From Fidelibacterota bacterium (lineage in GTDB: Bacteria; Fidelibacterota; UBA2242), in assembly GCA_049975265.1 (NCBI GenBank), contig JBNGDF010000003.1, positions 1-64,000 of the forward strand: a stretch of 64,000 nt of DNA, in the 5' to 3' direction. The position numbers and the translations under genes are program-made. The notes below the pieces were generated by a model. That model saw only the letters and a list, made by a program, of their open reading frames with translations, was not told the origin of the DNA and made no database searches. Positions 1 through 64,000 of the stretch are shown here, piece after piece. Within the stretch, counting starts at the first letter, position 1; the number at the start of each line of letters is the position of its first letter.

Positions 1-1
1 A

Positions 2-388
2 GAACGAACCCTGATAGCCCGTACTGATATGGGCGAAGAAGTGGACTGGTCGGTATTGAATAGTAAACAAATCCCAAAACCTCATGCTAAGGTAATTGAA
101 GTCCCCACTGAATTTGCACTCCACAATAATTATCCCAATCCATTTAATCCGATGACGAACATCCGCTTTGACCTGCCGGAAGCAGCCCATGTGTCAATCA
201 CAATCTACGACGTCAGCGGACGGGAAGTGATCCGATTGGTAAATCAGAATATGAATATCGGATATCACCGGATTGCCTGGGACGCCACAGACAAATATGG
301 CCGGAATGTAGCGAGCGGTCTCTATATCTTCCGGATGCGAACGAGCAACGGGTTCAATCAAACCAACAAAATGATGCTGATGAGATAA
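2..388 (+). CDS. 3' end of a secreted protein with C-terminal FlgD-Ig / 'secretion system C-terminal sorting'-type domain (5' truncated by window)
   Basis: Frame is open from base 2. Contains PTEFALHNNYPNPFNP...IYDVSGREV..L...WDATD..G..VASGLY...KMMLMR, the typical CTD signature. Confidence 0.85.
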   Translation, partial: ERTLIARTDMGEEVDWSVLNSKQIPKPHAKVIEVPTEFALHNNYPNPFNPMTNIRFDLPEAAHVSITIYDVSGREVIRLVNQNMNIGYHRIAWDATDKYGRNVASGLYIFRMRTSNGFNQTNKMMLMR

Positions 389-399
389 CGTAACCAATT

Positions 400-434
400 A
401 CCGGAGGGGAGCGAAAATCTCCTCTCCGGTTTTG
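400..434 (+). terminator. Rho-independent terminator
   Basis: ACCGGAGGGGAG-CGAAAAT-CTCCTCTCCGGT followed by a T-rich tract, 12 nt after the stop at 388. Confidence 0.8.
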
Positions 435-457
435 TATTTTAAAAACAACTGGAATTA

Positions 458-2323
458 ATGAATATACTGACACCGCAATTTGCGAAATCTGAGTATAGAA
501 AACTTGCTCTCCCCATCACTATCGTTCTGATGATACTATTTATCAGTCCTGTAATATTTTCAAATCAGCTCTATTACGGATACCAGGTTCCCAAAGAAGT
601 TATGTTTAAACTTTTATGTATTGTGTCAGTTCTATTGGTTATTATATCAGTAAAAGACCTCAAGATATCCATCAATTACCTTGACTGTTTTGTTTTACTG
701 CGGGTATTGTGGATATTGCCTTTGATATTTCTGACAGAAAGATACTCCCAATCGATTGATAATATTCTCCTGTCATTATATCTACTGGTTTATTATTTAC
801 TTATCAAAGTTATCTATGTTAATCAGGATCAATCTGTTGAATCTGTTTTTAAGGCTATTTCCATTGCAGCCGTTATCGAGGCTGTTTTTGGGATTATTCA
901 GCACTTTAATCCCTATTTTCTTGGCGCCAGTGTCAACCTGGGTTACGAAACCCAAGTGATCGCTTCGTTTGGCGGGGCAAATTCCCTGGGCTGCTTCCTC
1001 GCTCTCTCCGTTCCATGTATATTGTATTTAATCAAGCGCACATCTGTCAGATATCAAAAAGGATTGTGGTTATTCGGTTTGGTAATCATTTGCACAGCCC
1101 TTATCCTGACCCTGAGCCGGGGCGCCTGGATTGCTCTTTTTGCCGGGCTTTCCTTCTATTTTTCGCCATATCTTATCCAATTTTGTAAATCGCTAAGAAC
1201 CAATAATAAGAAATTACTTTGGGCATTATATAGTATCGTTGTACTTATTATTGGATTTGGCTTCTTCATAATCTATAATCAAAACCTCGAATCGTCCATC
1301 GGCAGAATATTTCTTTGGAAGGTCAGTTTGCTGATGTTTCTTGATAAACCGGTTTTGGGAATCGGGTATGGCAATTATAGTTACCTTTTCCCGGATTACC
1401 AGGCAAAATTCTTTGATAATCCGGATAATGTCATTTACATCGATAAGGCTTGTAACATAAAAATGGCGCATAGTGAGTTTTTTCATATTTTAGCCGAAAC
1501 CGGGATCATTGGAATACTCTTATTCATTATATTAATTGTTTCCATTGGAATAGTACTATTTCGATTGCTCAGAACCGTGAAAAATGAAAACCGGAACACA
1601 ATTATCAGACTGATGGGTACTATTCTGGTCATCATTCTAACCCATTCAATCGTTGATACGGTGTTACATGTATTGCCGATATCACTGGTTTTTTATACCT
1701 GTGTTGCGTATTTATCCAGTCATAATGATCACCAAAATCACAGTCTAATTACCATTCGGCTGCGGCCGAAATTATTGTTCATTTTTCTATTTCTGATCTT
1801 ATTGGGAATAAGCGGATATAACGGTTATCGGAAAATAAACGGACATTATTATTGGCGGCAGGGACTAACCCGTGTTTCGCAGCATAAATGGCGGGAAGGA
1901 ATCGATTCCTATCAAAAGGCGATGAAATTCCTGCCTGACAATGATGAGTTGCAGTTTCACCTGGGTTCAGCATATTCTTATACCAATGAACTGGAAAAGG
2001 CATTTGCTTATCTTAACCAGTCTCTGTCATCGTTCAAAGATAAGAACCAGTATATGGTCCTGGGAATTACCTGTATGAATCTTGATAAATTTGAACTCGC
2101 TGAACATTATCTTAGACAGACGACCTATATGTTCCCACAAATGCTGTATCCCCATTTTTTACTGGCCCAGATGTACGACCGATCGGGGTTTCTCATCAAG
2201 TCAATGAGTGAACTGCAGTATATCATTGAAGCGGAGCCACGAATTATGTCTGAAGAAGTGAGAACAATAAAAAGAGATGCCGCCAGGGTCATTAAAATAA
2301 TCGAAAGCAAACTGGCAAAATGA
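458..2323 (+). CDS. O-antigen ligase (Wzy_C)/O-oligosaccharyltransferase-like membrane protein with C-terminal TPRs
   Basis: About 12 TM segments; motifs TLSRGAW, GRIFLW, P.LGIGYGNY, AHSEFFHILAETGIIG; helical TPR-like tail. Confidence 0.85.
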   Translation: MNILTPQFAKSEYRKLALPITIVLMILFISPVIFSNQLYYGYQVPKEVMFKLLCIVSVLLVIISVKDLKISINYLDCFVLLRVLWILPLIFLTERYSQSIDNILLSLYLLVYYLLIKVIYVNQDQSVESVFKAISIAAVIEAVFGIIQHFNPYFLGASVNLGYETQVIASFGGANSLGCFLALSVPCILYLIKRTSVRYQKGLWLFGLVIICTALILTLSRGAWIALFAGLSFYFSPYLIQFCKSLRTNNKKLLWALYSIVVLIIGFGFFIIYNQNLESSIGRIFLWKVSLLMFLDKPVLGIGYGNYSYLFPDYQAKFFDNPDNVIYIDKACNIKMAHSEFFHILAETGIIGILLFIILIVSIGIVLFRLLRTVKNENRNTIIRLMGTILVIILTHSIVDTVLHVLPISLVFYTCVAYLSSHNDHQNHSLITIRLRPKLLFIFLFLILLGISGYNGYRKINGHYYWRQGLTRVSQHKWREGIDSYQKAMKFLPDNDELQFHLGSAYSYTNELEKAFAYLNQSLSSFKDKNQYMVLGITCMNLDKFELAEHYLRQTTYMFPQMLYPHFLLAQMYDRSGFLIKSMSELQYIIEAEPRIMSEEVRTIKRDAARVIKIIESKLAK

Positions 2324-3912
2324 ATCTTCGTCTATCCATATTCGTATGTGGTTTAATATTCATTTCATGCTCAAATAATCACGAATTAATCAACGTTAAA
2401 GAAATCGATTCAAATATTTTTATCGATTCAGATGGCGTTGCATATTTTTCATATAAGGATAATAACAGGTATCAAATTTACACACTGCAAAACGGTTCTA
2501 TATATCCCATAATACAATCTAAACGTGACCTTTTTACCCCGTTTTGTTATAAAGGCGAGATTTGTGCGCTGTATGATAATTTTGGCGATGAAAAATGGAA
2601 AACAACCAGTTCTTCTCTGAATCGCCAGTTACACCATTGTTATTTAGAGCGAATCGATTCAAACAGTGATGGTCGTTTCATTGTGTTCCAACCAAAAAAC
2701 ACAAACCAACTATTATTGTTAGATATTGAAAACAGCAGCATTCTGAAAATTATGGAGTTTAAAACCAGATACCATAATGTTGTCTTTGATGAACGACACA
2801 ACAGGATGTTTATCAGTTTTGATGATAAAATAATTGAACATAATTTATCCACCAACATAACATCCGAAATACTATCGGGAACTCTGGGTGAAAAACGAAA
2901 TATTCATCAATCCGGTGATATTCTTTATTTCAATTCAAATGATACGTCGGAATATCATCATATCTATAAACATTCTTTAAAAGGCAATAGCACACACCCA
3001 ATTTTGGTTCATAAGGGGAATTCAGATGTGATGATGCCAAAAATTATCAGTGGCGATCTCTGTTTTATCCAATGCAACCGGAACCATTATCAATTGAAAT
3101 GCATCAGGGGAAAAGAGGAAGCGATCATAACCGAGTCCGGTGTTGTATATCAATATAGCACTTATGATGAAGACCAGATACTATTCTCATATAGCGATTT
3201 CAATCTTCCCAGATCATTAATGACATACAATATCAGTAAAAGAGAATTGTTGAATTTGACAGGTGAATCCATTCCATTGGATCTTAAATATGAATATTGT
3301 GAAATGAATGACCATCTTTCTCCGGCGTACAGGATTATTCCAAACCAGCAGATACAGGGGACCCTGTTATTTTTTCACCCCGGCTTAAACAGCGATTTTT
3401 CACCTCGGTGGGATACAATCATAATGAGTCTCGCCCAAAACGGTTACGAGATTATCTGCCCTAATTATCCCATGTCGTCCGGATATGGAAAAACCTATAA
3501 TAATGCTTCTTTTCAGGATGCTGTTTATGATATGATAGCATGGAAGAATAAAATTCTTTGCGAAAATAATGATTACCCTCTGTGTTTACTCGCTTCAAGC
3601 TCCGGGAATTTAGTAATGGAGGCAGTCCTGTATTCTGATCAAAGAGGTGTTGACGGCGCTATTTCGCTATTTGGACTGTATAATCCCCGCATTCCCATGA
3701 CGAATATTTCACACCTTATTATTTTGGGGAAAAATGATCCTATAGTAGATTCAGAAACAAGAGCAGTCCAAATTGAAAATTCATTAAATAAAAATATTCG
3801 GGTAATTTGTTTTGATGACGAAGGACACTGGGTCAGAAACAATCGGAATAGTACCCAAATGCTTGACGCTTTATTCATTTTTTTTGAAACCGTGAGTTTT
3901 TCCCGTGATTAG
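2320..3912 (+). CDS. Lipoprotein with beta-propeller-like N-region and S9/alpha-beta hydrolase-like C-domain
   Basis: Lipobox FISC; NYP.SSGYGK.Y, ASSSG elbow, GKNDPIV and DEGHW give a Ser-Asp-His order; ATGA overlap with the upstream gene. Confidence 0.65.
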   Translation: MNLRLSIFVCGLIFISCSNNHELINVKEIDSNIFIDSDGVAYFSYKDNNRYQIYTLQNGSIYPIIQSKRDLFTPFCYKGEICALYDNFGDEKWKTTSSSLNRQLHHCYLERIDSNSDGRFIVFQPKNTNQLLLLDIENSSILKIMEFKTRYHNVVFDERHNRMFISFDDKIIEHNLSTNITSEILSGTLGEKRNIHQSGDILYFNSNDTSEYHHIYKHSLKGNSTHPILVHKGNSDVMMPKIISGDLCFIQCNRNHYQLKCIRGKEEAIITESGVVYQYSTYDEDQILFSYSDFNLPRSLMTYNISKRELLNLTGESIPLDLKYEYCEMNDHLSPAYRIIPNQQIQGTLLFFHPGLNSDFSPRWDTIIMSLAQNGYEIICPNYPMSSGYGKTYNNASFQDAVYDMIAWKNKILCENNDYPLCLLASSSGNLVMEAVLYSDQRGVDGAISLFGLYNPRIPMTNISHLIILGKNDPIVDSETRAVQIENSLNKNIRVICFDDEGHWVRNNRNSTQMLDALFIFFETVSFSRD

Positions 3913-4032
3913 ATGGAGATATTCACCCTGCCTCTCATCTTTTCGTTAAGAATAACAAATGGAATCCTCTTCCGGTAATTTTATAATCCGGAAAATTGCA
4001 TTGATTCCATCAGATACCAAAAAGCATGGGTT

Positions 4033-6438
4033 TCAATATATCCGTAATATATCATATCCCCAGCCGGGAATCTCGAGCGTGATCTCATTATCGGTAATTT
4101 TCCAAAAGTCATTTCCCAGCAGGGACTCCAGCCGACTAACGACCAGCCAGTCGGGCAGGGCAAATGTTACCTTCCGTTTATGCGGAGATTTGCTGAATCC
4201 GACGATGAGGCGGTGTTCACTGTCGCCGCGGGTGTAGATCATCACCTCTTTGTCGGTGTAGAGATTCAGATAATCGCCGCGGCGCAGGCAGGTGTATTCG
4301 TTGCGAAGTTTTGTTAATTGTCGAAACGCCCGCAGCTGTTCGGTTTCCCATACGCTTAATTCATCGTCAAAGCGCATCATGCGGCGATTGTCGGGATCAT
4401 TGGCGCCGGTCATGCCGAATTCATCGCCGTAAAATACGATAGGGACACCCGGGAGCGTCATTAAATAACAGAAAAGAAGACGCTCTTTCAGGTAGGTCGC
4501 ATATTCATCAACGGTTATCGGCGGTTCGCGGAACGCCCGCTCGACGCCGTTTTCGGCGAGGGTTAGATCACCTTCCAGCAGCGCCATGATCCGAACCTGG
4601 TCATGACTGCCGATGATGTTGCCCATCAGGTTATTGTAGCCGTAGACGCTGAGCGATTTTTCGATACCGGCTTTCAGTTCCTTTAAATCGCTTTGGGGGT
4701 CGGTCATCAGGCGGCGGAGTATGAAGTACTGGTTCATGTTGAACTGAGCCTCCAGCATGCCGTTATTGACATAGGATTTGATCAGGTCATCGCCGCCGAA
4801 GGTCTCGCCGATCTGATAGACGCCGAGTGTCCGCTGCGGGTTGATCCGGCTCTTCATTTTGCGGGTCAGTTCGCGCCAGAAAATATAGGGTACATGCTTG
4901 GTGGCGTCATGCCGGAAGCCGTCGATGCCGGTCTTTTCAAGCCACCAGACGGCGTTGTCGGTCATCGTGGATAAAGCCGCGGATGAATTTTCGTAGTCAA
5001 AAGAGGGTAGGAAGGTATCAAACCAGGTGGTCAGGCGGTATTCATCCCAGCGGCGGATATTGTAGCTGCCGTCGGGCAATACGTAGCTGCCAAACCAGTC
5101 CCGGTTTTCCTGAAAATAGACATGCTCGATATGCACATGATTGGAAACGAAATCCAGCAGGATTTTCAGTCCGTGCTGATGAGCAGATTCGACGAGTTTC
5201 CGTAGCTCCGCCGGCGAACCGAAGCGCGGTTCCGTTTCCTTCGGGCTGACCGTCCAGTAGCCGTGATAGCCGGTGTAGTAACGATGCGGCTCGGGATATT
5301 CCCGCCAGGCATTGTCGGTGGTTTGATTCACCGGTGAAATCCAGAGGGTGTTGACACCGATGTCGTTGAAATAGCCGTTTTCGATTTTTTCCGTTAATCC
5401 GGCGAAATCGCCACCCTGAAAATTCGCCCGCCAATCCAATTCCGGATGATTTACCGGTCGGTCATTTTCAATGTTGCCGTTGGCGAAGCGGTCAATCATC
5501 AGGGAGTAAATTGTCGCATCCTGCCATTTGAAATCGGCACCGTTGCCAGCCGGGCTGCCGTCGTTCAGCCAGACAGTGATGACGTTGCCGGGCAGATGGT
5601 TATTGGTTGCCACAATCCGGAAAACGCCCTTTTTCTGATCGGCTTTCAGAGCGGACAGGTCAGCGCAGACCGTCCTTTCCTGCAATTTGATATAATTTTC
5701 AGGATAGGGCTGATTGTTTATTAAGGCAATGTAATCGAGCGACCCGGCTGCGCCTTTTGAGTCCACGGCAAAAAGGAGCATTTTCGGATCGTTACTCTGC
5801 AAAAAGTAGAGTCCCGGGATAGAATCAGCGGCATCCGATTGCACCTGTAGCAGGGAGTTGAAATAGCCGAAGCCGTTGTCCACTTTGACCGGATTTTCCG
5901 GATCGTATATTTCCCGGTTGCCGATAACGAACTGGTATTCGTAGATGCCGTCGTCCAGGAGAACCGACCGGGTAAAGATGCCGTCGTTGTCGTCATCGGA
6001 CATCGGCGTTGCGGTACGGCTCCAGTTATTGAAATTGCCCATAACAAAAACAGCAACGTCTGTTTCAGGGACGGCGCAGCGAAAGGTGACCTCGGTTTTG
6101 GTTTTGACAATTATGGGCAGAACCAGTGGAACCCTGCCGTTCTTCAACCGGATCAGACTCACGCCGGAAAAGCCCTGTTCCGGCATTAATTTGATTACAT
6201 TCTCCTGAGCATTATATTCGCAGGACACTTCGCGGTTCGGTTCGATTTTCAGGTCATATAGTTCGGCGTAAAAAATGTCGCTGACGGGAATGGTCGTCAT
6301 TTCACCGGGATTGATGGAGATAAATTCAATCAGATCGGTGGTACCGTATGGATTTTGCTGATTGGAACATGTAGACAGACATCCGATCAGCAGAGTAAAA
6401 ATCAGCACCGGGATGGTGTGATGTTGTTGGTGTGTCAT
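4033..6438 (-). CDS. GH13 alpha-amylase family glycosidase with CBM48/E-set domain, probably exported
   Basis: GGDFAG, YHGYW, DFVSNH, GFRHDATKH (nucleophile Asp), GE, SHD, YGDEFG, DPDNRR; N-terminal signal-like segment; GGGGAG SD before ATG 6438. Confidence 0.9.
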   Translation of the reverse strand: MTHQQHHTIPVLIFTLLIGCLSTCSNQQNPYGTTDLIEFISINPGEMTTIPVSDIFYAELYDLKIEPNREVSCEYNAQENVIKLMPEQGFSGVSLIRLKNGRVPLVLPIIVKTKTEVTFRCAVPETDVAVFVMGNFNNWSRTATPMSDDDNDGIFTRSVLLDDGIYEYQFVIGNREIYDPENPVKVDNGFGYFNSLLQVQSDAADSIPGLYFLQSNDPKMLLFAVDSKGAAGSLDYIALINNQPYPENYIKLQERTVCADLSALKADQKKGVFRIVATNNHLPGNVITVWLNDGSPAGNGADFKWQDATIYSLMIDRFANGNIENDRPVNHPELDWRANFQGGDFAGLTEKIENGYFNDIGVNTLWISPVNQTTDNAWREYPEPHRYYTGYHGYWTVSPKETEPRFGSPAELRKLVESAHQHGLKILLDFVSNHVHIEHVYFQENRDWFGSYVLPDGSYNIRRWDEYRLTTWFDTFLPSFDYENSSAALSTMTDNAVWWLEKTGIDGFRHDATKHVPYIFWRELTRKMKSRINPQRTLGVYQIGETFGGDDLIKSYVNNGMLEAQFNMNQYFILRRLMTDPQSDLKELKAGIEKSLSVYGYNNLMGNIIGSHDQVRIMALLEGDLTLAENGVERAFREPPITVDEYATYLKERLLFCYLMTLPGVPIVFYGDEFGMTGANDPDNRRMMRFDDELSVWETEQLRAFRQLTKLRNEYTCLRRGDYLNLYTDKEVMIYTRGDSEHRLIVGFSKSPHKRKVTFALPDWLVVSRLESLLGNDFWKITDNEITLEIPGWGYDILRIY

Positions 6439-6451
6439 AAACAATCTCCCC

Positions 6452-8980
6452 TTATAATTCGTACAGAACCATTGCCGAAATGGGCTTCAGCTCCAGGTCG
6501 GTCCGGGTTACCGGTTCGATAATGTCCACCCCGGCACTGGAGTGATCAACCACCAACGTCCATTTACCTTTTGGAATGGTAAAGGTCCCGGGATGGTGGT
6601 TTGGATTGACCAGCACCAGTATCCGGCTCCAGCGGTCTTTTGTATTTCCGCGGCTGATCTGATACTCCAGACCATTTTTCGGAAGGGTGTATTTTTTATT
6701 ATCCAGAAACTGAACATTCCTGCGAATTTCTGCGGCGCTGGTCATGCGCAGCATGGGGTGGTCTTTGCGTAGTTGAATCAACCCTTTGTAATAATTGAAT
6801 ATATCAAGATTTTCCTGTTTGTAATCCCAGCGGATTTTATTGATTTTATCGGGTTGATTGTAGCTGTTGTGCGAGCCGAATTTTGTGCGCAATATTTCCT
6901 GTCCGCCGTGAATAAACGGGACACCTTGCGATGTCAACAGCAGCACGGCGGCGAGCTTATCCATGGCTTTCAATTCGGTGTCGGTTAACGAACTGTCGCC
7001 TTCGGTGGAAGCGACCAGTTGATCCCAGAGTGTCCGCCCGTCGTGGCAGGCGACGTAGTTGAGCACCTCCAGAGGTGAATCAGCAAAATCATCAATGCTG
7101 CCCAGGATGCCCTTTTTTATACTTTCGGGGTTTTTCCCGGTTTGAATATAGCCGGGCTCGGTGTTGTACCAGGGACCTTTGAGGGCATCGCGATAATGGT
7201 CGTTGAAGACGGCAAATCCTCTGCCGCGCTGAATCCCTTTGACTGTGGGAGTGATTGGTGTTTCGCCGGCGGTCCAGGGTTCGCCGTAAATGAAAATATC
7301 GGGACGAATCGCGCGCAGTTCCTGAACGATGGTTTCCATGGTTTTTAGATCAATCAGTCCCATTAAATCGAATCGGTATCCGTCAATTTTGTACTCCTGG
7401 ACCCAATATTTCAGGGATTCGATGATGAAGCGTCTCACCATCGGCAGCTCAGAGCGCACCTCGTTGCCACAGCCGGACCCGTTCCAGTAACTGCCGTCCG
7501 GTTTTTCCCGGTAGTAGAAATGAGGAACAATACCGTTGAAGTTATAGCGAATTTCGGGATTGCCCTCGGCAGTATGGTTGTAGACGACGTCGAGAACGAC
7601 CTTGAGTCCCTTTTTGTGACAGGCATCCACCAGCTGTTTTAATTCGCGAATCCGGCTGGCATCATCCTGGCGGGTGGCATACCAGCCGTCGGGTGAATTG
7701 AAGTTGACCGTCATATAGCCCCAGAAATAGTTATTCACCGCATCGTCGTGTTCAAAATCCTGAACCGGCAGCAGCTGAATGGTATTGACACCCAACTCCG
7801 CCAGATGATCCAGTCCGGTACTCAGGTCGGAGCCCGGCAGGCGGGTACCTTCTTCGGTGAATCCGAGATATTTGCCCTTATGGTGGATGCCGGAATTTTC
7901 GGCAATGCTGAAATCCCGCACATGAATTTCATAGATAACGGCTTCGCTGAAGGGAAATGAGGGTGGTTCGGCGATCGGGGTGTCGTCATGATACACCAGC
8001 GCCCGACCGTCATGACTGGTCACGCAGCGGGCATAGGGATCAACGTACTCGAGCGCCGGCTTGTAGGCGGGGTCTGGTCCATTGACGGAATAGGTGTAGT
8101 ATATTCCGATAAGGTCTTCATTGATCGCGATCGACCAAAGCCCGTCCTCTTTTCGTTTCAGAGAAATTTTTCTGGCGTTGTCACCTTCGGCTTTGCGGTA
8201 GAGATTCAAAGTGACAGCCATTGCGCCCGGCGCAAAGAGTGAAAAGACGGACTTTTCCGGGGAGTAGCTCAGTCCCAGCGGAGCATCGGTGTGATAGTCT
8301 GTCAGAATATCCCGCAGGAAGAGATTGCCCGATTGATAGCCGTTTGCGCTGACTTTACCGGGCAGATCGGCGGGAGACAATTGTTCTTTTAATATGAGCT
8401 GAACCAGCCCGGAAGAATCGGCGGTTTCGGGAATAAGATGAATTGATTTAAATTGTAGAATCGTTTTTTCCCTACATTCCAGCTTCGGTTCCAGTGTCGC
8501 CAGGGCTGTTTTTTGAATGGGATGGGAAAAAACCACGGTAATCAGGTTCGCACCGTCCAGAAAGGCTCTGCGGATGATTGGATTTGTGTCCGGTTTCTTT
8601 ACGTAGACCGTTGCATCGCCGGGCAGGATCCAGACCTCTTTGGGCATGGAACGACTCCAGCTGCGGTTGGGATCGTCACGACTTTCCCAGTTTTGATACT
8701 TTGGCAGGAGGCTGATATTTCCGTGCGGGGGATATTGCCCGATATCAATGACGAAGATGAGTCCGAAGGAATCGCTGCCAGCAGGCGGGACCTCGATATT
8801 TTTTTGATCGACCCAGGTCCAGAGGGTCCAATCGTCATATTGATTGTCATAGCGGTGGTAGTGGACTTTTAGTGTGTTCATCGTGTGATTTCCGGTTTGG
8901 TTGCAATTATTGAGGAGCCAAAGCAGGCAAAACAGATATACAAATCGCCGCACCTGAGAATTTATTAGAGGATCCGGCAT
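6452..8980 (-). CDS. pulA: Type I pullulanase (GH13) with N-terminal carbohydrate-binding module
   Basis: HYHRYD.QYDDW.LW (CBM41-like), YEIHVRDFS, YFWGY, DVVYNHT, NGSGCGNE, GYRFDLMG, YGEPW, CHD, NSYN. Confidence 0.92.
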   Translation of the reverse strand: MPDPLINSQVRRFVYLFCLLWLLNNCNQTGNHTMNTLKVHYHRYDNQYDDWTLWTWVDQKNIEVPPAGSDSFGLIFVIDIGQYPPHGNISLLPKYQNWESRDDPNRSWSRSMPKEVWILPGDATVYVKKPDTNPIIRRAFLDGANLITVVFSHPIQKTALATLEPKLECREKTILQFKSIHLIPETADSSGLVQLILKEQLSPADLPGKVSANGYQSGNLFLRDILTDYHTDAPLGLSYSPEKSVFSLFAPGAMAVTLNLYRKAEGDNARKISLKRKEDGLWSIAINEDLIGIYYTYSVNGPDPAYKPALEYVDPYARCVTSHDGRALVYHDDTPIAEPPSFPFSEAVIYEIHVRDFSIAENSGIHHKGKYLGFTEEGTRLPGSDLSTGLDHLAELGVNTIQLLPVQDFEHDDAVNNYFWGYMTVNFNSPDGWYATRQDDASRIRELKQLVDACHKKGLKVVLDVVYNHTAEGNPEIRYNFNGIVPHFYYREKPDGSYWNGSGCGNEVRSELPMVRRFIIESLKYWVQEYKIDGYRFDLMGLIDLKTMETIVQELRAIRPDIFIYGEPWTAGETPITPTVKGIQRGRGFAVFNDHYRDALKGPWYNTEPGYIQTGKNPESIKKGILGSIDDFADSPLEVLNYVACHDGRTLWDQLVASTEGDSSLTDTELKAMDKLAAVLLLTSQGVPFIHGGQEILRTKFGSHNSYNQPDKINKIRWDYKQENLDIFNYYKGLIQLRKDHPMLRMTSAAEIRRNVQFLDNKKYTLPKNGLEYQISRGNTKDRWSRILVLVNPNHHPGTFTIPKGKWTLVVDHSSAGVDIIEPVTRTDLELKPISAMVLYEL

Positions 8981-9022
8981 GGTATTTTCCTTTTTTCATG
9001 GTTATTCCAGTTGGTGGTATAG

Positions 9023-9036
9023 TTTAATCGTTTTCA
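9023..9036. promoter_or_regulatory. Candidate LacI-family operator upstream of pulA-amylase
   Basis: TGAAAACGATTAAA on the minus strand matches 13/14 positions of TGWAANCGNTTWCA and lies about 40 bp upstream of the pulA start. Confidence 0.5.
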
Positions 9037-9131
9037 GGCAATAAATGTATAAAAATTCGTACCAGATTGTCCTGATATACCGAGTAACTGAAACAGATAG
9101 GGTTATTTACCGGAAAAATGAAAAAATGTCC

Positions 9132-9160
9132 TTGTAACTACCTTTTGAATTTAATACTTT
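9132..9160 (+). promoter_or_regulatory. Putative sigma70-type promoter
   Basis: TTGTAA-N17-TACTTT upstream of the ATG at 9185. Confidence 0.45.
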
Positions 9161-9184
9161 TACGGAAACGTCGGCGCGAGATTT

Positions 9185-10030
9185 ATGAAGAGACATTCCG
9201 GCTATAAAGTAGTATTTGCGACGCTGTTGCTTTTTTATTCAGTTGCCCTAATGGCAGTCGGGCCCGATCCGCTTCCTCTTAATATTAAAAAGGAGGTGGT
9301 TTCCGTCGGTCCGCTAGGGATGAAGGCGATTCTCGTTGAGGGTGGCGCCTTTGAGATGGGCGATAAATTTAATGTCGGTGGCAGCGATGAACAGCCGGTG
9401 CACGATGTGGCAATCTCGGATTTTTATATGAGCGTGACGGAAGTGACGGTGGAGCAGTACAAGGCTTTCTGTCTGGCAACTGATCGAGCGATGCCGCAGC
9501 AGGAGTCATACAGTAAAGATGACTTTCCGATAGTTTTCGTAACCTGGTTTGAGGCGCAGGATTTTTGTGAATGGGTGGGCGGCAGTCTACCGCTGGAGGC
9601 ACAATGGGAGTATGCCGCCACTTCACGAGGACTAACCTTTAAATATCCGTCGGGAAATGAGATTGATCACAGCCTGGCAAATTTTAGCGGAACCGGTAAA
9701 AAAGACCGCTGGAAAAAGCTGGCACCGGTGGCGAAATTTCCACCCAATGCAATTGGTCTTTACGATATGGCGGGCAATGCCTACGAGTGGTGCTACGATT
9801 ATTACAAAAGAGATTATTATAGTTTGCCCGGCTATCAGGATCCGCCGGGACCGGCAACAAGCATGTTCAAGGTGCTGCGCGGCGGCTCCTGGTATCATGA
9901 TAAAGAGGAGATGCGCTGCGCCAATCGTTTTCGATACATGCCGGTTGCCCGGATGAGTTTTGTCGGGTTTAGAGTTGTGTGGGACCCCCGGACCGCTCCC
10001 CTGAAACCCGATCATTCCAGTCACAGATAA
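9185..10030 (+). CDS. Formylglycine-generating-enzyme (FGE-sulfatase/SUMF1) fold protein, exported
   Basis: Signal peptide; F.MG, P.H.V, EVT..QY, LP.EAQWEYAA, N..GLYDMAGN.YEW, RGGSW, GFR; the catalytic CxxxxC pair of true FGE is absent. Confidence 0.88.
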   Translation: MKRHSGYKVVFATLLLFYSVALMAVGPDPLPLNIKKEVVSVGPLGMKAILVEGGAFEMGDKFNVGGSDEQPVHDVAISDFYMSVTEVTVEQYKAFCLATDRAMPQQESYSKDDFPIVFVTWFEAQDFCEWVGGSLPLEAQWEYAATSRGLTFKYPSGNEIDHSLANFSGTGKKDRWKKLAPVAKFPPNAIGLYDMAGNAYEWCYDYYKRDYYSLPGYQDPPGPATSMFKVLRGGSWYHDKEEMRCANRFRYMPVARMSFVGFRVVWDPRTAPLKPDHSSHR

Positions 10031-10043
10031 TTCGTACAATTGC

Positions 10044-12254
10044 ATGCCTGTCAATGGGAAATCGCAGAAGGTTAACTGCCTGGTTTTTGCCGTTGGTTTT
10101 ACGGCTATCGCCGGGCAGTTGGCATTTATCCGTCTGATTACGCAGTCCTTCAGCGGGAATGAGTTGTCCATGTCGATCGCCATTGGGCATTGGATGCTCT
10201 GGACAGGGATTGGCAGTTTGCTGGGAGCCCGGTTTATCCGCCGTGATTTTCTGGTCAGACACCTGTTCGGATTGATTGTCTTTTATACATTTCTTTTAAT
10301 CGTTACCTCCAATCTGCTGCTGGTGCTCCGTCGGGTGATCGGCGTTGATTTGAGTGAAGTTCTGGGCTTGGGGCGCATATTTATGTGGAGCGGGATAATG
10401 CTGCTACCATCGGCGCTGGTCAATGGACTGTTTTTTCCCACCTGTATCCGCTGGGTTGACGACCTGCAGATCAGCTATCCGATTCATAAAGTCTACATTT
10501 TTGAAACCCTCGGTTCGGCGGTGGGGGGGATTGTTCTGATCTTATTGGTATCATTGGGAATGCAGACCAGCCATGTCATTCATCTGTCGGCTTTTTCATT
10601 TGTAGTTATCGGCGGGTGGATATTGCTGAGAACAGGAAAATTTCGCCTGCTGACAAGCATTGCTGCGGTGCTGTTCATCGGGCTTTTTTCCGGTGTCGTT
10701 ATCCCGGCGATGGAACGCGTAAAATGGCGTCCCTATCGGATCGAGGCGATCAGAGAATCGCCGCATCAGGTTCTGACTGCATTATCCTATGCGGGTGATC
10801 GGTTGCTGTTTTCCAACAGCGAACCACTCTGGAGTTTCGGAATCGAAGAGAATGCCGAAGAACTGGTGCATTTTGCTCTGCTGAATCACCCTGAACCGAA
10901 GCATGTTTTGGTGATCGGGGCACTTTTTCAGGATATAATCGGGCAGTTGTTAAAATATCCCGCCATGGAATCGATCCATGCCGTACAGAATGATAAAATC
11001 CTGAATGAATTTGTCCGGCATCCAGGTTCCGAACAGCCGATGGATAGAGTGAAGGTTCATAGAGTCGTTGATGACCCGGTGCGGTTTATGCAGAGTAGCC
11101 GGAAGCATTTTGATGTGGTCATTCTGAATATTCCGTTACCGGTGAATGTTGCCTGGAATGTCTACTACTCCCGGGAGTTTCTGACGCTTCTGAAAGACTA
11201 TTTGAATGCGGAAGCAGTTGTTTCGATGTGCTTTCCGGGCAGCGAAACCTATCTGAACAATTATCAGGTTCAATTTTTCAAAGTGATGGAAAACACCGTG
11301 CGGTCGGTATTTAGATACTCCGAATGGGTACCCGGCGCTACGATTCATTTGCTGGCTTCCGATCATAGACTTGACAACCGACTTGAAACGATCATCTCCG
11401 AATTACAGCGACGGGAAATCGAAAACCGCTACATTCAGAAGAATTATTTATGGGATCGTCTGTCTCCATTGAAAATTGATTTTCTGCTGAGCCGTTTATC
11501 CCGGTCTGACACCGAAAGAGTCAACTCCATCAAAAAACCGGTGGCATTTTATTACAGTACAGTCGTATGGGACCAGCGGACGGGCGGGTTGTTGAAGAAA
11601 ATCTATCCCTGGTTTGACAGACAACCGGCATTCCTGTTCACGATTGTATTCGTCGGAATATGTTTCATTGTGTTCCTTATTTTGGATCGTCGGAAACAGG
11701 CTGGTGCGACTGGTAAGATGATAATGGCGCTGGTGGGATTTTCTGTCATGAGCTTGGAATCGGTTGTACTGATTGCGATGCAGAGCTATGCCGGCGCACT
11801 TTATGTACGCATCGCTCTTCTGAGTATGGCGTTTATGCTGGGTGCCGCGGCGGGTGCCTCCTGGCAACGTCGCGGTCAGCATGTTCACGGTCGGCACCCG
11901 CTGTGGATCGCCTGCGCCGTTTTGTTATTGACGAACATTGTATATGGATTGCTGTTGTTGCACGATTCTCTCGTACTGGATTTTCCGTGGTTCCACTATC
12001 TGACATTGCTGATTTGTGGCGGTATGAGCGGGATGATATTTCCGATTCTGAGCCTGCGTATCAAGAGCCTGTCGGCAACCTCCGCCGCCGGTGCAGCGGG
12101 CTCCGTATATGCCTGGGATATTATCGGTTCCTGTCTCGGTATCTATGTGACATCGGGACTCATTATCCCGGTTTACGGATTAATGACGGTGACAGCTCAG
12201 GTTGCAGCGATTTTGGTACTGCTGCTGATCGCTTTATTTCGTTTCGGCAGATAA
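10044..12254 (+). CDS. Membrane-fused spermidine synthase-like protein (TM - SAM-binding-fold domain - TM)
   Basis: GNELS...WTGIGS, Y.FETLGSAVGG, ESP.Q, EELVH..LL.HP.PK.VLVIG, FDVVIL..P.P, YY.SREF, Y..D..GS..G. Confidence 0.8.
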   Translation: MPVNGKSQKVNCLVFAVGFTAIAGQLAFIRLITQSFSGNELSMSIAIGHWMLWTGIGSLLGARFIRRDFLVRHLFGLIVFYTFLLIVTSNLLLVLRRVIGVDLSEVLGLGRIFMWSGIMLLPSALVNGLFFPTCIRWVDDLQISYPIHKVYIFETLGSAVGGIVLILLVSLGMQTSHVIHLSAFSFVVIGGWILLRTGKFRLLTSIAAVLFIGLFSGVVIPAMERVKWRPYRIEAIRESPHQVLTALSYAGDRLLFSNSEPLWSFGIEENAEELVHFALLNHPEPKHVLVIGALFQDIIGQLLKYPAMESIHAVQNDKILNEFVRHPGSEQPMDRVKVHRVVDDPVRFMQSSRKHFDVVILNIPLPVNVAWNVYYSREFLTLLKDYLNAEAVVSMCFPGSETYLNNYQVQFFKVMENTVRSVFRYSEWVPGATIHLLASDHRLDNRLETIISELQRREIENRYIQKNYLWDRLSPLKIDFLLSRLSRSDTERVNSIKKPVAFYYSTVVWDQRTGGLLKKIYPWFDRQPAFLFTIVFVGICFIVFLILDRRKQAGATGKMIMALVGFSVMSLESVVLIAMQSYAGALYVRIALLSMAFMLGAAAGASWQRRGQHVHGRHPLWIACAVLLLTNIVYGLLLLHDSLVLDFPWFHYLTLLICGGMSGMIFPILSLRIKSLSATSAAGAAGSVYAWDIIGSCLGIYVTSGLIIPVYGLMTVTAQVAAILVLLLIALFRFGR

Positions 12255-12384
12255 GATAAGCTTTCCGAAGATTGACTATCAAAGTTGTTCCCCTCCGACG
12301 GTATTCTCGCTGACCTTCAGAAAATTGGTTATTCGACTGGAATGTTGCGTGTGGTGAACAGAGTTACCCGAATCCGGAGGAGGT

Positions 12385-13932
12385 CTAATTGTCGTTCAGC
12401 GTTGCGCGATTGAACACCTGCGCCGAAAAGATGCTGATTTCGGTGTTTTTGTCTTTCCATGCGTCGGGAGGTAATCCGGCTTTCCGGCAGGTATGTTGCA
12501 GAAAGGTTTCGCGGTCCCAGCCGTAATCCGTTGCCACCTGCGGCAACAGCAGGCCCTGGTAATAACCCTGCTTGATAATGATGCCGTGTTTGCCGACCTC
12601 AATGATGGAGGGGTCGTCAATTATTTCCGGTACGGTCAAAACAGAAACTTCCACTTCCAAATGCTCCAGTTCGGCGGGTGTCACCGGATTGAAGCGCGGG
12701 TCCCGCAGAGCCGCTGACTGAGCCACTTCGATGACGGTTTCGTAGAGGGGATAAACCGGCAGAATATAGCCGATACAGCCGCGCAGCTGACCATGTTTTT
12801 CAATGGTTACAAAGGCGCCCCGCTTCTCTTTGCAGATAGGGGGTATGTCTTGCGGTTTCGGCAGTGGTTTGCCCCTGACACAGGCGTGGATGACATCCTC
12901 CGCCAGTTGGAGGAGGAATTTTTGTTCCCCGATATTCAGCTCGCGGTTGCCGGGGTTTTTCGATTTCATGCTGTTATCCTTTTTTAATGTGGTCTTCTCT
13001 TTGTAAAACGCCGCCGCCATATAGCCGACGACCCGTGATTTGTCACCGAAGGGCACGTCGCCGCTATTGGCATAATGCAGCAGTTGAACATTGGTGGCAT
13101 TATTCATTTGGGCGGCGATCATGGTAGCGATGATGGGACCGCCGCCGCAGGCTTCGAGGGTTTTCGTCATTAAACCGCGGTAGAGTCGATCGATTGTAAA
13201 ACTCTCGACGGTCTCCATGAACCGGCGATCGATTTTTTTACAGGTTTCGTAATCGTGATAGTGAGACAGGTCACTGGAGGCGATGATCAGCAGGTCATAC
13301 GTCGCAGCCATTTTACCCAGTTGGCGTCCCAGTGTTTCGATGATATTCCATTCCATAGTACCGAGTACGATCGGAACGATGGGAACCTCACCAAGAACCA
13401 TCTGGAGGAAAGGCAACTGAACTTCGAGGCTGTGTTCTGCACGACCGCTCAACCCGATGCCGTGACCTTTTGCCGATATCTGAACAGCGTTGCCTGACGC
13501 CAGTTTTTGGGCAATAGTTTTTTCAACGCTCAGTTTACCCAGTGGGGTCAGGTAAGCATCGCCGTCGTATATGGAAGCGAAATCGAAATAGTCGATATGG
13601 CAGGGTGAGATCACTATCACAGCGTCATACGAGTATCCCTTTACGGCAGCATAACTGTATGCCGCCACCGGTCCGCTGTAGGGGTATCCTGCATGCGGCA
13701 CAATCACAGTAAAAGGTTTCCGGGGTGGGATTTCACCCTGAACCGCCGCCAGATAGTTTTCGATAGCCTGGCGGATTTCTGTTTCACTTTTCGGATAAAA
13801 CAGACCGGCATTATAGGCGGGTCGCTCTTTGGCATTGCCGGTTTGATTGCATCCAAGCAGCATAGCACACACTCCCATGGTAATAATGGTTTTAAAGGTG
13901 AGTATTCCTCTTATTCTTCCAAATCCTCTCAT
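12385..13932 (-). CDS. amrB: AmmeMemoRadiSam protein B (MEMO1-like) fused to protein A (AMMECR1-like), with lipoprotein signal
   Basis: PHAGY.YSG, EHSLEVQLPFL, SSDLSHY, CGGGP (MEMO) followed by LRGCIG, DPRF, GLLLPQVA, KAGL (AMMECR1). Start moved to ATG 13932, which overlaps the amrS stop as ATGA; lipobox LLGC. Confidence 0.9.
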   Translation of the reverse strand: MRGFGRIRGILTFKTIITMGVCAMLLGCNQTGNAKERPAYNAGLFYPKSETEIRQAIENYLAAVQGEIPPRKPFTVIVPHAGYPYSGPVAAYSYAAVKGYSYDAVIVISPCHIDYFDFASIYDGDAYLTPLGKLSVEKTIAQKLASGNAVQISAKGHGIGLSGRAEHSLEVQLPFLQMVLGEVPIVPIVLGTMEWNIIETLGRQLGKMAATYDLLIIASSDLSHYHDYETCKKIDRRFMETVESFTIDRLYRGLMTKTLEACGGGPIIATMIAAQMNNATNVQLLHYANSGDVPFGDKSRVVGYMAAAFYKEKTTLKKDNSMKSKNPGNRELNIGEQKFLLQLAEDVIHACVRGKPLPKPQDIPPICKEKRGAFVTIEKHGQLRGCIGYILPVYPLYETVIEVAQSAALRDPRFNPVTPAELEHLEVEVSVLTVPEIIDDPSIIEVGKHGIIIKQGYYQGLLLPQVATDYGWDRETFLQHTCRKAGLPPDAWKDKNTEISIFSAQVFNRATLNDN

Positions 13933-15047
13933 GACCAGATGCCGGGAATCGGTATGTTGCAGTGCGGACACCTACCGTTTTTGATACTGTTTTTTAAAAT
14001 GGTATACCCTTTGCGTACGATCAGGTCGGTGCCGCAATCCGGACAGACCGTATTTTCATGAATATGTCCCGGCACATTGCCGACGTACACATAGTGAATG
14101 CCCGCATCTTTGGCGATCTGGTATGCCATATCGAGGGTTTTGACCGGTGTGGGCGGAAGATTTTGCAAAAGATAATGGGGGTGAAAACGGGTAAAATGGA
14201 GGGGAACGTCGGCACCCAGATTAGCGATGATCCACTTACACATCTTTTCAATTTCCGAACGGCTGTCATTCAGTGTCGGAATGACCAGGTTGACCATCTC
14301 CAGCCAGACACCCTGTGACTTAATTGTCACCATGGTGTCCAGCACAGGTTTCATTGAACCGGAAACCATGTCGCGGTAGAAATTCTCGGAGAAGGCTTTG
14401 AAGTCTACTTTAATTGCATCCAGCACGCCACACAGGTCGCGGAGGGGTATCTGATTAATAAAGCCGTTGGAGATGTTGACATTGCGAATACCACGTTTCC
14501 GACTGATCATCGCCGTATCGAGGACATATTCGGTAAAGACGGTGGGCTCATTATAGGTATAGGCAATCGTCGGGATGGAATAGCATTCCGCCGTTTTGAC
14601 CAGCTCCTCTGGTGCAACATATCGGAAGCTCAAATCCTCGGGATTCGATTGTGCCAGATTCCAGTTTTGACAAAATTTGCACTTTACATTACAGCCGCTG
14701 GTAGAGACCGACAGCGCTGTAGTGCCGGGCAGGAAATGGAACAGCGGTTTCTTTTCGATCGGATCATTGTTCATGGCGGTCAGGCGTCCGTAAACCAGGG
14801 TTTTGTACTGACCGTCCTGATTTTCCCGAACGCGGCAGTAGCCCCGCTGTCCGGGGACCACAATACACCGTCGCGGACAGAGCTCGCAACGAACCCGTTG
14901 ATTGTCCAGAGCTTCCCAGTAGCGGGCGTCACGAATGTAGAGGTATTGATCATTCCCATTCCGGGCGGAAGCGGCGAACAGTCGGGCGGAGGCGACACCC
15001 GCCAGACCTTTCATGGATAGTTCAACGAATTCGCGCCTGGAAAGCAT
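13929..15047 (-). CDS. amrS: AmmeMemoRadiSam radical SAM enzyme with twin-arginine signal peptide
   Basis: SRREFV Tat motif; CELCPRRC, DPIEKKPLFHF.PG, CxxxCxxC (CNVKCKFC), YNEP, FHP.Y, C-terminal CxxC...CxxC. Confidence 0.92.
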   Translation of the reverse strand: MLSRREFVELSMKGLAGVASARLFAASARNGNDQYLYIRDARYWEALDNQRVRCELCPRRCIVVPGQRGYCRVRENQDGQYKTLVYGRLTAMNNDPIEKKPLFHFLPGTTALSVSTSGCNVKCKFCQNWNLAQSNPEDLSFRYVAPEELVKTAECYSIPTIAYTYNEPTVFTEYVLDTAMISRKRGIRNVNISNGFINQIPLRDLCGVLDAIKVDFKAFSENFYRDMVSGSMKPVLDTMVTIKSQGVWLEMVNLVIPTLNDSRSEIEKMCKWIIANLGADVPLHFTRFHPHYLLQNLPPTPVKTLDMAYQIAKDAGIHYVYVGNVPGHIHENTVCPDCGTDLIVRKGYTILKNSIKNGRCPHCNIPIPGIWS

Positions 15048-15056
15048 GATGACCGG

Positions 15057-15524
15057 TTAAATTGTCGTTGCGATCAACTGAGCGACGTTGATCAGGTAGT
15101 TGTTTTTATCCAGCAGATTCTGCACCGCCGAGACCTTGACGAAATAGCTACCCTTATAGAAACAGATCAATCCGGGACTCTCGCTACCGGCGTCGCCGAC
15201 ATTGACCTGACTGAAGGATTGATAGCGCTTGTACAGGGCGCTGGCATCTTCCTGTCCACGGGTTTTGAATATCTCGACTTTCATCTTCGTCTGGTTGGGA
15301 CCTTCAATTTCCTGTACCAAAATCATTTTCAGTCCATAGCCGCTGTACAGATGGTAATTTTCTTTCAGATAATTGGCGTAATCCTTGCCGGTACTCAATA
15401 ATTGGTAATCCGTCATTCTCCAGCCGAGGTAATCATTTTTTTTGATCAACAGGCGGCGGGTGGATGCGCAGGATGCAACGAGCAGGCAGCTTAACACAAT
15501 CAGGGAAACGGTTCTTGCTTTCAT
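15057..15524 (-). CDS. Hypothetical lipoprotein (DUF6599-like)
   Basis: MKARTVSLIVLSCLLVASC lipobox; VEIF...A..LY and F.KG.YFVKV patterns; start 2 nt after the upstream stop. Confidence 0.55.
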   Translation of the reverse strand: MKARTVSLIVLSCLLVASCASTRRLLIKKNDYLGWRMTDYQLLSTGKDYANYLKENYHLYSGYGLKMILVQEIEGPNQTKMKVEIFKTRGQEDASALYKRYQSFSQVNVGDAGSESPGLICFYKGSYFVKVSAVQNLLDKNNYLINVAQLIATTI

Positions 15525-15526
15525 GT

Positions 15527-17059
15527 CTAAAATCTCTCTTCTCCTTCTCGGGTTACAACGATTCCAGCCTCTCCTTCCAGAGGGCATTTGTTTTCACAGA
15601 TACCGCAACCGATACACAGATCGCTGTCCACCCAGGGGTAGGCGACCAGACGAATTGAGCCGGTCCCGGGATCCGCATATTCCTTTTCTGTCAGTTTAAT
15701 AGCCTTATCGGGCAACGGGCAATGCTCTTCACAGACGATGCAGTTTTCATTCAGGCGGTAGGGAATACAGCGATCCGTCAGAAAAAATGCCGTGCCGACC
15801 TTGATGTTTTGCTTTTCTTCCAGTTCCAGAGGTCGAATGGCTTTGGTGGGGCAGATCTGTCCGCAAAGATTGCAGTTGTATTCGCAATATCCAAGCCGGT
15901 ATTGAGAAACCGGTGTCAGCAAGCCTGCCAGTCCGGTTTCCAGAAACGCCATCTGCAAACAGGCGCCGGAGGTGGCACAAATCCGCACGCACTCTCCACA
16001 GCGGACGCAGCGCTCTATAAAATCGTCTTCAGGCAGCGCCCCCGGTGGTCGCAGGCGGCGATCAGTTCTGCGGGGATTCAATCCGTTCAGGGAGAGAAGC
16101 CCTGTCCCAAGCAGCGCTGCAACACCGGCACCGATAAACGAGCGCCGTGAAAAGTCCGGGGCACTCTGCATTGCCAGCGGCGATTGGAAGCCGTAGCGAA
16201 TGGCATCGGCGGGACAATCTGCCTGGCAGTCCAGACAGAGGATACATTCCGATTTTTCAGTGTGAATATAATCCTCCTCAATGGCGTCCATTTTGCATTT
16301 TTTCTGACACACCGAGCAGGCGGTACAGCTTTTTTCGGCGACAATGCGCTGAAGCGGGCTGAATTTTGCCAGCAATCCCAATAAAGCGCCAAGAGGACAA
16401 AGGTTGCGGCACCAGAAGCGGCGGGAGATTTTTCCCAACGCCAGGATGGTGATGAAAATTAAAAAGGGCAGAAACAGGTTGGTAAACGTGGGTGAACCGA
16501 GCGGGAAAAACCGGATGGAGATGCTATCCTGGAGATTGAGAATGGTATCGGTGAATAGATCCAGATCGTACAAGCCGTTCAGAATGCCGTTGGACACCAG
16601 GTAGAAAAAGGATATGCCGAATATGCCCAGCGAGCGCCAGAGAATAGGCAGCGGGTCCAGATACCAGGCGATCTGCCAGCCCAGAACGGCAAAGAGGAGA
16701 ATCAGAATCAGCAAGAAGCTTTTGACAGATCGGTATTTACGGGTCGCAATATTCCTCTTTTTGGCGATGAATCGGTCAGAAAGATCGATGGTCGTGCCCA
16801 GCGGGCAAATCCAGCCGCAGAATGCCCGACTAAAAACGAGCGGTGACAGCAGGACAATCAGGGCAATCAGAAAAAGCGGGTCGAAAAATCGTCCGGCGAT
16901 CTGGGTTGCCAGGGCTGTCAACGGGTCTGCCCACAGGAAAAGCTCTGGCGGAATCCAGGGCTGGAAGGGGTAGCCGGCTTGCAGGACGGTCAGGATAAAA
17001 AGCCCGAGAAAGACCAGCTGAACTGTACGTCGCAGGGTAGTTTTACGGATCGTTTTCAT
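15527..17059 (-). CDS. Membrane polyferredoxin (NapH/MauN-like membrane domain fused to NapG/MauM-like 4Fe-4S domain)
   Basis: FCGWICPLG, WCRNLCPLG, several CxxCxxCxxxCP motifs, internal SRRSFI motif, LRPPGAL.E..F...C.RCG.C. Confidence 0.88.
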   Translation of the reverse strand: MKTIRKTTLRRTVQLVFLGLFILTVLQAGYPFQPWIPPELFLWADPLTALATQIAGRFFDPLFLIALIVLLSPLVFSRAFCGWICPLGTTIDLSDRFIAKKRNIATRKYRSVKSFLLILILLFAVLGWQIAWYLDPLPILWRSLGIFGISFFYLVSNGILNGLYDLDLFTDTILNLQDSISIRFFPLGSPTFTNLFLPFLIFITILALGKISRRFWCRNLCPLGALLGLLAKFSPLQRIVAEKSCTACSVCQKKCKMDAIEEDYIHTEKSECILCLDCQADCPADAIRYGFQSPLAMQSAPDFSRRSFIGAGVAALLGTGLLSLNGLNPRRTDRRLRPPGALPEDDFIERCVRCGECVRICATSGACLQMAFLETGLAGLLTPVSQYRLGYCEYNCNLCGQICPTKAIRPLELEEKQNIKVGTAFFLTDRCIPYRLNENCIVCEEHCPLPDKAIKLTEKEYADPGTGSIRLVAYPWVDSDLCIGCGICENKCPLEGEAGIVVTREGEERF

Positions 17060-17952
17060 GTCGTAAAATTATATTTTTGAGCCGGGAATTTGCGGGTGTC
17101 GATTCTACCCATTCCGGCGGCGTGTGCCAGCTTCAGATACTCCAGCGATTCCGGTTCGGAGCCAAATATTCGGGCGCTCCAGGCATCCACCAGAACCCGG
17201 TCGGTCCCGGCAATCAGGGTGTTTAATTCATCTACGTCATTCAGATTTCCACCGGAGGGACCGTTGCGGCGCAGTACCCGGATGGCATCAACTATCGTGA
17301 GGTGCGGGACGATGACACGGTTGATGTCCACGATATTCTCGGCGAACGGGCGGTGAATCCGTCCGCGGTTGCCGCCCAGCAGTCCCATCATGTTTTTGAA
17401 ACCAATGGTCAAGCCGGACAGGGAGTGATGCTTGAGAATCGGCAGATTGATGATTTTATCCACCTTAAAAACCTCGGTGTGGATCAGCCAGCGATCCAGT
17501 TGCGTGGCACCGGGAATTTCTGTATCGACGAAATGGCTGTCCCGGACAAAGCGGACATCGGCGCCGGCTTTTTCGGCATATTCGGGAATCTGGGTGCTTT
17601 TGTAACAGCGCCGGGCGTCGTTGCAGGTATTGTCGACGATTAACACCTTCCTGGCACCGGCGTTCAAACAGAGTCGGACTATGGCAGCGACCAGCACCGG
17701 ATTTGACGTGGCGCCGTATTCCGGTCGGCGGTCCCAGCTGATGTTCGGTTTCAGCAACACATAGTCATCTTTGGAAATGAATGTCGAGATACCGCCCAGC
17801 ATTTCAAATACCTTTGCCGCCATCGCTTCGGGAGAACCGTTTTGAACAATGACGATGATGGGCGAAGTCTGCTCAGCCGGAATCGGTTTGTGACCGATCA
17901 TTCCCGCACCGGCGATCAGGGCAGTTGATTTTAAGAATGTACGTCGATCCAT
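17056..17952 (-). CDS. DUF362 Fe-S protein with Tat signal
   Basis: MDRRTFLK Tat motif; VLLKPN, T.P, INLP.LK.H, KNMMG, D.V.VD. Confidence 0.85.
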   Translation of the reverse strand: MDRRTFLKSTALIAGAGMIGHKPIPAEQTSPIIVIVQNGSPEAMAAKVFEMLGGISTFISKDDYVLLKPNISWDRRPEYGATSNPVLVAAIVRLCLNAGARKVLIVDNTCNDARRCYKSTQIPEYAEKAGADVRFVRDSHFVDTEIPGATQLDRWLIHTEVFKVDKIINLPILKHHSLSGLTIGFKNMMGLLGGNRGRIHRPFAENIVDINRVIVPHLTIVDAIRVLRRNGPSGGNLNDVDELNTLIAGTDRVLVDAWSARIFGSEPESLEYLKLAHAAGMGRIDTRKFPAQKYNFTT

Positions 17953-18147
17953 ATTATTTCCTGTTTTAAATTGAAAATAACAGTTTCAGTCAAGGAATTC
18001 AAGAGATTAGATACGGGTCAGAACGCACTTGTCATTTTGTTTTATTTTTTAATCGGTAGCTGCTATATTTTGATTCGTGTGTCGGTATACGGTTTGAGAA
18101 TTGAATATGAAATATCCCATTTGTCGGAAAATGTTTCGGAGGTGAAT

Positions 18148-18969
18148 ATGACAAATCCAACCAAAATAGCCATTATCGGGGCGGGTAACATCGGTAACTC
18201 AATTGCCAACGGCTTGATTCAGTCCGGAGAGTTTTCTGCCGGCAATATCGTCCTGACCCGTCGAAAAGTTCATCTGCTGGAAGCGATGCAGGCGAAAGGC
18301 TTTGTGGTGACCAGTGATAATGCCGCCGCCGTCAGACAGAGCGAGGTTGTTATCGTCGCCGTGGAACCGCACCAGACGGATGGTGTTCTGCAACAGCTGG
18401 CACCGGTACTCGATCCTCAGAAGCATACCCTCATTTCGGTGGTTACAGGCGTTGAAATCCGCCAGATCGCCGCCATTGTCGGTGATCAGATAAGCATTAT
18501 CCGGGCGATGCCGAATACCGCCATCGCTGTACGGGAATCCATGACGAGCCTTGCTTCAAACGGCGCCAATGAGCGTGCCATCGAACTGGCGAAATCTATT
18601 TTTGATACCGTCGGCAGGACTATTTTCATTAATGAAGAGAATATGACAGCGGCAACGGCATTGGGCGCCTGCGGGATTGCGTTTTTTCTGCGCGCGATCC
18701 GGGCGGCAAGTCAGGGCGGTATAGAAATCGGTTTCCATTCCGAAGATGCCCTGATGATCGCTTCTCAGACTGCCAAAGGTGCAGCAACACTCCTGCTGTC
18801 ATCGGGAAATCATCCCGAACGGGAAATCGATAAGGTTACTACACCAAAGGGCTGTACCATTGCCGGGTTGAACCGCATGGAGCATGAGGGGTTCAGCTCC
18901 GCCATGATCAAAGGAATCACCGTCTCTGCTGATATCGCCGCAGGTCTCTATCGTGCCGAAAAAAAATAA
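18148..18969 (+). CDS. proC: Pyrroline-5-carboxylate reductase
   Basis: IIGAGNIG, RAMPNT, V.TPKGCTI.GL; GGAGGTG SD supports ATG 18148 rather than TTG 17971. Confidence 0.93.
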   Translation: MTNPTKIAIIGAGNIGNSIANGLIQSGEFSAGNIVLTRRKVHLLEAMQAKGFVVTSDNAAAVRQSEVVIVAVEPHQTDGVLQQLAPVLDPQKHTLISVVTGVEIRQIAAIVGDQISIIRAMPNTAIAVRESMTSLASNGANERAIELAKSIFDTVGRTIFINEENMTAATALGACGIAFFLRAIRAASQGGIEIGFHSEDALMIASQTAKGAATLLLSSGNHPEREIDKVTTPKGCTIAGLNRMEHEGFSSAMIKGITVSADIAAGLYRAEKK

Positions 18970-19033
18970 CGGAGCCCACCAATTCCGTGTAAATTGTGTT
19001 TATGAGTGGTGATAATCGGGGCGACTTCCGGAA

Positions 19034-20440
19034 TTAGAGATTGGTATCAATCCGCAAAATCACCAGCAGCTGCTTTTCCTTCAAACCATTTAACCGCATG
19101 ATATTGACGACATAATTAAAGTCGGTAGGCTGTTCGGCTTTCAGAAAGGCATCGACAGAGTGGAAGTTTTTGATATTCGCCAGTCGAATCGCCTCGGTTA
19201 CGGCGTTCTTGCTATCATCTCCAAACATTGCAGCGAGTGGTTGATTCAGGATCTCCAGGCGACTTTTTCCGGTCAGCTGGCTGGCTTTGTTGGTAACGGC
19301 GCTGATGATTCCCGTGGAATCGATGAGGAAAGCGATTTCCTCATCCTGAATTACCTTACTGAGGATGTCCTTTTCTGATTTAATGTCAACATACGCCTCT
19401 TTCAGACGCTCGTTGACACTTTTTAATTCCTTGTGCAGGCGATGGAGCTCCTCTTCAGCCTGTTTGCGTTGCGTGATATCCCGGAAGATTGCCCGGGTGG
19501 CAATGAATCTATCGTCATTCATCTGCGGACTGATACTGCCCTCGACGAAAATCTCCCTGCCCGATTTGGAAACAAATACGGTTTCCTGATTTTGGAAGGA
19601 TTCTCCGCGACTCACTTGCTCATAGATTTCTGCGCATTTCTGGCGGTTATCCTCGCGGATAATGTCAATAAAGGTCAGTTTTTCGCGGTCGGCGGCAGTA
19701 TAACCCAGCAGATCTTCCCAGGCTTTGTTAACGTATTCGAATTTTCCATCGGCGTTGACACTTTGGATCAGATCGTTGGCGTTCTCTAAAAGGTCGCGGT
19801 ATTTTTCCCGGCTCTCTTTCAAAGCAACGATCACCCGCTTCAGCTCTTCGGTCTGTTTCTGCTCGGAGAGGCGGATTTTCTCTGCTTCTGTTCGGGCGCG
19901 CTTGTGGACGATATGGATGATAGTCGACAATACCATTGATGATATCAGAAAAAAACCGAAATGCAGCCAGGTGCCCCGGTTTGTGCTGACTATGGCGACA
20001 AACAGCCATGATACGCTGGTAATAAAAACGACAACCAGATAGATTGTCGTGGACAGAAAGAGAAAGCCGCAGCCCAGGAGAATGAGCGCCAGATTTGTTG
20101 TGTGCAGAGGATCATCAGCCAGATAGAGGTGTAAAATTCCATTCAAAAGGACAATGAGTGCGATCAGCAGACCGAGGGGGTGAGCACTGCCGGCGGGAAT
20201 ATCGAATTTTTGCAGAGCGAGATTGATCAGTAAAAGCAGAAACACCGTCACAGCGGCTGTCAGCGTCAAAATCAGCTGCAACTGTCCGCGCAGAAAGATG
20301 TAATGACTAATGGCAAAAAACAGGTACAGCAGTGCCAGAACTAGACTGACCGGTTTTAAATCCTTTAAAACCATGGCATTCAACTTTTCCAGGATCACCG
20401 ATTTTTCATTCTCTGAAAATGTCGCTGATATCGATTTCAT
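19034..20440 (-). CDS. Membrane sensor: about 6 TM + PAS/PAC + coiled coil + second PAS-like domain, no output domain
   Basis: YRDLLENANDLIQSV..DGKF.YVN.AW..LLGY, IFRDITQRK; second FLIDSTG.I..V...A..LTG; no HisKA/HATPase/GGDEF motifs. Confidence 0.8.
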   Translation of the reverse strand: MKSISATFSENEKSVILEKLNAMVLKDLKPVSLVLALLYLFFAISHYIFLRGQLQLILTLTAAVTVFLLLLINLALQKFDIPAGSAHPLGLLIALIVLLNGILHLYLADDPLHTTNLALILLGCGFLFLSTTIYLVVVFITSVSWLFVAIVSTNRGTWLHFGFFLISSMVLSTIIHIVHKRARTEAEKIRLSEQKQTEELKRVIVALKESREKYRDLLENANDLIQSVNADGKFEYVNKAWEDLLGYTAADREKLTFIDIIREDNRQKCAEIYEQVSRGESFQNQETVFVSKSGREIFVEGSISPQMNDDRFIATRAIFRDITQRKQAEEELHRLHKELKSVNERLKEAYVDIKSEKDILSKVIQDEEIAFLIDSTGIISAVTNKASQLTGKSRLEILNQPLAAMFGDDSKNAVTEAIRLANIKNFHSVDAFLKAEQPTDFNYVVNIMRLNGLKEKQLLVILRIDTNL

Positions 20441-20637
20441 ACTTCCTCTTTAAATGGGAATTTTCAGGAGATTAAATGATGGTTTGGATAGCATACCGGC
20501 TTTGATTTATTATACAACACGCAGAGAGAATATGCAAACATAAATTGTCAGATTTGTGCCGCATTGAACCAGGCTGTGATTGACTGACATTCGGGGATGA
20601 CTCATCCTGAGGCAGCGGAAGTGTGCCTGATTTTTTG

Positions 20638-21471
20638 TTACAACTGCCGTAAAATCGTGATGGGGTCGGGGTATTTTTCCGATACTTCTTTCAGATAATC
20701 GCCGATGCGGTTCACATTATCGACGTCGATTTTGCGGGCTAAATTTTTCAATCCGCCCTGGGAATACCGGGAAAACAGGAACATGTATTTTGTGGCTGCG
20801 ATGAAGTAGGCTTTTTCGACAATATTCCAGATGATTGACGCTTCTACTGAGCCGACCAGGAGAAATGAATAGAGTGCATTCTGATGATCGCCGGCATATA
20901 ATTGACCGGCGCCGGGGATAATGTTTGACATCAGTGACGCCAGCCATCTTGATTTCTGAGGTATGTTTTCGGCATGTTCAATATCCGTTATCAGGTCATC
21001 AACATTGGTAAATTTGACCGTCTGCAACCGCTCAATTCCACTTTCCCAGTCTGCCTGGTAGATATAGCTCCAGGCGCTGATATAGTTGATCTGGTCCTGC
21101 CGGCTGGAATCCACGTGTGTTGCCAGCATCCCAAGCACGCCGCGCATGGCGTTATAGTCGTAATGATCCCAGTGGATCAGCGCGAGCAGCTTCATGCATT
21201 TCCGGTCATAAGGAGATGTCTCCGCGTTGGTAACCGCATCAACCAGGGGTTCTTCGGCGAGTTGCTTCTGCCCGCCCCGATAACAGGCATCGGCGATTTT
21301 GTAGAGATATTGGTCTCTGTCCCCGCTCTGATCGAAAAAGAGGGCTCGTTTGTACTCTGTCACCGCTTCGAAATAGAGCTCTTTCTGCAGGTAATAATCA
21401 CCCATCTCTGCTGCAATTGCCGAAAGCGGAAACAGCAGAAAAACAAGGATTGTGGTTATTTTTTTAGCCAT
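20638..21471 (-). CDS. Exported TPR protein with C-terminal KSxxLAxxxSxxxPGxGQxY helical-hairpin module
   Basis: Signal peptide; Y.EAVTEYKR; QKSRWLASLMSNIIPGAGQLY. Confidence 0.75.
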   Translation of the reverse strand: MAKKITTILVFLLFPLSAIAAEMGDYYLQKELYFEAVTEYKRALFFDQSGDRDQYLYKIADACYRGGQKQLAEEPLVDAVTNAETSPYDRKCMKLLALIHWDHYDYNAMRGVLGMLATHVDSSRQDQINYISAWSYIYQADWESGIERLQTVKFTNVDDLITDIEHAENIPQKSRWLASLMSNIIPGAGQLYAGDHQNALYSFLLVGSVEASIIWNIVEKAYFIAATKYMFLFSRYSQGGLKNLARKIDVDNVNRIGDYLKEVSEKYPDPITILRQL

Positions 21472-22328
21472 GCTGTCCAGTATGGATTTTTTTCGATGGG
21501 ATTCAAATCCTCCAGCTGTTCGATCAATTTTTCGTACTGTGTGTGATTATACAGCTGTGTGCCGATGTAGCTGCCGTAAATTGTGCCGAGATAAAAAGAG
21601 AGGGTCATCCCGCTGCAGACGACCCCGGTGATCAGGAGGTCTGCTTTGAATGCCTGCCAGCTGACGATCCCGGCGAAACCGGTCATGCCGAATGCAAACA
21701 ACGCATCACCAGGTCGCTGGATATAAACCTTGCCCAGCCCCGGCACGATTGACGATAGAAATGACGCCAACAGCGGCGATTTCTGCTGCAGCTTTTGACG
21801 TCGTGCTTCGGTTTCAGTAATCAGTTGTCGCAGGGAGTCATCGCCGATACTCTGCAGAGTCGCAGACGGAAAGGCGCTGGAATCCTGGTGCAGATGAGCC
21901 AGATATTGGAAATAGTGCTCCGGATCGGTTCGGCTGCCGAACTGACGGATCGCTGCCCAGTTTTCCAGTTTGTACTGGTTATAGAGATAGGCAAGCCGGG
22001 CGCTGCTGATTAACTCCGACCCTGGAAGATTCGTGATTTTCAGAAATGCCTGAGAAGCGTAATCGTAGCGTTCCCGGAGTTGATGACACAACCCGATTTT
22101 GAAAAGAATGGTATCGTTCCCGGTTCCGGTTAAAAACAGATAGCGTTCATATTCAATCGCGGCGCGCAGATAGTCTTCGGTAGCGAACAGGTGATTGGCG
22201 AAACTCAGGATTTTCGCCGAGTCAGTCGAAATATCGGCTGCCTGAAGATTGATTACCGCTGAAAGGATCGTCAATACGATCAGAATTTTACTATTTCGGT
22301 ATAAGGTCGTAACGTTCCACGGGGTCAC
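21456..22328 (-). CDS. Exported TPR protein with C-terminal KSPxLAxxLSxxxPGxG module (paralogue of 20638..21471)
   Basis: Likely GTG start at 22328 overlapping the yidD-like 3' end, then a signal peptide; DY.RAAIEYER; QKSPLLASFLSSIVPGLGKVY. Confidence 0.72.
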   Translation of the reverse strand: MTPWNVTTLYRNSKILIVLTILSAVINLQAADISTDSAKILSFANHLFATEDYLRAAIEYERYLFLTGTGNDTILFKIGLCHQLRERYDYASQAFLKITNLPGSELISSARLAYLYNQYKLENWAAIRQFGSRTDPEHYFQYLAHLHQDSSAFPSATLQSIGDDSLRQLITETEARRQKLQQKSPLLASFLSSIVPGLGKVYIQRPGDALFAFGMTGFAGIVSWQAFKADLLITGVVCSGMTLSFYLGTIYGSYIGTQLYNHTQYEKLIEQLEDLNPIEKNPYWTAWLKK

Positions 22329-22695
22329 TGAATTTTTCTCCGTCGAATTTGTAGTAGTTATGGGCAAAAGGATTGCAGCGCAGCAGCCGGTCGCCAGCCA
22401 GCAGGATGCCTTTGACCGGACCGAATCTTTCGATGGCGCCGAATGCAAAGCGGGAGCAGGAGGGATGAAAAACACAGGAGGGCAGGTCCTGGCTGGAGAT
22501 GCTTTTTTGGTAGATGCGAATCCAGACCAGTGCAGCGGATTGGAACAAATCCGGCACCTGTTCCGGCACTTCCGGATGCCAGACCTGTTCGATGGGTTTT
22601 TCCCAATAGTCGGTCCATTGGGACTGCTCCTGGGCACCTGCCGTAACAATGCCGCAGATTAACAATAAATAAAGCTGGAATCGGACTATCTGCAT
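22291..22695 (-). CDS. yidD: YidD-like (membrane protein insertion efficiency factor / 'haemolytic' domain) protein with signal peptide
   Basis: IRIYQKSIS....SCVFHPSCSRF...AI..FG..KG......RLLRCNP; N-terminal MQIVRFQLYLLLICGIVTAGA-Q. Confidence 0.82.
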   Translation of the reverse strand: MQIVRFQLYLLLICGIVTAGAQEQSQWTDYWEKPIEQVWHPEVPEQVPDLFQSAALVWIRIYQKSISSQDLPSCVFHPSCSRFAFGAIERFGPVKGILLAGDRLLRCNPFAHNYYKFDGEKFSDPVERYDLIPK

Positions 22696-22701
22696 AGTGT
22701 T

Positions 22702-22743
22702 AAAATAAAACCGGAATCGAATGAAAGTCAATCGATTCCGGTT
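22702..22743 (-). terminator. Rho-independent terminator/stem-loop between the small secreted gene and the yidD-like gene
   Basis: Perfect 12-bp stem AACCGGAATCGA (22709-22720) / TCGATTCCGGTT (22732-22743); the minus strand continues into a T-rich tract. Confidence 0.8.
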
Positions 22744-22764
22744 AATAGAATACGGAAGTCCAAA

Positions 22765-23235
22765 TTATTTTCTGAGTCCTTCCTTGACCTCAATGTCCGT
22801 CATGGTCTTGCCCTGATAGGCTTCCAGCGGAATGGTAATTGCCGGATAGATACCGACGCAAGGTATCAGACGTAACCACTCTTTTGTCCGGATTTTGCGG
22901 GTATCCAGCTCATTTCCGATTCTGGGACCCAGACAGAAACTGGCGGCAAAGCCCTCAAATCCGTTCGGTACATAACCCATGTCGTAAGCCATGTAACCCC
23001 GGCAGCCGAGTGATACCAGAGAACCAACAATCGGAACGACATTACCAAGATATCCGCCAATGACTCCGATCCACTCGCTTTTCTGAATCTCTTTGCCTTC
23101 ATTCATTTCCAAACCGACACGCGGACCAACCAGACAGCTGGCCAAGCACGGAAGAACGCCCCCCTCTTCGGCGTGCAAGCCCGTTCCCGCAAACAGCATA
23201 ATGACTGCTAAAACACTGATTACGATTTTCTTCAT
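22765..23235 (-). CDS. Hypothetical secreted protein made of a two-repeat Cys/Gly 'GPRxGxE' domain
   Basis: Signal peptide MKKIVISVLAVIMLFAGTGLHA; GAGGGAG SD; paralogous to the C-half of 23934..24917. Confidence 0.85.
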   Translation of the reverse strand: MKKIVISVLAVIMLFAGTGLHAEEGGVLPCLASCLVGPRVGLEMNEGKEIQKSEWIGVIGGYLGNVVPIVGSLVSLGCRGYMAYDMGYVPNGFEGFAASFCLGPRIGNELDTRKIRTKEWLRLIPCVGIYPAITIPLEAYQGKTMTDIEVKEGLRK

Positions 23236-23302
23236 TTGATCTCCCTCTTGATTTTGGATTAATATTGAGATTTATTTTTAAAAAACCAAATCATTTTTTT
23301 GG

Positions 23303-23923
23303 TCAACCCGATTTCGCAGAATTTTGTAGCTTGGTGCGGATTCCGACATTCACAAACAGCAGCACCGGATAGGCAGGAACCAGATTGAAGACCATCTGTT
23401 TCCGGTCTGTCAGCTGAACCGCCAGCTCGACTTCGCTATAGGGACCAATAAAACCTTCAATGGTGCCCCAATCTTTAAAAAGCCGGGTTTTGATGCCCGG
23501 AGGACCGTATCTGGACCAGCTGCGCCGGATATCCAAACCGGCTCCGAAACCAAACCCGGCGGACAGTCTACGATATTGAAAAACCGGCTGTTTGAATATC
23601 GTGGTCGCCAAATAAGTTGCCGGCTGAATCGCACAATCGATGTAAATAGCCTGCACGGTCCGCCAGTAGAGTTCACGGTTGTTCAGCGGTTTATCAAAAG
23701 CGGCGAGAATTCCCGGATTGAAGAGGTTTTGGGCATTTCGGTCGAATTTCAGCGGAAAGTAGTCTGCATTATAGGATACATCGATGAGATGATGAGTCAG
23801 ACCCAACAGGCGGAATGAGAGATGAGGACCGGGAAAGGCTGGGGTTTCAGAAAGGACCCTTCCGGAGAAAAGCAGTATTCCTGCAGACAGAAAAAGAATA
23901 TTCTTTACCAATCGGGAGCCCAT
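23303..23923 (-). CDS. Hypothetical exported protein, possibly a small outer-membrane beta-barrel
   Basis: Signal-like N-terminus; alternating beta-strand patterns; C-terminal FVNVGIRTKL. Confidence 0.6.
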   Translation of the reverse strand: MGSRLVKNILFLSAGILLFSGRVLSETPAFPGPHLSFRLLGLTHHLIDVSYNADYFPLKFDRNAQNLFNPGILAAFDKPLNNRELYWRTVQAIYIDCAIQPATYLATTIFKQPVFQYRRLSAGFGFGAGLDIRRSWSRYGPPGIKTRLFKDWGTIEGFIGPYSEVELAVQLTDRKQMVFNLVPAYPVLLFVNVGIRTKLQNSAKSG

Positions 23924-23933
23924 TCAACAGATA

Positions 23934-24917
23934 TCACTTGCGTAAACCTTCGGAAATTTCAATTTCGGTCATGGTTTTACCGTGGTAGGCTTCCAGAGGA
24001 ATGCTGATCAGCGGATAGATGTTTACGCAGGGGATCAGCAGCAGCCACTCCTTGTTGCGGATTTTCCGGTAATGCAGCTCGTTTCCCACCCGCGGACCGA
24101 TACAGAATGCCGCCAGCGCGCCTTCCAATCCATTATGTTTTCCGCCCATTTCATACGCCATATAGGCACGGTTGCCCGTATAAATCACGTTTCCAATCGG
24201 TGTCAGGATGCCGGTGGCAGATCCCGATATGATGGAACCACCGAGGGCGATCCATTCACTGAGGTGTATTTCCTCAATGCCTTCATTCATCTCCAATCCT
24301 ACCCGCGGACCCAGCAGGCAGCTGGCTAGCGCCGGTCCAAAGCCACCCGGTTCACGGTAACTGTGTACCGCTGTTGCCGATGTATCCCGAAGGTTGTCCG
24401 TTGTATCGCTGGTGTGAACCGGTCCGATCGTAGCCGGTGCAGGTGCTGTAATGGGGGCGATCAGACGCTCTGCCACCGCCTCGACGCCGGTCGACAAGAG
24501 TGATACAATATCACCCACGTGCCGGTAAATGAACATGCGGGCGAGCTGGTTTTTTTCAACATCGACCATCCGCACAGTGACCGAGTAGCTGTCATCAATT
24601 TTTGTAAGAACGCCTCCGACAGCCAACCGGCTGCCGCTGAGCCGACCAACCTCAGTCAGACAGGGAATCGCTGAACAACTGTCCAACGTATATCCCGCCT
24701 TTTCCAATTCTTCCTGAACATCGGAAACGGCAAGAAGACTGTAGCGGCTGCTCTGGAAAATTTCGGCTTGTAGATGTTCCGTAAAGACGCGGGATTCTTC
24801 CGTCGGTATTCCACGGGCTTCAAAATTTAAAATGACGAGTGTCGGTGATTGTCCGGCGATGTACCTGCTCAGCAGAAATGAAATAATGAATATACTAATA
24901 AATCTTCGTCTGTGCAT
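23934..24917 (-). CDS. Exported protein: CsgG/HfaB/TolB-N-like domain + Thr/Ala linker + 'GPRxGxE' repeat domain
   Basis: LVILNFEARG...L..E......Y.L, C....C..EVG...G....V.G.L.KI...Y.V.VRMVDVE; C-half aligns with 22765..23235. Confidence 0.8.
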   Translation of the reverse strand: MHRRRFISIFIISFLLSRYIAGQSPTLVILNFEARGIPTEESRVFTEHLQAEIFQSSRYSLLAVSDVQEELEKAGYTLDSCSAIPCLTEVGRLSGSRLAVGGVLTKIDDSYSVTVRMVDVEKNQLARMFIYRHVGDIVSLLSTGVEAVAERLIAPITAPAPATIGPVHTSDTTDNLRDTSATAVHSYREPGGFGPALASCLLGPRVGLEMNEGIEEIHLSEWIALGGSIISGSATGILTPIGNVIYTGNRAYMAYEMGGKHNGLEGALAAFCIGPRVGNELHYRKIRNKEWLLLIPCVNIYPLISIPLEAYHGKTMTEIEISEGLRK

Positions 24918-25027
24918 TTTTTGCTTCCTTTCAATTTTCCACACAGACATGTGCGCTAATATAATTAACGAAGTGCAAATCTCGTAGTCTATTTACACCG
25001 AGATAAGATTAATATTTCAGTTAAAGG

Positions 25028-25056
25028 TTGACAGTTTGCCGGAAATTATGTAAATG
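25028..25056 (+). promoter_or_regulatory. Putative sigma70-type promoter for the bcp operon
   Basis: TTGACA-N17-TAAATG. Confidence 0.55.
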
Positions 25057-25109
25057 TAGAGTGTAGATGGCGATTTTGATCAATTTTCGAGAAGAAATGG
25101 AGGTGCTGA

Positions 25110-25235
25110 GTGATTAATACCCGCCGGACTCCATATCCGAAAAAGCGGCAGCCCGTGGGTAATCTTCGATATCCTGTAACTATCCCTCTGAATGGTCTAT
25201 CAAACAGCTGTTCAATGACAATTCAACTTGATTAA
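25110..25235 (+). CDS. Possible 41-aa small ORF in the bcp leader
   Basis: GGAGGTG SD just upstream of GTG; MINTRRTPYPKKRQPVGNLRYPVTIPLNGLSNSCSMTIQLD; no recognisable family. Confidence 0.25.
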   Translation: MINTRRTPYPKKRQPVGNLRYPVTIPLNGLSNSCSMTIQLD

Positions 25236-25249
25236 TAAAGGAGATTACC

Positions 25250-25717
25250 ATGTTGGCAATTGGAGACAACGCACCGGATTTTACATTGATGAATCAGGAT
25301 GGCGTGGAGGTATCCCTCGGGGATTATTCGGGACAGTGGGTGGTTTTGTACTTTTACCCAAAGGACAATACCAGCGGATGCACAAAAGAGGCGCTTGATT
25401 TTACGGAACATCTGGACGAATACAATAAATTGAATGCGAAAGTACTTGGAATCAGTCCCGATTCGGTTGAGAGTCACCGGAATTTTATCCGGAAACATAA
25501 GCTCACGGTCGAATTGCTGGCGGATCCCGATCATACTGTTCTTAAGAAATACGGCGTTTGGCGGGAAAAATTAATGGTCGGGCGTAAGTATTTCGGCGTG
25601 GTCCGCAGTACCTATCTGATCAACCCGGATGGGAAAATTGAAAAGGTCTGGGAAAAGGTGAAGGTGGATGGACATGCCGATGCAGTAGTGTGTGAGATTC
25701 AGGATTCGATGAAATAG
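25250..25717 (+). CDS. bcp: Thioredoxin-dependent peroxiredoxin (BCP/PrxQ)
   Basis: VLYFYPKDNTSGCTKEA.DF, GISPD, RSTYLI. Confidence 0.93.
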   Translation: MLAIGDNAPDFTLMNQDGVEVSLGDYSGQWVVLYFYPKDNTSGCTKEALDFTEHLDEYNKLNAKVLGISPDSVESHRNFIRKHKLTVELLADPDHTVLKKYGVWREKLMVGRKYFGVVRSTYLINPDGKIEKVWEKVKVDGHADAVVCEIQDSMK

Positions 25718-25725
25718 GAGGCAGT

Positions 25726-26283
25726 ATGCAGTTTGATGAAGTCATCACCCGGCGCCGGGCGTTGCGATCGCTCGGTAAAGTGGAGATCACCAGCGAGCTG
25801 ATGCAGCGGCTGACAGAGGCGGCAAGTTTGGCGGCATCCTGTGCAAATAATCAGCCCTGGCGCTTCATCTTTGTCCATGAAGAGAAAACGCTGAAGGCGT
25901 TGTTTGAAGCCCTGACGTCGGGCAATTACTGGGCAAAAAAGGCTTCTCTGATGATCGCCGTTATAACTCAGAAGGAGCTGGACTGCGTTATCAAAGAGCG
26001 GGAATATTACCTTTTCGACACCGGAATGGCAACGGCACATTTGCTGCTCAAAGCCACCGACCTCGGACTGGTGGCACACCCTATGGCTGGCTTCAGCCCT
26101 GCAAAAGCGAAAGAGGTGCTTAATATTCCCGATGATATGGAGTTGATTACTCTGATCGCCGTTGGCAGGCCGCAGCAGGCTGTGGATTCGGGTCTTTCCG
26201 AGAAGCACCGTGAGCAGGAATCGCAGCGGCCGACTCGCCTGAATGTTTCCGATTTTGTATATTTTAACAGATATGAAAAATAA
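25726..26283 (+). CDS. Nitroreductase family protein
   Basis: RRALR, A.S..NNQPWRF, D.G.A...L.L.A..LGL. Confidence 0.9.
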   Translation: MQFDEVITRRRALRSLGKVEITSELMQRLTEAASLAASCANNQPWRFIFVHEEKTLKALFEALTSGNYWAKKASLMIAVITQKELDCVIKEREYYLFDTGMATAHLLLKATDLGLVAHPMAGFSPAKAKEVLNIPDDMELITLIAVGRPQQAVDSGLSEKHREQESQRPTRLNVSDFVYFNRYEK

Positions 26284-26301
26284 TCAATTGTAAGGCGAAA
26301 C

Positions 26302-27942
26302 ATGCAACCGTTACGTCCAATCCGGGAAATTGTCCGGGACATCGGGCTGAATGAGAACGATGTTGAATATTACGGCGATTTAAAAGCCAAAGTGAAACTG
26401 AGCGCCTATCGGCGATTACAGGACAGACCCGATGGCAACCTGGTACTGGTCTCGGCGATTACACCAACACCTGCGGGTGAAGGGAAAACCACCACCTCGA
26501 TCGGTCTTTCCATGGGATTGAATCGGATCGGGAAAAGGTCTGTTGTTACATTACGTGAACCGTCATTGGGACCACTGTTCGGAATGAAGGGTGGTGCCAC
26601 CGGCGGTGGCAAAACCCAGGTTCATCCGGTTGACGATATCAACATGCATTTCACCGGTGATTTGCATGCCGTTACCGCCGCCCACAATCTGATTTCCGCC
26701 GTGGTGGACAATCACATTTTCCGTCAGAAAGAGCCGCAGATCGATCCGCGACAGGTGCTCTGGAATCGGGTCATGGATATGAATGATCGCTCGTTGCGGA
26801 AAATCGTGATCGGATTGGGCGGAAAGAGAAACGGCTTTCCCCGTGAGACAAACTTCAGCATTTCTGCCTCTTCGGAGGTGATGGCGATTCTGGGACTGGC
26901 GGAATCCTATACCGACCTCAAGGAGCGGATCGGTAACATTTTCCTGGGATATACCTTCGATAATACGCCGGTCTATCTGAGGGAATTGCACATCACCGGA
27001 GCAGTGGCAGCGCTCCTAAAAGACGCACTGAAACCGAATATCGTACAAACCAGTGACGGAACACCGGCATTTGTGCATGGCGGACCCTTTGCCAACATTG
27101 CTCAGGGAACCTGCAGTGTCCTGTCCATGAAGGCAGCGTTGAAACTCTCGGATTATGTTATTACCGAAGCCGGATTTGGTTTTGATCTGGGTGCGGAGAA
27201 ATTTTTTGATATCGTAGCCCGTAAGTCCGGACTGAATCCCAAAGCCGTGGTGCTCGTTGCCACTATTCGGGCGCTGAAAATGCACGGTGGAAAGGGTCTG
27301 AATGAACTGAGCGAACCCGATCCGGCGGCGGTCAAGCGGGGAATTCCAAATTTACTGAAGCATATTCAGAATATCTGTCATTTCGGTGTACCGGCTGTGG
27401 TCGCCATAAACCGCTTTGAGAGTGATACAGACGGGGAGATCGGCATTGTTTCCGGAGTGATGGACAACCGCGAGGTAGAGTGGGCGGTGATCGATTCCGC
27501 CCGGCAGGGCAGTAGTGGTGCTGTTGCACTCGCTGAGAAAGTGGTTGCCATTACCCGGCACAACGAACATTATCAGCCGCTCTATGAACTGGATACCACT
27601 ATAGAAAAGAAAGTGGAAAAGGTCTGCAAAGATATTTACGGGTCTGAAGCGGTGGATTTTACCAAGGACGCCCGGAAAGCCATTCAAAAGATCAATAAAC
27701 TGGGGCTAGACCGTCTGCCGGTCTGTATTGCCAAAACCCAAAAATCGTTGTCCGATAATCCCGAGCTGCTGGGTCGTCCCAAGGATTTTCTCATCACTGT
27801 CCGGGACGTACAGATTTCGTCGGGAGCGGGTTTTCTTGTACCGATTACCGGTGATATGTTGCTGATGCCCGGTTTACCGAAAACACCGGCGGCGGAAAAT
27901 GTAGATATTGATGAAAGCGGTGAGATTTCGGGACTATTTTGA
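26302..27942 (+). CDS. fhs: Formate--tetrahydrofolate ligase
   Basis: TPTPAGEGKTT, REPSLGP.FG.KGGA.GGG, HFTGD.HA, HGGPFANIA, MPGLPK.PAA. Confidence 0.96.
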   Translation: MQPLRPIREIVRDIGLNENDVEYYGDLKAKVKLSAYRRLQDRPDGNLVLVSAITPTPAGEGKTTTSIGLSMGLNRIGKRSVVTLREPSLGPLFGMKGGATGGGKTQVHPVDDINMHFTGDLHAVTAAHNLISAVVDNHIFRQKEPQIDPRQVLWNRVMDMNDRSLRKIVIGLGGKRNGFPRETNFSISASSEVMAILGLAESYTDLKERIGNIFLGYTFDNTPVYLRELHITGAVAALLKDALKPNIVQTSDGTPAFVHGGPFANIAQGTCSVLSMKAALKLSDYVITEAGFGFDLGAEKFFDIVARKSGLNPKAVVLVATIRALKMHGGKGLNELSEPDPAAVKRGIPNLLKHIQNICHFGVPAVVAINRFESDTDGEIGIVSGVMDNREVEWAVIDSARQGSSGAVALAEKVVAITRHNEHYQPLYELDTTIEKKVEKVCKDIYGSEAVDFTKDARKAIQKINKLGLDRLPVCIAKTQKSLSDNPELLGRPKDFLITVRDVQISSGAGFLVPITGDMLLMPGLPKTPAAENVDIDESGEISGLF

Positions 27943-27953
27943 TGGGGAATGTG

Positions 27954-29162
27954 CTACTGCAGCATATCCTGGATCATGTCAAGGTAATCGCTGATCAGCC
28001 GGGTGATCAAGAACTTCTGCCGGATATGTTCCTTGGCGTTTTTTCCCAGTTTTTCGGCGAGCTGTTTATCCTTCAGAATCTGGATAATCCGTTCGGCGAA
28101 CAGGTCCTCATTTTTGGGATCGACTAAGAATCCGGTTTCGTTGTCGATAACCTGCATGGGGATACCACCGACGTCGGAGGCGACAACGGCGGCATTTTTC
28201 CAGAGCGCTTCGGCGACCACCAGCCCAAAGCCTTCACGCAGTGACTTTTGAATAATGACATCGGAATAGCGCTGCAGGGAATTTACCAGGATATTATTTT
28301 CCGACGTAATCAGTATGATGTCGCCTGTATCAACCTGGTGATTGGCGATGCGAACCACCTTTTTGAAAATTTTCAAGCCCTCAGGATCATCGGATGCCAT
28401 GCTGCCGCAGAGCACCAGACGGCAATCGACTTTTTTCCGGACTTTGTTGAAGATGAGGATAACGCCTTCCGGGTCTTTCCACTTGTCAAACCGGGAGATC
28501 TGGGTGATGATCGGTTTATCGGTGGGGATGTTGAATTTTTTCAGGAATTTATGAATATCGCGGTTGCTGAGCTCTTTGTTTTTCGGGCTCAATGGATCGA
28601 TGACCGGCGGAATGATACGTTGTTCCACATAGACGCAATCTTTTTTATATTGTTCGTTGGAGACGACGACCAGATCGTATTTTAAAATAAATCCTTTCAG
28701 AAACTCCCAGAGGTCCTGATTGGGGTGGGAAATATCGATATGGCAGCGCCAGATCCAGGGTTGCTGTTTCGTGTAAAAATTGATCAGCGGCAGCGGCTGG
28801 GGATCGTGGATGATGACGCAATCGTGATTGAGATGAGTGTAGACTGAGAATTCCTCGCTGGCACGGATATAGAGCTGCTTTTTCATGTTTGTCAGATGGA
28901 TGGAATCGCCCTGAAGTGCATTGTGGAATTTCTTGGTAATGTCGAACAGGTCGGAGTTACCGCGAATGATTCGCCAGCCCATATCGATACCGATATCGTT
29001 CATCAGTGGTACCAGGCTGCCGAGGATTTCGGCAACGCCGCCGCCCATATAGGTGGAATTCAGATTGATGATTCGCTTACGGTACAGACTGCGGGCTTTC
29101 TGGTAAATATCGGTGATGATTTTATCGCCCACGATGTTGCGGTAGTCGACCAGATGAATCAT
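27954..29162 (-). CDS. treT: Trehalose synthase TreT-like GT4 glycosyltransferase
   Basis: NST..GGGVAEIL, HNALQG, IHDPQP, WRCHID, SRFDKWKDP, EGFGL...EA.WK. Confidence 0.88.
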   Translation of the reverse strand: MIHLVDYRNIVGDKIITDIYQKARSLYRKRIINLNSTYMGGGVAEILGSLVPLMNDIGIDMGWRIIRGNSDLFDITKKFHNALQGDSIHLTNMKKQLYIRASEEFSVYTHLNHDCVIIHDPQPLPLINFYTKQQPWIWRCHIDISHPNQDLWEFLKGFILKYDLVVVSNEQYKKDCVYVEQRIIPPVIDPLSPKNKELSNRDIHKFLKKFNIPTDKPIITQISRFDKWKDPEGVILIFNKVRKKVDCRLVLCGSMASDDPEGLKIFKKVVRIANHQVDTGDIILITSENNILVNSLQRYSDVIIQKSLREGFGLVVAEALWKNAAVVASDVGGIPMQVIDNETGFLVDPKNEDLFAERIIQILKDKQLAEKLGKNAKEHIRQKFLITRLISDYLDMIQDMLQ

Positions 29163-31354
29163 GTGGTTTCTCCTGTCAGTGTATTTAGAATTTTGCGGAC
29201 ATCTTCCGGTGCTTTCACGCGGTAGTTGGCGGCAGTGGTGCCGATGCCGACTTTGATCGTAAATTGACCGCTGATTTCATTGAAAATATCCTCATCGGTT
29301 TTGTCATCGCCGATGGCGAGAATAAAATCCGGTTCGAGGCGCTGAATCCATTTTGAAATTGCCCGACCTTTGTTGATGCCGATATTTTTTACTTCAATAA
29401 CCTTGTTGCCTTCGAGAATCTGGAGCTTCAGACCAACAACCAGATAGCGCAGGGTTTCGGTCAGTTCCCGTGTCCTGATTTTTCCCAGTTCCGACGTCGT
29501 TTTGCGGTAATGCCAGACCAGGGAGTAGTCTTTTTCCTCAATAAATGAGCCGGGCGTACGACTGACGTAAAAATCCATCACCGGGCGGATTTCCCTTTTC
29601 CACTCGTCGGACATCGGTTCGATCAGTTGCCAGTCGCCGTCGGCATCGCGGAGCCAGGCACCGTGTTCGGCAATTAAATTTACCCGGGGTAGTTTGCTCA
29701 GCCACCTGTCCAGCGTCTCTTTGTCCCGTCCGCTGACGATGACCAGATGGTTCTCCACCGCGAATTTTTGGAGGAGTTTTAGCAGAGCCTGATCGGGTGT
29801 GGCTTTTTGCGGGTCCCGGGAAAAATGTACCAGCGTTCCGTCATAATCAAGGACGATCAGACGTTTCTTCGCAGACCGATATTTTTGCCAGAGACAATCC
29901 ATGGTCGCCTGATCCACGATTTTTGCCTCCATGGATATTTGCAGATTTTTAACGTCGATCAGACGGTCGAAGAAGTCCTTAGCCCAGTACTGGTTAGTAT
30001 AGAGTTTGATTTTCTCCTGCATGCTGGCAAGTCGCTGGCGTTGCTCTGTGACCGGCATATCCAGGGCGGTTTTAATTCCCTCGGCAATGTCCATGATGTT
30101 GTTCGGATTGATGATCACGGCTTCGTCCAGCTCGGCGGCGGCACCCGCCATCTCGCTCAGAACCAAAACGCCGTCGGCGTCGGTTCGGCTGGCGACATAC
30201 TCTTTGGCGACCAGATTCATACCATCGCGGAGGGGTGTGATCAGAGCGATATCCGCCAATTGATAGAAGGCGGACAAATGGTCAAAATTGAAGGAGCGGT
30301 AGTAGTAATGGATCGGAGTCCAGCTGATGGTATTGTATTTGCCATTGATCTCACCGACGGTTTTGTCGATTTCAACTTTGATCTGCTGATATTGCGGTAC
30401 CTTGGAGCGGGAGGGAACGACGACCAGAAAGAGGGTCACCTTTTCCCGGTATTCGGGGAAAATTTTTAAAAAGAGCTGGTAGGCTTTCAGACGATTGATG
30501 ATGCCTTTGGAATAATCCAGCCGATCGACAGACAGGATGACTTTGCAATCATTGAGACTGTTTTTGTGTTTTGCCAGAATCTTGCGTGCTTTACTGCTTT
30601 TTCCGCCGGAGGCATAGGTTTCATAATCGATACCCAGAGGGAAGGAGTCGACTTTGATCGCCCGTTGCTGATAAACCAGCTGATTGGAAATGTAGTCAAT
30701 GTCCAGCAGGCGGTTGACGGCACTCAGGAAGTGGCGGGCGTAGTCGAAGGTGTGGAAACCGATCAGGTCAGCACCGAGAATCCCGTTTAATATCTCTTTA
30801 CGCCAGGGGAGTGTCCGGTAAACTTCGTACGAGGGAAAGGGAATATGCAGGAAAAATCCGATCGCTGACCGGGTATACTTTTTCCGTACGATGCCGGGCA
30901 ACAGTAACAGATGATAATCGTGAATCCAGATAATGTCTTTTTCGGTAACCACTGACTCCAGTTGCTTGAAGAATTTCTGATTGACCCGTTTGTAGACACC
31001 CCACATGCGCGTGTCGTAATCGGTATATTGGGTAAAATAGTGAAATAAGGGCCAGATAGTGACATTACAGAATCCTTCGTAGCTCTTTTTAATTTCCTGA
31101 GTATTTAAAAAAACCGGGATCATGCGCAGTTTTTGCAGTTCTGTAGTGATGGTTTGTTTATCGGTATCGGAGTGAATTGTCAGACCAGGCCAGCCGATCC
31201 AGATGCAATTTTTCTGCTCAAAGATGGATTTCAGCCCGGTCGCCAGACCACCGATGCTGGGTGTCAGTTCAAAACCGCCGTTTTTCTGTTTTACTGTAAC
31301 CGGCAGGCGGTTTGAAACGATAAAAATGCGCCGTTCCTGAGTATTTTTTTTCAT
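29159..31354 (-). CDS. otsA: Bifunctional trehalose-6-phosphate synthase/phosphatase (OtsA-OtsB fusion)
   Basis: VSNRLP, GGLATG, WIHDYHL, HIPFP, DRLDYSKG, DGMNLVAKEY, then HAD motifs DYDGTL and GDD.TDED. Confidence 0.93.
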   Translation of the reverse strand: MKKNTQERRIFIVSNRLPVTVKQKNGGFELTPSIGGLATGLKSIFEQKNCIWIGWPGLTIHSDTDKQTITTELQKLRMIPVFLNTQEIKKSYEGFCNVTIWPLFHYFTQYTDYDTRMWGVYKRVNQKFFKQLESVVTEKDIIWIHDYHLLLLPGIVRKKYTRSAIGFFLHIPFPSYEVYRTLPWRKEILNGILGADLIGFHTFDYARHFLSAVNRLLDIDYISNQLVYQQRAIKVDSFPLGIDYETYASGGKSSKARKILAKHKNSLNDCKVILSVDRLDYSKGIINRLKAYQLFLKIFPEYREKVTLFLVVVPSRSKVPQYQQIKVEIDKTVGEINGKYNTISWTPIHYYYRSFNFDHLSAFYQLADIALITPLRDGMNLVAKEYVASRTDADGVLVLSEMAGAAAELDEAVIINPNNIMDIAEGIKTALDMPVTEQRQRLASMQEKIKLYTNQYWAKDFFDRLIDVKNLQISMEAKIVDQATMDCLWQKYRSAKKRLIVLDYDGTLVHFSRDPQKATPDQALLKLLQKFAVENHLVIVSGRDKETLDRWLSKLPRVNLIAEHGAWLRDADGDWQLIEPMSDEWKREIRPVMDFYVSRTPGSFIEEKDYSLVWHYRKTTSELGKIRTRELTETLRYLVVGLKLQILEGNKVIEVKNIGINKGRAISKWIQRLEPDFILAIGDDKTDEDIFNEISGQFTIKVGIGTTAANYRVKAPEDVRKILNTLTGETT

Positions 31355-31581
31355 AGGCTAATGAAATATTGACATTGAGTACAGAAGATCACATAACCGT
31401 AATTTAGCCAAGCTGACGGCGAAAAGCAAACGCCGAAAACCCTTCCTTCGGGGTAATAATTCTGTCTCTTTTTGCGGTAACCATCTTTAATTTTCAGCCA
31501 GGATTACGAAATACGATTCGGATTTTGCCACTTTTCGGTACTGTTGGAAATGTGTTGGAAGGAATAAGTGAATTCCGACTA

Positions 31582-33157
31582 CTATTCGAAGAGATAAAAA
31601 CTCCAGCGTGGTTTTCGGTGAGATTCCCGAAATGCTCTGACATCCGCGGGGTAAGATTTACCGCGACGGACATCACAGGCATAATAGAGGACAAAATCCA
31701 GCTGTGACGATTCGGTGCCATACTCACGGTCGAATTGGGCGGCGATGTTATTGGCGGGCAGGGTGATGATCCGGGCAATTTCCGATAGTTCAAAGTGTAA
31801 TCCCTCTTTACCGGCGGCGGGTTCGTAGGATTTGTAAATCAGCTCGGAACAGACCAGTTCGTTGTCCGTGAGCAGACTGAAGGTATAATCGTAGGGGCGT
31901 CCCCAGTACTGAAAAGCAGTTTCGATTGCCTGGGCTTTGGCAAGCTTCGGCAGGCGTGGTCGCAGACAGGCGGTATGATCCGCCATTCCCACAGAGCCGC
32001 GCACCGAGTGGAAGATGATGCCCTCTTTCAGTCCCTCGATAATGCGATTGTCATCACCATCATCAGCGCCGATATAGGCTTTGAATACCTCGTGATAGCG
32101 GCGTTCCAGATAATGTGGAAAGTTCCGGCAGTGCGGGTCTCGTTGACGGAAATATTTTGTAATTGTCGAATCGCGGCTCCACTCTGTCAGTTCTGCTAAG
32201 TTTCCGAGGTAGAGAGCGGAATGTGGCTAGAAGCCGGGAATTCCGAGATTGGTCATGCGCCACTCGCCCCGCTCCAATATGATGTCGCCCGGCTGTGCCA
32301 GTTCGATGAATTCAAGACACTGGCGGTTGCTGATAAATCCCTCCTTGCGGGTCGTAAAACGCGTATGTGCCATGAAGAGGGCGACGCTTTTCTGTAGCGG
32401 GAACACCGATTTCCGAGAGCCATCTTTGATTGTATCCAGATAATTTGCCAGCAGCAGCGATATGTGTCTGGTATGCGTAGTTGCGACAGCTGCGCGATAA
32501 TTCGTATCGATTATGGGATATAGAAAATGATAATCGTCATTGAAATTACCGTAGCGATCCTTCAATGTCGTAAACCGGGCATAGCTCTGATGAATATTGG
32601 TGATTCCGGGCAGGTTGAGGATATGCCATTTGAATTGGGAATAGAGATTTTTCGGCAGGTTGTATTCAGGCATTGGTTCGTCCAACAGAATTTCGAAGGG
32701 GGGCAATAAAAGCGGTGTTTTCCAGAAAGTAGAGTCCGGTGGAATAGAGCAACATATCGGCGCTGAAGCTGACCAGAAAGGCATCATCACGGTAGCAGGG
32801 CTCGACTTTCTGATAATCCTGATACTCCACCATGATTTTCGTTAATTCTAACAGCTGATCCAGGTATTGGATCCAGATTTCACGGATTTCCTGCCGCTGA
32901 GGTCTGCTCAGAACTGACGGTGTTTGCGATTGAAAAGCGGCAAAGTAGTTCTCCGCCTGTCGGTTGATATGGATGATGTTTTGATGAATTAACAGGATCA
33001 GGCGGGCGTCGGTGTGGATTTTTTCCGCCAGTTCAGTGCTGTTCAGGCGACCGATATCCCGGAAATCCTGCTGAACGAAGGGGCGACTACAGGCGGTCGT
33101 CAGGCAGGCGAGGAGTAGAAGCGCTAACGACTGATTAATCGGAAATTTAGAAACCAT
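31582..33157 (-). pseudogene. Disrupted lipoprotein with YiiX/YebB-like permuted NlpC/P60 (papain-like) domain
   Basis: Lipobox TTAC. Removing one base from the G6 run at 32698-32703 joins two ORFs. In-frame TAG at 32227-32229 sits in IPGF*PHSALYLG (Trp expected). The frame continues to PYDY.F...LVCSEL. Confidence 0.8.
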
Positions 33158-33204
33158 AAATCAGGAAATATCTGTCCGGCAACATAAAGAATAAGCGATT
33201 ATTT

Positions 33205-33882
33205 TTATAGAAAGATATAGGCAAGCAAAACGGCGACCACCAGACCGGGCAGCATGTTGATGACCTTTAACGACTTGATTTCCAGAATGTTGATGCCAAG
33301 ACCGATCAGCATCAGACCGCCGACAGCAGTCATTTCATTGAGCACTACGTCTCTGAAAAACTCGCCCAGCCAGCCGGCAAAGAGTGTCAGACCGCCCTGG
33401 TAGAACAGGAGTGGAATCGTGGAAAAGGCGACACCAATTCCCAGTCCGGCTGCCAGCGCGATCGAGGCGAATCCGTCCAGAATCGATTTGGCGTAGAGCA
33501 AATTCGGCGGATTGCCCATGCCCTCCTCAAATGCTCCCAAAATAGTCATGGAACCCATACAGAAGAGCAGAAAGGCAGCCACCAGACCTTCGGAAAATTT
33601 TTCGTTCTGCAGCCCGAGTCTGCCTTTGAGTCGCTGGCTGAATATGTCGAGAGCGTGATCGAGAGTGAGCCATTGTCCGATAATCGAACCTGCCACAAGA
33701 CTGAAAATCAGAATCAGGTAGTTGGCGGTTTTGGCTGCCATGGTAAATCCAAGAAACAGCGTGAACAGACCGATTGCCTGAAAGACAATGGTGACAATCT
33801 TTTCCGGTAACCTGCGATGGAACAGGAGACCGATAGTGCTGCCCACCAGGACAGCACCGATATTGACAAACGTTCCGAGCAT
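33205..33882 (-). CDS. DUF554 family membrane protein
   Basis: GT.VN...V..GS.IG, LLFC.GSM.ILG, KS.LDG, YQG.LT, N.LP.L. Confidence 0.9.
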   Translation of the reverse strand: MLGTFVNIGAVLVGSTIGLLFHRRLPEKIVTIVFQAIGLFTLFLGFTMAAKTANYLILIFSLVAGSIIGQWLTLDHALDIFSQRLKGRLGLQNEKFSEGLVAAFLLFCMGSMTILGAFEEGMGNPPNLLYAKSILDGFASIALAAGLGIGVAFSTIPLLFYQGGLTLFAGWLGEFFRDVVLNEMTAVGGLMLIGLGINILEIKSLKVINMLPGLVVAVLLAYIFL

Positions 33883-33885
33883 GGA

Positions 33886-34080
33886 TTATTCGGGTTTGCC
33901 TTCGGGGATGATGACCCAGCCGATGAGATAGGTGATAACCAGAGGAGCCACACCGGTGGCAATTGTTGCAAAGATCATCAGCAGGCGAATGATGGTGGGA
34001 TCGATATTGAACATTTCTCCCAGACCGCCGCAAATACCCGCCAGTTTGACATCCGTTTTTGAGCGATAAATTCTTTTCAT
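33886..34080 (-). CDS. pspC: PspC domain protein
   Basis: KRIYRS..D..LAGICGGLGE.F.IDPT.IR...Y...W.IIP; AAGGAGA SD. Confidence 0.9.
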   Translation of the reverse strand: MKRIYRSKTDVKLAGICGGLGEMFNIDPTIIRLLMIFATIATGVAPLVITYLIGWVIIPEGKPE

Positions 34081-34353
34081 CCCAGATTCTCCTTCCTTGA
34101 TAAAACATAGTAAAAATACACACGCTGTTAGAGTTAGACAACAGTTAAAATCGTTGTCATGCCAAGCCTGATTGCTCCGCTAATGTGATGACGGTAACAA
34201 TCCACTGTCAACTTACGCTGCTCCCCTGTCTCCAGAATTTTTTCTTTTGATATTATCAAAATTTGTAGAAATTTACCGTTACTGTGACAGCTGTAATGTT
34301 TCCAAATACCGCGCTTCGAGTCTGGATGAACGACGGGAAAGGTGGGGGTAACA

Positions 34354-35025
34354 ATGCTTGATATCAGGGTACTAATCGTCGGATTGTTGGTTGTGACGGT
34401 GGTCTGTTTAATCCGTGCCGAGCTGCGTGGTAACCGACGGCAGATCCGCTTTTTCAAACCGGTTGCTACCATTTTGGTTATTTCGGTTGTCGCAACGGCG
34501 ATGCTGTCCGGGCGTCAGATGTCGGCAGGGTATTCCATATTCATCATGGCGGGACTGCTTTTCTCATTGGGGGGTGATGTCGCGCTTATTTTTCAGGAAG
34601 ATTCACGGGCGTTTCGCCTTGGTCTGGTGCTGTTCCTGGCGGCTCACATTATGTATATATACAGTTTTATCAATTTTTCAGGGGCAACAAAGCTGCCGGT
34701 CGGCAGTACGCTGATTCTGGCACTGCTGGGGGCGATCGTCTATGCGGTCTTGTACCCGCATCTGGGACGACTGAAAGTTCCCGTTTTTATATATGTATTG
34801 GTGATCAGTTACATGGTGAATCGGGCGATTGCGTCGCATTTCAGCCCGGTGTTCAGCGTCCAGCAGGCGTGGCAGATCAGTATCGGGGCGGTTCTGTTTT
34901 ATTTCTCAGATTTAATGCTGGCGTTGAATCGCTTTGGTTATCCCTTCCGCTATCATCGGATCAGTCTGGTCTTTTACTATGGCGGACAGCTGGGCATTGC
35001 ACTGAGCACGTTTGGACCTACATAG
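34354..35025 (+). CDS. Lysoplasmalogenase (YhhN/TMEM86) family membrane protein
   Basis: FKP, GL.FS..GD..L, F..GL..FL.AH..Y, GA.LF..SD..LA..RF, YY.GQ. Confidence 0.88.
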   Translation: MLDIRVLIVGLLVVTVVCLIRAELRGNRRQIRFFKPVATILVISVVATAMLSGRQMSAGYSIFIMAGLLFSLGGDVALIFQEDSRAFRLGLVLFLAAHIMYIYSFINFSGATKLPVGSTLILALLGAIVYAVLYPHLGRLKVPVFIYVLVISYMVNRAIASHFSPVFSVQQAWQISIGAVLFYFSDLMLALNRFGYPFRYHRISLVFYYGGQLGIALSTFGPT

Positions 35026-35034
35026 GAGTGAAAT

Positions 35035-35868
35035 ATGATTTATCATCACGGTACTTTTCAAAGTTATGACGCCGGAGAGCTGTTTGAACAAGCCTGGATG
35101 CCGAATGACCAGCCCCGCGCCGTTTTACTACTGGTTCATGGTTTGGGTGAACACAGCGGGCGGTATGAACATGTGGCGGAATATTTTACCTCAAAAGGCA
35201 TCGGAATCGAGACAATTGACCTGCGCGGGCATGGTAAATCGGACGGACGCCGGGCGTATGTGGACTCCTTTGACGATTACCTTCGGGACCTGGATGTTTT
35301 CTATAAACGGGCGCAGGAACGCCATTATGAAGCCCCGCTATTTCTTTATGGTCACAGCATGGGTGGTACGATTGCAGCGCTTTATATAATTACCCGCCAG
35401 CCGGAATTCAAGGGACTGATCTTGAGCGGTATTCTGTTGAAGATGGGCGCTGATATCTCTCCGCTGCTGATCAAAATGGCGGCAATCGTGGGGAAATATG
35501 CACCCAAAATGAAAACCACCAAACTGGATTCCGCCTCGATCTCCAGGGATCCCGAGATTGTTCGAGATTACGACGAGGATCCTCTCAATTACCGGGAGGG
35601 TTTTCCGGCGCGAACCGGCTATGAGTCGATTCTCGCCGCTCAACGGATCCTGACACAAACGGAGAGCCTTACGTTACCGATACTGATCATGCACGGTTCC
35701 GCCGATAAAATCACCAATCCCGAGGGCAGTCGGGAACTTTATGAGGGCGTCCATTCGACGGATAAGACCCTGAAGTTCTATGATGGTTTTTACCATGAAA
35801 TCCACAACGATCCGGAAAAGGAGAGGGTTTTTTCCGATATATTCCATTGGCTCGAATTACATATATGA
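35035..35868 (+). CDS. Lysophospholipase/monoacylglycerol lipase (alpha/beta hydrolase)
   Basis: HGLGEHSGRY, DLRGHG.S.G, GHSMGG, HGSAD, YHEIHND. Confidence 0.92.
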   Translation: MIYHHGTFQSYDAGELFEQAWMPNDQPRAVLLLVHGLGEHSGRYEHVAEYFTSKGIGIETIDLRGHGKSDGRRAYVDSFDDYLRDLDVFYKRAQERHYEAPLFLYGHSMGGTIAALYIITRQPEFKGLILSGILLKMGADISPLLIKMAAIVGKYAPKMKTTKLDSASISRDPEIVRDYDEDPLNYREGFPARTGYESILAAQRILTQTESLTLPILIMHGSADKITNPEGSRELYEGVHSTDKTLKFYDGFYHEIHNDPEKERVFSDIFHWLELHI

Positions 35869-35937
35869 ACCTGTTGTCTAATTCTTTTCCGGGCATAATT
35901 ACAGATTGTATCTATTTTATGTGGTGCACGAAGTAAG

Positions 35938-37602
35938 ATGATTGGCATGGTACTGCGCTTTGTGGGTTCCATTGGTGTGTTCCTGTTCGGAATGCGGATC
36001 ATGAGTGAAGGCATTCAGAAACTGGCTGGCGACCGGTTACAGACGGCACTGAATTACATGACGACCAACCGTATTATCGCCGTACTAACCGGCTTTCTGG
36101 TTACCGGTGTGATTCAATCTTCCTCGGCAACGACGGTAATGGTGGTCGGTTTTGCCAATGCCGGTTTATTAAATCTGACGCAGGCGATTGGCGTGATCAT
36201 GGGTGCCAATATTGGGACGACGGTGACCACCTGGATTGTCTCATTTATGGGCTTTAAAGTGGATATCGTGTCCTTTGCATTGCCGATCGTTGGTATCGGT
36301 TTTCCATTTTTATTGAGCAAAAGCTGGAGACGTCGTGATTATGGCGAAATGCTGGTCGGTTTGGGCTTGCTGTTTCTGGGACTCGGTTTTCTGAAGAATG
36401 CTGTTCCTGATATCAATGAAGAAGCGCTTATTTTTCTGGAAAAATTCTCGAATCTGGGATTTGCCTCGTTTATTGTCTTTGTTCTGGTGGGTACGGTATT
36501 AACGTTTCTTCTGGAATCCTCGAGCGCCGCTATGGCGATCACCGTCACACTGGCATTTAAGGGGTATATTAATTTTGAATCGGCGGCGGCAATCTGTTTG
36601 GGTGAGAATATCGGTACGACAATAAAGGTCTTTCTGGTGTCGCTGGGTACTGGAGTGAATGCCCGGCGCGCCGCCCGCTCGCATTTTTTCTTTAATTTTC
36701 TCGGAGTTGTCTGGATGGCGGTTGTCTTTCGCCATTTTTGCGATTTTGTTCTCTGGATTGCTCCCTGGGACAGTGCGCTGCAGGCAAATTTGCCGTTGAA
36801 CCTGGCTCTGTTTCACTCCGTGTTTAACGTGACCAACACCCTGCTGTTTCTGCCATTTCTCAATATTTTTGCAAAGTATATTGAAAAAATTATAAAGCCG
36901 ACGGAAATTGATAAATATCGGCATTATCAGCTGCGCTATCTCAGTGCCGGTCTTCAGGAGTCGGCGCAATTGAACATCCTGAACGCCCGCACGGAGGTTA
37001 ACAGAATGGGTGATGTGATCACCAGGACGTGTAAAATTTGTCAGAGCACCCTGATTCAAACGGACCGAAAAATTGATGCCAGTGTTGAAGAAATCAGGGA
37101 GCTGGAAGAGCTGACCGATCAGATGCAGGAGGAAATCTCAAAATATCTCGTGCAGCTCTATAAGGATGATCTCTCAGAATCAAACGTCATTGTCGTAAAT
37201 GGCATGATGCGGGTTGTTCACGAGCTGAAAAGTATCGGTGACTCCATTTACAATCTGGTGATTTTAATGAAGCGTAAAGCGACTAAATCGATCAGGTTTG
37301 ATGCCCACGCCGAGGAGGAATTACGCGACTATGCCGCCCTGCTCGGTAACTTTATTGAGATGGTGAAGAGAAATCTCACGGAGCAGATTGATAATGCGGA
37401 ACTGAAGAAAGCCTAAGCTCTGGAACAACAGGTGAACGATCGGCGCTATTCGCTGAGCAAAGCTTCCCGAAAGCGTCTGCAAAAGGGTGCCAATGTCCGC
37501 GCCGAACTTCTCTTCATCGATATGGTTCAATGTTATGAGAATATCGGCGATAATTCCCTGAATATCGCCCAGGCACTGTGTCAAATTGGAAATCATAAAT
37601 GA
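35938..37602 (+). pseudogene. Na/Pi cotransporter (NptA-like) with PhoU domains, interrupted by in-frame TAA at 37414-37416
   Basis: QSSSATTVM, GANIGTT, second repeat ESSSA/GENIGTT. The frame continues past TAA as ALEQQVN...YENIGDNSLNIAQA (PhoU-type ExxGD) to TGA 37600-37602. Confidence 0.8.
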
Positions 37603-37611
37603 GGAACCATC

Positions 37612-39063
37612 ATGTATATTCTGGCGATTGATCAGGGAACCACGGGGACCCGTTCGGTTCTGTTTGACCGGGCAGGAAAAATGGTGGCTTCCCAATACAA
37701 AGAATTGACCCAAATTTACCCGAAACCCGGGTGGGTTGAACACGATCCCATGGAGATCTGGCAGTCGGTTCGGGATACGGCGACAGAGTTGTGCGCAGAT
37801 TACCGGGGTAAAGTGGTGGCGGTTGGGATTACCAATCAACGGGAAACGACAGTGGTTTGGGATCGTAACACCGGTCAGCCGGTATATAATGCCATCGTCT
37901 GGCAATGCCGGCGTACCTCGGCAATGTGTGCGAAATTAGCCGTCCATGAAGCGATGTTCAGGGAGAGAACCGGGTTGCCGGCAGACGCCTATTTCAGTGG
38001 GACGAAAATCCGCTGGATTCTGGATCATATCGACCGCCCGGAGACCGATGATTTACTGTTCGGGACGATCGATTCCTGGCTGATCTGGAATTTGACCAAT
38101 GGCAAGATTCATGCTACAGATTTTACCAATGCCTCCCGCACACTCCTGTACAATATTGTTGAGAAACGCTGGGATGCGGAATGTCTCCGGATGGTCGGTG
38201 TGCCGGAATCCCTGCTGCCGAAGGTTCAATACTCCATGGATGATTTTGGGCAGGTTGAAACCATTGCCTGTCTCAAAGGTGTCCCGATCTGCGGAGTAGC
38301 CGGCGATCAGCAGGCGGCGCTTTTCGGACAGGGCTGTGTGGAGCGCGGCAGTATTAAAAATACTTATGGAACCGGCTGCTTTGTGGTAATGAATCTCGGT
38401 GACGAATTTCAACTGTCCGCTCAAGGTTTGCTGACAACGCTGGCGATCAGTCGGCAGGGAAAACCCTCTTACGCTTTTGAGGGATCGATTTTTATTGCCG
38501 GAGCGGTGATTCAGTGGTTACGTGATGAAATGCGACTAATTGACAGCGCTGCCGACAGCGAAGAGATTGCACGAAAGGTTACTGATAACAACGAGGTCTA
38601 TATTGTGCCGGCATTTGTGGGGCTGGGTGCACCACACTGGGATATGGCGGCACGGGGCATCATCACGGGTTTGACCCGCGGTACCAATCGTAATCATATT
38701 GTACGGGCAGCGTTGGAATCCATCGCTTACCAAAGTCACGATGTTCTGCAGGTCATGGAGACGGAGAGCGGAATTTCGGTGCAGGAATTGGTGGTGGACG
38801 GCGGGGCGGTTGCCAATAATTTACTGATGCAGTTTCAGGCGGATATAATCAACCGTCCGGTAGTACGACCCAAAGTGACGGAATCGACCTCACTGGGCGC
38901 TGCCTACTTAGCCGGTCTGACAGCGGGATTCTGGTCAAATCTTGAGGAATTACGGAAACGGAAGCAGATTGATCGCCGTTTTGAGCCGCAGATGACAGCG
39001 CCGCTCAGGCGAAAAAATTTGGCAGGCTGGCAAAAAGCGCTGCGGCAGGCATTAACAAAGTAG
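37612..39063 (+). CDS. glpK: Glycerol kinase
   Basis: AIDQGTT, GITNQRETT, YFSGTKI.W, NASRT, GDQQAALFG, KNTYGTG, GLGAP.W, DGG. Confidence 0.96.
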   Translation: MYILAIDQGTTGTRSVLFDRAGKMVASQYKELTQIYPKPGWVEHDPMEIWQSVRDTATELCADYRGKVVAVGITNQRETTVVWDRNTGQPVYNAIVWQCRRTSAMCAKLAVHEAMFRERTGLPADAYFSGTKIRWILDHIDRPETDDLLFGTIDSWLIWNLTNGKIHATDFTNASRTLLYNIVEKRWDAECLRMVGVPESLLPKVQYSMDDFGQVETIACLKGVPICGVAGDQQAALFGQGCVERGSIKNTYGTGCFVVMNLGDEFQLSAQGLLTTLAISRQGKPSYAFEGSIFIAGAVIQWLRDEMRLIDSAADSEEIARKVTDNNEVYIVPAFVGLGAPHWDMAARGIITGLTRGTNRNHIVRAALESIAYQSHDVLQVMETESGISVQELVVDGGAVANNLLMQFQADIINRPVVRPKVTESTSLGAAYLAGLTAGFWSNLEELRKRKQIDRRFEPQMTAPLRRKNLAGWQKALRQALTK

Positions 39064-39125
39064 AATATGTTTGAGTGACCGTTCCCAAGGTCACGTCCGT
39101 GAACCCTACGCAACTCTCCCGGAGT

Positions 39126-40496
39126 TTATTTTTCCGTGTGAAATTTAATCGCCCGTATGATGGATTGTTGACATACCGGGCAAAAGTCCACGAGGCTTTT
39201 CGAGAACATTTTACAGTCGAGGTAGGGGCGGTACTGTCCCGTTGAAACATAACCGGCGCCTTCGAAGGCACCGACCTTACCCCAGTATTCCTGCTGACGG
39301 AGAAATCGGCTTCGTGCCTCCTGATTTTTGTAGGGAATGGCGTCAAACTCGGCTTTATTCCACGGGGTCGGGACCGGTACGCCAGGTTCGATCAGAGCTT
39401 TCCACTTGATCGTTTCCGGATTTGCATTGGGAGTGATGTTAGGTTCCCAGGGCTCTGCATCCAGTGGATAGAATTCGTTGTAAGCGATGTCGGAGCTGTA
39501 ATATTCGTCGGCAAGACCGCCGAAAGCGTGCCCGAATTCATGGACGAACACATAATCGGACCACCAGGCGTTTTCGTCGGCGCTATCATGGGTGTAGCAG
39601 GTAGAATAGAGATTATAGATCCCGCCGCCGCCGTATTTATTGCTGTTGACAATAAAGTAGAGCTGATCATAGGGGGCATTGGCAGCGATATCACGAATCT
39701 GTCTGTTATCGAATGCCAGAATATAGCGATCGGAATCGAAAGAGTTGTATGTCAGACCGAAAGCCGATTTGACAAAGGTGTTTTTCCGGGGATCGTCGAT
39801 ACCCGATTCATCTGACGGAACTTCGAGGTACCAGACATTGAAACGATCCCGGTACTGATCGAAGGGCGGAGATTCAAACAATACCGTCATAAAATGCTTG
39901 ACATCTCCGCGAAATTTGCGCATCTCTTTTTTAGTATACCCTTCCGGAAGCAGCAGGATATCGACTTTTTCATGGGGTGAACCGTTTTTCATGTAGGCTT
40001 TGCGTTTGAAACCGGAAGGCGGTTTATCACGCCGGATCGATCGGGAGGCGGGATCGATATCAGCCTCAAATTCTGCTTCGAATTCTCCCTGCCGGTTCCG
40101 GGAACAGTGGACAAACCGGATCGGTTGCTTTGGATACGGTATCAATACGGATGCCGAAAAGCTTCGATATGTGCCGGTGGCGGCTTCATCGGTGGTTTGC
40201 CATTCCTGAAACAGACTGCTGAAGCCTTTTGAAAAAATCAGGATATTGGTCTGTTTGTCATAAATTTCTACCTTGTGATTGCCGTAATTCAGGGTGTCAA
40301 TCAGATTGTGAATATTCCCAGCCCAGACCGGCTCCTCTTTAATCTGGTCGAGTGAGATGATGGTTACCCCTTTTGCCCCGGTAAAATAGTAGTCAATTCG
40401 CATGGTTTTATCGTGGAAATATTGCTGAAAATCAGGGCTGGTTTTCGCTGCCAGTGAAAGGCTCACTGTCATTATCCAGAAAAGAATTTGTTTCAT
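39126..40496 (-). CDS. Peptidase M64 (IgA peptidase) family, exported
   Basis: Signal peptide; EGYT, YGGGGIY, HEFGH..GGLADEY, EGAGY, C.M...FCPVC. Confidence 0.9.
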   Translation of the reverse strand: MKQILFWIMTVSLSLAAKTSPDFQQYFHDKTMRIDYYFTGAKGVTIISLDQIKEEPVWAGNIHNLIDTLNYGNHKVEIYDKQTNILIFSKGFSSLFQEWQTTDEAATGTYRSFSASVLIPYPKQPIRFVHCSRNRQGEFEAEFEADIDPASRSIRRDKPPSGFKRKAYMKNGSPHEKVDILLLPEGYTKKEMRKFRGDVKHFMTVLFESPPFDQYRDRFNVWYLEVPSDESGIDDPRKNTFVKSAFGLTYNSFDSDRYILAFDNRQIRDIAANAPYDQLYFIVNSNKYGGGGIYNLYSTCYTHDSADENAWWSDYVFVHEFGHAFGGLADEYYSSDIAYNEFYPLDAEPWEPNITPNANPETIKWKALIEPGVPVPTPWNKAEFDAIPYKNQEARSRFLRQQEYWGKVGAFEGAGYVSTGQYRPYLDCKMFSKSLVDFCPVCQQSIIRAIKFHTEK

Positions 40497-40624
40497 TGCT
40501 GCTCCCATAAATTTCTGGAAAGTTAGATATTTAGTGGCAAATTATCAAGATGGTTTATGGTATTTGTTGACACAATTCATATATAAAAGGCATTAAGACA
40601 GCCGCAACAAATCGCAGCAATTTC

Positions 40625-40653
40625 TTGTTTGAACAGTCGCTGTTCTTTAAATT
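40625..40653 (+). promoter_or_regulatory. Putative sigma70-type promoter of ftsEX with palindrome in the spacer
   Basis: TTGTTT-N17-TAAATT; the spacer contains GAACAG-TCG-CTGTTC. Confidence 0.45.
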
Positions 40654-40671
40654 TGAAAAACTGAACTGGTC

Positions 40672-41331
40672 ATGATCTCCTTTATCAATGTCACATGTAG
40701 CTTTCGAAAAAACGCCGGCGTCAAAGACCTGAATTTTAGTATTGATGATGGTGAGTTTGTCTTTTTAACGGGTCCGTCGGGCGCCGGAAAATCGACGTTG
40801 CTGCGCTTGATTTATATGGATCTCTTCCCGGAGAAGGGACAGGTGTTGATCCGGGATTTTGACAGTCGTCGAATAAAGGAGCGGCAAATACCCTTTTTAC
40901 GTCGCAAAGTGGGTATGATATTTCAGGATTTTCAATTGCTTAAAGACCGTAATGTCTATCAAAACGTCGCGATTGCTCTCTATGCATCGCATTATAAAAC
41001 GCGGGAGATCAAGAGTCGGGTGTACGATATTCTGAATCAGGTTGGTCTGGGGCATCGGGTTCATCACAGAGCAACGGAGCTTTCCGGCGGTGAGCAGCAG
41101 CGGGTCGCCATTGCCCGGGCGCTGGTGAAGGAACCGATTGTCCTGCTGGCGGATGAGCCGACGGGTAATCTGGACCCGCGCGTCAGCATCGAGCTGATGA
41201 ATTTATTGCATAAGATTAATAAGAAGGGCACGGCGGTGATCGTGGCAACTCATAACTACAGCCTGATCAAACGGGTACCCGGTGCCCGGCTGATTCAGAT
41301 GAACGAAGGCGAGATTACGAGTATTACATGA
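40672..41331 (+). CDS. ftsE: Cell division ATP-binding protein FtsE
   Basis: [39 protein letters not shown]; adjacent to ftsX. Confidence 0.93.
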
Positions 41332-42191
41332 CGGTTTTCTGGTTTCTTTTTAAAGAGGGTTTCAAGGGGCTTGTCCGCTCGAAGTACTCCGGCGCCTTCT
41401 CCATTATCATCATCGCAATCTCCATTATCATGGTGGGATTCGGATATATCATCGCCCGCGATACTCTCTTTGTTGTTGAAAATATCCGCTCCCAGTTTGA
41501 TGTGGATATATTTGTTATGGCGACCGCCAGCGAGCGCGACGTTGAGAATTTCCACCGGAAGTTACAGGAGATGAACGAGATTGACCAGGTGATGTATATC
41601 TCCCCGGAGATGGCGGCGGAAAAGTTTAAAAAAGAGTTCGGTGAGGATATTTTCGATATTCTGGATTATAATCCGCTGCCACCGTCTTTTACAATCAGTC
41701 TGAAACCACTCTACCGGAATCTGATGAGCGTAGAGGCGATTGCCAATATTCTCCAGCATGATCCGGTGGTCGATGAGGTTAAATACCGAAAAAACTTCCT
41801 TATTATTCTGGAAAAATATCAGCGCATCATTCTGATCGCCGTTCTGGTCGTATTTGCGGTACTGACGATCATTTCAATTATTCTGACATCCAATTCCATC
41901 AAGATGACGATCTTTGCGCGCCGGGACATTATTGCGACCCTGAAATTGATTGGCGCCACAAACCGTTTCGTGAAATTGCCGTTTGTCATCGAGGGCACCC
42001 TGGAAGGTGGGTTGGGCGCCCTGCTGGCTGGACTCATTATTTACGGTATCATTTATGTTCAGAATACCTATTTACAATCCTTTTTCGATTATCAGATCAT
42101 TGTCAGCTACCGCTACTATATTGCACTGTTGGTTCTAGGCCTGTTTTTGGGCTGGGTGGGCAGCCGGCGGGCGATTCGCAAATTTTTATAA
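41328..42191 (+). CDS. ftsX: Cell division permease FtsX
   Basis: NPLP.S, NSIK.TI.ARR..I...KLIGAT..FV..PF..EG; 4 TM segments. Confidence 0.92.
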   Translation: MTVFWFLFKEGFKGLVRSKYSGAFSIIIIAISIIMVGFGYIIARDTLFVVENIRSQFDVDIFVMATASERDVENFHRKLQEMNEIDQVMYISPEMAAEKFKKEFGEDIFDILDYNPLPPSFTISLKPLYRNLMSVEAIANILQHDPVVDEVKYRKNFLIILEKYQRIILIAVLVVFAVLTIISIILTSNSIKMTIFARRDIIATLKLIGATNRFVKLPFVIEGTLEGGLGALLAGLIIYGIIYVQNTYLQSFFDYQIIVSYRYYIALLVLGLFLGWVGSRRAIRKFL

Positions 42192-42231
42192 CTGCCTTTA
42201 ACACTAATCCCGAAAAGAGTGGTCTTTTTGC

Positions 42232-42260
42232 TTGAATAAGCCTGACCGGACAACTATATT
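42232..42260 (+). promoter_or_regulatory. Putative sigma70-type promoter upstream of grpE
   Basis: TTGAAT-N17-TATATT. Confidence 0.45.
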
Positions 42261-42286
42261 TTACGGCTTTGTAATAGACTGAATGC

Positions 42287-42358
42287 CAGAATGGCGGAAC
42301 CGGTTCGACGGATGGAAAGATTTAAATTAATGGTCGGTCATTTTGAATCGCCATTCTG
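42287..42358. repeat. 10-bp perfect inverted repeat upstream of grpE
   Basis: CAGAATGGCG (42287-42296) ... CGCCATTCTG (42349-42358). Confidence 0.6.
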
Positions 42359-42360
42359 AA

Positions 42361-42376
42361 TGGTATCATTATTGCA
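42361..42376 (+). promoter_or_regulatory. Putative sigma54 (-24/-12) promoter of grpE-dnaJ
   Basis: TGGTATCATTATTGCA has exact GG-N10-GC spacing versus consensus TGGCACG-N4-TTGCW. Confidence 0.6.
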
Positions 42377-42428
42377 AATTGAAAAAAGTTTGATATTTAA
42401 ACTGTAATGAAAAAGGAGTGAACGTACC

Positions 42429-42980
42429 TTGACTGCAAAAGAGAACAAAACGTCAGCTAAAAAGACCGACGAGAGGATACAAAAAAAGACCAAAGCGACC
42501 GGTCACGATAAAGAGATCGCGAAGCTGAAAAGCAAAATTAAAGAATGCGATGAACAATTGGCAGAAATGAAGGATAAATACATCCGCCTGGTGGCAGAAT
42601 TTGATAATTACCGCAAACGGACCCAGAAAGATATGGGTGAGATTATCGAGTATGCCGGCGAGAAGGTATTACGAGAGATTCTGCCCGTTCTTGATGATTT
42701 CGAACGGGCTTTGAACAGTCATGGGGAGAATGAGAAATCCGCTGACTCGCTGCAGCAGGGTCTTGGGATGATTTATAAGAAATTCATAAAAACTCTGACT
42801 GACCTGGATGTCAGGGCGATTGAATCACTGAACAAGCCGTTCGATCCCGATCTGCATCATGCGGTTATGGCGAAAGAGGTCGAAGGGGTGGAACCGGACA
42901 TCGTGGTGGAGGAATTTGAAAAGGGGTACATGTACAAAAACCATGTCCTGCGTCATTCGAAAGTGGTGGTAAGTAAATAA
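42429..42980 (+). CDS. grpE: Nucleotide exchange factor GrpE
   Basis: [30 protein letters not shown]....VLR.SKV.V; TTG start with AAGGAG SD. Confidence 0.95.
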
Positions 42981-42982
42981 TT

Positions 42983-44134
42983 ATGGCAAATGACTATTAT
43001 GAAATATTGGGCATATCCAGGAATGCGACTGCCGATGAGATAAAAAAAGCCTATCGCAAGATGGCGATGAAGTATCACCCCGATAAAAATCCCGGTGATA
43101 AAACAGCGGAAGAGAAATTCAAGCAGGCGGCAGAAGCCTATTCAGTCCTGACCGATCCGCAAAAACGGAAAATGTACGATCAGTACGGACATGCCGGTGT
43201 GAAGGGCAACGGTTTTGGTGGAGCGTCGGGATTCGGTGGCGGGGGATTCAGTGGATTTGATCCTTTTGATATATTCCGCGAAGTATTTGGAGGTAGTGGC
43301 TTCAGCGGTTTTGAGGATTTTTTTGGCGGTGGCGGTGGTGCCCGTCACTCGCGGACGTCCAATGTCCGCTCCGGCAGCGATCTGAAAGTCCGATTACCAC
43401 TGACCCTTGAGGAGATCAATAAGGGCGTAACCAAAAAACTGAAGATCAAGCGTCTGGATATCTGTAAGACCTGTAACGGTTCCGGTACCAAACCGGGCAC
43501 TTCCCGCAAAACCTGTCCGGTCTGTCACGGCACCGGGGAGATTCGGGAGATGACCCGTTCGCTGTTCGGGCAAATGGTCAATGTCCGGGTCTGCTCGAAC
43601 TGCAATGGCGAGGGTTCGGTTGCCGAACAACGCTGCCCGACGTGCGGCGGTGATGGTCGGGTAAGAGGTGTACGCGAGGTGACGGTGCAGGTTCCGCCCG
43701 GTGTCAGCAACGGTCATTACATGACAATGACCGGCGAGGGAAATGCCGGATCACAGGGGGGATCGCGCGGTGATCTGATTGTCATTTTTGAAGAGATCGA
43801 ACACGAGACTTTTATTCGCAATGAAGACAACGTTTTTGTGAATCTGCACATCACTCCCGCTGAGGCGGTTCTGGGTACGGAGATTGAAGTTCCGACCCTG
43901 AATGGACGGGTCAAACTAGTCATCCCCGCCGGTACTCAGAACGGTAAGATGCTACGCCTGAAACAGAAGGGCATTCCGCACCTGCATCAGCACGGACGGG
44001 GGGATCAGATTGTCCGCATTCAGGTTGATATTCCTAAAAACCCGGGAAATCAGGAACGCAAATTGTACCATGAATTGCAAGAAACTGAGAAAAAACGGGG
44101 TGTTGTGTCCAATCGGTTCAGCAAAATCGAATAG
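42983..44134 (+). CDS. dnaJ: Chaperone DnaJ
   Basis: J domain HPD, G/F-rich linker, four CxxCxGxG repeats. Confidence 0.97.
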
Positions 44135-44186
44135 GCGGAATGGAATTTTGAGTTGGCGATAAATAGATTTTTATTTATATTCAAAA

Positions 44187-44630
44187 ATGCTAAATTTGAC
44201 ACGCCAGGAAAGATTTGTGTTGCAGTTTCTGGCACTGTTCTTTGTGATTGGAATTGCGATTCATCTGATCAGGGAAAGAGCCAACGAAAACGAAGCCATA
44301 TCGTTATCTGACACGACGGAAGAAGCCCGAAATTTCCGTGCTAAGGCTGCCAAGGTGGACTCGGCTTATTTTGCCGACCGGGGAACAGGGCTTCAACAAT
44401 CGGCTGGGTCGAAGGTAGTTACCGAAGTACAGAGGCAAAAAATCAACCTGAATTCGGCTACACTTGAAGACCTGATGACATTACCGAAAATTGGCAAAGT
44501 GACCGCAGGAAGGATCATTGAATATCGAACCGCTCACGGCGGCTTTAAGAGCGTTGAAGAATTAATGCATGTCAAAGGTATCGGTGAAAAGACATTGGAA
44601 CGCATAAAACACGAGGTTAGCATTGAGTAA
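44187..44630 (+). CDS. comEA: ComEA-family helix-hairpin-helix DNA-binding membrane protein
   Basis: N-terminal TM; INLNSA..E.L..LP.IG...A..I..YR...G.F.SVEEL..VKGIG.K. Confidence 0.88.
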   Translation: MLNLTRQERFVLQFLALFFVIGIAIHLIRERANENEAISLSDTTEEARNFRAKAAKVDSAYFADRGTGLQQSAGSKVVTEVQRQKINLNSATLEDLMTLPKIGKVTAGRIIEYRTAHGGFKSVEELMHVKGIGEKTLERIKHEVSIE

Positions 44631-45399
44631 AGAGGTTGAAGAATACGTTGATGATACTCCGATATTTAAACCCGCATTGGTCAAGGCGTTAAATTATGTC
44701 GCCCTTCTGTTAGCGTTAATCTTGATTATTGTCATCTACGTTCCGACTGTTATCTGGGAAGAGGAAGCCACCATCCGCCGGGAAGGTCGCAGAAGAATGG
44801 TGATCCTTGATAATGTGGAGAGATTTTACCATCAGTTGACCGGCAGCTATCAGGAGGACCCGATTAAGGCAATGAATATCGTCACTGCTGTCAGGGACAG
44901 TACCCGTGCCGATAGCAACTATCACGGTCGCCAGAAACTGGTCTTTGATGACAGCATCTATAAAATAAACGTTCCGAAAAATTTCTATACATATTTTGAC
45001 ACAACCTTTGCATTTTCCTACAGACAAAAAGATACCCTCATCGACACGACTTATAAAGTGACCAAGTGGAACAACGAACTGTTTACATGGGATACCCTGT
45101 TCATTCTCTCCGACCGGTGGCAGAAGATTCAAGGTGATTCGGCATACGGAGATGTAATTGGCATCGAATACTCCGAACGAATCATGGAAAATACCTATTA
45201 CCGTCCCTATTACCTGACGGAAAAGCATGCCACCAGCCCGTTAATCGACGAATTTTATCAGATTACGATAGATTCCAGCGGCTACAAAATCAAAGACCCA
45301 CTGGAAGGTGAGTATCGCGAACGACGTTATTTCTTCTTTACCTTTAAGGATACCTGTCACGGGTGGATTGAAAACAGTCAAAAAAGCTGGGACAGATAA
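44623..45399 (+). CDS. Hypothetical membrane-anchored protein with pilin-like N-terminal helix
   Basis: Single TM followed by R..M..L...E.FY....G.Y; TTG start with GAGG SD. Confidence 0.6.
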   Translation: MSKEVEEYVDDTPIFKPALVKALNYVALLLALILIIVIYVPTVIWEEEATIRREGRRRMVILDNVERFYHQLTGSYQEDPIKAMNIVTAVRDSTRADSNYHGRQKLVFDDSIYKINVPKNFYTYFDTTFAFSYRQKDTLIDTTYKVTKWNNELFTWDTLFILSDRWQKIQGDSAYGDVIGIEYSERIMENTYYRPYYLTEKHATSPLIDEFYQITIDSSGYKIKDPLEGEYRERRYFFFTFKDTCHGWIENSQKSWDR

Positions 45400-45421
45400 T
45401 CGGTAAAACCGGGAACACCCC

Positions 45422-46375
45422 ATGATATGTGTTAGCTTCTCTGAAGAGTTTGTCCGGTACGGGCAATTGTTAAAAGACGGAGAAGAATATACGATCGAAG
45501 TTATCAATAAATTTCCTCTGGCTACCCCGTTTAATCCCGAAAATATCAACCATCCGAAAATGGGCAACACGCTGGAAAAAGCCTTTCAGGATATTCGGAG
45601 TGATCTTGCCAAACCGGATGATTATGTCGCCGTCGCCCTGCCTTCTGTGTGGTTTGATATCAGTACAGAGACGATGGATGCAGATTTATCGGAGGACGAT
45701 CTGGAAAAGGGGTTGAATTGGAAAATCGCCAAGCGACTCGGTCAGGTAGCCGAGCAAAAATTCGTGCAGTATTATCCGCTTCCCCATAATTCCGGCGCCG
45801 AGCGCTGCTTTTTGGCTGTTTCTTATTACAAAGACTTGGGTAAACTACTATTAAGAGCATCTCAGGCAGCTGAATTTAATATCCATATTATGGACATTGA
45901 CCTGTTCAGCGCGGCGGCGGCATTGGAGCATTTAATCGAAATCAGGAAAAGCGAAAAGTGGGCGGTCTGGCTGGTGAATGAACAGATTCACGATATGCTG
46001 ATCATCGAATCGGGCAATTTCAGTCAGCTCTGCCGGTTTGAATTTCCGGATATGGAAAATTATATCATTCACCATAAAAGTTCCGCCAGCGATATCGGTG
46101 AAAAGATCATCGCTGATATTAACGGAATCCGCACCTTTGAGCTGGAAACCTTCAGTGCTGTGGACCGGATTTTTTACTATAGTTATACCGTGGACTCTGA
46201 ATTTTTTAATATGCTGCTTACCTATAACATTGAAAATTTTTCAACCATTGATACTTTTGCAGGTAAAAAGCCGGTCAGACTGTATGAGGATGACGGGAAC
46301 GGCATTGGCGCCATGTGTCAGTTTATTGATTTGTTGGGACTGATGTACCGTAAAATTCCGAAGGACAGCCGATGA
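45422..46375 (+). CDS. Hypothetical protein, possibly PilM/GspL-like actin fold
   Basis: Soluble; V.VALP, IMDIDLFSAA patterns; position in the comEA cluster. Fold assignment is tentative. Confidence 0.5.
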   Translation: MICVSFSEEFVRYGQLLKDGEEYTIEVINKFPLATPFNPENINHPKMGNTLEKAFQDIRSDLAKPDDYVAVALPSVWFDISTETMDADLSEDDLEKGLNWKIAKRLGQVAEQKFVQYYPLPHNSGAERCFLAVSYYKDLGKLLLRASQAAEFNIHIMDIDLFSAAAALEHLIEIRKSEKWAVWLVNEQIHDMLIIESGNFSQLCRFEFPDMENYIIHHKSSASDIGEKIIADINGIRTFELETFSAVDRIFYYSYTVDSEFFNMLLTYNIENFSTIDTFAGKKPVRLYEDDGNGIGAMCQFIDLLGLMYRKIPKDSR

Positions 46376-47658
46376 TTCGTCTTAATCTGACCAATCAACC
46401 GGGACTCCAGGTTGTCGACCAGGCTGAGGAGTTTGATCTGGAGGGGCTTATTCTCGAGGAGTCTGTTGAGGAGACCGGCATTGGTGGCGAAACGCCTGAG
46501 AGCGCCCAAAAAGCCCGGGAAAAAGATATAGCGGTACCGGACCTTGATAATATTCCCGATATGCCGTTGGAGCCATCACTTTCAGATGAGAATGACATCC
46601 CGGAAATTGATGAAGACCTGTTCAAGATGGCTGAAGCCAATCTGGATCTGATTGAACAGGCAGAAGAGGAGGAGGCAGGTTCCAAAGCAAAGGTCAAGAA
46701 GGTTCCCGAGACATCGGAAAAAACCGGTAAAAAACCAAAAAAGTTTCCATTATTCCGATACGGTATTATTGTTGGCGGACTACTTGTCTTAATTATCCTC
46801 TTTTGGCTTTACAGCAATGGCAAACTGACCCGGGATCAGGTTTCTGAAGTGACCCGTGAGGTGACCGAATCGGTTTCAGAAAGGGCGTCCCAAACCGTTG
46901 ACAATATTCCCGACGCCACCCGCCAATTGAGAACGGATGTCGGGGAGGCGACCAAGAAGATTACGGCGGAACTTTCCACTTCCCGGGAGCAGCTCTCGTC
47001 AAGACTGTCACGTTCATCGGCGGGAGGCACGAGCTACGGACCGAGTGATTTATCCGAAAATGTGATTCAGATGGTCCAGCGGGGGCAATTCAAATTAAAC
47101 CTGGTGGCGGATGTTTTGGCGCAGATGCCGGGCGATGCGAGAATCCTCTATTTGCGGATCAAGGATGATAAACTGAGCTTCATTGTATATGTCCGCAGTG
47201 AGCAGGCGGCTGAGCAGCTGCAGGGATATTTTACCGATCATAGCCGGTTCTTTCCTCCGGAGGTCTTTTTCATCGAGAGGTCCGCAAAAAATTCCGACAA
47301 TCCGGTGGAAGTTACGGCTATCATCCGTTTTCGGATGGTTGGATCAGATGATCAGAGGGGGTATCACTATTTAACAGACCGGCAGCTCTCACAATATAGC
47401 TGGCAGGCGGCTTTGATATCGGATATACAGATGAGCCCTCTGAAAATATCGGGTCGCGACATCTATTCTGTCCGTAACGCCGAAATTACCGGGACCGGTA
47501 AAATATCTTCCATCATTGACCTTTTACGGGAATTGGCAGTTCAACGGCACAATATGGCAGTGGATATACTCTCGCTGAAAAGCGACACCGCTGTTTTCAT
47601 TAACGAAGGATTACTGGCGTATAATCTGAGTTCGGTGATTTATCCCGGCAATAGATAA
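46372..47658 (+). CDS. Hypothetical bitopic protein, possibly PilN/PilO-like
   Basis: MIRLNL N-terminus (cf. PilN INLLP), acidic disordered region, one TM, coiled coil, then alpha/beta domains. Confidence 0.55.
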   Translation: MIRLNLTNQPGLQVVDQAEEFDLEGLILEESVEETGIGGETPESAQKAREKDIAVPDLDNIPDMPLEPSLSDENDIPEIDEDLFKMAEANLDLIEQAEEEEAGSKAKVKKVPETSEKTGKKPKKFPLFRYGIIVGGLLVLIILFWLYSNGKLTRDQVSEVTREVTESVSERASQTVDNIPDATRQLRTDVGEATKKITAELSTSREQLSSRLSRSSAGGTSYGPSDLSENVIQMVQRGQFKLNLVADVLAQMPGDARILYLRIKDDKLSFIVYVRSEQAAEQLQGYFTDHSRFFPPEVFFIERSAKNSDNPVEVTAIIRFRMVGSDDQRGYHYLTDRQLSQYSWQAALISDIQMSPLKISGRDIYSVRNAEITGTGKISSIIDLLRELAVQRHNMAVDILSLKSDTAVFINEGLLAYNLSSVIYPGNR

Positions 47659-47659
47659 C

Positions 47660-48184
47660 ATGGTTCGAATTATTTCCGGTAAATTCAAGGGTCATCTACT
47701 CAAAACCAATCAACACCCATTCTTACGACCAACCAGTGATCGGGTCAAGGAGGCGCTTTTTTCCATTCTGGGTAATATCGAAAATATGCGGGTTATCGAT
47801 CTGTATGCCGGTTGCGGGAATCTTGGATTTGAGGCGATTTCCCGGGGTGCCGGGGCATGTGTCATGGTCGAGAAAAATCCACAGCAGATCCGGTTGATTA
47901 AAGAAAATACAAACCGTCTCGGATTAAGGGAGAAGATCGAAATTGTCAAAGCCGATGTTCTGCGTTTTTTAGATGATCCGCCTCAGGCGGACCTGGTTTT
48001 GGCTGATCCGCCGTACCGGTATAGATTTTTTGACAGGTTGCTGAATTTGCTTACTGAAAAATTCAAACCGGCGACGATTGCCCTCGAAGCAGGCAAAGAT
48101 CTTACCATTCCCGAACATGTTAATAATACCGTTGTATCACACCGCCTCATGGGTGAAACCAGTCTCACGATTATGAAGGTGTAA
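47660..48184 (+). CDS. rsmD: 16S rRNA (guanine966-N2)-methyltransferase
   Basis: RIISG..KG, RPTSDRVKEALF, DLYAG.G.LG.EA.SRGA, DPPY. Confidence 0.93.
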   Translation: MVRIISGKFKGHLLKTNQHPFLRPTSDRVKEALFSILGNIENMRVIDLYAGCGNLGFEAISRGAGACVMVEKNPQQIRLIKENTNRLGLREKIEIVKADVLRFLDDPPQADLVLADPPYRYRFFDRLLNLLTEKFKPATIALEAGKDLTIPEHVNNTVVSHRLMGETSLTIMKV

Positions 48185-48670
48185 ATGAAAATTGCAATTT
48201 ATCCCGGTACCTTTGATCCTGTTACCAATGGTCATCTCGATATTCTCGAGCGCGCTGCATCGGTGTTTGAGATGGTCTATATTGCTGTGGCTCATAATGT
48301 CCACAAAAATCCGCTTTTCAGCACGGCGGAGCGAATCGAGATGGTCCGGCGCTGCACTACACAATATCAGAACGTGAAAATCGATCAATTCAGAGGATTG
48401 GCGGTGGATTTTGCGCAAAAAGTCGGGGCGTCGGTGATTATCCGGGGATTACGAGCCATTTCCGATTTTGATTACGAATTTCAGATGGCGCTGATGAATC
48501 GTCATATGAATGACAATATTGATTCCGTCTTCTTTATGCCCCATGAAGATTATACCTATCTGAGCTCCAGCACGGTACGGGAAATCGTTCGGTTTGGTGG
48601 CAATGTCAGTGCCTTTGTACCGGAGTATGTAGAACATGAATTGATCAGAAAACTAAGGAGTAACCCATGA
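48185..48670 (+). CDS. coaD: Phosphopantetheine adenylyltransferase
   Basis: [30 protein letters not shown]. Confidence 0.97.
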
Positions 48671-49644
48671 AACTGTTGGCGAATATCCAGGCTCAGGCGA
48701 AGAAAAAAAATAGACGTATTGTCCTCCCCGAAGCCCATGATGAACGGGTATTGAAAGCGGCGGCGATTCTAATTGCCGAAAAAATAGCCGCGGTGACATT
48801 AATTGGTGATGAAGCCAATATTAAAAAACAGGCTGAAAACCTGGACATAGCTTTGTCGGGGGTTGAAATCATTCACCCGGAATCGTCGGACCATTTATCG
48901 GAATTCGCCGAAAAATATTATGAAAAGCGGAAGCATAAGGGCGTTACTCTTGAACAAGCCCGCAAGATGATCCTGAATCCAACCTTTTTCGCGGCGATGC
49001 TGGTGGAAATGGAACACGCCGATGGCTGTGTGTCCGGAGCGGATACGACCACCGGCGATGTGCTCCGCGCTGCGCTGCATATTATTGGTACGCACCCGGA
49101 TACGCCCACGGTTTCCAGCGACTTCTTTATGATTTCACCGGATGAGAAGCAGGTCTGGAGCTTTGCCGATTGTGCCGTTCTGCCGGAACCGACGGCTGAA
49201 CAGCTGGCGGATATTGCCATTGCCACTGCCGAAACCCACCGGAATGTGATCCAGGAAGAGCCCCGAATCGCAATGCTCTCTTTCTCCACAAAAGGCAGCG
49301 CCCGACACCCTCTGGTGGATAAGGTGATCCGGGCGACGGAACTGGTACGGCAGAGAAGGTCTGATCTCCTGATTGACGGTGAATTGCAGCTGGATGCCGC
49401 AATTGTGCCCGAAGTTGGAGCGAAGAAAGCTCCCGCCAGCCCGGTAGCGGGGAAGGCGAATGTGCTGATTTTTCCGGATCTTCAGTCCGGGAATATCGGC
49501 TACAAACTTACCCAGCGTATTGGGGGTTGCGCAGCGGTGGGACCGATTATCCAGGGATTAAGAAAGCCGATGAACGACCTTTCCCGGGGCTGCAGCGTCG
49601 CTGACATTGTCAATGTTGCCGCGATTTTATGTAACCTGAATTAA
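48667..49644 (+). CDS. pta: Phosphate acetyltransferase
   Basis: IVLPE..D.R, ADCA, AMLSFST.GS, DGELQ.DAA, N..IFP.L..GNIGYK, QGL.KP.NDLSRG. Confidence 0.95.
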
Positions 49645-49658
49645 ACCGGATTTGTGCC

Positions 49659-49940
49659 ATGCCAACCTACGAGTACAAGTGTGAAAATTGTGGTTTTGAA
49701 TTTGAACATTTCCAGAGCATCAGCTCCGAGCCGATCCTGGTCTGCCCGAAATGCCGGCAGGAGACAGTAATGCGCAAGATCAGTGGCGGCACCGGTCTGA
49801 TATTCAAAGGCTCCGGTTTTTACATTACCGATTATGTCAATAAAAAAACCGGACCGAAAGAGAGTTCGCCAAAGCCAAAAGGTACTCCTCCGGCAGCGGC
49901 GAAAGAGCCCGCAAAGAAGGCTGCGGACATCGGAAAATAG
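49659..49940 (+). CDS. FmdB-family zinc-ribbon protein
   Basis: MPTYEYKCENCG...CPKC...FKGSGFY.TDY. Confidence 0.9.
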   Translation: MPTYEYKCENCGFEFEHFQSISSEPILVCPKCRQETVMRKISGGTGLIFKGSGFYITDYVNKKTGPKESSPKPKGTPPAAAKEPAKKAADIGK

Positions 49941-50004
49941 TAATTACCGGTAAATCAAATGCTCCAAAACAGCCGTTCAGAGCGTCTTTTGTCGCAAGGT
50001 TTGT

Positions 50005-50265
50005 CTATTTTTCAGAAGATTTTTCGGTGGGATTCTTTTTCCTGAGCAATATTGCTGCAGGGACAATGATCAGGTATCCAATCAACAGGATAATCGGTGC
50101 CAGCGTCAACGCGCGGAACGAGTAGGTATCGCCGCTTGCCATGATAAAATATCCGATAATGATCGTCAAAATTCCGATTCCGAAGATGATAAAATTTCTG
50201 CCCGTCAGCGTGGATTCACTGATAAATGGGTCCTGTTTCCTGATGGCTTTTTTTACCTTTGGCAT
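50005..50265 (-). CDS. Small 2-TM membrane protein (DUF3098-like)
   Basis: NF.....G...I..GY..M.......LAP..L..GY....AI. Confidence 0.75.
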   Translation of the reverse strand: MPKVKKAIRKQDPFISESTLTGRNFIIFGIGILTIIIGYFIMASGDTYSFRALTLAPIILLIGYLIIVPAAILLRKKNPTEKSSEK

Positions 50266-50375
50266 CGCTCTGTCCTGCTTATTCTTTCATGTTTCAACAT
50301 TCCGGTGAAAATATAGTCATTATATTGCGAACTTGAAACAGTAAAAATTGTTCCCATCATGAAAAGATACGGTTA

Positions 50376-50404
50376 TTGACATCTCTGTCACAATTTTGTA
50401 GTTT
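50376..50404 (+). promoter_or_regulatory. Putative sigma70 promoter of the second amrS, with inverted repeat over the -35 box
   Basis: TTGACA-N17-TAGTTT; TGACA-TCTC-TGTCA at 50377-50390. Confidence 0.55.
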
Positions 50405-50431
50405 AATCCCATTAGAATTGAGGAGCAATTT

Positions 50432-51433
50432 GTGAAAGAGGCGTTGTGGTGGAAAACAGTTGATCAGCAGATTCAGTGCGGACTATGTCCACACCGGTGC
50501 AGGATTGCGAATAATCATTACGGGCTCTGCAATGTCCGCCAGAACCGAAACGGGTATTTATTCAGTGCTGTTTATGGAAAACCGGTTGCAGTCCATATGG
50601 ATCCCATTGAAAAAAAGCCTTTATATCATTTTTTCCCGGGTAGGGAGATCCTTTCCATCGGCACGATCGGGTGCAATCTGTTTTGTAAATTTTGTCAAAA
50701 TTGGGACATTGCCCGGGCGAAGCCGGGGAATGTGATGAGCCGCATGATCAGCCCGCAGGCGATTATTGACGCCGCTGTTGGTAATAATTCAATCGGAATT
50801 GCCTTTACGTATAACGAACCGACTGTTTTTGGTGAGTATGTTCTCGATATTGCCCGCTTGGCTCACGAGTCCGGCTTAAAAACGGTCATGGTGACCAACG
50901 GCTATATTACGCGGGAAGCCATCCTCGATATTTATCCCCATATCGATGCCGCCAACGTTGATCTGAAATCGTTCTCTGTCGATTTTTACCGGCGCTACTG
51001 TGGAGGGGAGCTACAGGGAGTGCTGGATGCTATTCTGGCGATAAAAGAGCAGGGCACGTTCCTGGAACTGACGACTCTGATTATTCCCGGTGTAAATGAC
51101 ACTGAATCTGAAAACGAGACGCTGGTCCGTTGGATTTTGGACAATCTGGGCACCGATACACCGCTGCACTTTTCGGCTTTTCACCCCAGTTATAAAATGA
51201 CTCATCTGCCGCGAACACCCAAAGCCACCCTCGACCGGATCCGGAAAAACGCTCTCGATAGCGGACTCCACTATGTTTACGAAGGTAATGTGATGACCGT
51301 CGATGAAGGCGATACATACTGCCGCTCCTGCGGGCGCCTTTTAATCCGGCGGCAGGGTTATCATATAGAGTATCAGAACCTCCGGGGGAATGTCTGTGTC
51401 TGCGGCACCCGGAACGAGATCATTGTGTCCTAA
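50432..51433 (+). CDS. amrS: AmmeMemoRadiSam radical SAM enzyme, second copy, no signal peptide
   Basis: CGLCPHRC, DPIEKKPLYHF.PG, CNLFCKFC, YNEP, AFHP.Y; GTG start with GAGGAG SD. Confidence 0.92.
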   Translation: MKEALWWKTVDQQIQCGLCPHRCRIANNHYGLCNVRQNRNGYLFSAVYGKPVAVHMDPIEKKPLYHFFPGREILSIGTIGCNLFCKFCQNWDIARAKPGNVMSRMISPQAIIDAAVGNNSIGIAFTYNEPTVFGEYVLDIARLAHESGLKTVMVTNGYITREAILDIYPHIDAANVDLKSFSVDFYRRYCGGELQGVLDAILAIKEQGTFLELTTLIIPGVNDTESENETLVRWILDNLGTDTPLHFSAFHPSYKMTHLPRTPKATLDRIRKNALDSGLHYVYEGNVMTVDEGDTYCRSCGRLLIRRQGYHIEYQNLRGNVCVCGTRNEIIVS

Positions 51434-51465
51434 TATTTTCAGTATGATTCAAGAGAGGAGGAATA

Positions 51466-51651
51466 ATGCTGACCCGATTAAGTGTAGAAGTTGACCGTGA
51501 CGAACTGCTGGAATTCAAGCAGGTACTTGAAAAAATGACGTCCAGCCAGCCGAGTGTGGAAATTAAGCTCAATTCCACAATTCGCGGTATCTGCCGCTTG
51601 ATTCTGAAAGATATTGACAAGTGGGAAACATTTAAAAGCGACAAATGGTAA
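51466..51651 (+). CDS. Hypothetical small protein
   Basis: Strong GAGGAGG SD; fills the intergenic gap. Confidence 0.55.
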   Translation: MLTRLSVEVDRDELLEFKQVLEKMTSSQPSVEIKLNSTIRGICRLILKDIDKWETFKSDKW

Positions 51652-51730
51652 AAAGCCTGTCAAAAAACATTGATAATTAAAATGAGTTTTGTAAATTCGA
51701 TAATGGTATTTTTATGAGGATAATTAAGGA

Positions 51731-52021
51731 ATGGCTGACGATCTGAAAATTGATTTTGGCAGCACCGAAAGCTGTCAGACCTACCTGATGTCGAAGTTCG
51801 ATGATCTTTTGACCGGCATTAATCATTTGTATGGTAAAGCCTTGATGAACGAATTGATTCTGCGTCTGGAAAAGACCATCGCTCAGTTTCATCAGGACCT
51901 CAAATCTCTGCTGGCGGACATTCAAAGTCCTGAATCTGGGCAGTCTCTGCAGACAGACGCTGCCGGGGTTTCCGATTCGCCGGTAGAAACAAATCCACAG
52001 AATCAGCCGCCGACGAATTAG
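51731..52021 (+). CDS. Hypothetical helical protein
   Basis: TAAGGA SD; helical N-region with low-complexity tail. Confidence 0.65.
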   Translation: MADDLKIDFGSTESCQTYLMSKFDDLLTGINHLYGKALMNELILRLEKTIAQFHQDLKSLLADIQSPESGQSLQTDAAGVSDSPVETNPQNQPPTN

Positions 52022-52072
52022 AAAAATTCTGGAATATGTGATACTATCGAATTGTAAATATGGGAGTAGTTA

Positions 52073-52582
52073 ATGAAAGAACTGATTAAAACGATTGTTT
52101 TGGTTCTGCTTGTGGTCGTTGCCGTCTATTTCACCTTTGTTGTCAACAAAGTAAATGACCGAATGGACCAGCTGAATGTCGCCGATTCATTGCATGTAAT
52201 GGAAATCGAGCGCTTCGATCACACCGTCCATGATCTGGAATTACGCTTTCAGGGACGGGGCAAACACATTCAGCAGTTTCAGGCGCGGCAGGATGAGTTT
52301 GAGGAGAAATTGGACGAGACCGTTCGCAGGTTTGATGTCAAAGTCGATTCTCTGGGATTATTGATTCAGGAATTGCGGATGAATACCGAGAGCGAACTGG
52401 CGAATCTTCGTCGGAGTCATGAAGAGCTGGGTGACAGGCTCAGCCAGTTTCAACGCCAGACCAGCCGGACTCTTACCGATCTTCAGACCGCTGCCAGTCG
52501 TATAAACCGCGAATTGGGCGATCTCGAAAAACGGGTCAAGACTCTGGAAACTCCGCCTGAAAAAGACGATAAAAAAAGGTAA
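52073..52582 (+). CDS. Membrane-anchored coiled-coil protein
   Basis: N-terminal TM, long heptad repeats; GGAG SD. Confidence 0.8.
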   Translation: MKELIKTIVLVLLVVVAVYFTFVVNKVNDRMDQLNVADSLHVMEIERFDHTVHDLELRFQGRGKHIQQFQARQDEFEEKLDETVRRFDVKVDSLGLLIQELRMNTESELANLRRSHEELGDRLSQFQRQTSRTLTDLQTAASRINRELGDLEKRVKTLETPPEKDDKKR

Positions 52583-52600
52583 TCATTGACATTCGAATAT

Positions 52601-52635
52601 AAAGCATCCGGCAGCGTGTCTGTGTCGGGTGCTTT
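52601..52635 (+). terminator. Intergenic stem-loop/terminator
   Basis: AAAGCATCCGGCA...TGTCGGGTGCTTT (13-bp stem with G-U pairs). Confidence 0.55.
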
Positions 52636-52654
52636 CATCTTTGGAGGGTGAGGG

Positions 52655-53938
52655 ATGAAGCGCTTTACCATTTTCATAATTGCGAGTATGTACCTGCTGG
52701 GTTGCGGCGGCGGAAGAGAGGTCATTTCCGATTCTTCAGATCAGGAAGAAGCCATCGCCCGCTCCCTGATTCAGCAGGACGGTGCGCGACCGGACATTGA
52801 TCCTGAAGCGCTCAATCCCAAAGTACCGCCGCAAAAAATCATTTCTTCCTCTCAGGATGCACCCGCTGTAGCGGTGGTAAAAGAAAAAAAGGTTCAGCCA
52901 GCCGCTGCCAATCAGGATACACTGTCAGCGGCAGCGTTGCAGACCGTCAAGGAAACCGCATCGCTCGATACGATAAGCACTACTACACCGGATACGGTTC
53001 AGGTGGTCAAAGATACAGTGGCAGCACCCGTGGTGAAGGTCGTCAAAGCGTCGACGGCACCGTCTCAGGAGAAGGCATCGGCGGGCGGTATACTGCTCCC
53101 AAATCTGACATTTGACGATATCTATTTCGAAGAAAAATCCGCCATGCCCAGTTCAGCTTTTAATTCCAATTATTATGTGACCATCGGGAAAATTGTTAAA
53201 GCGCTGCGCAGCGATCCAGTGGTGAAAGTCCGGATATCCGGTCATTCTGATTACGAGGGGAATGAGCAGCTGAATTATGAATTGTCGGAAAAAAGAGCGA
53301 CAACGTTTGCCAAAATTTTGGTAGACCTCTTTCCGGTAGAGATGCAGACCGACATCGCCCGGCGCATCGAAATCAGTCCCGAATCTACCCGGGACCTTCT
53401 GGTAGAAACCGACAATAAGGCTCGACGGGCATTGAACCGGCGGGTCTCTTTCGAACTGTTTTATGGCGAGCTGCAGCACAATCCTTACGCTGTCTACATG
53501 AGACCGCCGACGAAAACGGCTGCCGCGCCGGCTCCCCGGTCCGGTAAACCTTCCAGCTCTATTCAGCAGAAATTGTATGATAAAGCCATGCTGTTGTTCA
53601 ATCAGAAACGATACAATGAAGCGATTGATATCTTTGAGGAAATTCTGGTCATCGATTCTTGCCATTCACTGGCAGACAATGCACATTTCTGGATGGGGGA
53701 GGCGCATTACTACCAGGGACGTTACCATGAAGCACTGGCTGAATATTATAAAGTGTTCGGCGCCGGCGATGGCAACAAAGAGGCAGCGGCGCAGATGCGG
53801 CTTGGCTACTGCTATTTTCGTCTGAACCAGTTGGATCGAGCTGTCACTGAATTCCGGAAAGTGATCGAAAATTACCCGGACGCCTCAGAAGAAATCCGCC
53901 GTTCAAATCTGGTGTTGTCCAAAATTAGAAATTACTAA
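52655..53938 (+). CDS. Lipoprotein with OmpA-like peptidoglycan-binding domain and C-terminal CpoB/YbgF-like TPR domain
   Basis: Lipobox LLGC; I.GHSD..G....NY.LS..RA, NRRV; LY..A......Y..A...F, ADNA.FW.GE. Confidence 0.82.
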   Translation: MKRFTIFIIASMYLLGCGGGREVISDSSDQEEAIARSLIQQDGARPDIDPEALNPKVPPQKIISSSQDAPAVAVVKEKKVQPAAANQDTLSAAALQTVKETASLDTISTTTPDTVQVVKDTVAAPVVKVVKASTAPSQEKASAGGILLPNLTFDDIYFEEKSAMPSSAFNSNYYVTIGKIVKALRSDPVVKVRISGHSDYEGNEQLNYELSEKRATTFAKILVDLFPVEMQTDIARRIEISPESTRDLLVETDNKARRALNRRVSFELFYGELQHNPYAVYMRPPTKTAAAPAPRSGKPSSSIQQKLYDKAMLLFNQKRYNEAIDIFEEILVIDSCHSLADNAHFWMGEAHYYQGRYHEALAEYYKVFGAGDGNKEAAAQMRLGYCYFRLNQLDRAVTEFRKVIENYPDASEEIRRSNLVLSKIRNY

Positions 53939-53952
53939 TTACAGCCCATATT

Positions 53953-53993
53953 CCGGCAGCTTTATTTATGTTTTATGTTTTAAAATCTGCCGG
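53953..53993. terminator. Inverted repeat between convergent genes (possible terminator)
   Basis: CCGGCAG...CTGCCGG with AT-rich interior. Confidence 0.4.
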
Positions 53994-54043
53994 TCTATTT
54001 TACATTGGTGATATGGAATTCAGAGATGTAGATAATGAATATG

Positions 54044-54128
54044 TGCCGAGGGGGGGAATCGAACCCCCATGGTTCCAAGAACCGGCGGATTTTGAGTCCG
54101 CTGCGTCTACCAGTTTCACCACCTCGGC
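54044..54128 (-). tRNA. tRNA-Leu (anticodon CAA)
   Basis: GCCGAGG acceptor stem, TGGTGAAACTGGTAGAC D arm, GCGGA-CT-CAA-AA-TCCGC anticodon arm, long variable arm, GGTTCGATTCC; 3' CCA not encoded. Confidence 0.96.
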
Positions 54129-54193
54129 AAAAAGCAGGCTAAAATTAATGGTTATCACTTGAAAAACAAAAATAAAATGTGGGGGATAGGATA

Positions 54194-56008
54194 ATGGAAA
54201 AAAATTCGTTTGATACGATTACGGAGATGTTTATTTCGGTTACCAGTAAGTATGCGGATAAAGTCGCTTATGGGTATAAGGATGAGAATGAGTGGAAAAC
54301 CTTGACGTTCAGGGAAGTTCGTTCGCAGGTGGAGAAAATGACGGGGGGGTTGAAAGCTTTGGGTGTGAAACCCGATGACCATATCGGCATTGTTGCCCAG
54401 AACAGCCACCTGTGGGCAATGTCTGATTATGCTACGATGTGTGCCCGAACGGCACTTGTGACGATTTATCCCACTCTGACCACAAAACAGGTCAAGTGGA
54501 TAGCGCAACATGCCGAATGCCGGTTTATCTTTGCCGGAGATCAGGAGCAGACCGAAAAGGTGCTCTCGTTTCTCCATGAAGTCAAAAGAATTGAGAAAGT
54601 CATTGTGCTGGATAACAGCACCTTCGACGATGAGAATGTCATTACCCTGGAGGCGCTACTCGAGCTGGGTGAACAGTACAATGCCGGGCACCCTGCTGAA
54701 TTTGAGAAGGATGCCATGTCCATTCACAAAGAAGATATTCTGACTTTAATTTATACTTCGGGCACCACCGGAGAACCAAAGGGAGTCATGCTGACCCACG
54801 GCAATCTGGCCTCTAACATTCTCGGCAGTCTGCAGGTTCTTACCGTGGATGAGAGTGATATATTTCTGTCTTTTCTGCCCTTGAGTCACAGTTTTGAACG
54901 GATGGCGGGGCATTTTCTGGCGACATCGAAAGGTGCCGCTATTTACTACGCCGAAAGTATTAACACCGTCGCCGACAACATGCAGGAGGTGCATCCGACC
55001 CTGATGACCGCCGTTCCCCGTTTTTATGAAAAAGTATACGGAAAGGTAATTGATAGTATCTCTGCAGGTTCCGTAGTCAAGCAGAAGATATTCTGGTGGG
55101 CGATTAACAGAGGGCGCAAAGCTGTCCATAAAAGAGCCGCCGATAAGACAGTGGGACCACTATTGGAAAGTGAATTGAAACTGGCTCATAAACTGGTCTT
55201 TTATAAATTGCATGAACGCATCGGTGGACGGTTGCGCTTTTTCGTTTCTGGCGGTGCGCCTTTGTCGAAAGAGGTCGGTGAATTTTTCAGTGCCGCCGGC
55301 ATAAAAATCCTGGAGGGGTACGGATTGTCGGAAACTTCGCCGGTGATATCAGTGAATCCCCTTGAAAAACCCAAAATCGGGACGGTGGGACCGCCGATTC
55401 CCGGTGTCGAAGTCAAGATTGCCGAAGATGGCGAAATTCTGACCCGTGGTCCCCATGTCATGAAAGGATATTTTAAAAATGACGATGCCACAGCCGAAGT
55501 ACTCGATAAGGATGGCTGGTTTTATACCGGTGACATTGGTCTGTTCGACGAAGACGGCTACCTGGTGATTACTGATCGCAAGAAAAACCTGATCGTCACA
55601 TCCGGTGGTAAAAATGTAGCGCCCCAGCCGATGGAAAATGTGTTGGTGACATCAAAGTGGATAGAGCAGATATTGGCATTGGGTGATAAACAAAAATTCG
55701 TCTCGGCACTGATTGTGCCGTCTTTTCCGAATCTGGAAGCCTGGGCTAAGGAAAAGGGGCTCCGGTTTGAGAGCCGGGAAGAGCTGATCAAATTGCCAGA
55801 GGTTAAGGCTCTCTATGATCGGGTGATCGATGAGTCGATGGAAGGATTTGTGCAGTTTGAAAAAATTAAAAAATATATTCTGCTGGCGCATGAATTTACA
55901 ATTGAGAGTGGCGAACTGACACCCTCTTTGAAGATTCGCCGCAACATAGTCGTTCAACGGTACCGTGAAATAATCGAAAAATTATATTCTGAGGTTGATG
56001 AACAGTGA
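54194..56008 (+). CDS. fadD: Long-chain fatty acid--CoA ligase (AMP-dependent)
   Basis: IYTSGTTGEPKG, LPLSH.FER, SGGAPL, EGYGLSETSP, TGDIG, DRKK.LI.TSGGKN.AP. Confidence 0.92.
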   Translation: MEKNSFDTITEMFISVTSKYADKVAYGYKDENEWKTLTFREVRSQVEKMTGGLKALGVKPDDHIGIVAQNSHLWAMSDYATMCARTALVTIYPTLTTKQVKWIAQHAECRFIFAGDQEQTEKVLSFLHEVKRIEKVIVLDNSTFDDENVITLEALLELGEQYNAGHPAEFEKDAMSIHKEDILTLIYTSGTTGEPKGVMLTHGNLASNILGSLQVLTVDESDIFLSFLPLSHSFERMAGHFLATSKGAAIYYAESINTVADNMQEVHPTLMTAVPRFYEKVYGKVIDSISAGSVVKQKIFWWAINRGRKAVHKRAADKTVGPLLESELKLAHKLVFYKLHERIGGRLRFFVSGGAPLSKEVGEFFSAAGIKILEGYGLSETSPVISVNPLEKPKIGTVGPPIPGVEVKIAEDGEILTRGPHVMKGYFKNDDATAEVLDKDGWFYTGDIGLFDEDGYLVITDRKKNLIVTSGGKNVAPQPMENVLVTSKWIEQILALGDKQKFVSALIVPSFPNLEAWAKEKGLRFESREELIKLPEVKALYDRVIDESMEGFVQFEKIKKYILLAHEFTIESGELTPSLKIRRNIVVQRYREIIEKLYSEVDEQ

Positions 56009-56997
56009 AAAGCAGTTACAAAGAATCGGGTGTTGATATCCAGGCTGGTCGCGACGCCGTATCGCATATCAAGGGATTGGTCAGAGAAACATATGACGAG
56101 AATGTATTAACGGATATCGGTTCTTTCGGTGGTTGTTATCAATTGCCCGTAGCGCGTTATCCTCAGCCGGTTCTGGTGTCCAGTACCGACGGTGTCGGAA
56201 CGAAGCTGATGGTTGCCAATCTGATGGAACGCTACGACTCGGTGGGTCAGTGCCTCGTAAACCACTGTGTTAACGACATTTTGACTACGGGTGCCAGACC
56301 GCTGTTTTTTCTGGACTATATCGGTCTGGCAAAGATGGAACCGCCCAAGGTCGCACAGATTGTTACCGGGCTGGCGAAAGCCTGCCGGGAAAACCGTTGC
56401 GCCCTGATTGGCGGCGAAATGGCGGAGATGCCGGGAATTTACCGGGGAAAAGATTTTGATCTGGTGGGCACGATTACCGGCATTGTGGAAAAAGAGCAGC
56501 TTCTGCCGCGCCAGATTCAAAGGGGTGATCTGTTAATCGGATTGAGATCCAGCGGTTTGCATACAAACGGCTATTCGCTGGCGCGGGCGGTCCTTTTCAA
56601 AAAGCATAAGGCAACCGATTTCGTTGCAGCCCTGGACGATGTTCTGGGCGATGTTCTGTTACGGGTGCATCGTTCTTATTTTCCAATTGTGGAAAACCTG
56701 CTGACCGACCGGAATCTGCACGGGATCAGTCATATTACCGGCGGAGGAATTGAGGGAAATACCATTCGGATTGTTCCAGAAGGTCTGCATCTTTCGATTG
56801 ACTGGGACGCCTGGGAGTGGTTGCCGGTGTTTCGGTATATTCAGCAACTGGGTGATGTCGAGACGGAGGAGATGCGCGAGGTTTTCAACCTTGGGATCGG
56901 ACTGATTTTAATTGTGGCTGCGAAGGCGCGCGAAAAATTTATCACGACACTCAGAAGAAAGGGCGAAGAACCGGTTGTCATCGGCCGGATTGATTAG
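56005..56997 (+). CDS. purM: Phosphoribosylformylglycinamidine cyclo-ligase (AIR synthetase)
   Basis: Y..SGVDI, STDGVGTK, VND, GA.PLFFLDY, GGE.AEMP, SSGLH.NGYSL, HITGGG, FN.G.G. Confidence 0.96.
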   Translation: MKSSYKESGVDIQAGRDAVSHIKGLVRETYDENVLTDIGSFGGCYQLPVARYPQPVLVSSTDGVGTKLMVANLMERYDSVGQCLVNHCVNDILTTGARPLFFLDYIGLAKMEPPKVAQIVTGLAKACRENRCALIGGEMAEMPGIYRGKDFDLVGTITGIVEKEQLLPRQIQRGDLLIGLRSSGLHTNGYSLARAVLFKKHKATDFVAALDDVLGDVLLRVHRSYFPIVENLLTDRNLHGISHITGGGIEGNTIRIVPEGLHLSIDWDAWEWLPVFRYIQQLGDVETEEMREVFNLGIGLILIVAAKAREKFITTLRRKGEEPVVIGRID

Positions 56998-57016
56998 AGC
57001 AGAAAACCTGCCAAGG

Positions 57017-58048
57017 ATGAGTTCACATCGGAAATGGGTAAAAATTGCAGTTTTGGGTGCGGGCAGCTGGGGTACCACCGTTGCGATTCACCTGCATAAA
57101 TTGAATCACGCAGTGGCGCTGTGGGAATATTATCCTGAGAATGTTGCCTTCATGAATAAAACGCGGCGGAACCCGCTGTTGGAAGGAATTCCGATTCCCG
57201 CGGCTATTCCCATCTCCAACAATCTCCGGGATACGGTGAACCATTCAACCCACGTCGTTATTGCAGTGCCATCGCATACCATGCGCAGCCTGCTTATAAA
57301 TCTGAAAGAGCTGATTGACAAAGATACAATCGTGGTTAATCTTTCCAAGGGAATCGAACAGGATAGTCTGTTTCGGATGAGTGCGTTAATTCAGTATATT
57401 CTGAATCATCCGGTCGGTAAAATCGTGACCCTGAGCGGACCCAGCCATGCTGAAGAGGTTGCCCGCGAGATTCCCACGGCGATTGTGGCGGCAGCGGTGG
57501 ATATTGACAGCGCCCGCCGGGTTCAGAATCTTTTCAATTCCCACTATCTGCGGGTCTATACCAGTACGGATATCGTTGGCGTAGAATTGGGTGGTTCGTT
57601 GAAAAATGTCATCGCCATTGCCTCGGGAATATGCGACGGGCTGGGGCTGGGCGATAATTCCAAAGCGGCTCTGATTACCCGGGGCTTGATGGAGATCATC
57701 CGTATGGGGCTCTATCTGGGTGCTGAGGAAGCAACCTTTGCCGGTCTCAGTGGTGTAGGTGATCTGATTGTAACCTGCGGCAGCAAGCATAGTCGCAACA
57801 GATATGTGGGCGAAGAAATCGGAAAAGGCAGACAGTTGAATGATATTTTGAATGGAATGAGTATGGTGGCGGAGGGTGTCCAAACCTGCCGGACCGTGCA
57901 GCAGATGATCGCAAAATACGGTGTGTTAATGCCCATCTCGGCAGAGATATATAACATCCTGTTTAAGGATAAAGACCCGCGGCGGGCTCTCAATGATTTG
58001 ATGACCCGTGACCCGGTTGACGAGCGGCACTCCATTCCGGGGAATTAA
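57017..58048 (+). CDS. gpsA: NAD(P)H-dependent glycerol-3-phosphate dehydrogenase
   Basis: GAGSWGT, SKGIE, SGPSHAEEV, GG.LKNVIAI, GLSG.GDL..TC.S.HSRN; start trimmed to ATG 57017. Confidence 0.95.
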   Translation: MSSHRKWVKIAVLGAGSWGTTVAIHLHKLNHAVALWEYYPENVAFMNKTRRNPLLEGIPIPAAIPISNNLRDTVNHSTHVVIAVPSHTMRSLLINLKELIDKDTIVVNLSKGIEQDSLFRMSALIQYILNHPVGKIVTLSGPSHAEEVAREIPTAIVAAAVDIDSARRVQNLFNSHYLRVYTSTDIVGVELGGSLKNVIAIASGICDGLGLGDNSKAALITRGLMEIIRMGLYLGAEEATFAGLSGVGDLIVTCGSKHSRNRYVGEEIGKGRQLNDILNGMSMVAEGVQTCRTVQQMIAKYGVLMPISAEIYNILFKDKDPRRALNDLMTRDPVDERHSIPGN

Positions 58049-60768
58049 TGCGCAAATTTGGGTTTCTGATTGGCGCTGTTTTCCAGCTGGTGACGATCTC
58101 TGCTACGCCGCTCTCCACTGACCATCCGACACCCATCTGCGGTTTTCCCGTTGTAAAATCAAAAACCGGCGACGTCAAGGTGACCAAACGACTGGCAAAA
58201 CCGGCAGCCGGTGACACGACATTTTTTATTTATGAAAATATATCCGACCCGTCGCCGACGCTGGTGGAGACGGCTTTCAACGAGTTAAGAGAACGAGATG
58301 ATATTATCGTATATGGTGAATTGGCAGAGATTGAGGCGAACCGGATTAATACAACTGACGCCGATCAGATAATCAATGCGCTGCTCTTTGAGACACCCGT
58401 CGGTTCCATTGATCCCGAAAAGGGAATCCTGACCAACGAGGTCGAGGTTTTCGGGCCGTTACCGGATGCCAATCATGATGGGAAATTAATCGTGCTGCTG
58501 ACCGATATTCGGGATGATTTTGACCCGACCGACAATCCGGTCTATATCGCCGGCTATTTCGATCCGTTGGATCAGATAAACTCACCGGGCAAGGGCAATT
58601 TCGGCGATATCATGTACATCGACAGTAATCCCGGCAATACCGCCGACCCCTACACGCTGGGTATCGTAGCACACGAATTACAGCATCTGATTCACTACGG
58701 TGCCGACCCGAACGAAAGCACCTGGCTGAATGAAGGCATGTCCGAATTCGCCATGTACATTCTTGGCTTTGAAGTCCGTTCCCACGGTCCTTTTCTGCGG
58801 GATTCCAACCGATCGCTGACCTCCTTTGATAACAGTATCGCCGATTATGCCAAGGTCGGATTATGGACACAGTACTGCTACCGGCAGTTTGGGCTCGATT
58901 TTATCGGGAGTGTCGTTGCGAATAGTTCCAATTCGCTGGACAGCTATGCCCAGGTTTTAACAGATTACGGATACAATTCCAATCTCAATTCCTTAATGCG
59001 GAACTGGTTTATCGCGAATCTGATCAATAATGACGAATTAAATCAGGGCGCATACGGCTATGGTGATTTGCAGATATCCGGTCTGTATTCCGACTATTTT
59101 TATGGCAGCTTTGCAGCGGATGAGGTGGTTGAATTTACTGTAAAAAATTCAGCGGCGCAGTATATTCAGTTTTTCGCCGGCAAGAACCTGTCGTTCGAAA
59201 TGAATTTTGTTGAAGATCCCAGCTTTGATCTTGCGATTGTAAAAAAGAGTCACGAAACGTCTGTGGAATTGATTGATTTAGGTAAAAGCCCCTTTCGATA
59301 TGATGCCCCTTCGTTTGGAGTAACCTATGATCAGTTGACATTTATACCTTATTGGACGCAGGTGTCCAGCCTGGAAAGGGAAAAGGAGTGTTCGTTTACC
59401 GCCCGGTTGATCGGTGGGATCGAAGCAACCGAAATTGTGTATAGTGATGATCTGACATACTATATCCGTCTCGACGGTGCGATTGCAGCGGAAAAATTTA
59501 CGGCAACCGGTAATGACGGCGCTCGGCTCGCCGGTGTCAAATTCAATGTTGGGCGCGATTTCGGTTGTGAAATCCAGATATTGAAAGCGCTTGATGAGAC
59601 GCCGGTGGCGGCGTATGATATCATCCCCAGCGCGGGTGAGTGGACGAGCTACTACCTGCCTGCTGCAGTTGATTTTTCCGATTCAAAAGAGCTTTTCATT
59701 GCTGTCACCAGCGCTGATCTGCCCCAGAGCCTTGGTTATGGTGAAACCGATGCAGGCACCGGGCGCGCCTATCTCAATACTGGTTACGGCTACCGGGAAC
59801 TCAACGATTACGAAGTCGGCGGTACGAGTCTCACCGGCGACTGGATGATTGGCGCAATTCTGCACCGGGAGATGACCGTGGAACCACGGCTGGAGGTCAT
59901 GCCGGCGTTGCTCCGTTTTTGGGCGAATGAGTATAGCCGGCAATTTGAAATTCGTAATCTCGGCAGCGGTGCCGTCGACTGGTGGATCGATTCACCTGTA
60001 CCTGCCTGGTTGAGCCTTTCAGCCACCAGCGGTACAGATTTGGAGAGTGTGCAGAAAATTACGGTCAGCATCGACCGTAATGGTCTTGAACCCGGACTGT
60101 ATAATCACCAGCTGAAGATACATTCTGCCGTAGCCGGAGCGGATTCGATCCTGATTTCGGTGATCCAGCGCAATCGCTACAGTCCTCAGACCGGTCTGTT
60201 TGTCCGCGATCGGACTTTTTCCGATTCTTTGCTGGTAAAATCGGTGAAGGTCCTAAATATCGGGACAGCCGCAGCAGAATTTGCCCTGTTTAGTGATGAT
60301 ACCGCCATCGCCTTTTATCCCTCAGCCGGTGTCATTGACATAACAGATACTTTCACGGTAAAGGTCATTATTGATTCTGAAAACATTGGATCAACCCGGA
60401 TCCCCTTTTTCTTCTATAATGGTATCGATACGCTGGAGGATTCGTTCAGTTTTTCCGGTTCTGTTCCGGTGTCGGATACTGATTTAAAGCTATTCACAGT
60501 ATTTCCCAATCCTTACATTGTTTCCGGTAACGGTTTGGCATATTTATGTTTTCGGCTGGTAGATGATTCGCGTGCGTCCCTGCGGATTTTTAACCTGCGC
60601 GGCGAACAGGTTCAGTCGCTGACCATCGCTCAGCCGGAAACCGGTCTGCATATTTATGCCTGGGACGGTCGCAATTACCGGGGACATAAGGTCGGCAGCG
60701 GCGTCTATTTCGTCACCTTGGAACAGCGGAACCGGGTTGCGCGTCAGAAAATGATGTTATTGAAATAA
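58048..60768 (+). CDS. Secreted zinc metallopeptidase (M30/M6-like) with BACON-like Ig repeats and FlgD-Ig CTD
   Basis: Signal peptide; GYF, AHELQHLIH, W.NEG.SE; P.WL.LS..SG; FPNP...IFNL.G..V..L...WDG.N..G..V.SGVY...KMMLLK. Confidence 0.78.
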   Translation: MRKFGFLIGAVFQLVTISATPLSTDHPTPICGFPVVKSKTGDVKVTKRLAKPAAGDTTFFIYENISDPSPTLVETAFNELRERDDIIVYGELAEIEANRINTTDADQIINALLFETPVGSIDPEKGILTNEVEVFGPLPDANHDGKLIVLLTDIRDDFDPTDNPVYIAGYFDPLDQINSPGKGNFGDIMYIDSNPGNTADPYTLGIVAHELQHLIHYGADPNESTWLNEGMSEFAMYILGFEVRSHGPFLRDSNRSLTSFDNSIADYAKVGLWTQYCYRQFGLDFIGSVVANSSNSLDSYAQVLTDYGYNSNLNSLMRNWFIANLINNDELNQGAYGYGDLQISGLYSDYFYGSFAADEVVEFTVKNSAAQYIQFFAGKNLSFEMNFVEDPSFDLAIVKKSHETSVELIDLGKSPFRYDAPSFGVTYDQLTFIPYWTQVSSLEREKECSFTARLIGGIEATEIVYSDDLTYYIRLDGAIAAEKFTATGNDGARLAGVKFNVGRDFGCEIQILKALDETPVAAYDIIPSAGEWTSYYLPAAVDFSDSKELFIAVTSADLPQSLGYGETDAGTGRAYLNTGYGYRELNDYEVGGTSLTGDWMIGAILHREMTVEPRLEVMPALLRFWANEYSRQFEIRNLGSGAVDWWIDSPVPAWLSLSATSGTDLESVQKITVSIDRNGLEPGLYNHQLKIHSAVAGADSILISVIQRNRYSPQTGLFVRDRTFSDSLLVKSVKVLNIGTAAAEFALFSDDTAIAFYPSAGVIDITDTFTVKVIIDSENIGSTRIPFFFYNGIDTLEDSFSFSGSVPVSDTDLKLFTVFPNPYIVSGNGLAYLCFRLVDDSRASLRIFNLRGEQVQSLTIAQPETGLHIYAWDGRNYRGHKVGSGVYFVTLEQRNRVARQKMMLLK

Positions 60769-60823
60769 GAGTTCCGATATTGGCAGTCGCAATCGCCGGA
60801 TTCCTTTGACCGAAATCGCCTGG

Positions 60824-61198
60824 CTACGCAAAAAAACCGAAATACCCCATAAGCAGACCGAATAGGATCATAAAAACGCCCCAGGGTTTGCTGTAACTGA
60901 TAAATCCCTTCATCCGAAACAGAAAATCAGGAATGATGACGGTGACCAGTCCGCCGATCAGCATAATCCAGCCGATGACGGTTATGATGACCCACCAGTG
61001 ACTGACCCACAGGTTATGGTATTGAACCAGCGCAGTTCCGGCAATAATCCCAACGCAACCGGCTAAGAAAGTCAGCGCCGTTGATTCTTTAAGATTGCTG
61101 ACAATTTTGTTTAAATCGAGATTACTGATCAATACGGCGATCCCCGCCGCGATGTAAATCAGTGCAAAGATTTTTGCGATGAAAGCCGATAATCCCAT
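60824..61198 (-). CDS. Small 4-TM hypothetical membrane protein
   Basis: Hydrophobic; HN.W...W..IIT..GW; GGAGG SD. Confidence 0.75.
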   Translation of the reverse strand: MGLSAFIAKIFALIYIAAGIAVLISNLDLNKIVSNLKESTALTFLAGCVGIIAGTALVQYHNLWVSHWWVIITVIGWIMLIGGLVTVIIPDFLFRMKGFISYSKPWGVFMILFGLLMGYFGFFA

Positions 61199-61258
61199 GG
61201 TGATTTTCCCTCCTGTTTACAAGAGAGAATAAATCAAAATTTTCAATTGTGCAAGGCT

Positions 61259-62698
61259 TTATATGTCGGGTGTCGGCGTTTCCGCAAAGGTTGCCGGCAG
61301 ACCGGGCGGTATCGGTTCAATGACGCGCATGGATTTCCATTTTCCACCCAGAAAACGCAGGTAGAAACCGATTCCCAGACTGCTTATGTATACCGTAATA
61401 ATGATCCAGCCGATGTAAATACTCTGCTTCCAGACGATCAGAGCGAGGTAGCTGGGGATGATCAGCAGCACTGCCGACAGGATACTCAGCATCCGCATGA
61501 CAAAGCGGGTATCGCCGGCGCCTTTGATCGCCGCCGCAAAGATAATATTCAAAGTATCGAAAAGGGAGTAGATGGCTACAAACCGAATCAGGAGCAGTAC
61601 GATTTTCCGAATCGCCGCCATTTCATCACCTGTGGAACCTGCCATGAAGGGTTTAATAAAGAGTGTCGGGTAACCAAGATAAAGAGCAATCATGACAGAC
61701 ATATAAAGAAAGGTGATGTGAAAACCGCTGTAAGCGCTTTTCTGGGCAAGGTCAGGTCGGTTTTTCCCAAGATATTGCCCTACCATAACTGAAACGGCGA
61801 CTCCGAATCCCATCATCGGCATAAAAGCAAGACTGTTTATGTTAAATGTAATGTTGGTAGCCGCCAGGGCGTCCCGCCCGAGTCTGCCCACGATAAACAG
61901 AAAAACCGTGAACCCGGCGGCATCAATGAAGAACTGAACTCCGTTGGGAAATCCATAGTAGATGAGACGCTTGAGAAGTAAACTATTCCATCGGATTCCG
62001 GAAAGCAGGCAGTAGGTATGGCAGAATGATGGTCGAATAATGATACTCAGGTAAATTATCAATGAAACACAACCCGATAGCAAGGTGGCAATTGCAGCAC
62101 CCCGAATACCCATCTCCGGGAAACCGCCATTTCCGAAAATCAGCAGATAATCGAAGACAATATTCGTCAGAGTGGCGCTGATGTTGATCCACATCAGCGG
62201 CCAGGTTTTACCGCGCCCGCTGAAAAATCCTGAAAAAGCCGAAGAGGCGATCGCCGGGAAAGCCCCCAGACAGAGCACCCGGAAATAGATGATTTCCAAT
62301 TCCCGGATAGCCGGCGCATGCCCGATGAAATTAAAGACAGGTGTTGCCATAGGAATCAGCAGCAGGTGAGTAATCCCGCCGATGATTGCAATATACATAC
62401 CCTGCCAGACGATGGGACCGATGCGCCGGTACTGTTGAGCGCCGAAATACTGAGCGACGAAAGTGCTGATATAGCTGGCTGTCCCGATAAAAAGGGTCAT
62501 TATGGAAAAATTGAAAATCCCTGCCGGCATAGCGGCTGCAATGGATTCCGGTGAATACCATGTCAGAAACATCCGGTCGACAAAATGCTGAATTGACCAG
62601 GCGCTGGTGCTGAGGATGAGAGGAATGGCAATCGTCAGCAACTCACGGTAGCCGGCAACCACGCTGTATCGTTGTTTTATTTTACCTGTTAATGACAT
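61259..62698 (-). CDS. MATE family efflux transporter
   Basis: IA.P.I, VD..F, Q.FGA, N...DY.LIFG..G.P.MG..GAA.AT, GQYLG, GAGDT. Confidence 0.93.
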   Translation of the reverse strand: MSLTGKIKQRYSVVAGYRELLTIAIPLILSTSAWSIQHFVDRMFLTWYSPESIAAAMPAGIFNFSIMTLFIGTASYISTFVAQYFGAQQYRRIGPIVWQGMYIAIIGGITHLLLIPMATPVFNFIGHAPAIRELEIIYFRVLCLGAFPAIASSAFSGFFSGRGKTWPLMWINISATLTNIVFDYLLIFGNGGFPEMGIRGAAIATLLSGCVSLIIYLSIIIRPSFCHTYCLLSGIRWNSLLLKRLIYYGFPNGVQFFIDAAGFTVFLFIVGRLGRDALAATNITFNINSLAFMPMMGFGVAVSVMVGQYLGKNRPDLAQKSAYSGFHITFLYMSVMIALYLGYPTLFIKPFMAGSTGDEMAAIRKIVLLLIRFVAIYSLFDTLNIIFAAAIKGAGDTRFVMRMLSILSAVLLIIPSYLALIVWKQSIYIGWIIITVYISSLGIGFYLRFLGGKWKSMRVIEPIPPGLPATFAETPTPDI

Positions 62699-62786
62699 GT
62701 CGAGCTACTCAAAAAAATGCCCGGAAAATTACAACAGACGCTCGTGAAAAGCCATGGTTAATTTTCCACTTTTTTAGCATTCCCGA

Positions 62787-62815
62787 TTGATTTAAAAGGG
62801 ATTGGATTGTAATTT
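62787..62815 (+). promoter_or_regulatory. Putative sigma70-type promoter
   Basis: TTGATT-N17-TAATTT upstream of the ATG at 62841. Confidence 0.45.
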
Positions 62816-62840
62816 ACACTCCCAATATTTGTGACGACGA

Positions 62841-63887
62841 ATGAACAGTGTTAATAAACAGCAAATCCTGGTATCACTAACGAACTGGATGCAGATCACG
62901 GATGTCATCGAGAAGAAGGATAAGATGATTATCCGGGGATATCTTCTCCCCGGTGAAACTCCGGATCTGGTTCAATCCCGGATCAAACCACTGGTTCCCG
63001 ACCTTCGTTATCAGCGAACCGGCGGAATGGACAGCTTTACCATTTATTTACAAAAGACAGTATTTGGAATTCCCCGAATCAACCTCTTGTTGTTTATAGC
63101 AACAGTCTTTACGACACTGCTGGCTGGGGCACTGATGGAAGGGGTCAATCCGTTGGAGAATCCGGTGGGAATTATACAGGGGATACCCTTTTCAGTGACG
63201 CTACTGCTGATTCTCGGAGTGCATGAAACGGGACATTTTCTGACAGCCCGCAAATATCATGTGGATGCCACATTACCCTATTTTCTGCCGGCACCCACCA
63301 TCATCGGTACCTTTGGTGCGTTTATTAAAATGCGTTCCCCGGTGCGACGTCGCCGGGCGCTGGTGGAAATCGGAGCCGCCGGTCCGATTGCCGGATTTAT
63401 TGTGGCGGTACCCGCCCTGTTTATCGGGCTGTCGCTCTCGTCGGTAGCGCCGGCTTCAGCCCAGGCAAGCGTGCAGCTGGGTGAATCCATTATCATGAAA
63501 ATCGCCACCGGCATTGTCTACCCGGGGCTCCCCGATCATGCGGATATTATGCTGCATCCCGTCGGGTTTGCCGCCTGGATCGGGATGCTGGTGACCATGC
63601 TGAACCTGCTACCCATCGGGCAACTGGACGGTGGGCACATCGCCTACGCCTTGCTGGCAAAATGGTATTCTAAAATTGCCTGGGGTGCGCTCGTGGCGAT
63701 TCTGCTTTTGAGTCTGCTGTCTCCAAACTGGCTCATCTGGGCGGTGCTGGTCTATTTCCTGACCCGGATGAAACATCCGCCGATTATGGATGAGTCCGAA
63801 CCGGTTACCCGGCGTGAAAAATGGATCGGGATTACCGCGGGAATCATTTTTATCCTTACGTTTATTCCGGTACCCTTCAAATTTTAG
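62841..63887 (+). CDS. Site-2 protease (peptidase M50) family
   Basis: HETGH, GTFGA.I, AAGPIAG, NLLPIGQLDGGH. Confidence 0.93.
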   Translation: MNSVNKQQILVSLTNWMQITDVIEKKDKMIIRGYLLPGETPDLVQSRIKPLVPDLRYQRTGGMDSFTIYLQKTVFGIPRINLLLFIATVFTTLLAGALMEGVNPLENPVGIIQGIPFSVTLLLILGVHETGHFLTARKYHVDATLPYFLPAPTIIGTFGAFIKMRSPVRRRRALVEIGAAGPIAGFIVAVPALFIGLSLSSVAPASAQASVQLGESIIMKIATGIVYPGLPDHADIMLHPVGFAAWIGMLVTMLNLLPIGQLDGGHIAYALLAKWYSKIAWGALVAILLLSLLSPNWLIWAVLVYFLTRMKHPPIMDESEPVTRREKWIGITAGIIFILTFIPVPFKF

Positions 63888-63896
63888 TCTTCAAGT

Positions 63897-64000
63897 ATGA
63901 AATCAAAAACAGTGTGTATTAAAAAATTCTTCAGTGACATCAATGAGAGTCAATATCTCTCCATTGTCATCGTCCTGCTGGCTATTCTCTATACGCTGCG
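63897..64000 (+). CDS. 5' end of a membrane/exported protein (runs off the window)
   Basis: ATG 63897, open to the end of the window: MKSKTVCIKKFFSDINESQYLSIVIVLLAILYTL. Confidence 0.5.
   Translation, partial: MKSKTVCIKKFFSDINESQYLSIVIVLLAILYTL

Follow-up and report, generated by a model that had tools for sequence, protein, structure and literature searches.

The locus described here is, in our reading, a second and likely extracytoplasmic copy of the AmmeMemoRadiSam system, whose substrate would lie on the envelope side and is probably something other than RNA, and we assign this reading a probability of roughly 0.5. In its fullest form, for which we would give slightly less than even odds, it would be a complete extracytoplasmic radical-SAM machine, with a dedicated MFS exporter for SAM, interchangeable electron inputs, a distribution over many anaerobic phyla and a non-RNA substrate for Memo and AMMECR1. 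The locus lies in a window of 64,000 nucleotides (the whole stretch of DNA analysed) from a Fidelibacterota bacterium, where an earlier note had described five co-oriented, overlapping or abutting genes at 12385..17952. All five are present on the minus strand at that span, with junctions, in order, of an ATGA overlap, a 2-nt gap, a 9-nt gap and another ATGA overlap. The set was right for these five genes and missed a sixth member outside the span, SpeM, at 10044-12254. The features are as follows:

17056..17952, minus strand: DUF362 protein of the polyferredoxin-linked subfamily, with Tat signal and LarA-like fold (PF04015, E 2e-51; model)
15527..17059, minus strand: NapH-NapG fusion polyferredoxin, with CxxxCP membrane part, two clusters, a Tat-type helix and, on the predicted outer side, a NapG-like domain
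16133..16150, minus strand: twin-arginine motif SRRSFI inside the polyferredoxin, at aa 304-309 (both R305 and R306 unchanged in 12/12 aligned rows)
15057..15524, minus strand: DUF6599-family lipoprotein, Cys19, which travels with DUF362 and the polyferredoxin
13929..15047, minus strand: AmrS radical SAM enzyme with Tat signal (TIGR04337)
14964..15047, minus strand: Tat-type leader of AmrS, about aa 1-28 (motif, hydropathy, conservation)
12385..13932, minus strand: AmrB(Memo)-AmrA(AMMECR1) fusion, lipobox Cys28 (TIGR04336, TIGR04335, intact motifs)
10044..12254, plus strand: SpeM, a convergent MFS-fold transporter of 14 helices whose spermidine-synthase-fold domain (aa 221-528) lies on the predicted outer face

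For the lipoprotein the longest-ORF start at 15587 was set aside for 15524, and for AmrB-AmrA the start at 13971 was set aside, 13932 being likely. A promoter and terminator scan stayed near chance (16 versus 11.0 +/- 3.6; 14 versus 10.2 +/- 3.1).

The AmmeMemoRadiSam reference set comprised TIGR04335 (AmrA/AMMECR1), TIGR04336 (AmrB/Memo), TIGR04337 (AmrS), human MEMO1 (3bcz, 7kq8) and the archaeal AMMECR1 protein PH0010 (1vaj). The locus resembles this family in that the genes are adjacent, the catalytic motifs are intact and all three models score above cut-off: AmrS at 397 bits (cut-off 220), the AmrB part at 248 (26) and the AmrA part at 192 (99). The radical SAM motif CxxxCxxC of AmrS occupies residues 119-126, with C119, C123 and C126 invariant, and further cysteine groups lie at 54/57/61/71 and 335/338/360/363; the protein resembles glycyl-radical activating enzymes, with weak matches to activase families. 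The Memo site (H80, H112, D221, H224, C262) is intact and invariant in 20 rows, and the AmrA part carries LRGCIG at 383 and DPRF at 411, corresponding to the AMMECR1 reference motifs RGChG and DxRa of PMC2034487. The differences are the export leaders on all parts, the fusion of AmrB to AmrA, the separate AmrS branch, and the neighbours: the MFS/SAM-fold protein, DUF362 and the polyferredoxin were found beside none of 45 signal-less AmrS loci, which mostly have short flanks (12 with at least 3 kb). The papers we found establish no reaction for the family.

Three features served to call export signals: motif, hydrophobicity and conservation. The Tat signals that the earlier note had seen on AmrS (N-terminus MLSRREFV) and DUF362 (MDRRTFLK) both held up: each protein has a conserved N-terminal motif of the RR-x-F-L type with a hydrophobic stretch, and the host genome encodes TatC as well as Lgt, although for DUF362 the PF10518 score of 17 bits lies below its cut-off of 22.7. 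The signal is conserved, with Tat leaders on 116 of the 120 closest AmrS homologues, and the arginine pair was kept with differing codons in 8/8 close orthologues, which is more than chance would give. A true start downstream of the leader, named in the earlier note as grounds for refutation, was excluded for four loci (L002-L004 and L007) because no other in-frame start lies between the arginines and the first cysteine cluster. When the query was stripped of its signal, the first 30 AmrS matches divided into 13 with Tat leaders, 12 with Sec or transmembrane leaders, 4 unextended and 1 unclear. Canonical RR-x-F-L leaders on AmrS span many phyla; three AmrS inside the Tat clade (L009, L126, L130) have no callable signal. 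The small lipoprotein was likewise as described, with a VASC lipobox at Cys19, and its DUF6599 assignment is weak in Pfam with an Atlas score of 0.91. The lipobox on AmrB-AmrA (LLGC, Cys28) is present as claimed but lineage-specific, many relatives having a plain Sec leader; a hydrophobic leader of some kind was found on 86 of 88 neighbouring AmrB versus 0 of 11 controls.

Relatives provide further evidence on the side of the membrane at which AmrS would act. The genus g37 has TatC in 0/5 genomes, and in 3 of the 5 an AmrS with an RR-free Sec leader directly adjoins SpeM; a lipobox-bearing AmrB-AmrA stands next to this pair in both of the 2 loci that extend far enough. AmrS, Memo and AMMECR1 are joined behind one Sec or transmembrane leader in two proteins (P0143, P0145), and in two others a leader is followed by an FMN_bind domain with its flavinylation motif and then AmrS, with no helix between (P0134, P0136). 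Other additions to AmrS are a NapH-like Fer4_5 domain (P0124, P0132, P0135) and DsbD_2 (P0125, P0140); P0124 and P0132 were left out of the topology argument, their helix parity being ambiguous. The host genome itself also encodes two signal-less AmrS and one signal-less AmrB. The proposed phylogenetic split between exported and signal-less AmrS was recovered in core-only trees (SH-aLRT 82), and in another core-only tree 23 of 24 signal-less AmrS fell on a branch with support of 95. One tree suggested that the Sec-type AmrS arose once, from within the Tat group; FastTree placed them apart from it, and in an AU test the alternative to a single origin was slightly better and was not rejected (p 0.58). 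If an Fe-S enzyme crosses by Sec, its cluster has to be assembled outside, which speaks against the exported reading. Taken from sequence, export of AmrS out of the cytoplasm is nevertheless highly probable, because the conserved signals, the Sec leader where TatC was not found, the single-chain fusions behind Sec or transmembrane leaders and the signal-less paralogue controls all support it.

The earlier note had named the need of an exported radical SAM enzyme for SAM as a problem, but missed the adjacent candidate for meeting it, SpeM. Its transporter part has the MFS fold (Z 30.4, rmsd 3.5, 351 residues aligned to SotB 6kki; VMAT2, Z 30.0) with invariant membrane acids E40, E154 and D692, and residues 221-528 have a spermidine-synthase fold (Z 28) that the positive-inside rule places opposite the N-terminus in 40/40 rows. 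The same pairing of folds is known from fused MFS/spermidine synthases (NF037959) and, for the domain, from spermidine synthases (1uir); SpeM differs in forming a distinct subfamily (620-780 bits versus at most 121), in having lost both aminopropyl-transfer aspartates and in its tie to exported AmrS. Of the genomes that encode the exported class, 39 of 42 have SpeM, against 4 of 46 in which all AmrS are lower-scoring and 0 of 33 that have no AmrS. SpeM is the closer companion of exported AmrS: the polyferredoxin is present in 35 of the same 42 genomes, and across 63 loci the counts are 39 for SpeM and 11 for the polyferredoxin. Kinship and an anaerobic lifestyle may account for part of this co-occurrence. 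One genome with a Tat-type AmrS, G152, has no SpeM-class match, and G197, G243 and G151 likewise have no SpeM. In the host lineage the SAM-binding motifs are worn (IGALFQD in place of GGGxxG, and Q for the ribose-binding acid), and this fits poorly with tight SAM binding.

SpeM might instead be an enzyme on an envelope substrate, a methyl- or aminocarboxypropyl-transferase or a flippase-transferase, with AmrS carrying its SAM through Tat or recycling it catalytically; we regard this as unlikely, though it is the strongest competitor. The aminopropyltransferase test was negative, the GGGD aspartate being present in 0/38 rows, and loss of that residue turns a spermidine synthase into a SAM-dependent methyltransferase (PMC3725402). 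Related MFS/spermidine-synthase fusions, seen as low-score matches, also exist without AmrS. However, the second catalytic aspartate is Asn in 30/40 rows (Asp in 3/40), an outward-facing transferase would itself need SAM delivered, and a Sec-exported AmrS cannot carry SAM in folded form and yet keeps SpeM. We favour a transporter, which may solve SAM supply outside for exported AmrS.

The electron supply is less exclusive to the system. The NapH/NapG-like membrane polyferredoxin was as the earlier note had described it, NapH-like and then NapG-like with 8 Cys motifs; hydropathy gave 5 segments, two of them weak. By architecture, not by direct alignment to Q1NSB0, it resembles the dual Sec/Tat polyferredoxin of Tooke 2017 (PMC5449189) in having a NapH-like portion in the membrane, a twin arginine ahead of the last helix and an outer domain like NapG; the accessible text of that paper shows the Tat dependence of a family member with reporters, identifies no partner enzyme and does not mention DUF362, whereas at this locus its coupled partners are DUF362, DUF6599 and a radical SAM enzyme. 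DUF362 adjoins exported AmrS in 34 of 63 loci. The claim that the system has its own membrane chain stood in part: the FMN, NapH and DsbD fusions and the heme-like inserts point to membrane electron input as a need, but the chain is not the system's own, since the block occurs without exported AmrS (or SpeM) in G007, G134, G056, G112 and other genomes. Also against such a chain, the block was not found in g37, and G210, G174 and G243 gave no DUF362 match. DUF362, polyferredoxin and DUF6599 look like one of several interchangeable inputs. Meheust 2021 (PMC8238504) describes comparable exchange of flavin, cytochrome and NapH-like inputs to an outer enzyme; for its systems with NapH-like, DsbD or flavinylated subunits the available text reports no radical SAM terminal enzyme, and here the terminal enzyme is one.

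It is doubtful, and less probable than an enzymatic SpeM, that only the AmrS/AmrB-AmrA/SpeM core is right and that the block is a separate periplasmic oxidoreductase, merely co-regulated and not feeding AmrS. In L201-L204 the block stands beside a Tat aldo/keto reductase or alone, without exported AmrS; among 44 non-Marinimicrobia loci just 2 have it, and the DUF362 that adjoins AmrS in such loci belongs to another subfamily. Against a separate module stand the translational coupling at the host locus, the presence of the polyferredoxin in most genomes with the exported class, the fusion of the same NapH-like Pfam domain to AmrS, the clustering of both DUF362 subfamilies with the polyferredoxin in L207, and the complementarity of the polyferredoxin with the CxxCH insert of AmrS (missing from 5 of 10 genomes with the insert versus 2 of 32 others).

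DUF362 could also be the client, a LarA-like periplasmic redox enzyme working with the polyferredoxin, in which AmrS and AmrB-AmrA install or activate a cofactor. The DUF362 model (pLDDT 93) matches LarA-family structures (Foldseek E 8e-7, TM 0.44-0.55); a PDB sequence search gave nothing meaningful. A LarC search (PF01969) found the protein in G019 and G167 and not in G000, the host genome (95%), G010 (99%) or G034 (94%), a result that lends no clear support to a nickel-pincer cofactor. The frequent adjacency to AmrS, this fold without LarC and the weak activase matches of AmrS would suit a client; exported AmrS in four genomes without a DUF362 match (G034, G210, G174, G243) and the lack of DUF362 beside signal-less AmrS, within mostly short flanks, do not, and we consider it improbable.

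The argument of the earlier note against a cytoplasmic RNA substrate for this subtype was strengthened by the host's family, in which 27 of the 30 genomes with a match have a single AMMECR1 domain; apart from one fragment at a contig edge, this domain always sits on the long fused gene. The general view places radical SAM enzymes in the cytoplasm. That view, the RNA modification predicted for AMMECR1 in PMC2034487 and the sequence-only basis of export here would favour leaders that are relics or membrane anchors, with the chemistry kept inside, for example on RNA, but canonical leaders across many phyla, the swap to Sec where TatC was not found, direct fusion to flavinylated domains and separate signal-less paralogues in the same genomes make this very improbable.

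For the exported system we propose the following mechanism. AmrS very probably folds and acquires its Fe-S cluster in the cytoplasm before Tat carries it across, and AmrB-AmrA equally probably crosses by Sec and is lipid-anchored. AmrS would then cleave SAM outside the inner membrane, acting with the membrane-anchored Memo-AMMECR1 lipoprotein. With about even odds SpeM exports the SAM, probably against protons or the products methionine or 5'-deoxyadenosine, its outward SAM-fold domain holding or gating SAM. Somewhat better than evenly placed is a route for electrons via the NapH-NapG polyferredoxin and then DUF362 to AmrS; in other lineages this route would give way to an insert of heme-c-like type, a domain that is flavinylated or one resembling DsbD. 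For most radical SAM clusters quinol does not reduce strongly enough, and the route therefore presupposes a low-potential donor in the cytoplasm. More tentatively, the 5'-deoxyadenosyl radical would start the same reaction as in the cytoplasmic trio, whose completion would fall to the metal site of Memo and the cysteine of AMMECR1. Since exported and cytoplasmic versions coexist in one cell, we lean towards a role in mending or clearing a damaged molecule, either a protein side chain or a small metabolite, that occurs in both compartments. Across 132 exported loci, with 819 other ORFs, no substrate gene recurred, protein-isoaspartate methyltransferase included. MsrPQ offers a functional analogy as an envelope copy of a cytoplasmic activity. 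The HXS defence system also links radical SAM enzymes to a periplasmic product; its HxsB/C have no signal peptides and are presumed cytoplasmic, whereas here the enzyme itself bears the leader (PMC13128918).

Literature searches found no exported form of AmmeMemoRadiSam (Burroughs 2019, JBC, lay outside their scope and may mention secreted forms), nor any radical SAM enzyme working outside the cytoplasm or bacterial exporter that supplies such an enzyme with SAM. Judged from its genes, this organism likely carries out, beyond its inner membrane, a radical chemistry that has been regarded as internal to the cell, with a membrane iron-sulfur protein and a transporter likely supplying electrons and SAM. 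If AmrS works outside, radical SAM chemistry can no longer be called exclusively cytoplasmic, and SpeM would be a direct candidate exporter of SAM. MEMO1 and AMMECR1 are linked to human disease and have no known reaction, RNA modification being the standing prediction; that the sole AMMECR1 domain of a whole bacterial family is exported points away from RNA and offers a soluble, testable set of enzymes.

The five-gene minus-strand cluster described in the earlier note was borne out gene by gene; at two of its junctions the genes overlap by ATGA, and at the others they are separated by 2 and 9 bases. Among named records, the nearest belong to Candidatus Neomarinimicrobiota. The genes of this operon, the convergent gene beside it, which is absent from the earlier note and recurs next to exported AmrS across phyla, and the signal-less paralogues in the same genome (G000; stops or no leader upstream in each case) are as follows.

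17952-17056, minus: DUF362 protein
17059-15527, minus: NapH-NapG fusion membrane protein (polyferredoxin), 510 aa
15524-15057, minus: DUF6599 lipoprotein
15047-13929, minus: AmrS, radical SAM enzyme (TIGR04337, 397 bits)
13932-12385, minus: AmrB-AmrA, Memo-AMMECR1 (TIGR04336 and TIGR04335, both above cut-off)
10044-12254, plus, convergent to the operon: SpeM, our label for an MFS/spermidine-synthase-fold gene
50432-51433, plus: signal-less AmrS
Contig C4, 72835-73872: signal-less AmrS
Contig C6, 63591-64475: signal-less AmrB

Both TatC and Lgt are encoded in G000. The three signal-less genes are unlinked to one another, and this inner set seems to be without AmrA, because a signal-less AMMECR1 was not found in G000 and none of 27 family genomes gave a second AMMECR1 match.

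We put the probability that the AmrS system is exported at roughly 0.9. The export signals proposed from the sequence proved to be conserved in orthologues: by a motif test, 116 of the 120 best AmrS homologues carried a twin-arginine leader, the remaining four being three probable late start calls and one RR-free hydrophobic leader. Since the first query contained the leader, the search was rerun with the AmrS core only, against 50%-identity representatives. Ranks 1-30 then held 13 Tat, 12 Sec/TM, 4 unextended and 1 unclear protein, and ranks 76-150 held 11 Tat, 51 unextended and 6 unclear, with 7 not covered. In eight close orthologues the RR was kept while its codons differed. A hydrophobic leader was found on 86 of 88 AmrB beside exported AmrS versus 0 of 11 beside signal-less AmrS, after removal of duplicate and SpeM-only loci; many of these leaders are plain Sec, so the AmrB-AmrA lipobox is lineage-specific. 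In AmrS trees of the kind that the earlier note had called for, built with the leader removed, the Tat enzymes grouped together (112 rows: 105 Tat, 4 truncated, 3 without a callable signal); in another tree exported and signal-less AmrS split at SH-aLRT 82, and a FastTree run placed 23 of 24 signal-less rows on one branch with support 95. Three loci within the Tat clade (L009 of genome G151, L126 and L130) have a decayed or uncallable leader. G151 is without SpeM and retains three DUF362 genes and the polyferredoxin (L207).

TatC was found in none of five genomes (70-94% complete) of one genus, g37. In three of them, AmrS with an RR-free Sec leader immediately adjoins SpeM, and lipobox AmrB-AmrA comes next in both loci of sufficient length; in the remaining two, all AmrS are signal-less and SpeM was not matched. 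An AU test of an origin of the Sec-type AmrS within the Tat group did not reject the alternative placement, which scored slightly better (p 0.58). Loci L157-L159 (G034, G062, G122) encode Fe-S radical SAM AmrS with a Sec leader, TatC not being found in these genomes; this combination implies Fe-S cluster assembly outside the cytoplasm. Fused proteins, from a scan covering 22 of 150 representatives, are metagenome-derived and without gene context; the three-part, FMN_bind, Fer4_5 and DsbD_2 architectures were each seen more than once. AmrS, Memo and AMMECR1 share one chain behind a single Sec/TM leader in P0143 and P0145. In P0134 and P0136 a single leader helix is followed by FMN_bind, which bears a flavinylation motif, and by AmrS, with no intervening helix; a NapH-like Fer4_5 part is added to AmrS in P0124, P0132 and P0135 and a DsbD_2 part in P0125 and P0140. 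According to Meheust 2021 (PMC8238504), FMN-binding domains with a signal carry electrons outside the cytosol, in alternation with cytochromes, and cytosolic ones exist too. AmrS is fused to a beta-propeller in P0130 and to a CBM_11-like domain in P0133; these partners may point to a target at the surface or among glycans.

In the following counts related genomes are not independent and assemblies are incomplete. Among 63 exported loci flanked on both sides by 3 kb or more, AmrB/A was present at 52, SpeM at 39, any DUF362 at 34 and the polyferredoxin at 11; SpeM, DUF362 and polyferredoxin were found at none of 45 signal-less AmrS loci, 12 of which had flanks of at least 3 kb. The polyferredoxin loci comprised 9 of 19 in Marinimicrobia and 2 of 44 elsewhere. 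In the window's phylum SpeM occurs in 38 of 151 genomes, 33 inside the window's order and 5 outside, where all five adjoin AmrS with a Tat leader, Sec leader or cut N-terminus; outside that order 71 genomes have AmrS. In Acidobacteriota, the phylum of G151, AmrS scored at least 455 bits against the Tat alignment, a cut-off picked after viewing the list, in 42 of 121 genomes. All 18 members of this class that were inspected had an RR leader; the leader of G151 is decayed. SpeM was present in 39 of these 42, in 4 of 46 with lower-scoring AmrS only (with the unpublished genome G178, on which nothing here rests, as one negative row) and in 0 of 33 without AmrS; of the four, two adjoin AmrS, one with partial AmrS. 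The polyferredoxin occurs in 35 of the 42 and in 5 other genomes.

SpeM lies downstream of exported AmrS on the opposite strand at 43 of 65 loci. Its 14-helix model (pLDDT 89.5), in which the spermidine-synthase-fold domain separates helices 7 and 8, matches the MFS transporters SotB (Z 30.4) and VMAT2 (Z 30.0) as well as 1uir (Z 27.9). Judged by K+R counts (means 18.8 versus 5.2), the domain and the N-terminus fall on opposite sides of the membrane in all 40 rows. Three acidic membrane residues, E40, E154 and D692, never vary, as would be expected for a cation carrier. Both Asp required for aminopropyl transfer (PMC3725402) are lost. In the window's lineage the glycine motif is worn and Gln occupies the ribose-binding position, which fits poorly with tight SAM binding. 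Immediately upstream, at 9185-10030 (plus), lies a signal-bearing FGE-sulfatase-like protein, a pairing retained in several family members even if SpeM is located apart from the operon (L161). Two large leader-bearing genes at 4033-8980 (minus), by eye resembling alpha-amylase/pullulanase-type glycoside hydrolases, keep their synteny with SpeM's side of the locus in relatives.

The window polyferredoxin shares the architecture for which Tat dependence was shown (Tooke 2017, PMC5449189). In 12 exported AmrS among 132 loci, a subclade comprising L015, L072 and L181-L190, the N-terminal Cys cluster is preceded by an additional CxxCH and another His, an insert that looks like a heme c site, here on a Tat substrate. 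The polyferredoxin was absent from 5 of 10 genomes with such AmrS and from 2 of the 32 other genomes (post hoc Fisher p 0.005, uncorrected for kinship); of five tested, all had cytochrome c assembly genes and in three DUF362 was not found. Together with the fusions, this pattern suggests that exported AmrS needs outer electron input, of which the operon's DUF362-polyferredoxin-DUF6599 block would be one of several. The claim that the system has its own electron chain is only partly supported: DUF362-polyferredoxin, in many cases accompanied by DUF6599 and a Tat aldo/keto reductase, was also found in genomes without exported AmrS (L201-L204). All four genes are present at L201, L202, L208 and L215, the Tat leader being visible in L201, L208 and L215, and apparently form an exported redox module in their own right. 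A different DUF362 subfamily adjoins AmrS elsewhere. At L125, L127, L196 and L198 a DUF362 without a leader immediately precedes Tat-AmrS and may be exported with it by hitch-hiking. The DUF362 model has a LarA-like fold; LarC was not found in G000.

RNA base modification has been predicted for AMMECR1 (Balaji and Aravind 2007, PMC2034487). The earlier note's argument against a cytoplasmic RNA substrate gained support, in that 27 of 30 genomes of the window's family have a TIGR04335 match, exactly one each, in long fused frames save one contig-edge fragment. With a single AMMECR1 per genome in such frames, its chemistry in this family would appear to be only extracytoplasmic. No recurring substrate gene was found in the exported loci. 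As with MsrAB and MsrPQ, the presence of both an inner and an outer set would favour a role in repairing or removing a damaged group. We give the full proposed mechanism of the exported system about even odds. We found no description of an exported form in the literature searched, related parts of which include PMC4075521, PMC11770544, PMC13128918 and bioRxiv 2023.11.02.564894; Burroughs 2019 may mention one. The exported AmmeMemoRadiSam variant is real, widespread and apparently undescribed, within a parent system that is known but unexplained.

Follow-up and report, generated by a model that had tools for sequence, protein, structure and literature searches.

The small protein YidD is the partner of a membrane protein, YidC, and in E. 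coli it has been reported to act as a YidC helper (PMC3573977, PMC8082313). Canonical YidD proteins are short and leaderless, share a C-x5-C...RC motif and are encoded in the order rnpA-yidD-yidC. Parts of the locus studied here also resemble the domains DUF5683 (PF18935), TM2 (PF05154) and DUF6677, which have no described function, the Lol pathway, the oligomers formed by CsgG and HfaB (PF03783) and the exported protein P13 (PF05628) of Borrelia, which is helical.

The window, a stretch of 64,000 nucleotides from a Fidelibacterota bacterium (GCA_049975265.1, contig JBNGDF010000003.1), contains six adjacent minus-strand ORFs at 24917-20638. They are listed below, where GPRVG denotes an unnamed repeat family with a unit of ~65 residues.

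A, 24917-23934, minus strand, 327 aa: signal-like leader, CsgG/DUF2380-like alpha/beta domain (~23-155), Pro/Ala/Thr linker and two-unit GPRVG domain (~190-327); accessory
B, 23923-23303, minus strand, 206 aa: predicted small outer-membrane beta-barrel; accessory, with a narrow distribution
C, 23235-22765, minus strand, 156 aa: signal-like leader and two GPRVG units, Cys/Gly-rich, predicted all-helical and weakly hydrophobic; likely client or subunit
D, 22695-22291, minus strand, 134 aa: YidD paralogue, predicted exported; core
E, 22328-21456, minus strand, 290 aa: signal-like leader, TPR region and DUF5683/TM2-like three-helix domain, with a counterpart fused to YidD elsewhere; core
F, 21471-20638, minus strand, 277 aa: paralogue of E (25% identity), with TPR and a DUF5683-like domain set apart by its R-Y-x-x-G helix; core in most loci

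An earlier, sequence-only reading had described six minus-strand genes with signal-like N-termini, the last three overlapping, and the ORFs confirm this arrangement: D and E overlap by 38 nt and E and F by 16 nt, and gaps of 10, 67 and 69 nt separate A from B, B from C and C from D, respectively. All six proteins have a hydrophobic N-terminal stretch (19-residue Kyte-Doolittle peaks of 1.4-2.2; weak in A and B) and, based on hydropathy and conservation, are predicted to be exported. Gene E lacks an ATG and probably starts at the GTG at 22328, which is preceded by GGAG 9 nt upstream; its close relatives have GTG or TTG at the same position. Scans for promoters (11 vs 6.6+-2.5) and terminators (8 vs 4.9+-2.3) gave counts near chance. 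A candidate element from these scans lies at 25073-25045.

D matches PF01809 (E 1e-19; 70.5 bits vs a cut-off of 27) and TIGR00278 (63 vs a cut-off of 40). It shares the domain and the cysteine motif with canonical YidD, with an extra D-R preceding the last Cys in the alignment, but it carries a signal-like leader and is a second copy away from rnpA-yidC. The canonical rnpA-yidD-yidC genes are encoded separately (G000:C1), in agreement with the earlier description of D as a YidD with a leader outside this context. An N-terminal extension is present in 130 of the best 150 profile matches to D, and 118 of the best 150 have one with a hydrophobic core. Because D-type genes pass the ordinary YidD cut-off, they are hidden by current annotation. 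Whereas canonical YidD has YidC as its partner, the likely partner of D is a DUF5683-like domain, which is often fused to YidD of this type.

This domain is found in both E and F, where it opens with the motif KS..LAS..S.I.PG.G..Y. The motif had been noticed before and was thought to form a hairpin at the end of both TPR proteins; it is indeed present in both, although its position, ~100 residues before the C-terminus, is where a three-helix domain begins. At E<=1, DUF5683 was matched by 25 of 34 homologous domains (best 4.6e-6), DUF6677 by eight and TM2 by seven. These families share the start motif KS..LA..LS..PG.G..Y and the subsequent helices with E and F, but all matches are partial and those of the window proteins lie below cut-off (15.1 bits for F vs 26.7 for the DUF5683/TM2-like profile). 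In the present proteins, the domain shares its chain with either TPR arms or YidD. The TPR signal is weak in F itself and above cut-off in four homologues (L073, L080, L085 and L087); homologues of E match TPR and YfiO models. F is absent from loci with a single TPR gene. The G-x-G-x-x-x-x-G motif of P13 aligns with the hairpin domain, a marginal likeness with a two-sequence P13 profile (score 18.6, shuffled maximum 16.9, probability 4%). With the same two-sequence profile, GPRVG scored below the shuffled sequences and had the lower hhalign probability (0.3%), and the P13 comparison gave an Atlas value of 0.81 for C. The PF05628 profile matched none of the six genes.

We detected natural fusions of these proteins, namely YidD+E+F in L075 and YidD+E in L083. 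Fusions of YidD with the hairpin domain account for 12 of the best 150 profile matches, and in the phylum of the source genome they occur in 18/20 and 40/40 sampled loci, from a sample picked for long frames. The predicted model of a natural fusion of 185 residues (pLDDT 94, pTM 0.89) is consistent with YidD and the hairpin domain being a packed unit. Foldseek found no match to this fusion at E<=0.001, the best fold hit by Z was YqeY (Z 5.8, rmsd 4.5, 85 aligned), and PDB sequence searches with four profiles returned nothing below E 0.15; blank fold searches, for the fusion as for C, do not establish new folds. The commonest form in the phylum is the lone YidD-hairpin fusion, and around 23 such loci we found no GPRVG, TPR or LolA-like match, with an insensitive LolA profile that missed L047.

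The family of C has 97 homologues and belongs to no Pfam family; among 62 GPRVG members, a Pfam scan gave scattered weak matches, with at most three members per family. The AlphaFold model of C (pLDDT 88, pTM 0.74) had no Foldseek match at E<=0.001, and the best VIA hit had a Z of 3.4 (rmsd 3.1, 56 aligned). Judged by its sequences, GPRVG is a new family for which no fold match was found. In C, EEGG comes directly after an A-x-A-type site and the first Cys is at position 30, so that the N-terminal Cys of a lipoprotein is lacking. A kinship of GPRVG with the TPR hairpin, which the motif had seemed to echo, was rejected by profile comparison (hhalign probabilities of 0.2% and 0.1%).

The C-terminal half of A is 59% identical to C. 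A itself has a DUF3280 match (E 0.007) and no CsgG match in a profile scan, whereas its homologue in L066 matches CsgG positions 7-99 of 210 (E 2e-9). A resembles CsgG and HfaB in its N-terminal alpha/beta domain; unlike them, its homologues together reach no further than the first half of the profile (positions 7-101 of 210), which leaves the idea of a CsgG-type pore unsupported; no curli genes are present, and GPRVG comes next. A paralogous CsgG-like domain in the source genome precedes an OMP beta-barrel, which occupies the position of GPRVG in A. The putative barrel B is borne out by its predicted Atlas model (pTM 0.75), which resembles unnamed barrel clusters (features 0.97, TM 0.78) and OMP_b-brl (TM 0.59-0.65).

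YidD and TPR genes lie within 5 kb of GPRVG in 34/41 loci from at least six phyla, and the linkage persists where the genes are rearranged (L079, L080) or convergent (L085-L087). The proposal of an undescribed, co-conserved envelope module with a second YidD thus passed its test, and a literature search covering main texts, largely of open papers, found no description of it. That all six genes form one machine is not borne out, with the CsgG-like domain present in only 12/41 and the barrel in only 9/41 of the GPRVG loci; the cluster is layered, with core, partner and accessory genes. Five loci (L047, L133, L044, L082 and L091) have an unrelated small helical protein in the upstream slot, in two of them (L082, L091) also fused to a CsgG-like domain, which suggests that passengers are interchangeable and the machinery is constant. 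GPRVG was found in 1/21 long-YidD Spirochaetota loci, and by these sequence counts the YidD-hairpin core, which occurs in numerous diderms, is far wider spread than the GPRVG gene. L063 has no YidD gene between C and E and no YidD match in its 77%-complete genome, and L088 has a lone GPRVG unit.

A LolA or LolA-like gene adjoins the module in other phyla, in 11/41 GPRVG loci (none with the gene order of the source genome) and, by profile search, in 3/25 Spirochaetota loci; in L107 a LolA-like domain, seen by eye and without a Pfam match, is likely fused to YidD. Neither this member nor the commonness of the core relative to GPRVG featured in the earlier reading. In contrast to the Lol pathway, C has no lipoprotein Cys at its predicted mature start, the loci inspected have no LolB or LolCDE and the source locus has no LolA-fold carrier. 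The three LolA-like genes of the source genome all sit in ABC or RND-type clusters, so no cognate carrier is evident there.

Our preferred explanation, held tentatively, is a periplasmic module that assembles helical outer-membrane proteins of low hydrophobicity, GPRVG being a client. All parts would be exported via Sec, and D, E and F, co-conserved and often fused, likely form a membrane-anchored periplasmic complex in which the YidD domain would dock on the three-helix domain of E and the TPR arms would capture the client. Where present, the LolA-like protein may ferry the client, and the GPRVG protein would get to the outer membrane and lodge there independently of BAM; in A, GPRVG may be the anchor that displays the CsgG-like domain. 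In its favour are the linkage of YidD and TPR genes to GPRVG, the fusions, the N-terminal extensions, the LolA-like neighbours, the exchangeable upstream passengers, the paralogous CsgG-like domain ahead of a barrel, the marginal hydrophobicity of the helices and the role reported for E. coli YidD. The lone fusions, L063, L088, the missing cognate LolA carrier and the weak P13 link count against this explanation. In a broader version, which we regard as rather doubtful, alpha-helical proteins would enter the outer membrane by a dedicated route that bypasses BAM and is common among non-proteobacterial diderms. A LolA-like carrier would deliver small helical clients to a complex in that membrane, made up of exported YidD and two TPR-DUF5683 proteins, and GPRVG would be both a client family and a helical anchor, as beta-barrels are elsewhere. 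It is somewhat unlikely that GPRVG is instead a permanent subunit, with C, D, E and F as one membrane complex to which the LolA-like carrier hands a lipid or some other hydrophobic molecule, or as a helical channel. The one-to-one gene pairing, the strongly conserved charged motifs of GPRVG (GPRVGLEMNEG, GKTM) and the LolA-like neighbours, given that LolA-fold proteins often carry lipids, argue for a subunit, but GPRVG is missing from most core loci, is replaced by an unrelated family and is both duplicated and fused to passengers.

Helices behind a cleaved leader commonly halt in the inner membrane, and the module might accordingly act there, on the periplasmic side of SecDF/YidC, in folding or releasing exported proteins. 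In 3/25 Spirochaetota loci (L095, L096 and L114) the gene immediately ahead of the YidD paralogue is secF, an argument for the inner membrane and against the outer-membrane reading, and in the L082 genome the module lies ~6 kb from canonical yidD. We nevertheless consider this location improbable in view of the LolA-like and barrel neighbours and of the marginal hydrophobicity of the helices (median best 19-residue Kyte-Doolittle values of 1.3-1.6 vs 1.7-2.5 for the peaks of the genome's own YidC); also, one DUF5683 protein is included, with location 'unknown', in a table of P. gingivalis outer-membrane vesicle proteins (PMC13744359). The YidD paralogue could also be a thiol catalyst of disulfide or acyl transfer on the Cys-rich GPRVG helices, with B as a possible PagP-like acyl donor, which seems quite improbable. 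Its first two Cys are invariant in 28/28 aligned paralogues and the third is conserved in at least 90%, but canonical YidD has the same Cys; in GPRVG, corresponding positions of the two units hold Cys (87% and 85% of 62 sequences), but no Cys is invariant. B, which is rare (11 homologues), has invariant H45, D96, C97 and R133, to be set beside the His/Asp/Ser/Arg catalytic site of PagP; a local alignment with E. coli PagP spans 25 columns (probability 8%, score 25 vs a shuffled maximum of 19), but the global alignment failed. Finally, an independent YidD-TPR module may simply have GPRVG, the barrel and the CsgG-like fusion as neighbours under shared regulation, as the wide occurrence of the core without them and the solitary GPRVG of L088 would allow; we find this very unlikely, since the linkage outlasts reordering and strand inversion across phyla.

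To our knowledge, the entry of helical proteins into the outer membrane of bacteria is not well understood, and the mechanism of YidD, although the protein is nearly universal, has been little described. A second YidD that is exported and tied firmly to a single membrane domain would offer a testable handle on both, and the natural fusion with its confident model may serve as a minimal construct for structure determination and assays.

The six minus-strand reading frames proposed by the sequence-only reading are present as described: a fusion of a CsgG-like domain with GPRVG repeats (A), a predicted barrel (B), a GPRVG repeat protein (C), a YidD paralogue (D) and paired TPR proteins ending in a hairpin domain (E and F). 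All six have a hydrophobic N-terminus, in agreement with the claimed signal-like leaders, and the last three overlap (D/E and E/F), E probably starting at a GTG codon at 22328 within D. Positions 1-4000 of the window have a GC content of 0.36-0.40, against about 0.48 in the rest.

D is a member of the YidD family but differs from canonical YidD, which is short, leaderless and placed in the order rnpA-yidD-yidC. The check for a separate canonical copy found this arrangement elsewhere in the same genome, and an additional shorter yidD is present in all 10 distant genomes examined. Among the top 150 cluster representatives, 130 carry an N-terminal extension (hydrophobic in 118), and fusion to the hairpin domain is seen in 12.

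A resembles C in its C-terminal half, at 59% identity. Their family has 97 members with a single query and 144 with a profile, within the lengths searched, and no Pfam match beyond scattered weak hits. The repeat (~65 residues) reads GG..P.LASCC.GPRVG.EMNEG.KIR..EW, then a proline-kinked hydrophobic stretch and AY.GKTM.EI, and either two units share a protein or, as in L087, each is encoded by its own gene. C is confidently predicted to be helical (pLDDT 88), with no fold match in structure searches. Profile comparison shows no resemblance to the TPR hairpin motif, which the repeat had been thought to echo.

C was detected in 20 of 61 relatives, all in the organism's own order, and the order C-D-E-F is kept in nearly all of 20 regions examined. 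A GTDB scan identified 41 GPRVG loci, many of them kin, in genomes labelled as Neomarinimicrobiota/Fidelibacterota, Latescibacterota, Fibrobacterota, Elusimicrobia, WOR-3 and Spirochaetia. Co-conservation, whose absence the sequence-only reading had named as refuting, holds in 34 of the 41, where YidD and one or more TPR genes lie no more than 5 kb away. Of the other seven, four stop at a contig edge (L061, L071, L077 and L084; the paralogue occurs in the assemblies of L061, L077 and L084), L090 is a weak match of 19 residues, and two are true exceptions (L063, lacking YidD, and L088, a lone GPRVG unit). The idea of a six-gene unit is not supported, the CsgG-like domain occurring in only 12 of the 41 loci and B in 9.

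Judged by sequence, the core with its putatively exported YidD is more widespread than the GPRVG gene. In Spirochaetota, the phylum of L085, 46 of 151 genomes have at least two YidD matches (counted by hand); at the 25 best loci, YidD is long in 21, a TPR-hairpin gene follows in 19 of these 21, and GPRVG occurs at the seed locus alone. Matches at E<=1e-19, some of them to canonical copies, turned up in 115 of 199 genomes from the organism's own phylum. Among own-phylum loci chosen for long frames, 18 of 20 with flanks encode a leader-YidD-hairpin fusion and 2 the D-E-F form; 40 of 40 additional ones are fusions. The hairpin belongs to a domain of three helices that resembles DUF5683/TM2, and a natural fusion was modelled with pLDDT 94 and pTM 0.89, with no fold match in structure searches. 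In one genome (G381, the same as G243; contigs C37 and C4), both the D-E-F and the fused arrangement occur, along with a shorter YidD as the third copy. Exported proteins adjoining fused YidD in L044, L045 and L046 carry repeated FDP(L/V)TG motifs. Related genes and recurrent or occasional partners are as follows.

G000 (the window's genome), contig C53, 5019-5924, plus strand: a third hairpin-bearing TPR protein, solitary, without YidD, close to the contig end
L002, 1972-6801 (G000, C6): DUF5683-like protein with a strand-like tail, flanked by a Peptidase_MA/PD40 protein and a YfiO (BamD-like) lipoprotein
L003, 1971-3464 (G000, C23): CsgG-like domain, PEGA and OMP beta-barrel in a single protein, paralogue of A's N-terminal domain
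Window, 23303-23923, minus strand: B, a predicted small beta-barrel
L107, 1504-2607: apparent LolA-like and YidD fusion before two TPR genes, its LolA part judged by eye
L047, 8446-8817; L082, 4160-4876; L091, 1-666; L133, 6524-6913; L044, 233-967: second small helical family, unnamed, motif W..AG.GC...P...G.S.EY...Y
L086, 6749-7426; L087, 3850-4419; L080, 3713-4996; L092, 2647-3252: extra soluble TPR protein, recurrent in the module, with a LolA-like fusion in L080

The second small helical family is unrelated to GPRVG, has no Pfam match, and occupies the upstream slot in its five loci, in two of which it is joined to a CsgG-like domain. A LolA-like gene occurs in 11 of the 41 GPRVG loci, none in the own order, by a profile built from 5 of those 11; Pfam matches are found among the LolA-like genes. 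The window's genome has three LolA-like genes, all in clusters other than A-F. The PagP site consists of His, Asp, Ser and Arg. The invariant residues of B (H45, D96, C97 and R133) are spaced roughly as in that site, a weak match.

The constant machinery, interchangeable small helical partners, carrier-fold neighbour and marginal hydrophobicity of the module's helices together best fit, tentatively, a role in placing helical proteins in the outer membrane. Against this stand YidD-hairpin fusions found alone, the YidD-less L063, the missing LolA-like carrier at the window locus and the linkage to secF, which lies directly upstream of the paralogue in 3 of the 25 Spirochaetota loci (L095, L096 and L114). 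An inner-membrane helper on the Sec side is unlikely, and that GPRVG is a permanent part of a complex that receives lipid or forms a channel is somewhat doubtful. A thiol catalyst is improbable. That the genes are mere neighbours seems least probable; the YidD-TPR-GPRVG linkage persists after reordering (L079 and L080) and inversion (L084-L087).

The A-F unit is neither a Lol system nor a CsgG pore, and its similarity to P13 is marginal. The module was not found described in the literature searched, including passages of PMC13744359, PMC8082313, PMC3573977, PMC13066512 and PMC4827864. The cluster is real and without description in that literature, and its function is putative: possibly, with every functional step inferred, the module would deliver helical proteins to the outer membrane or settle them in it.
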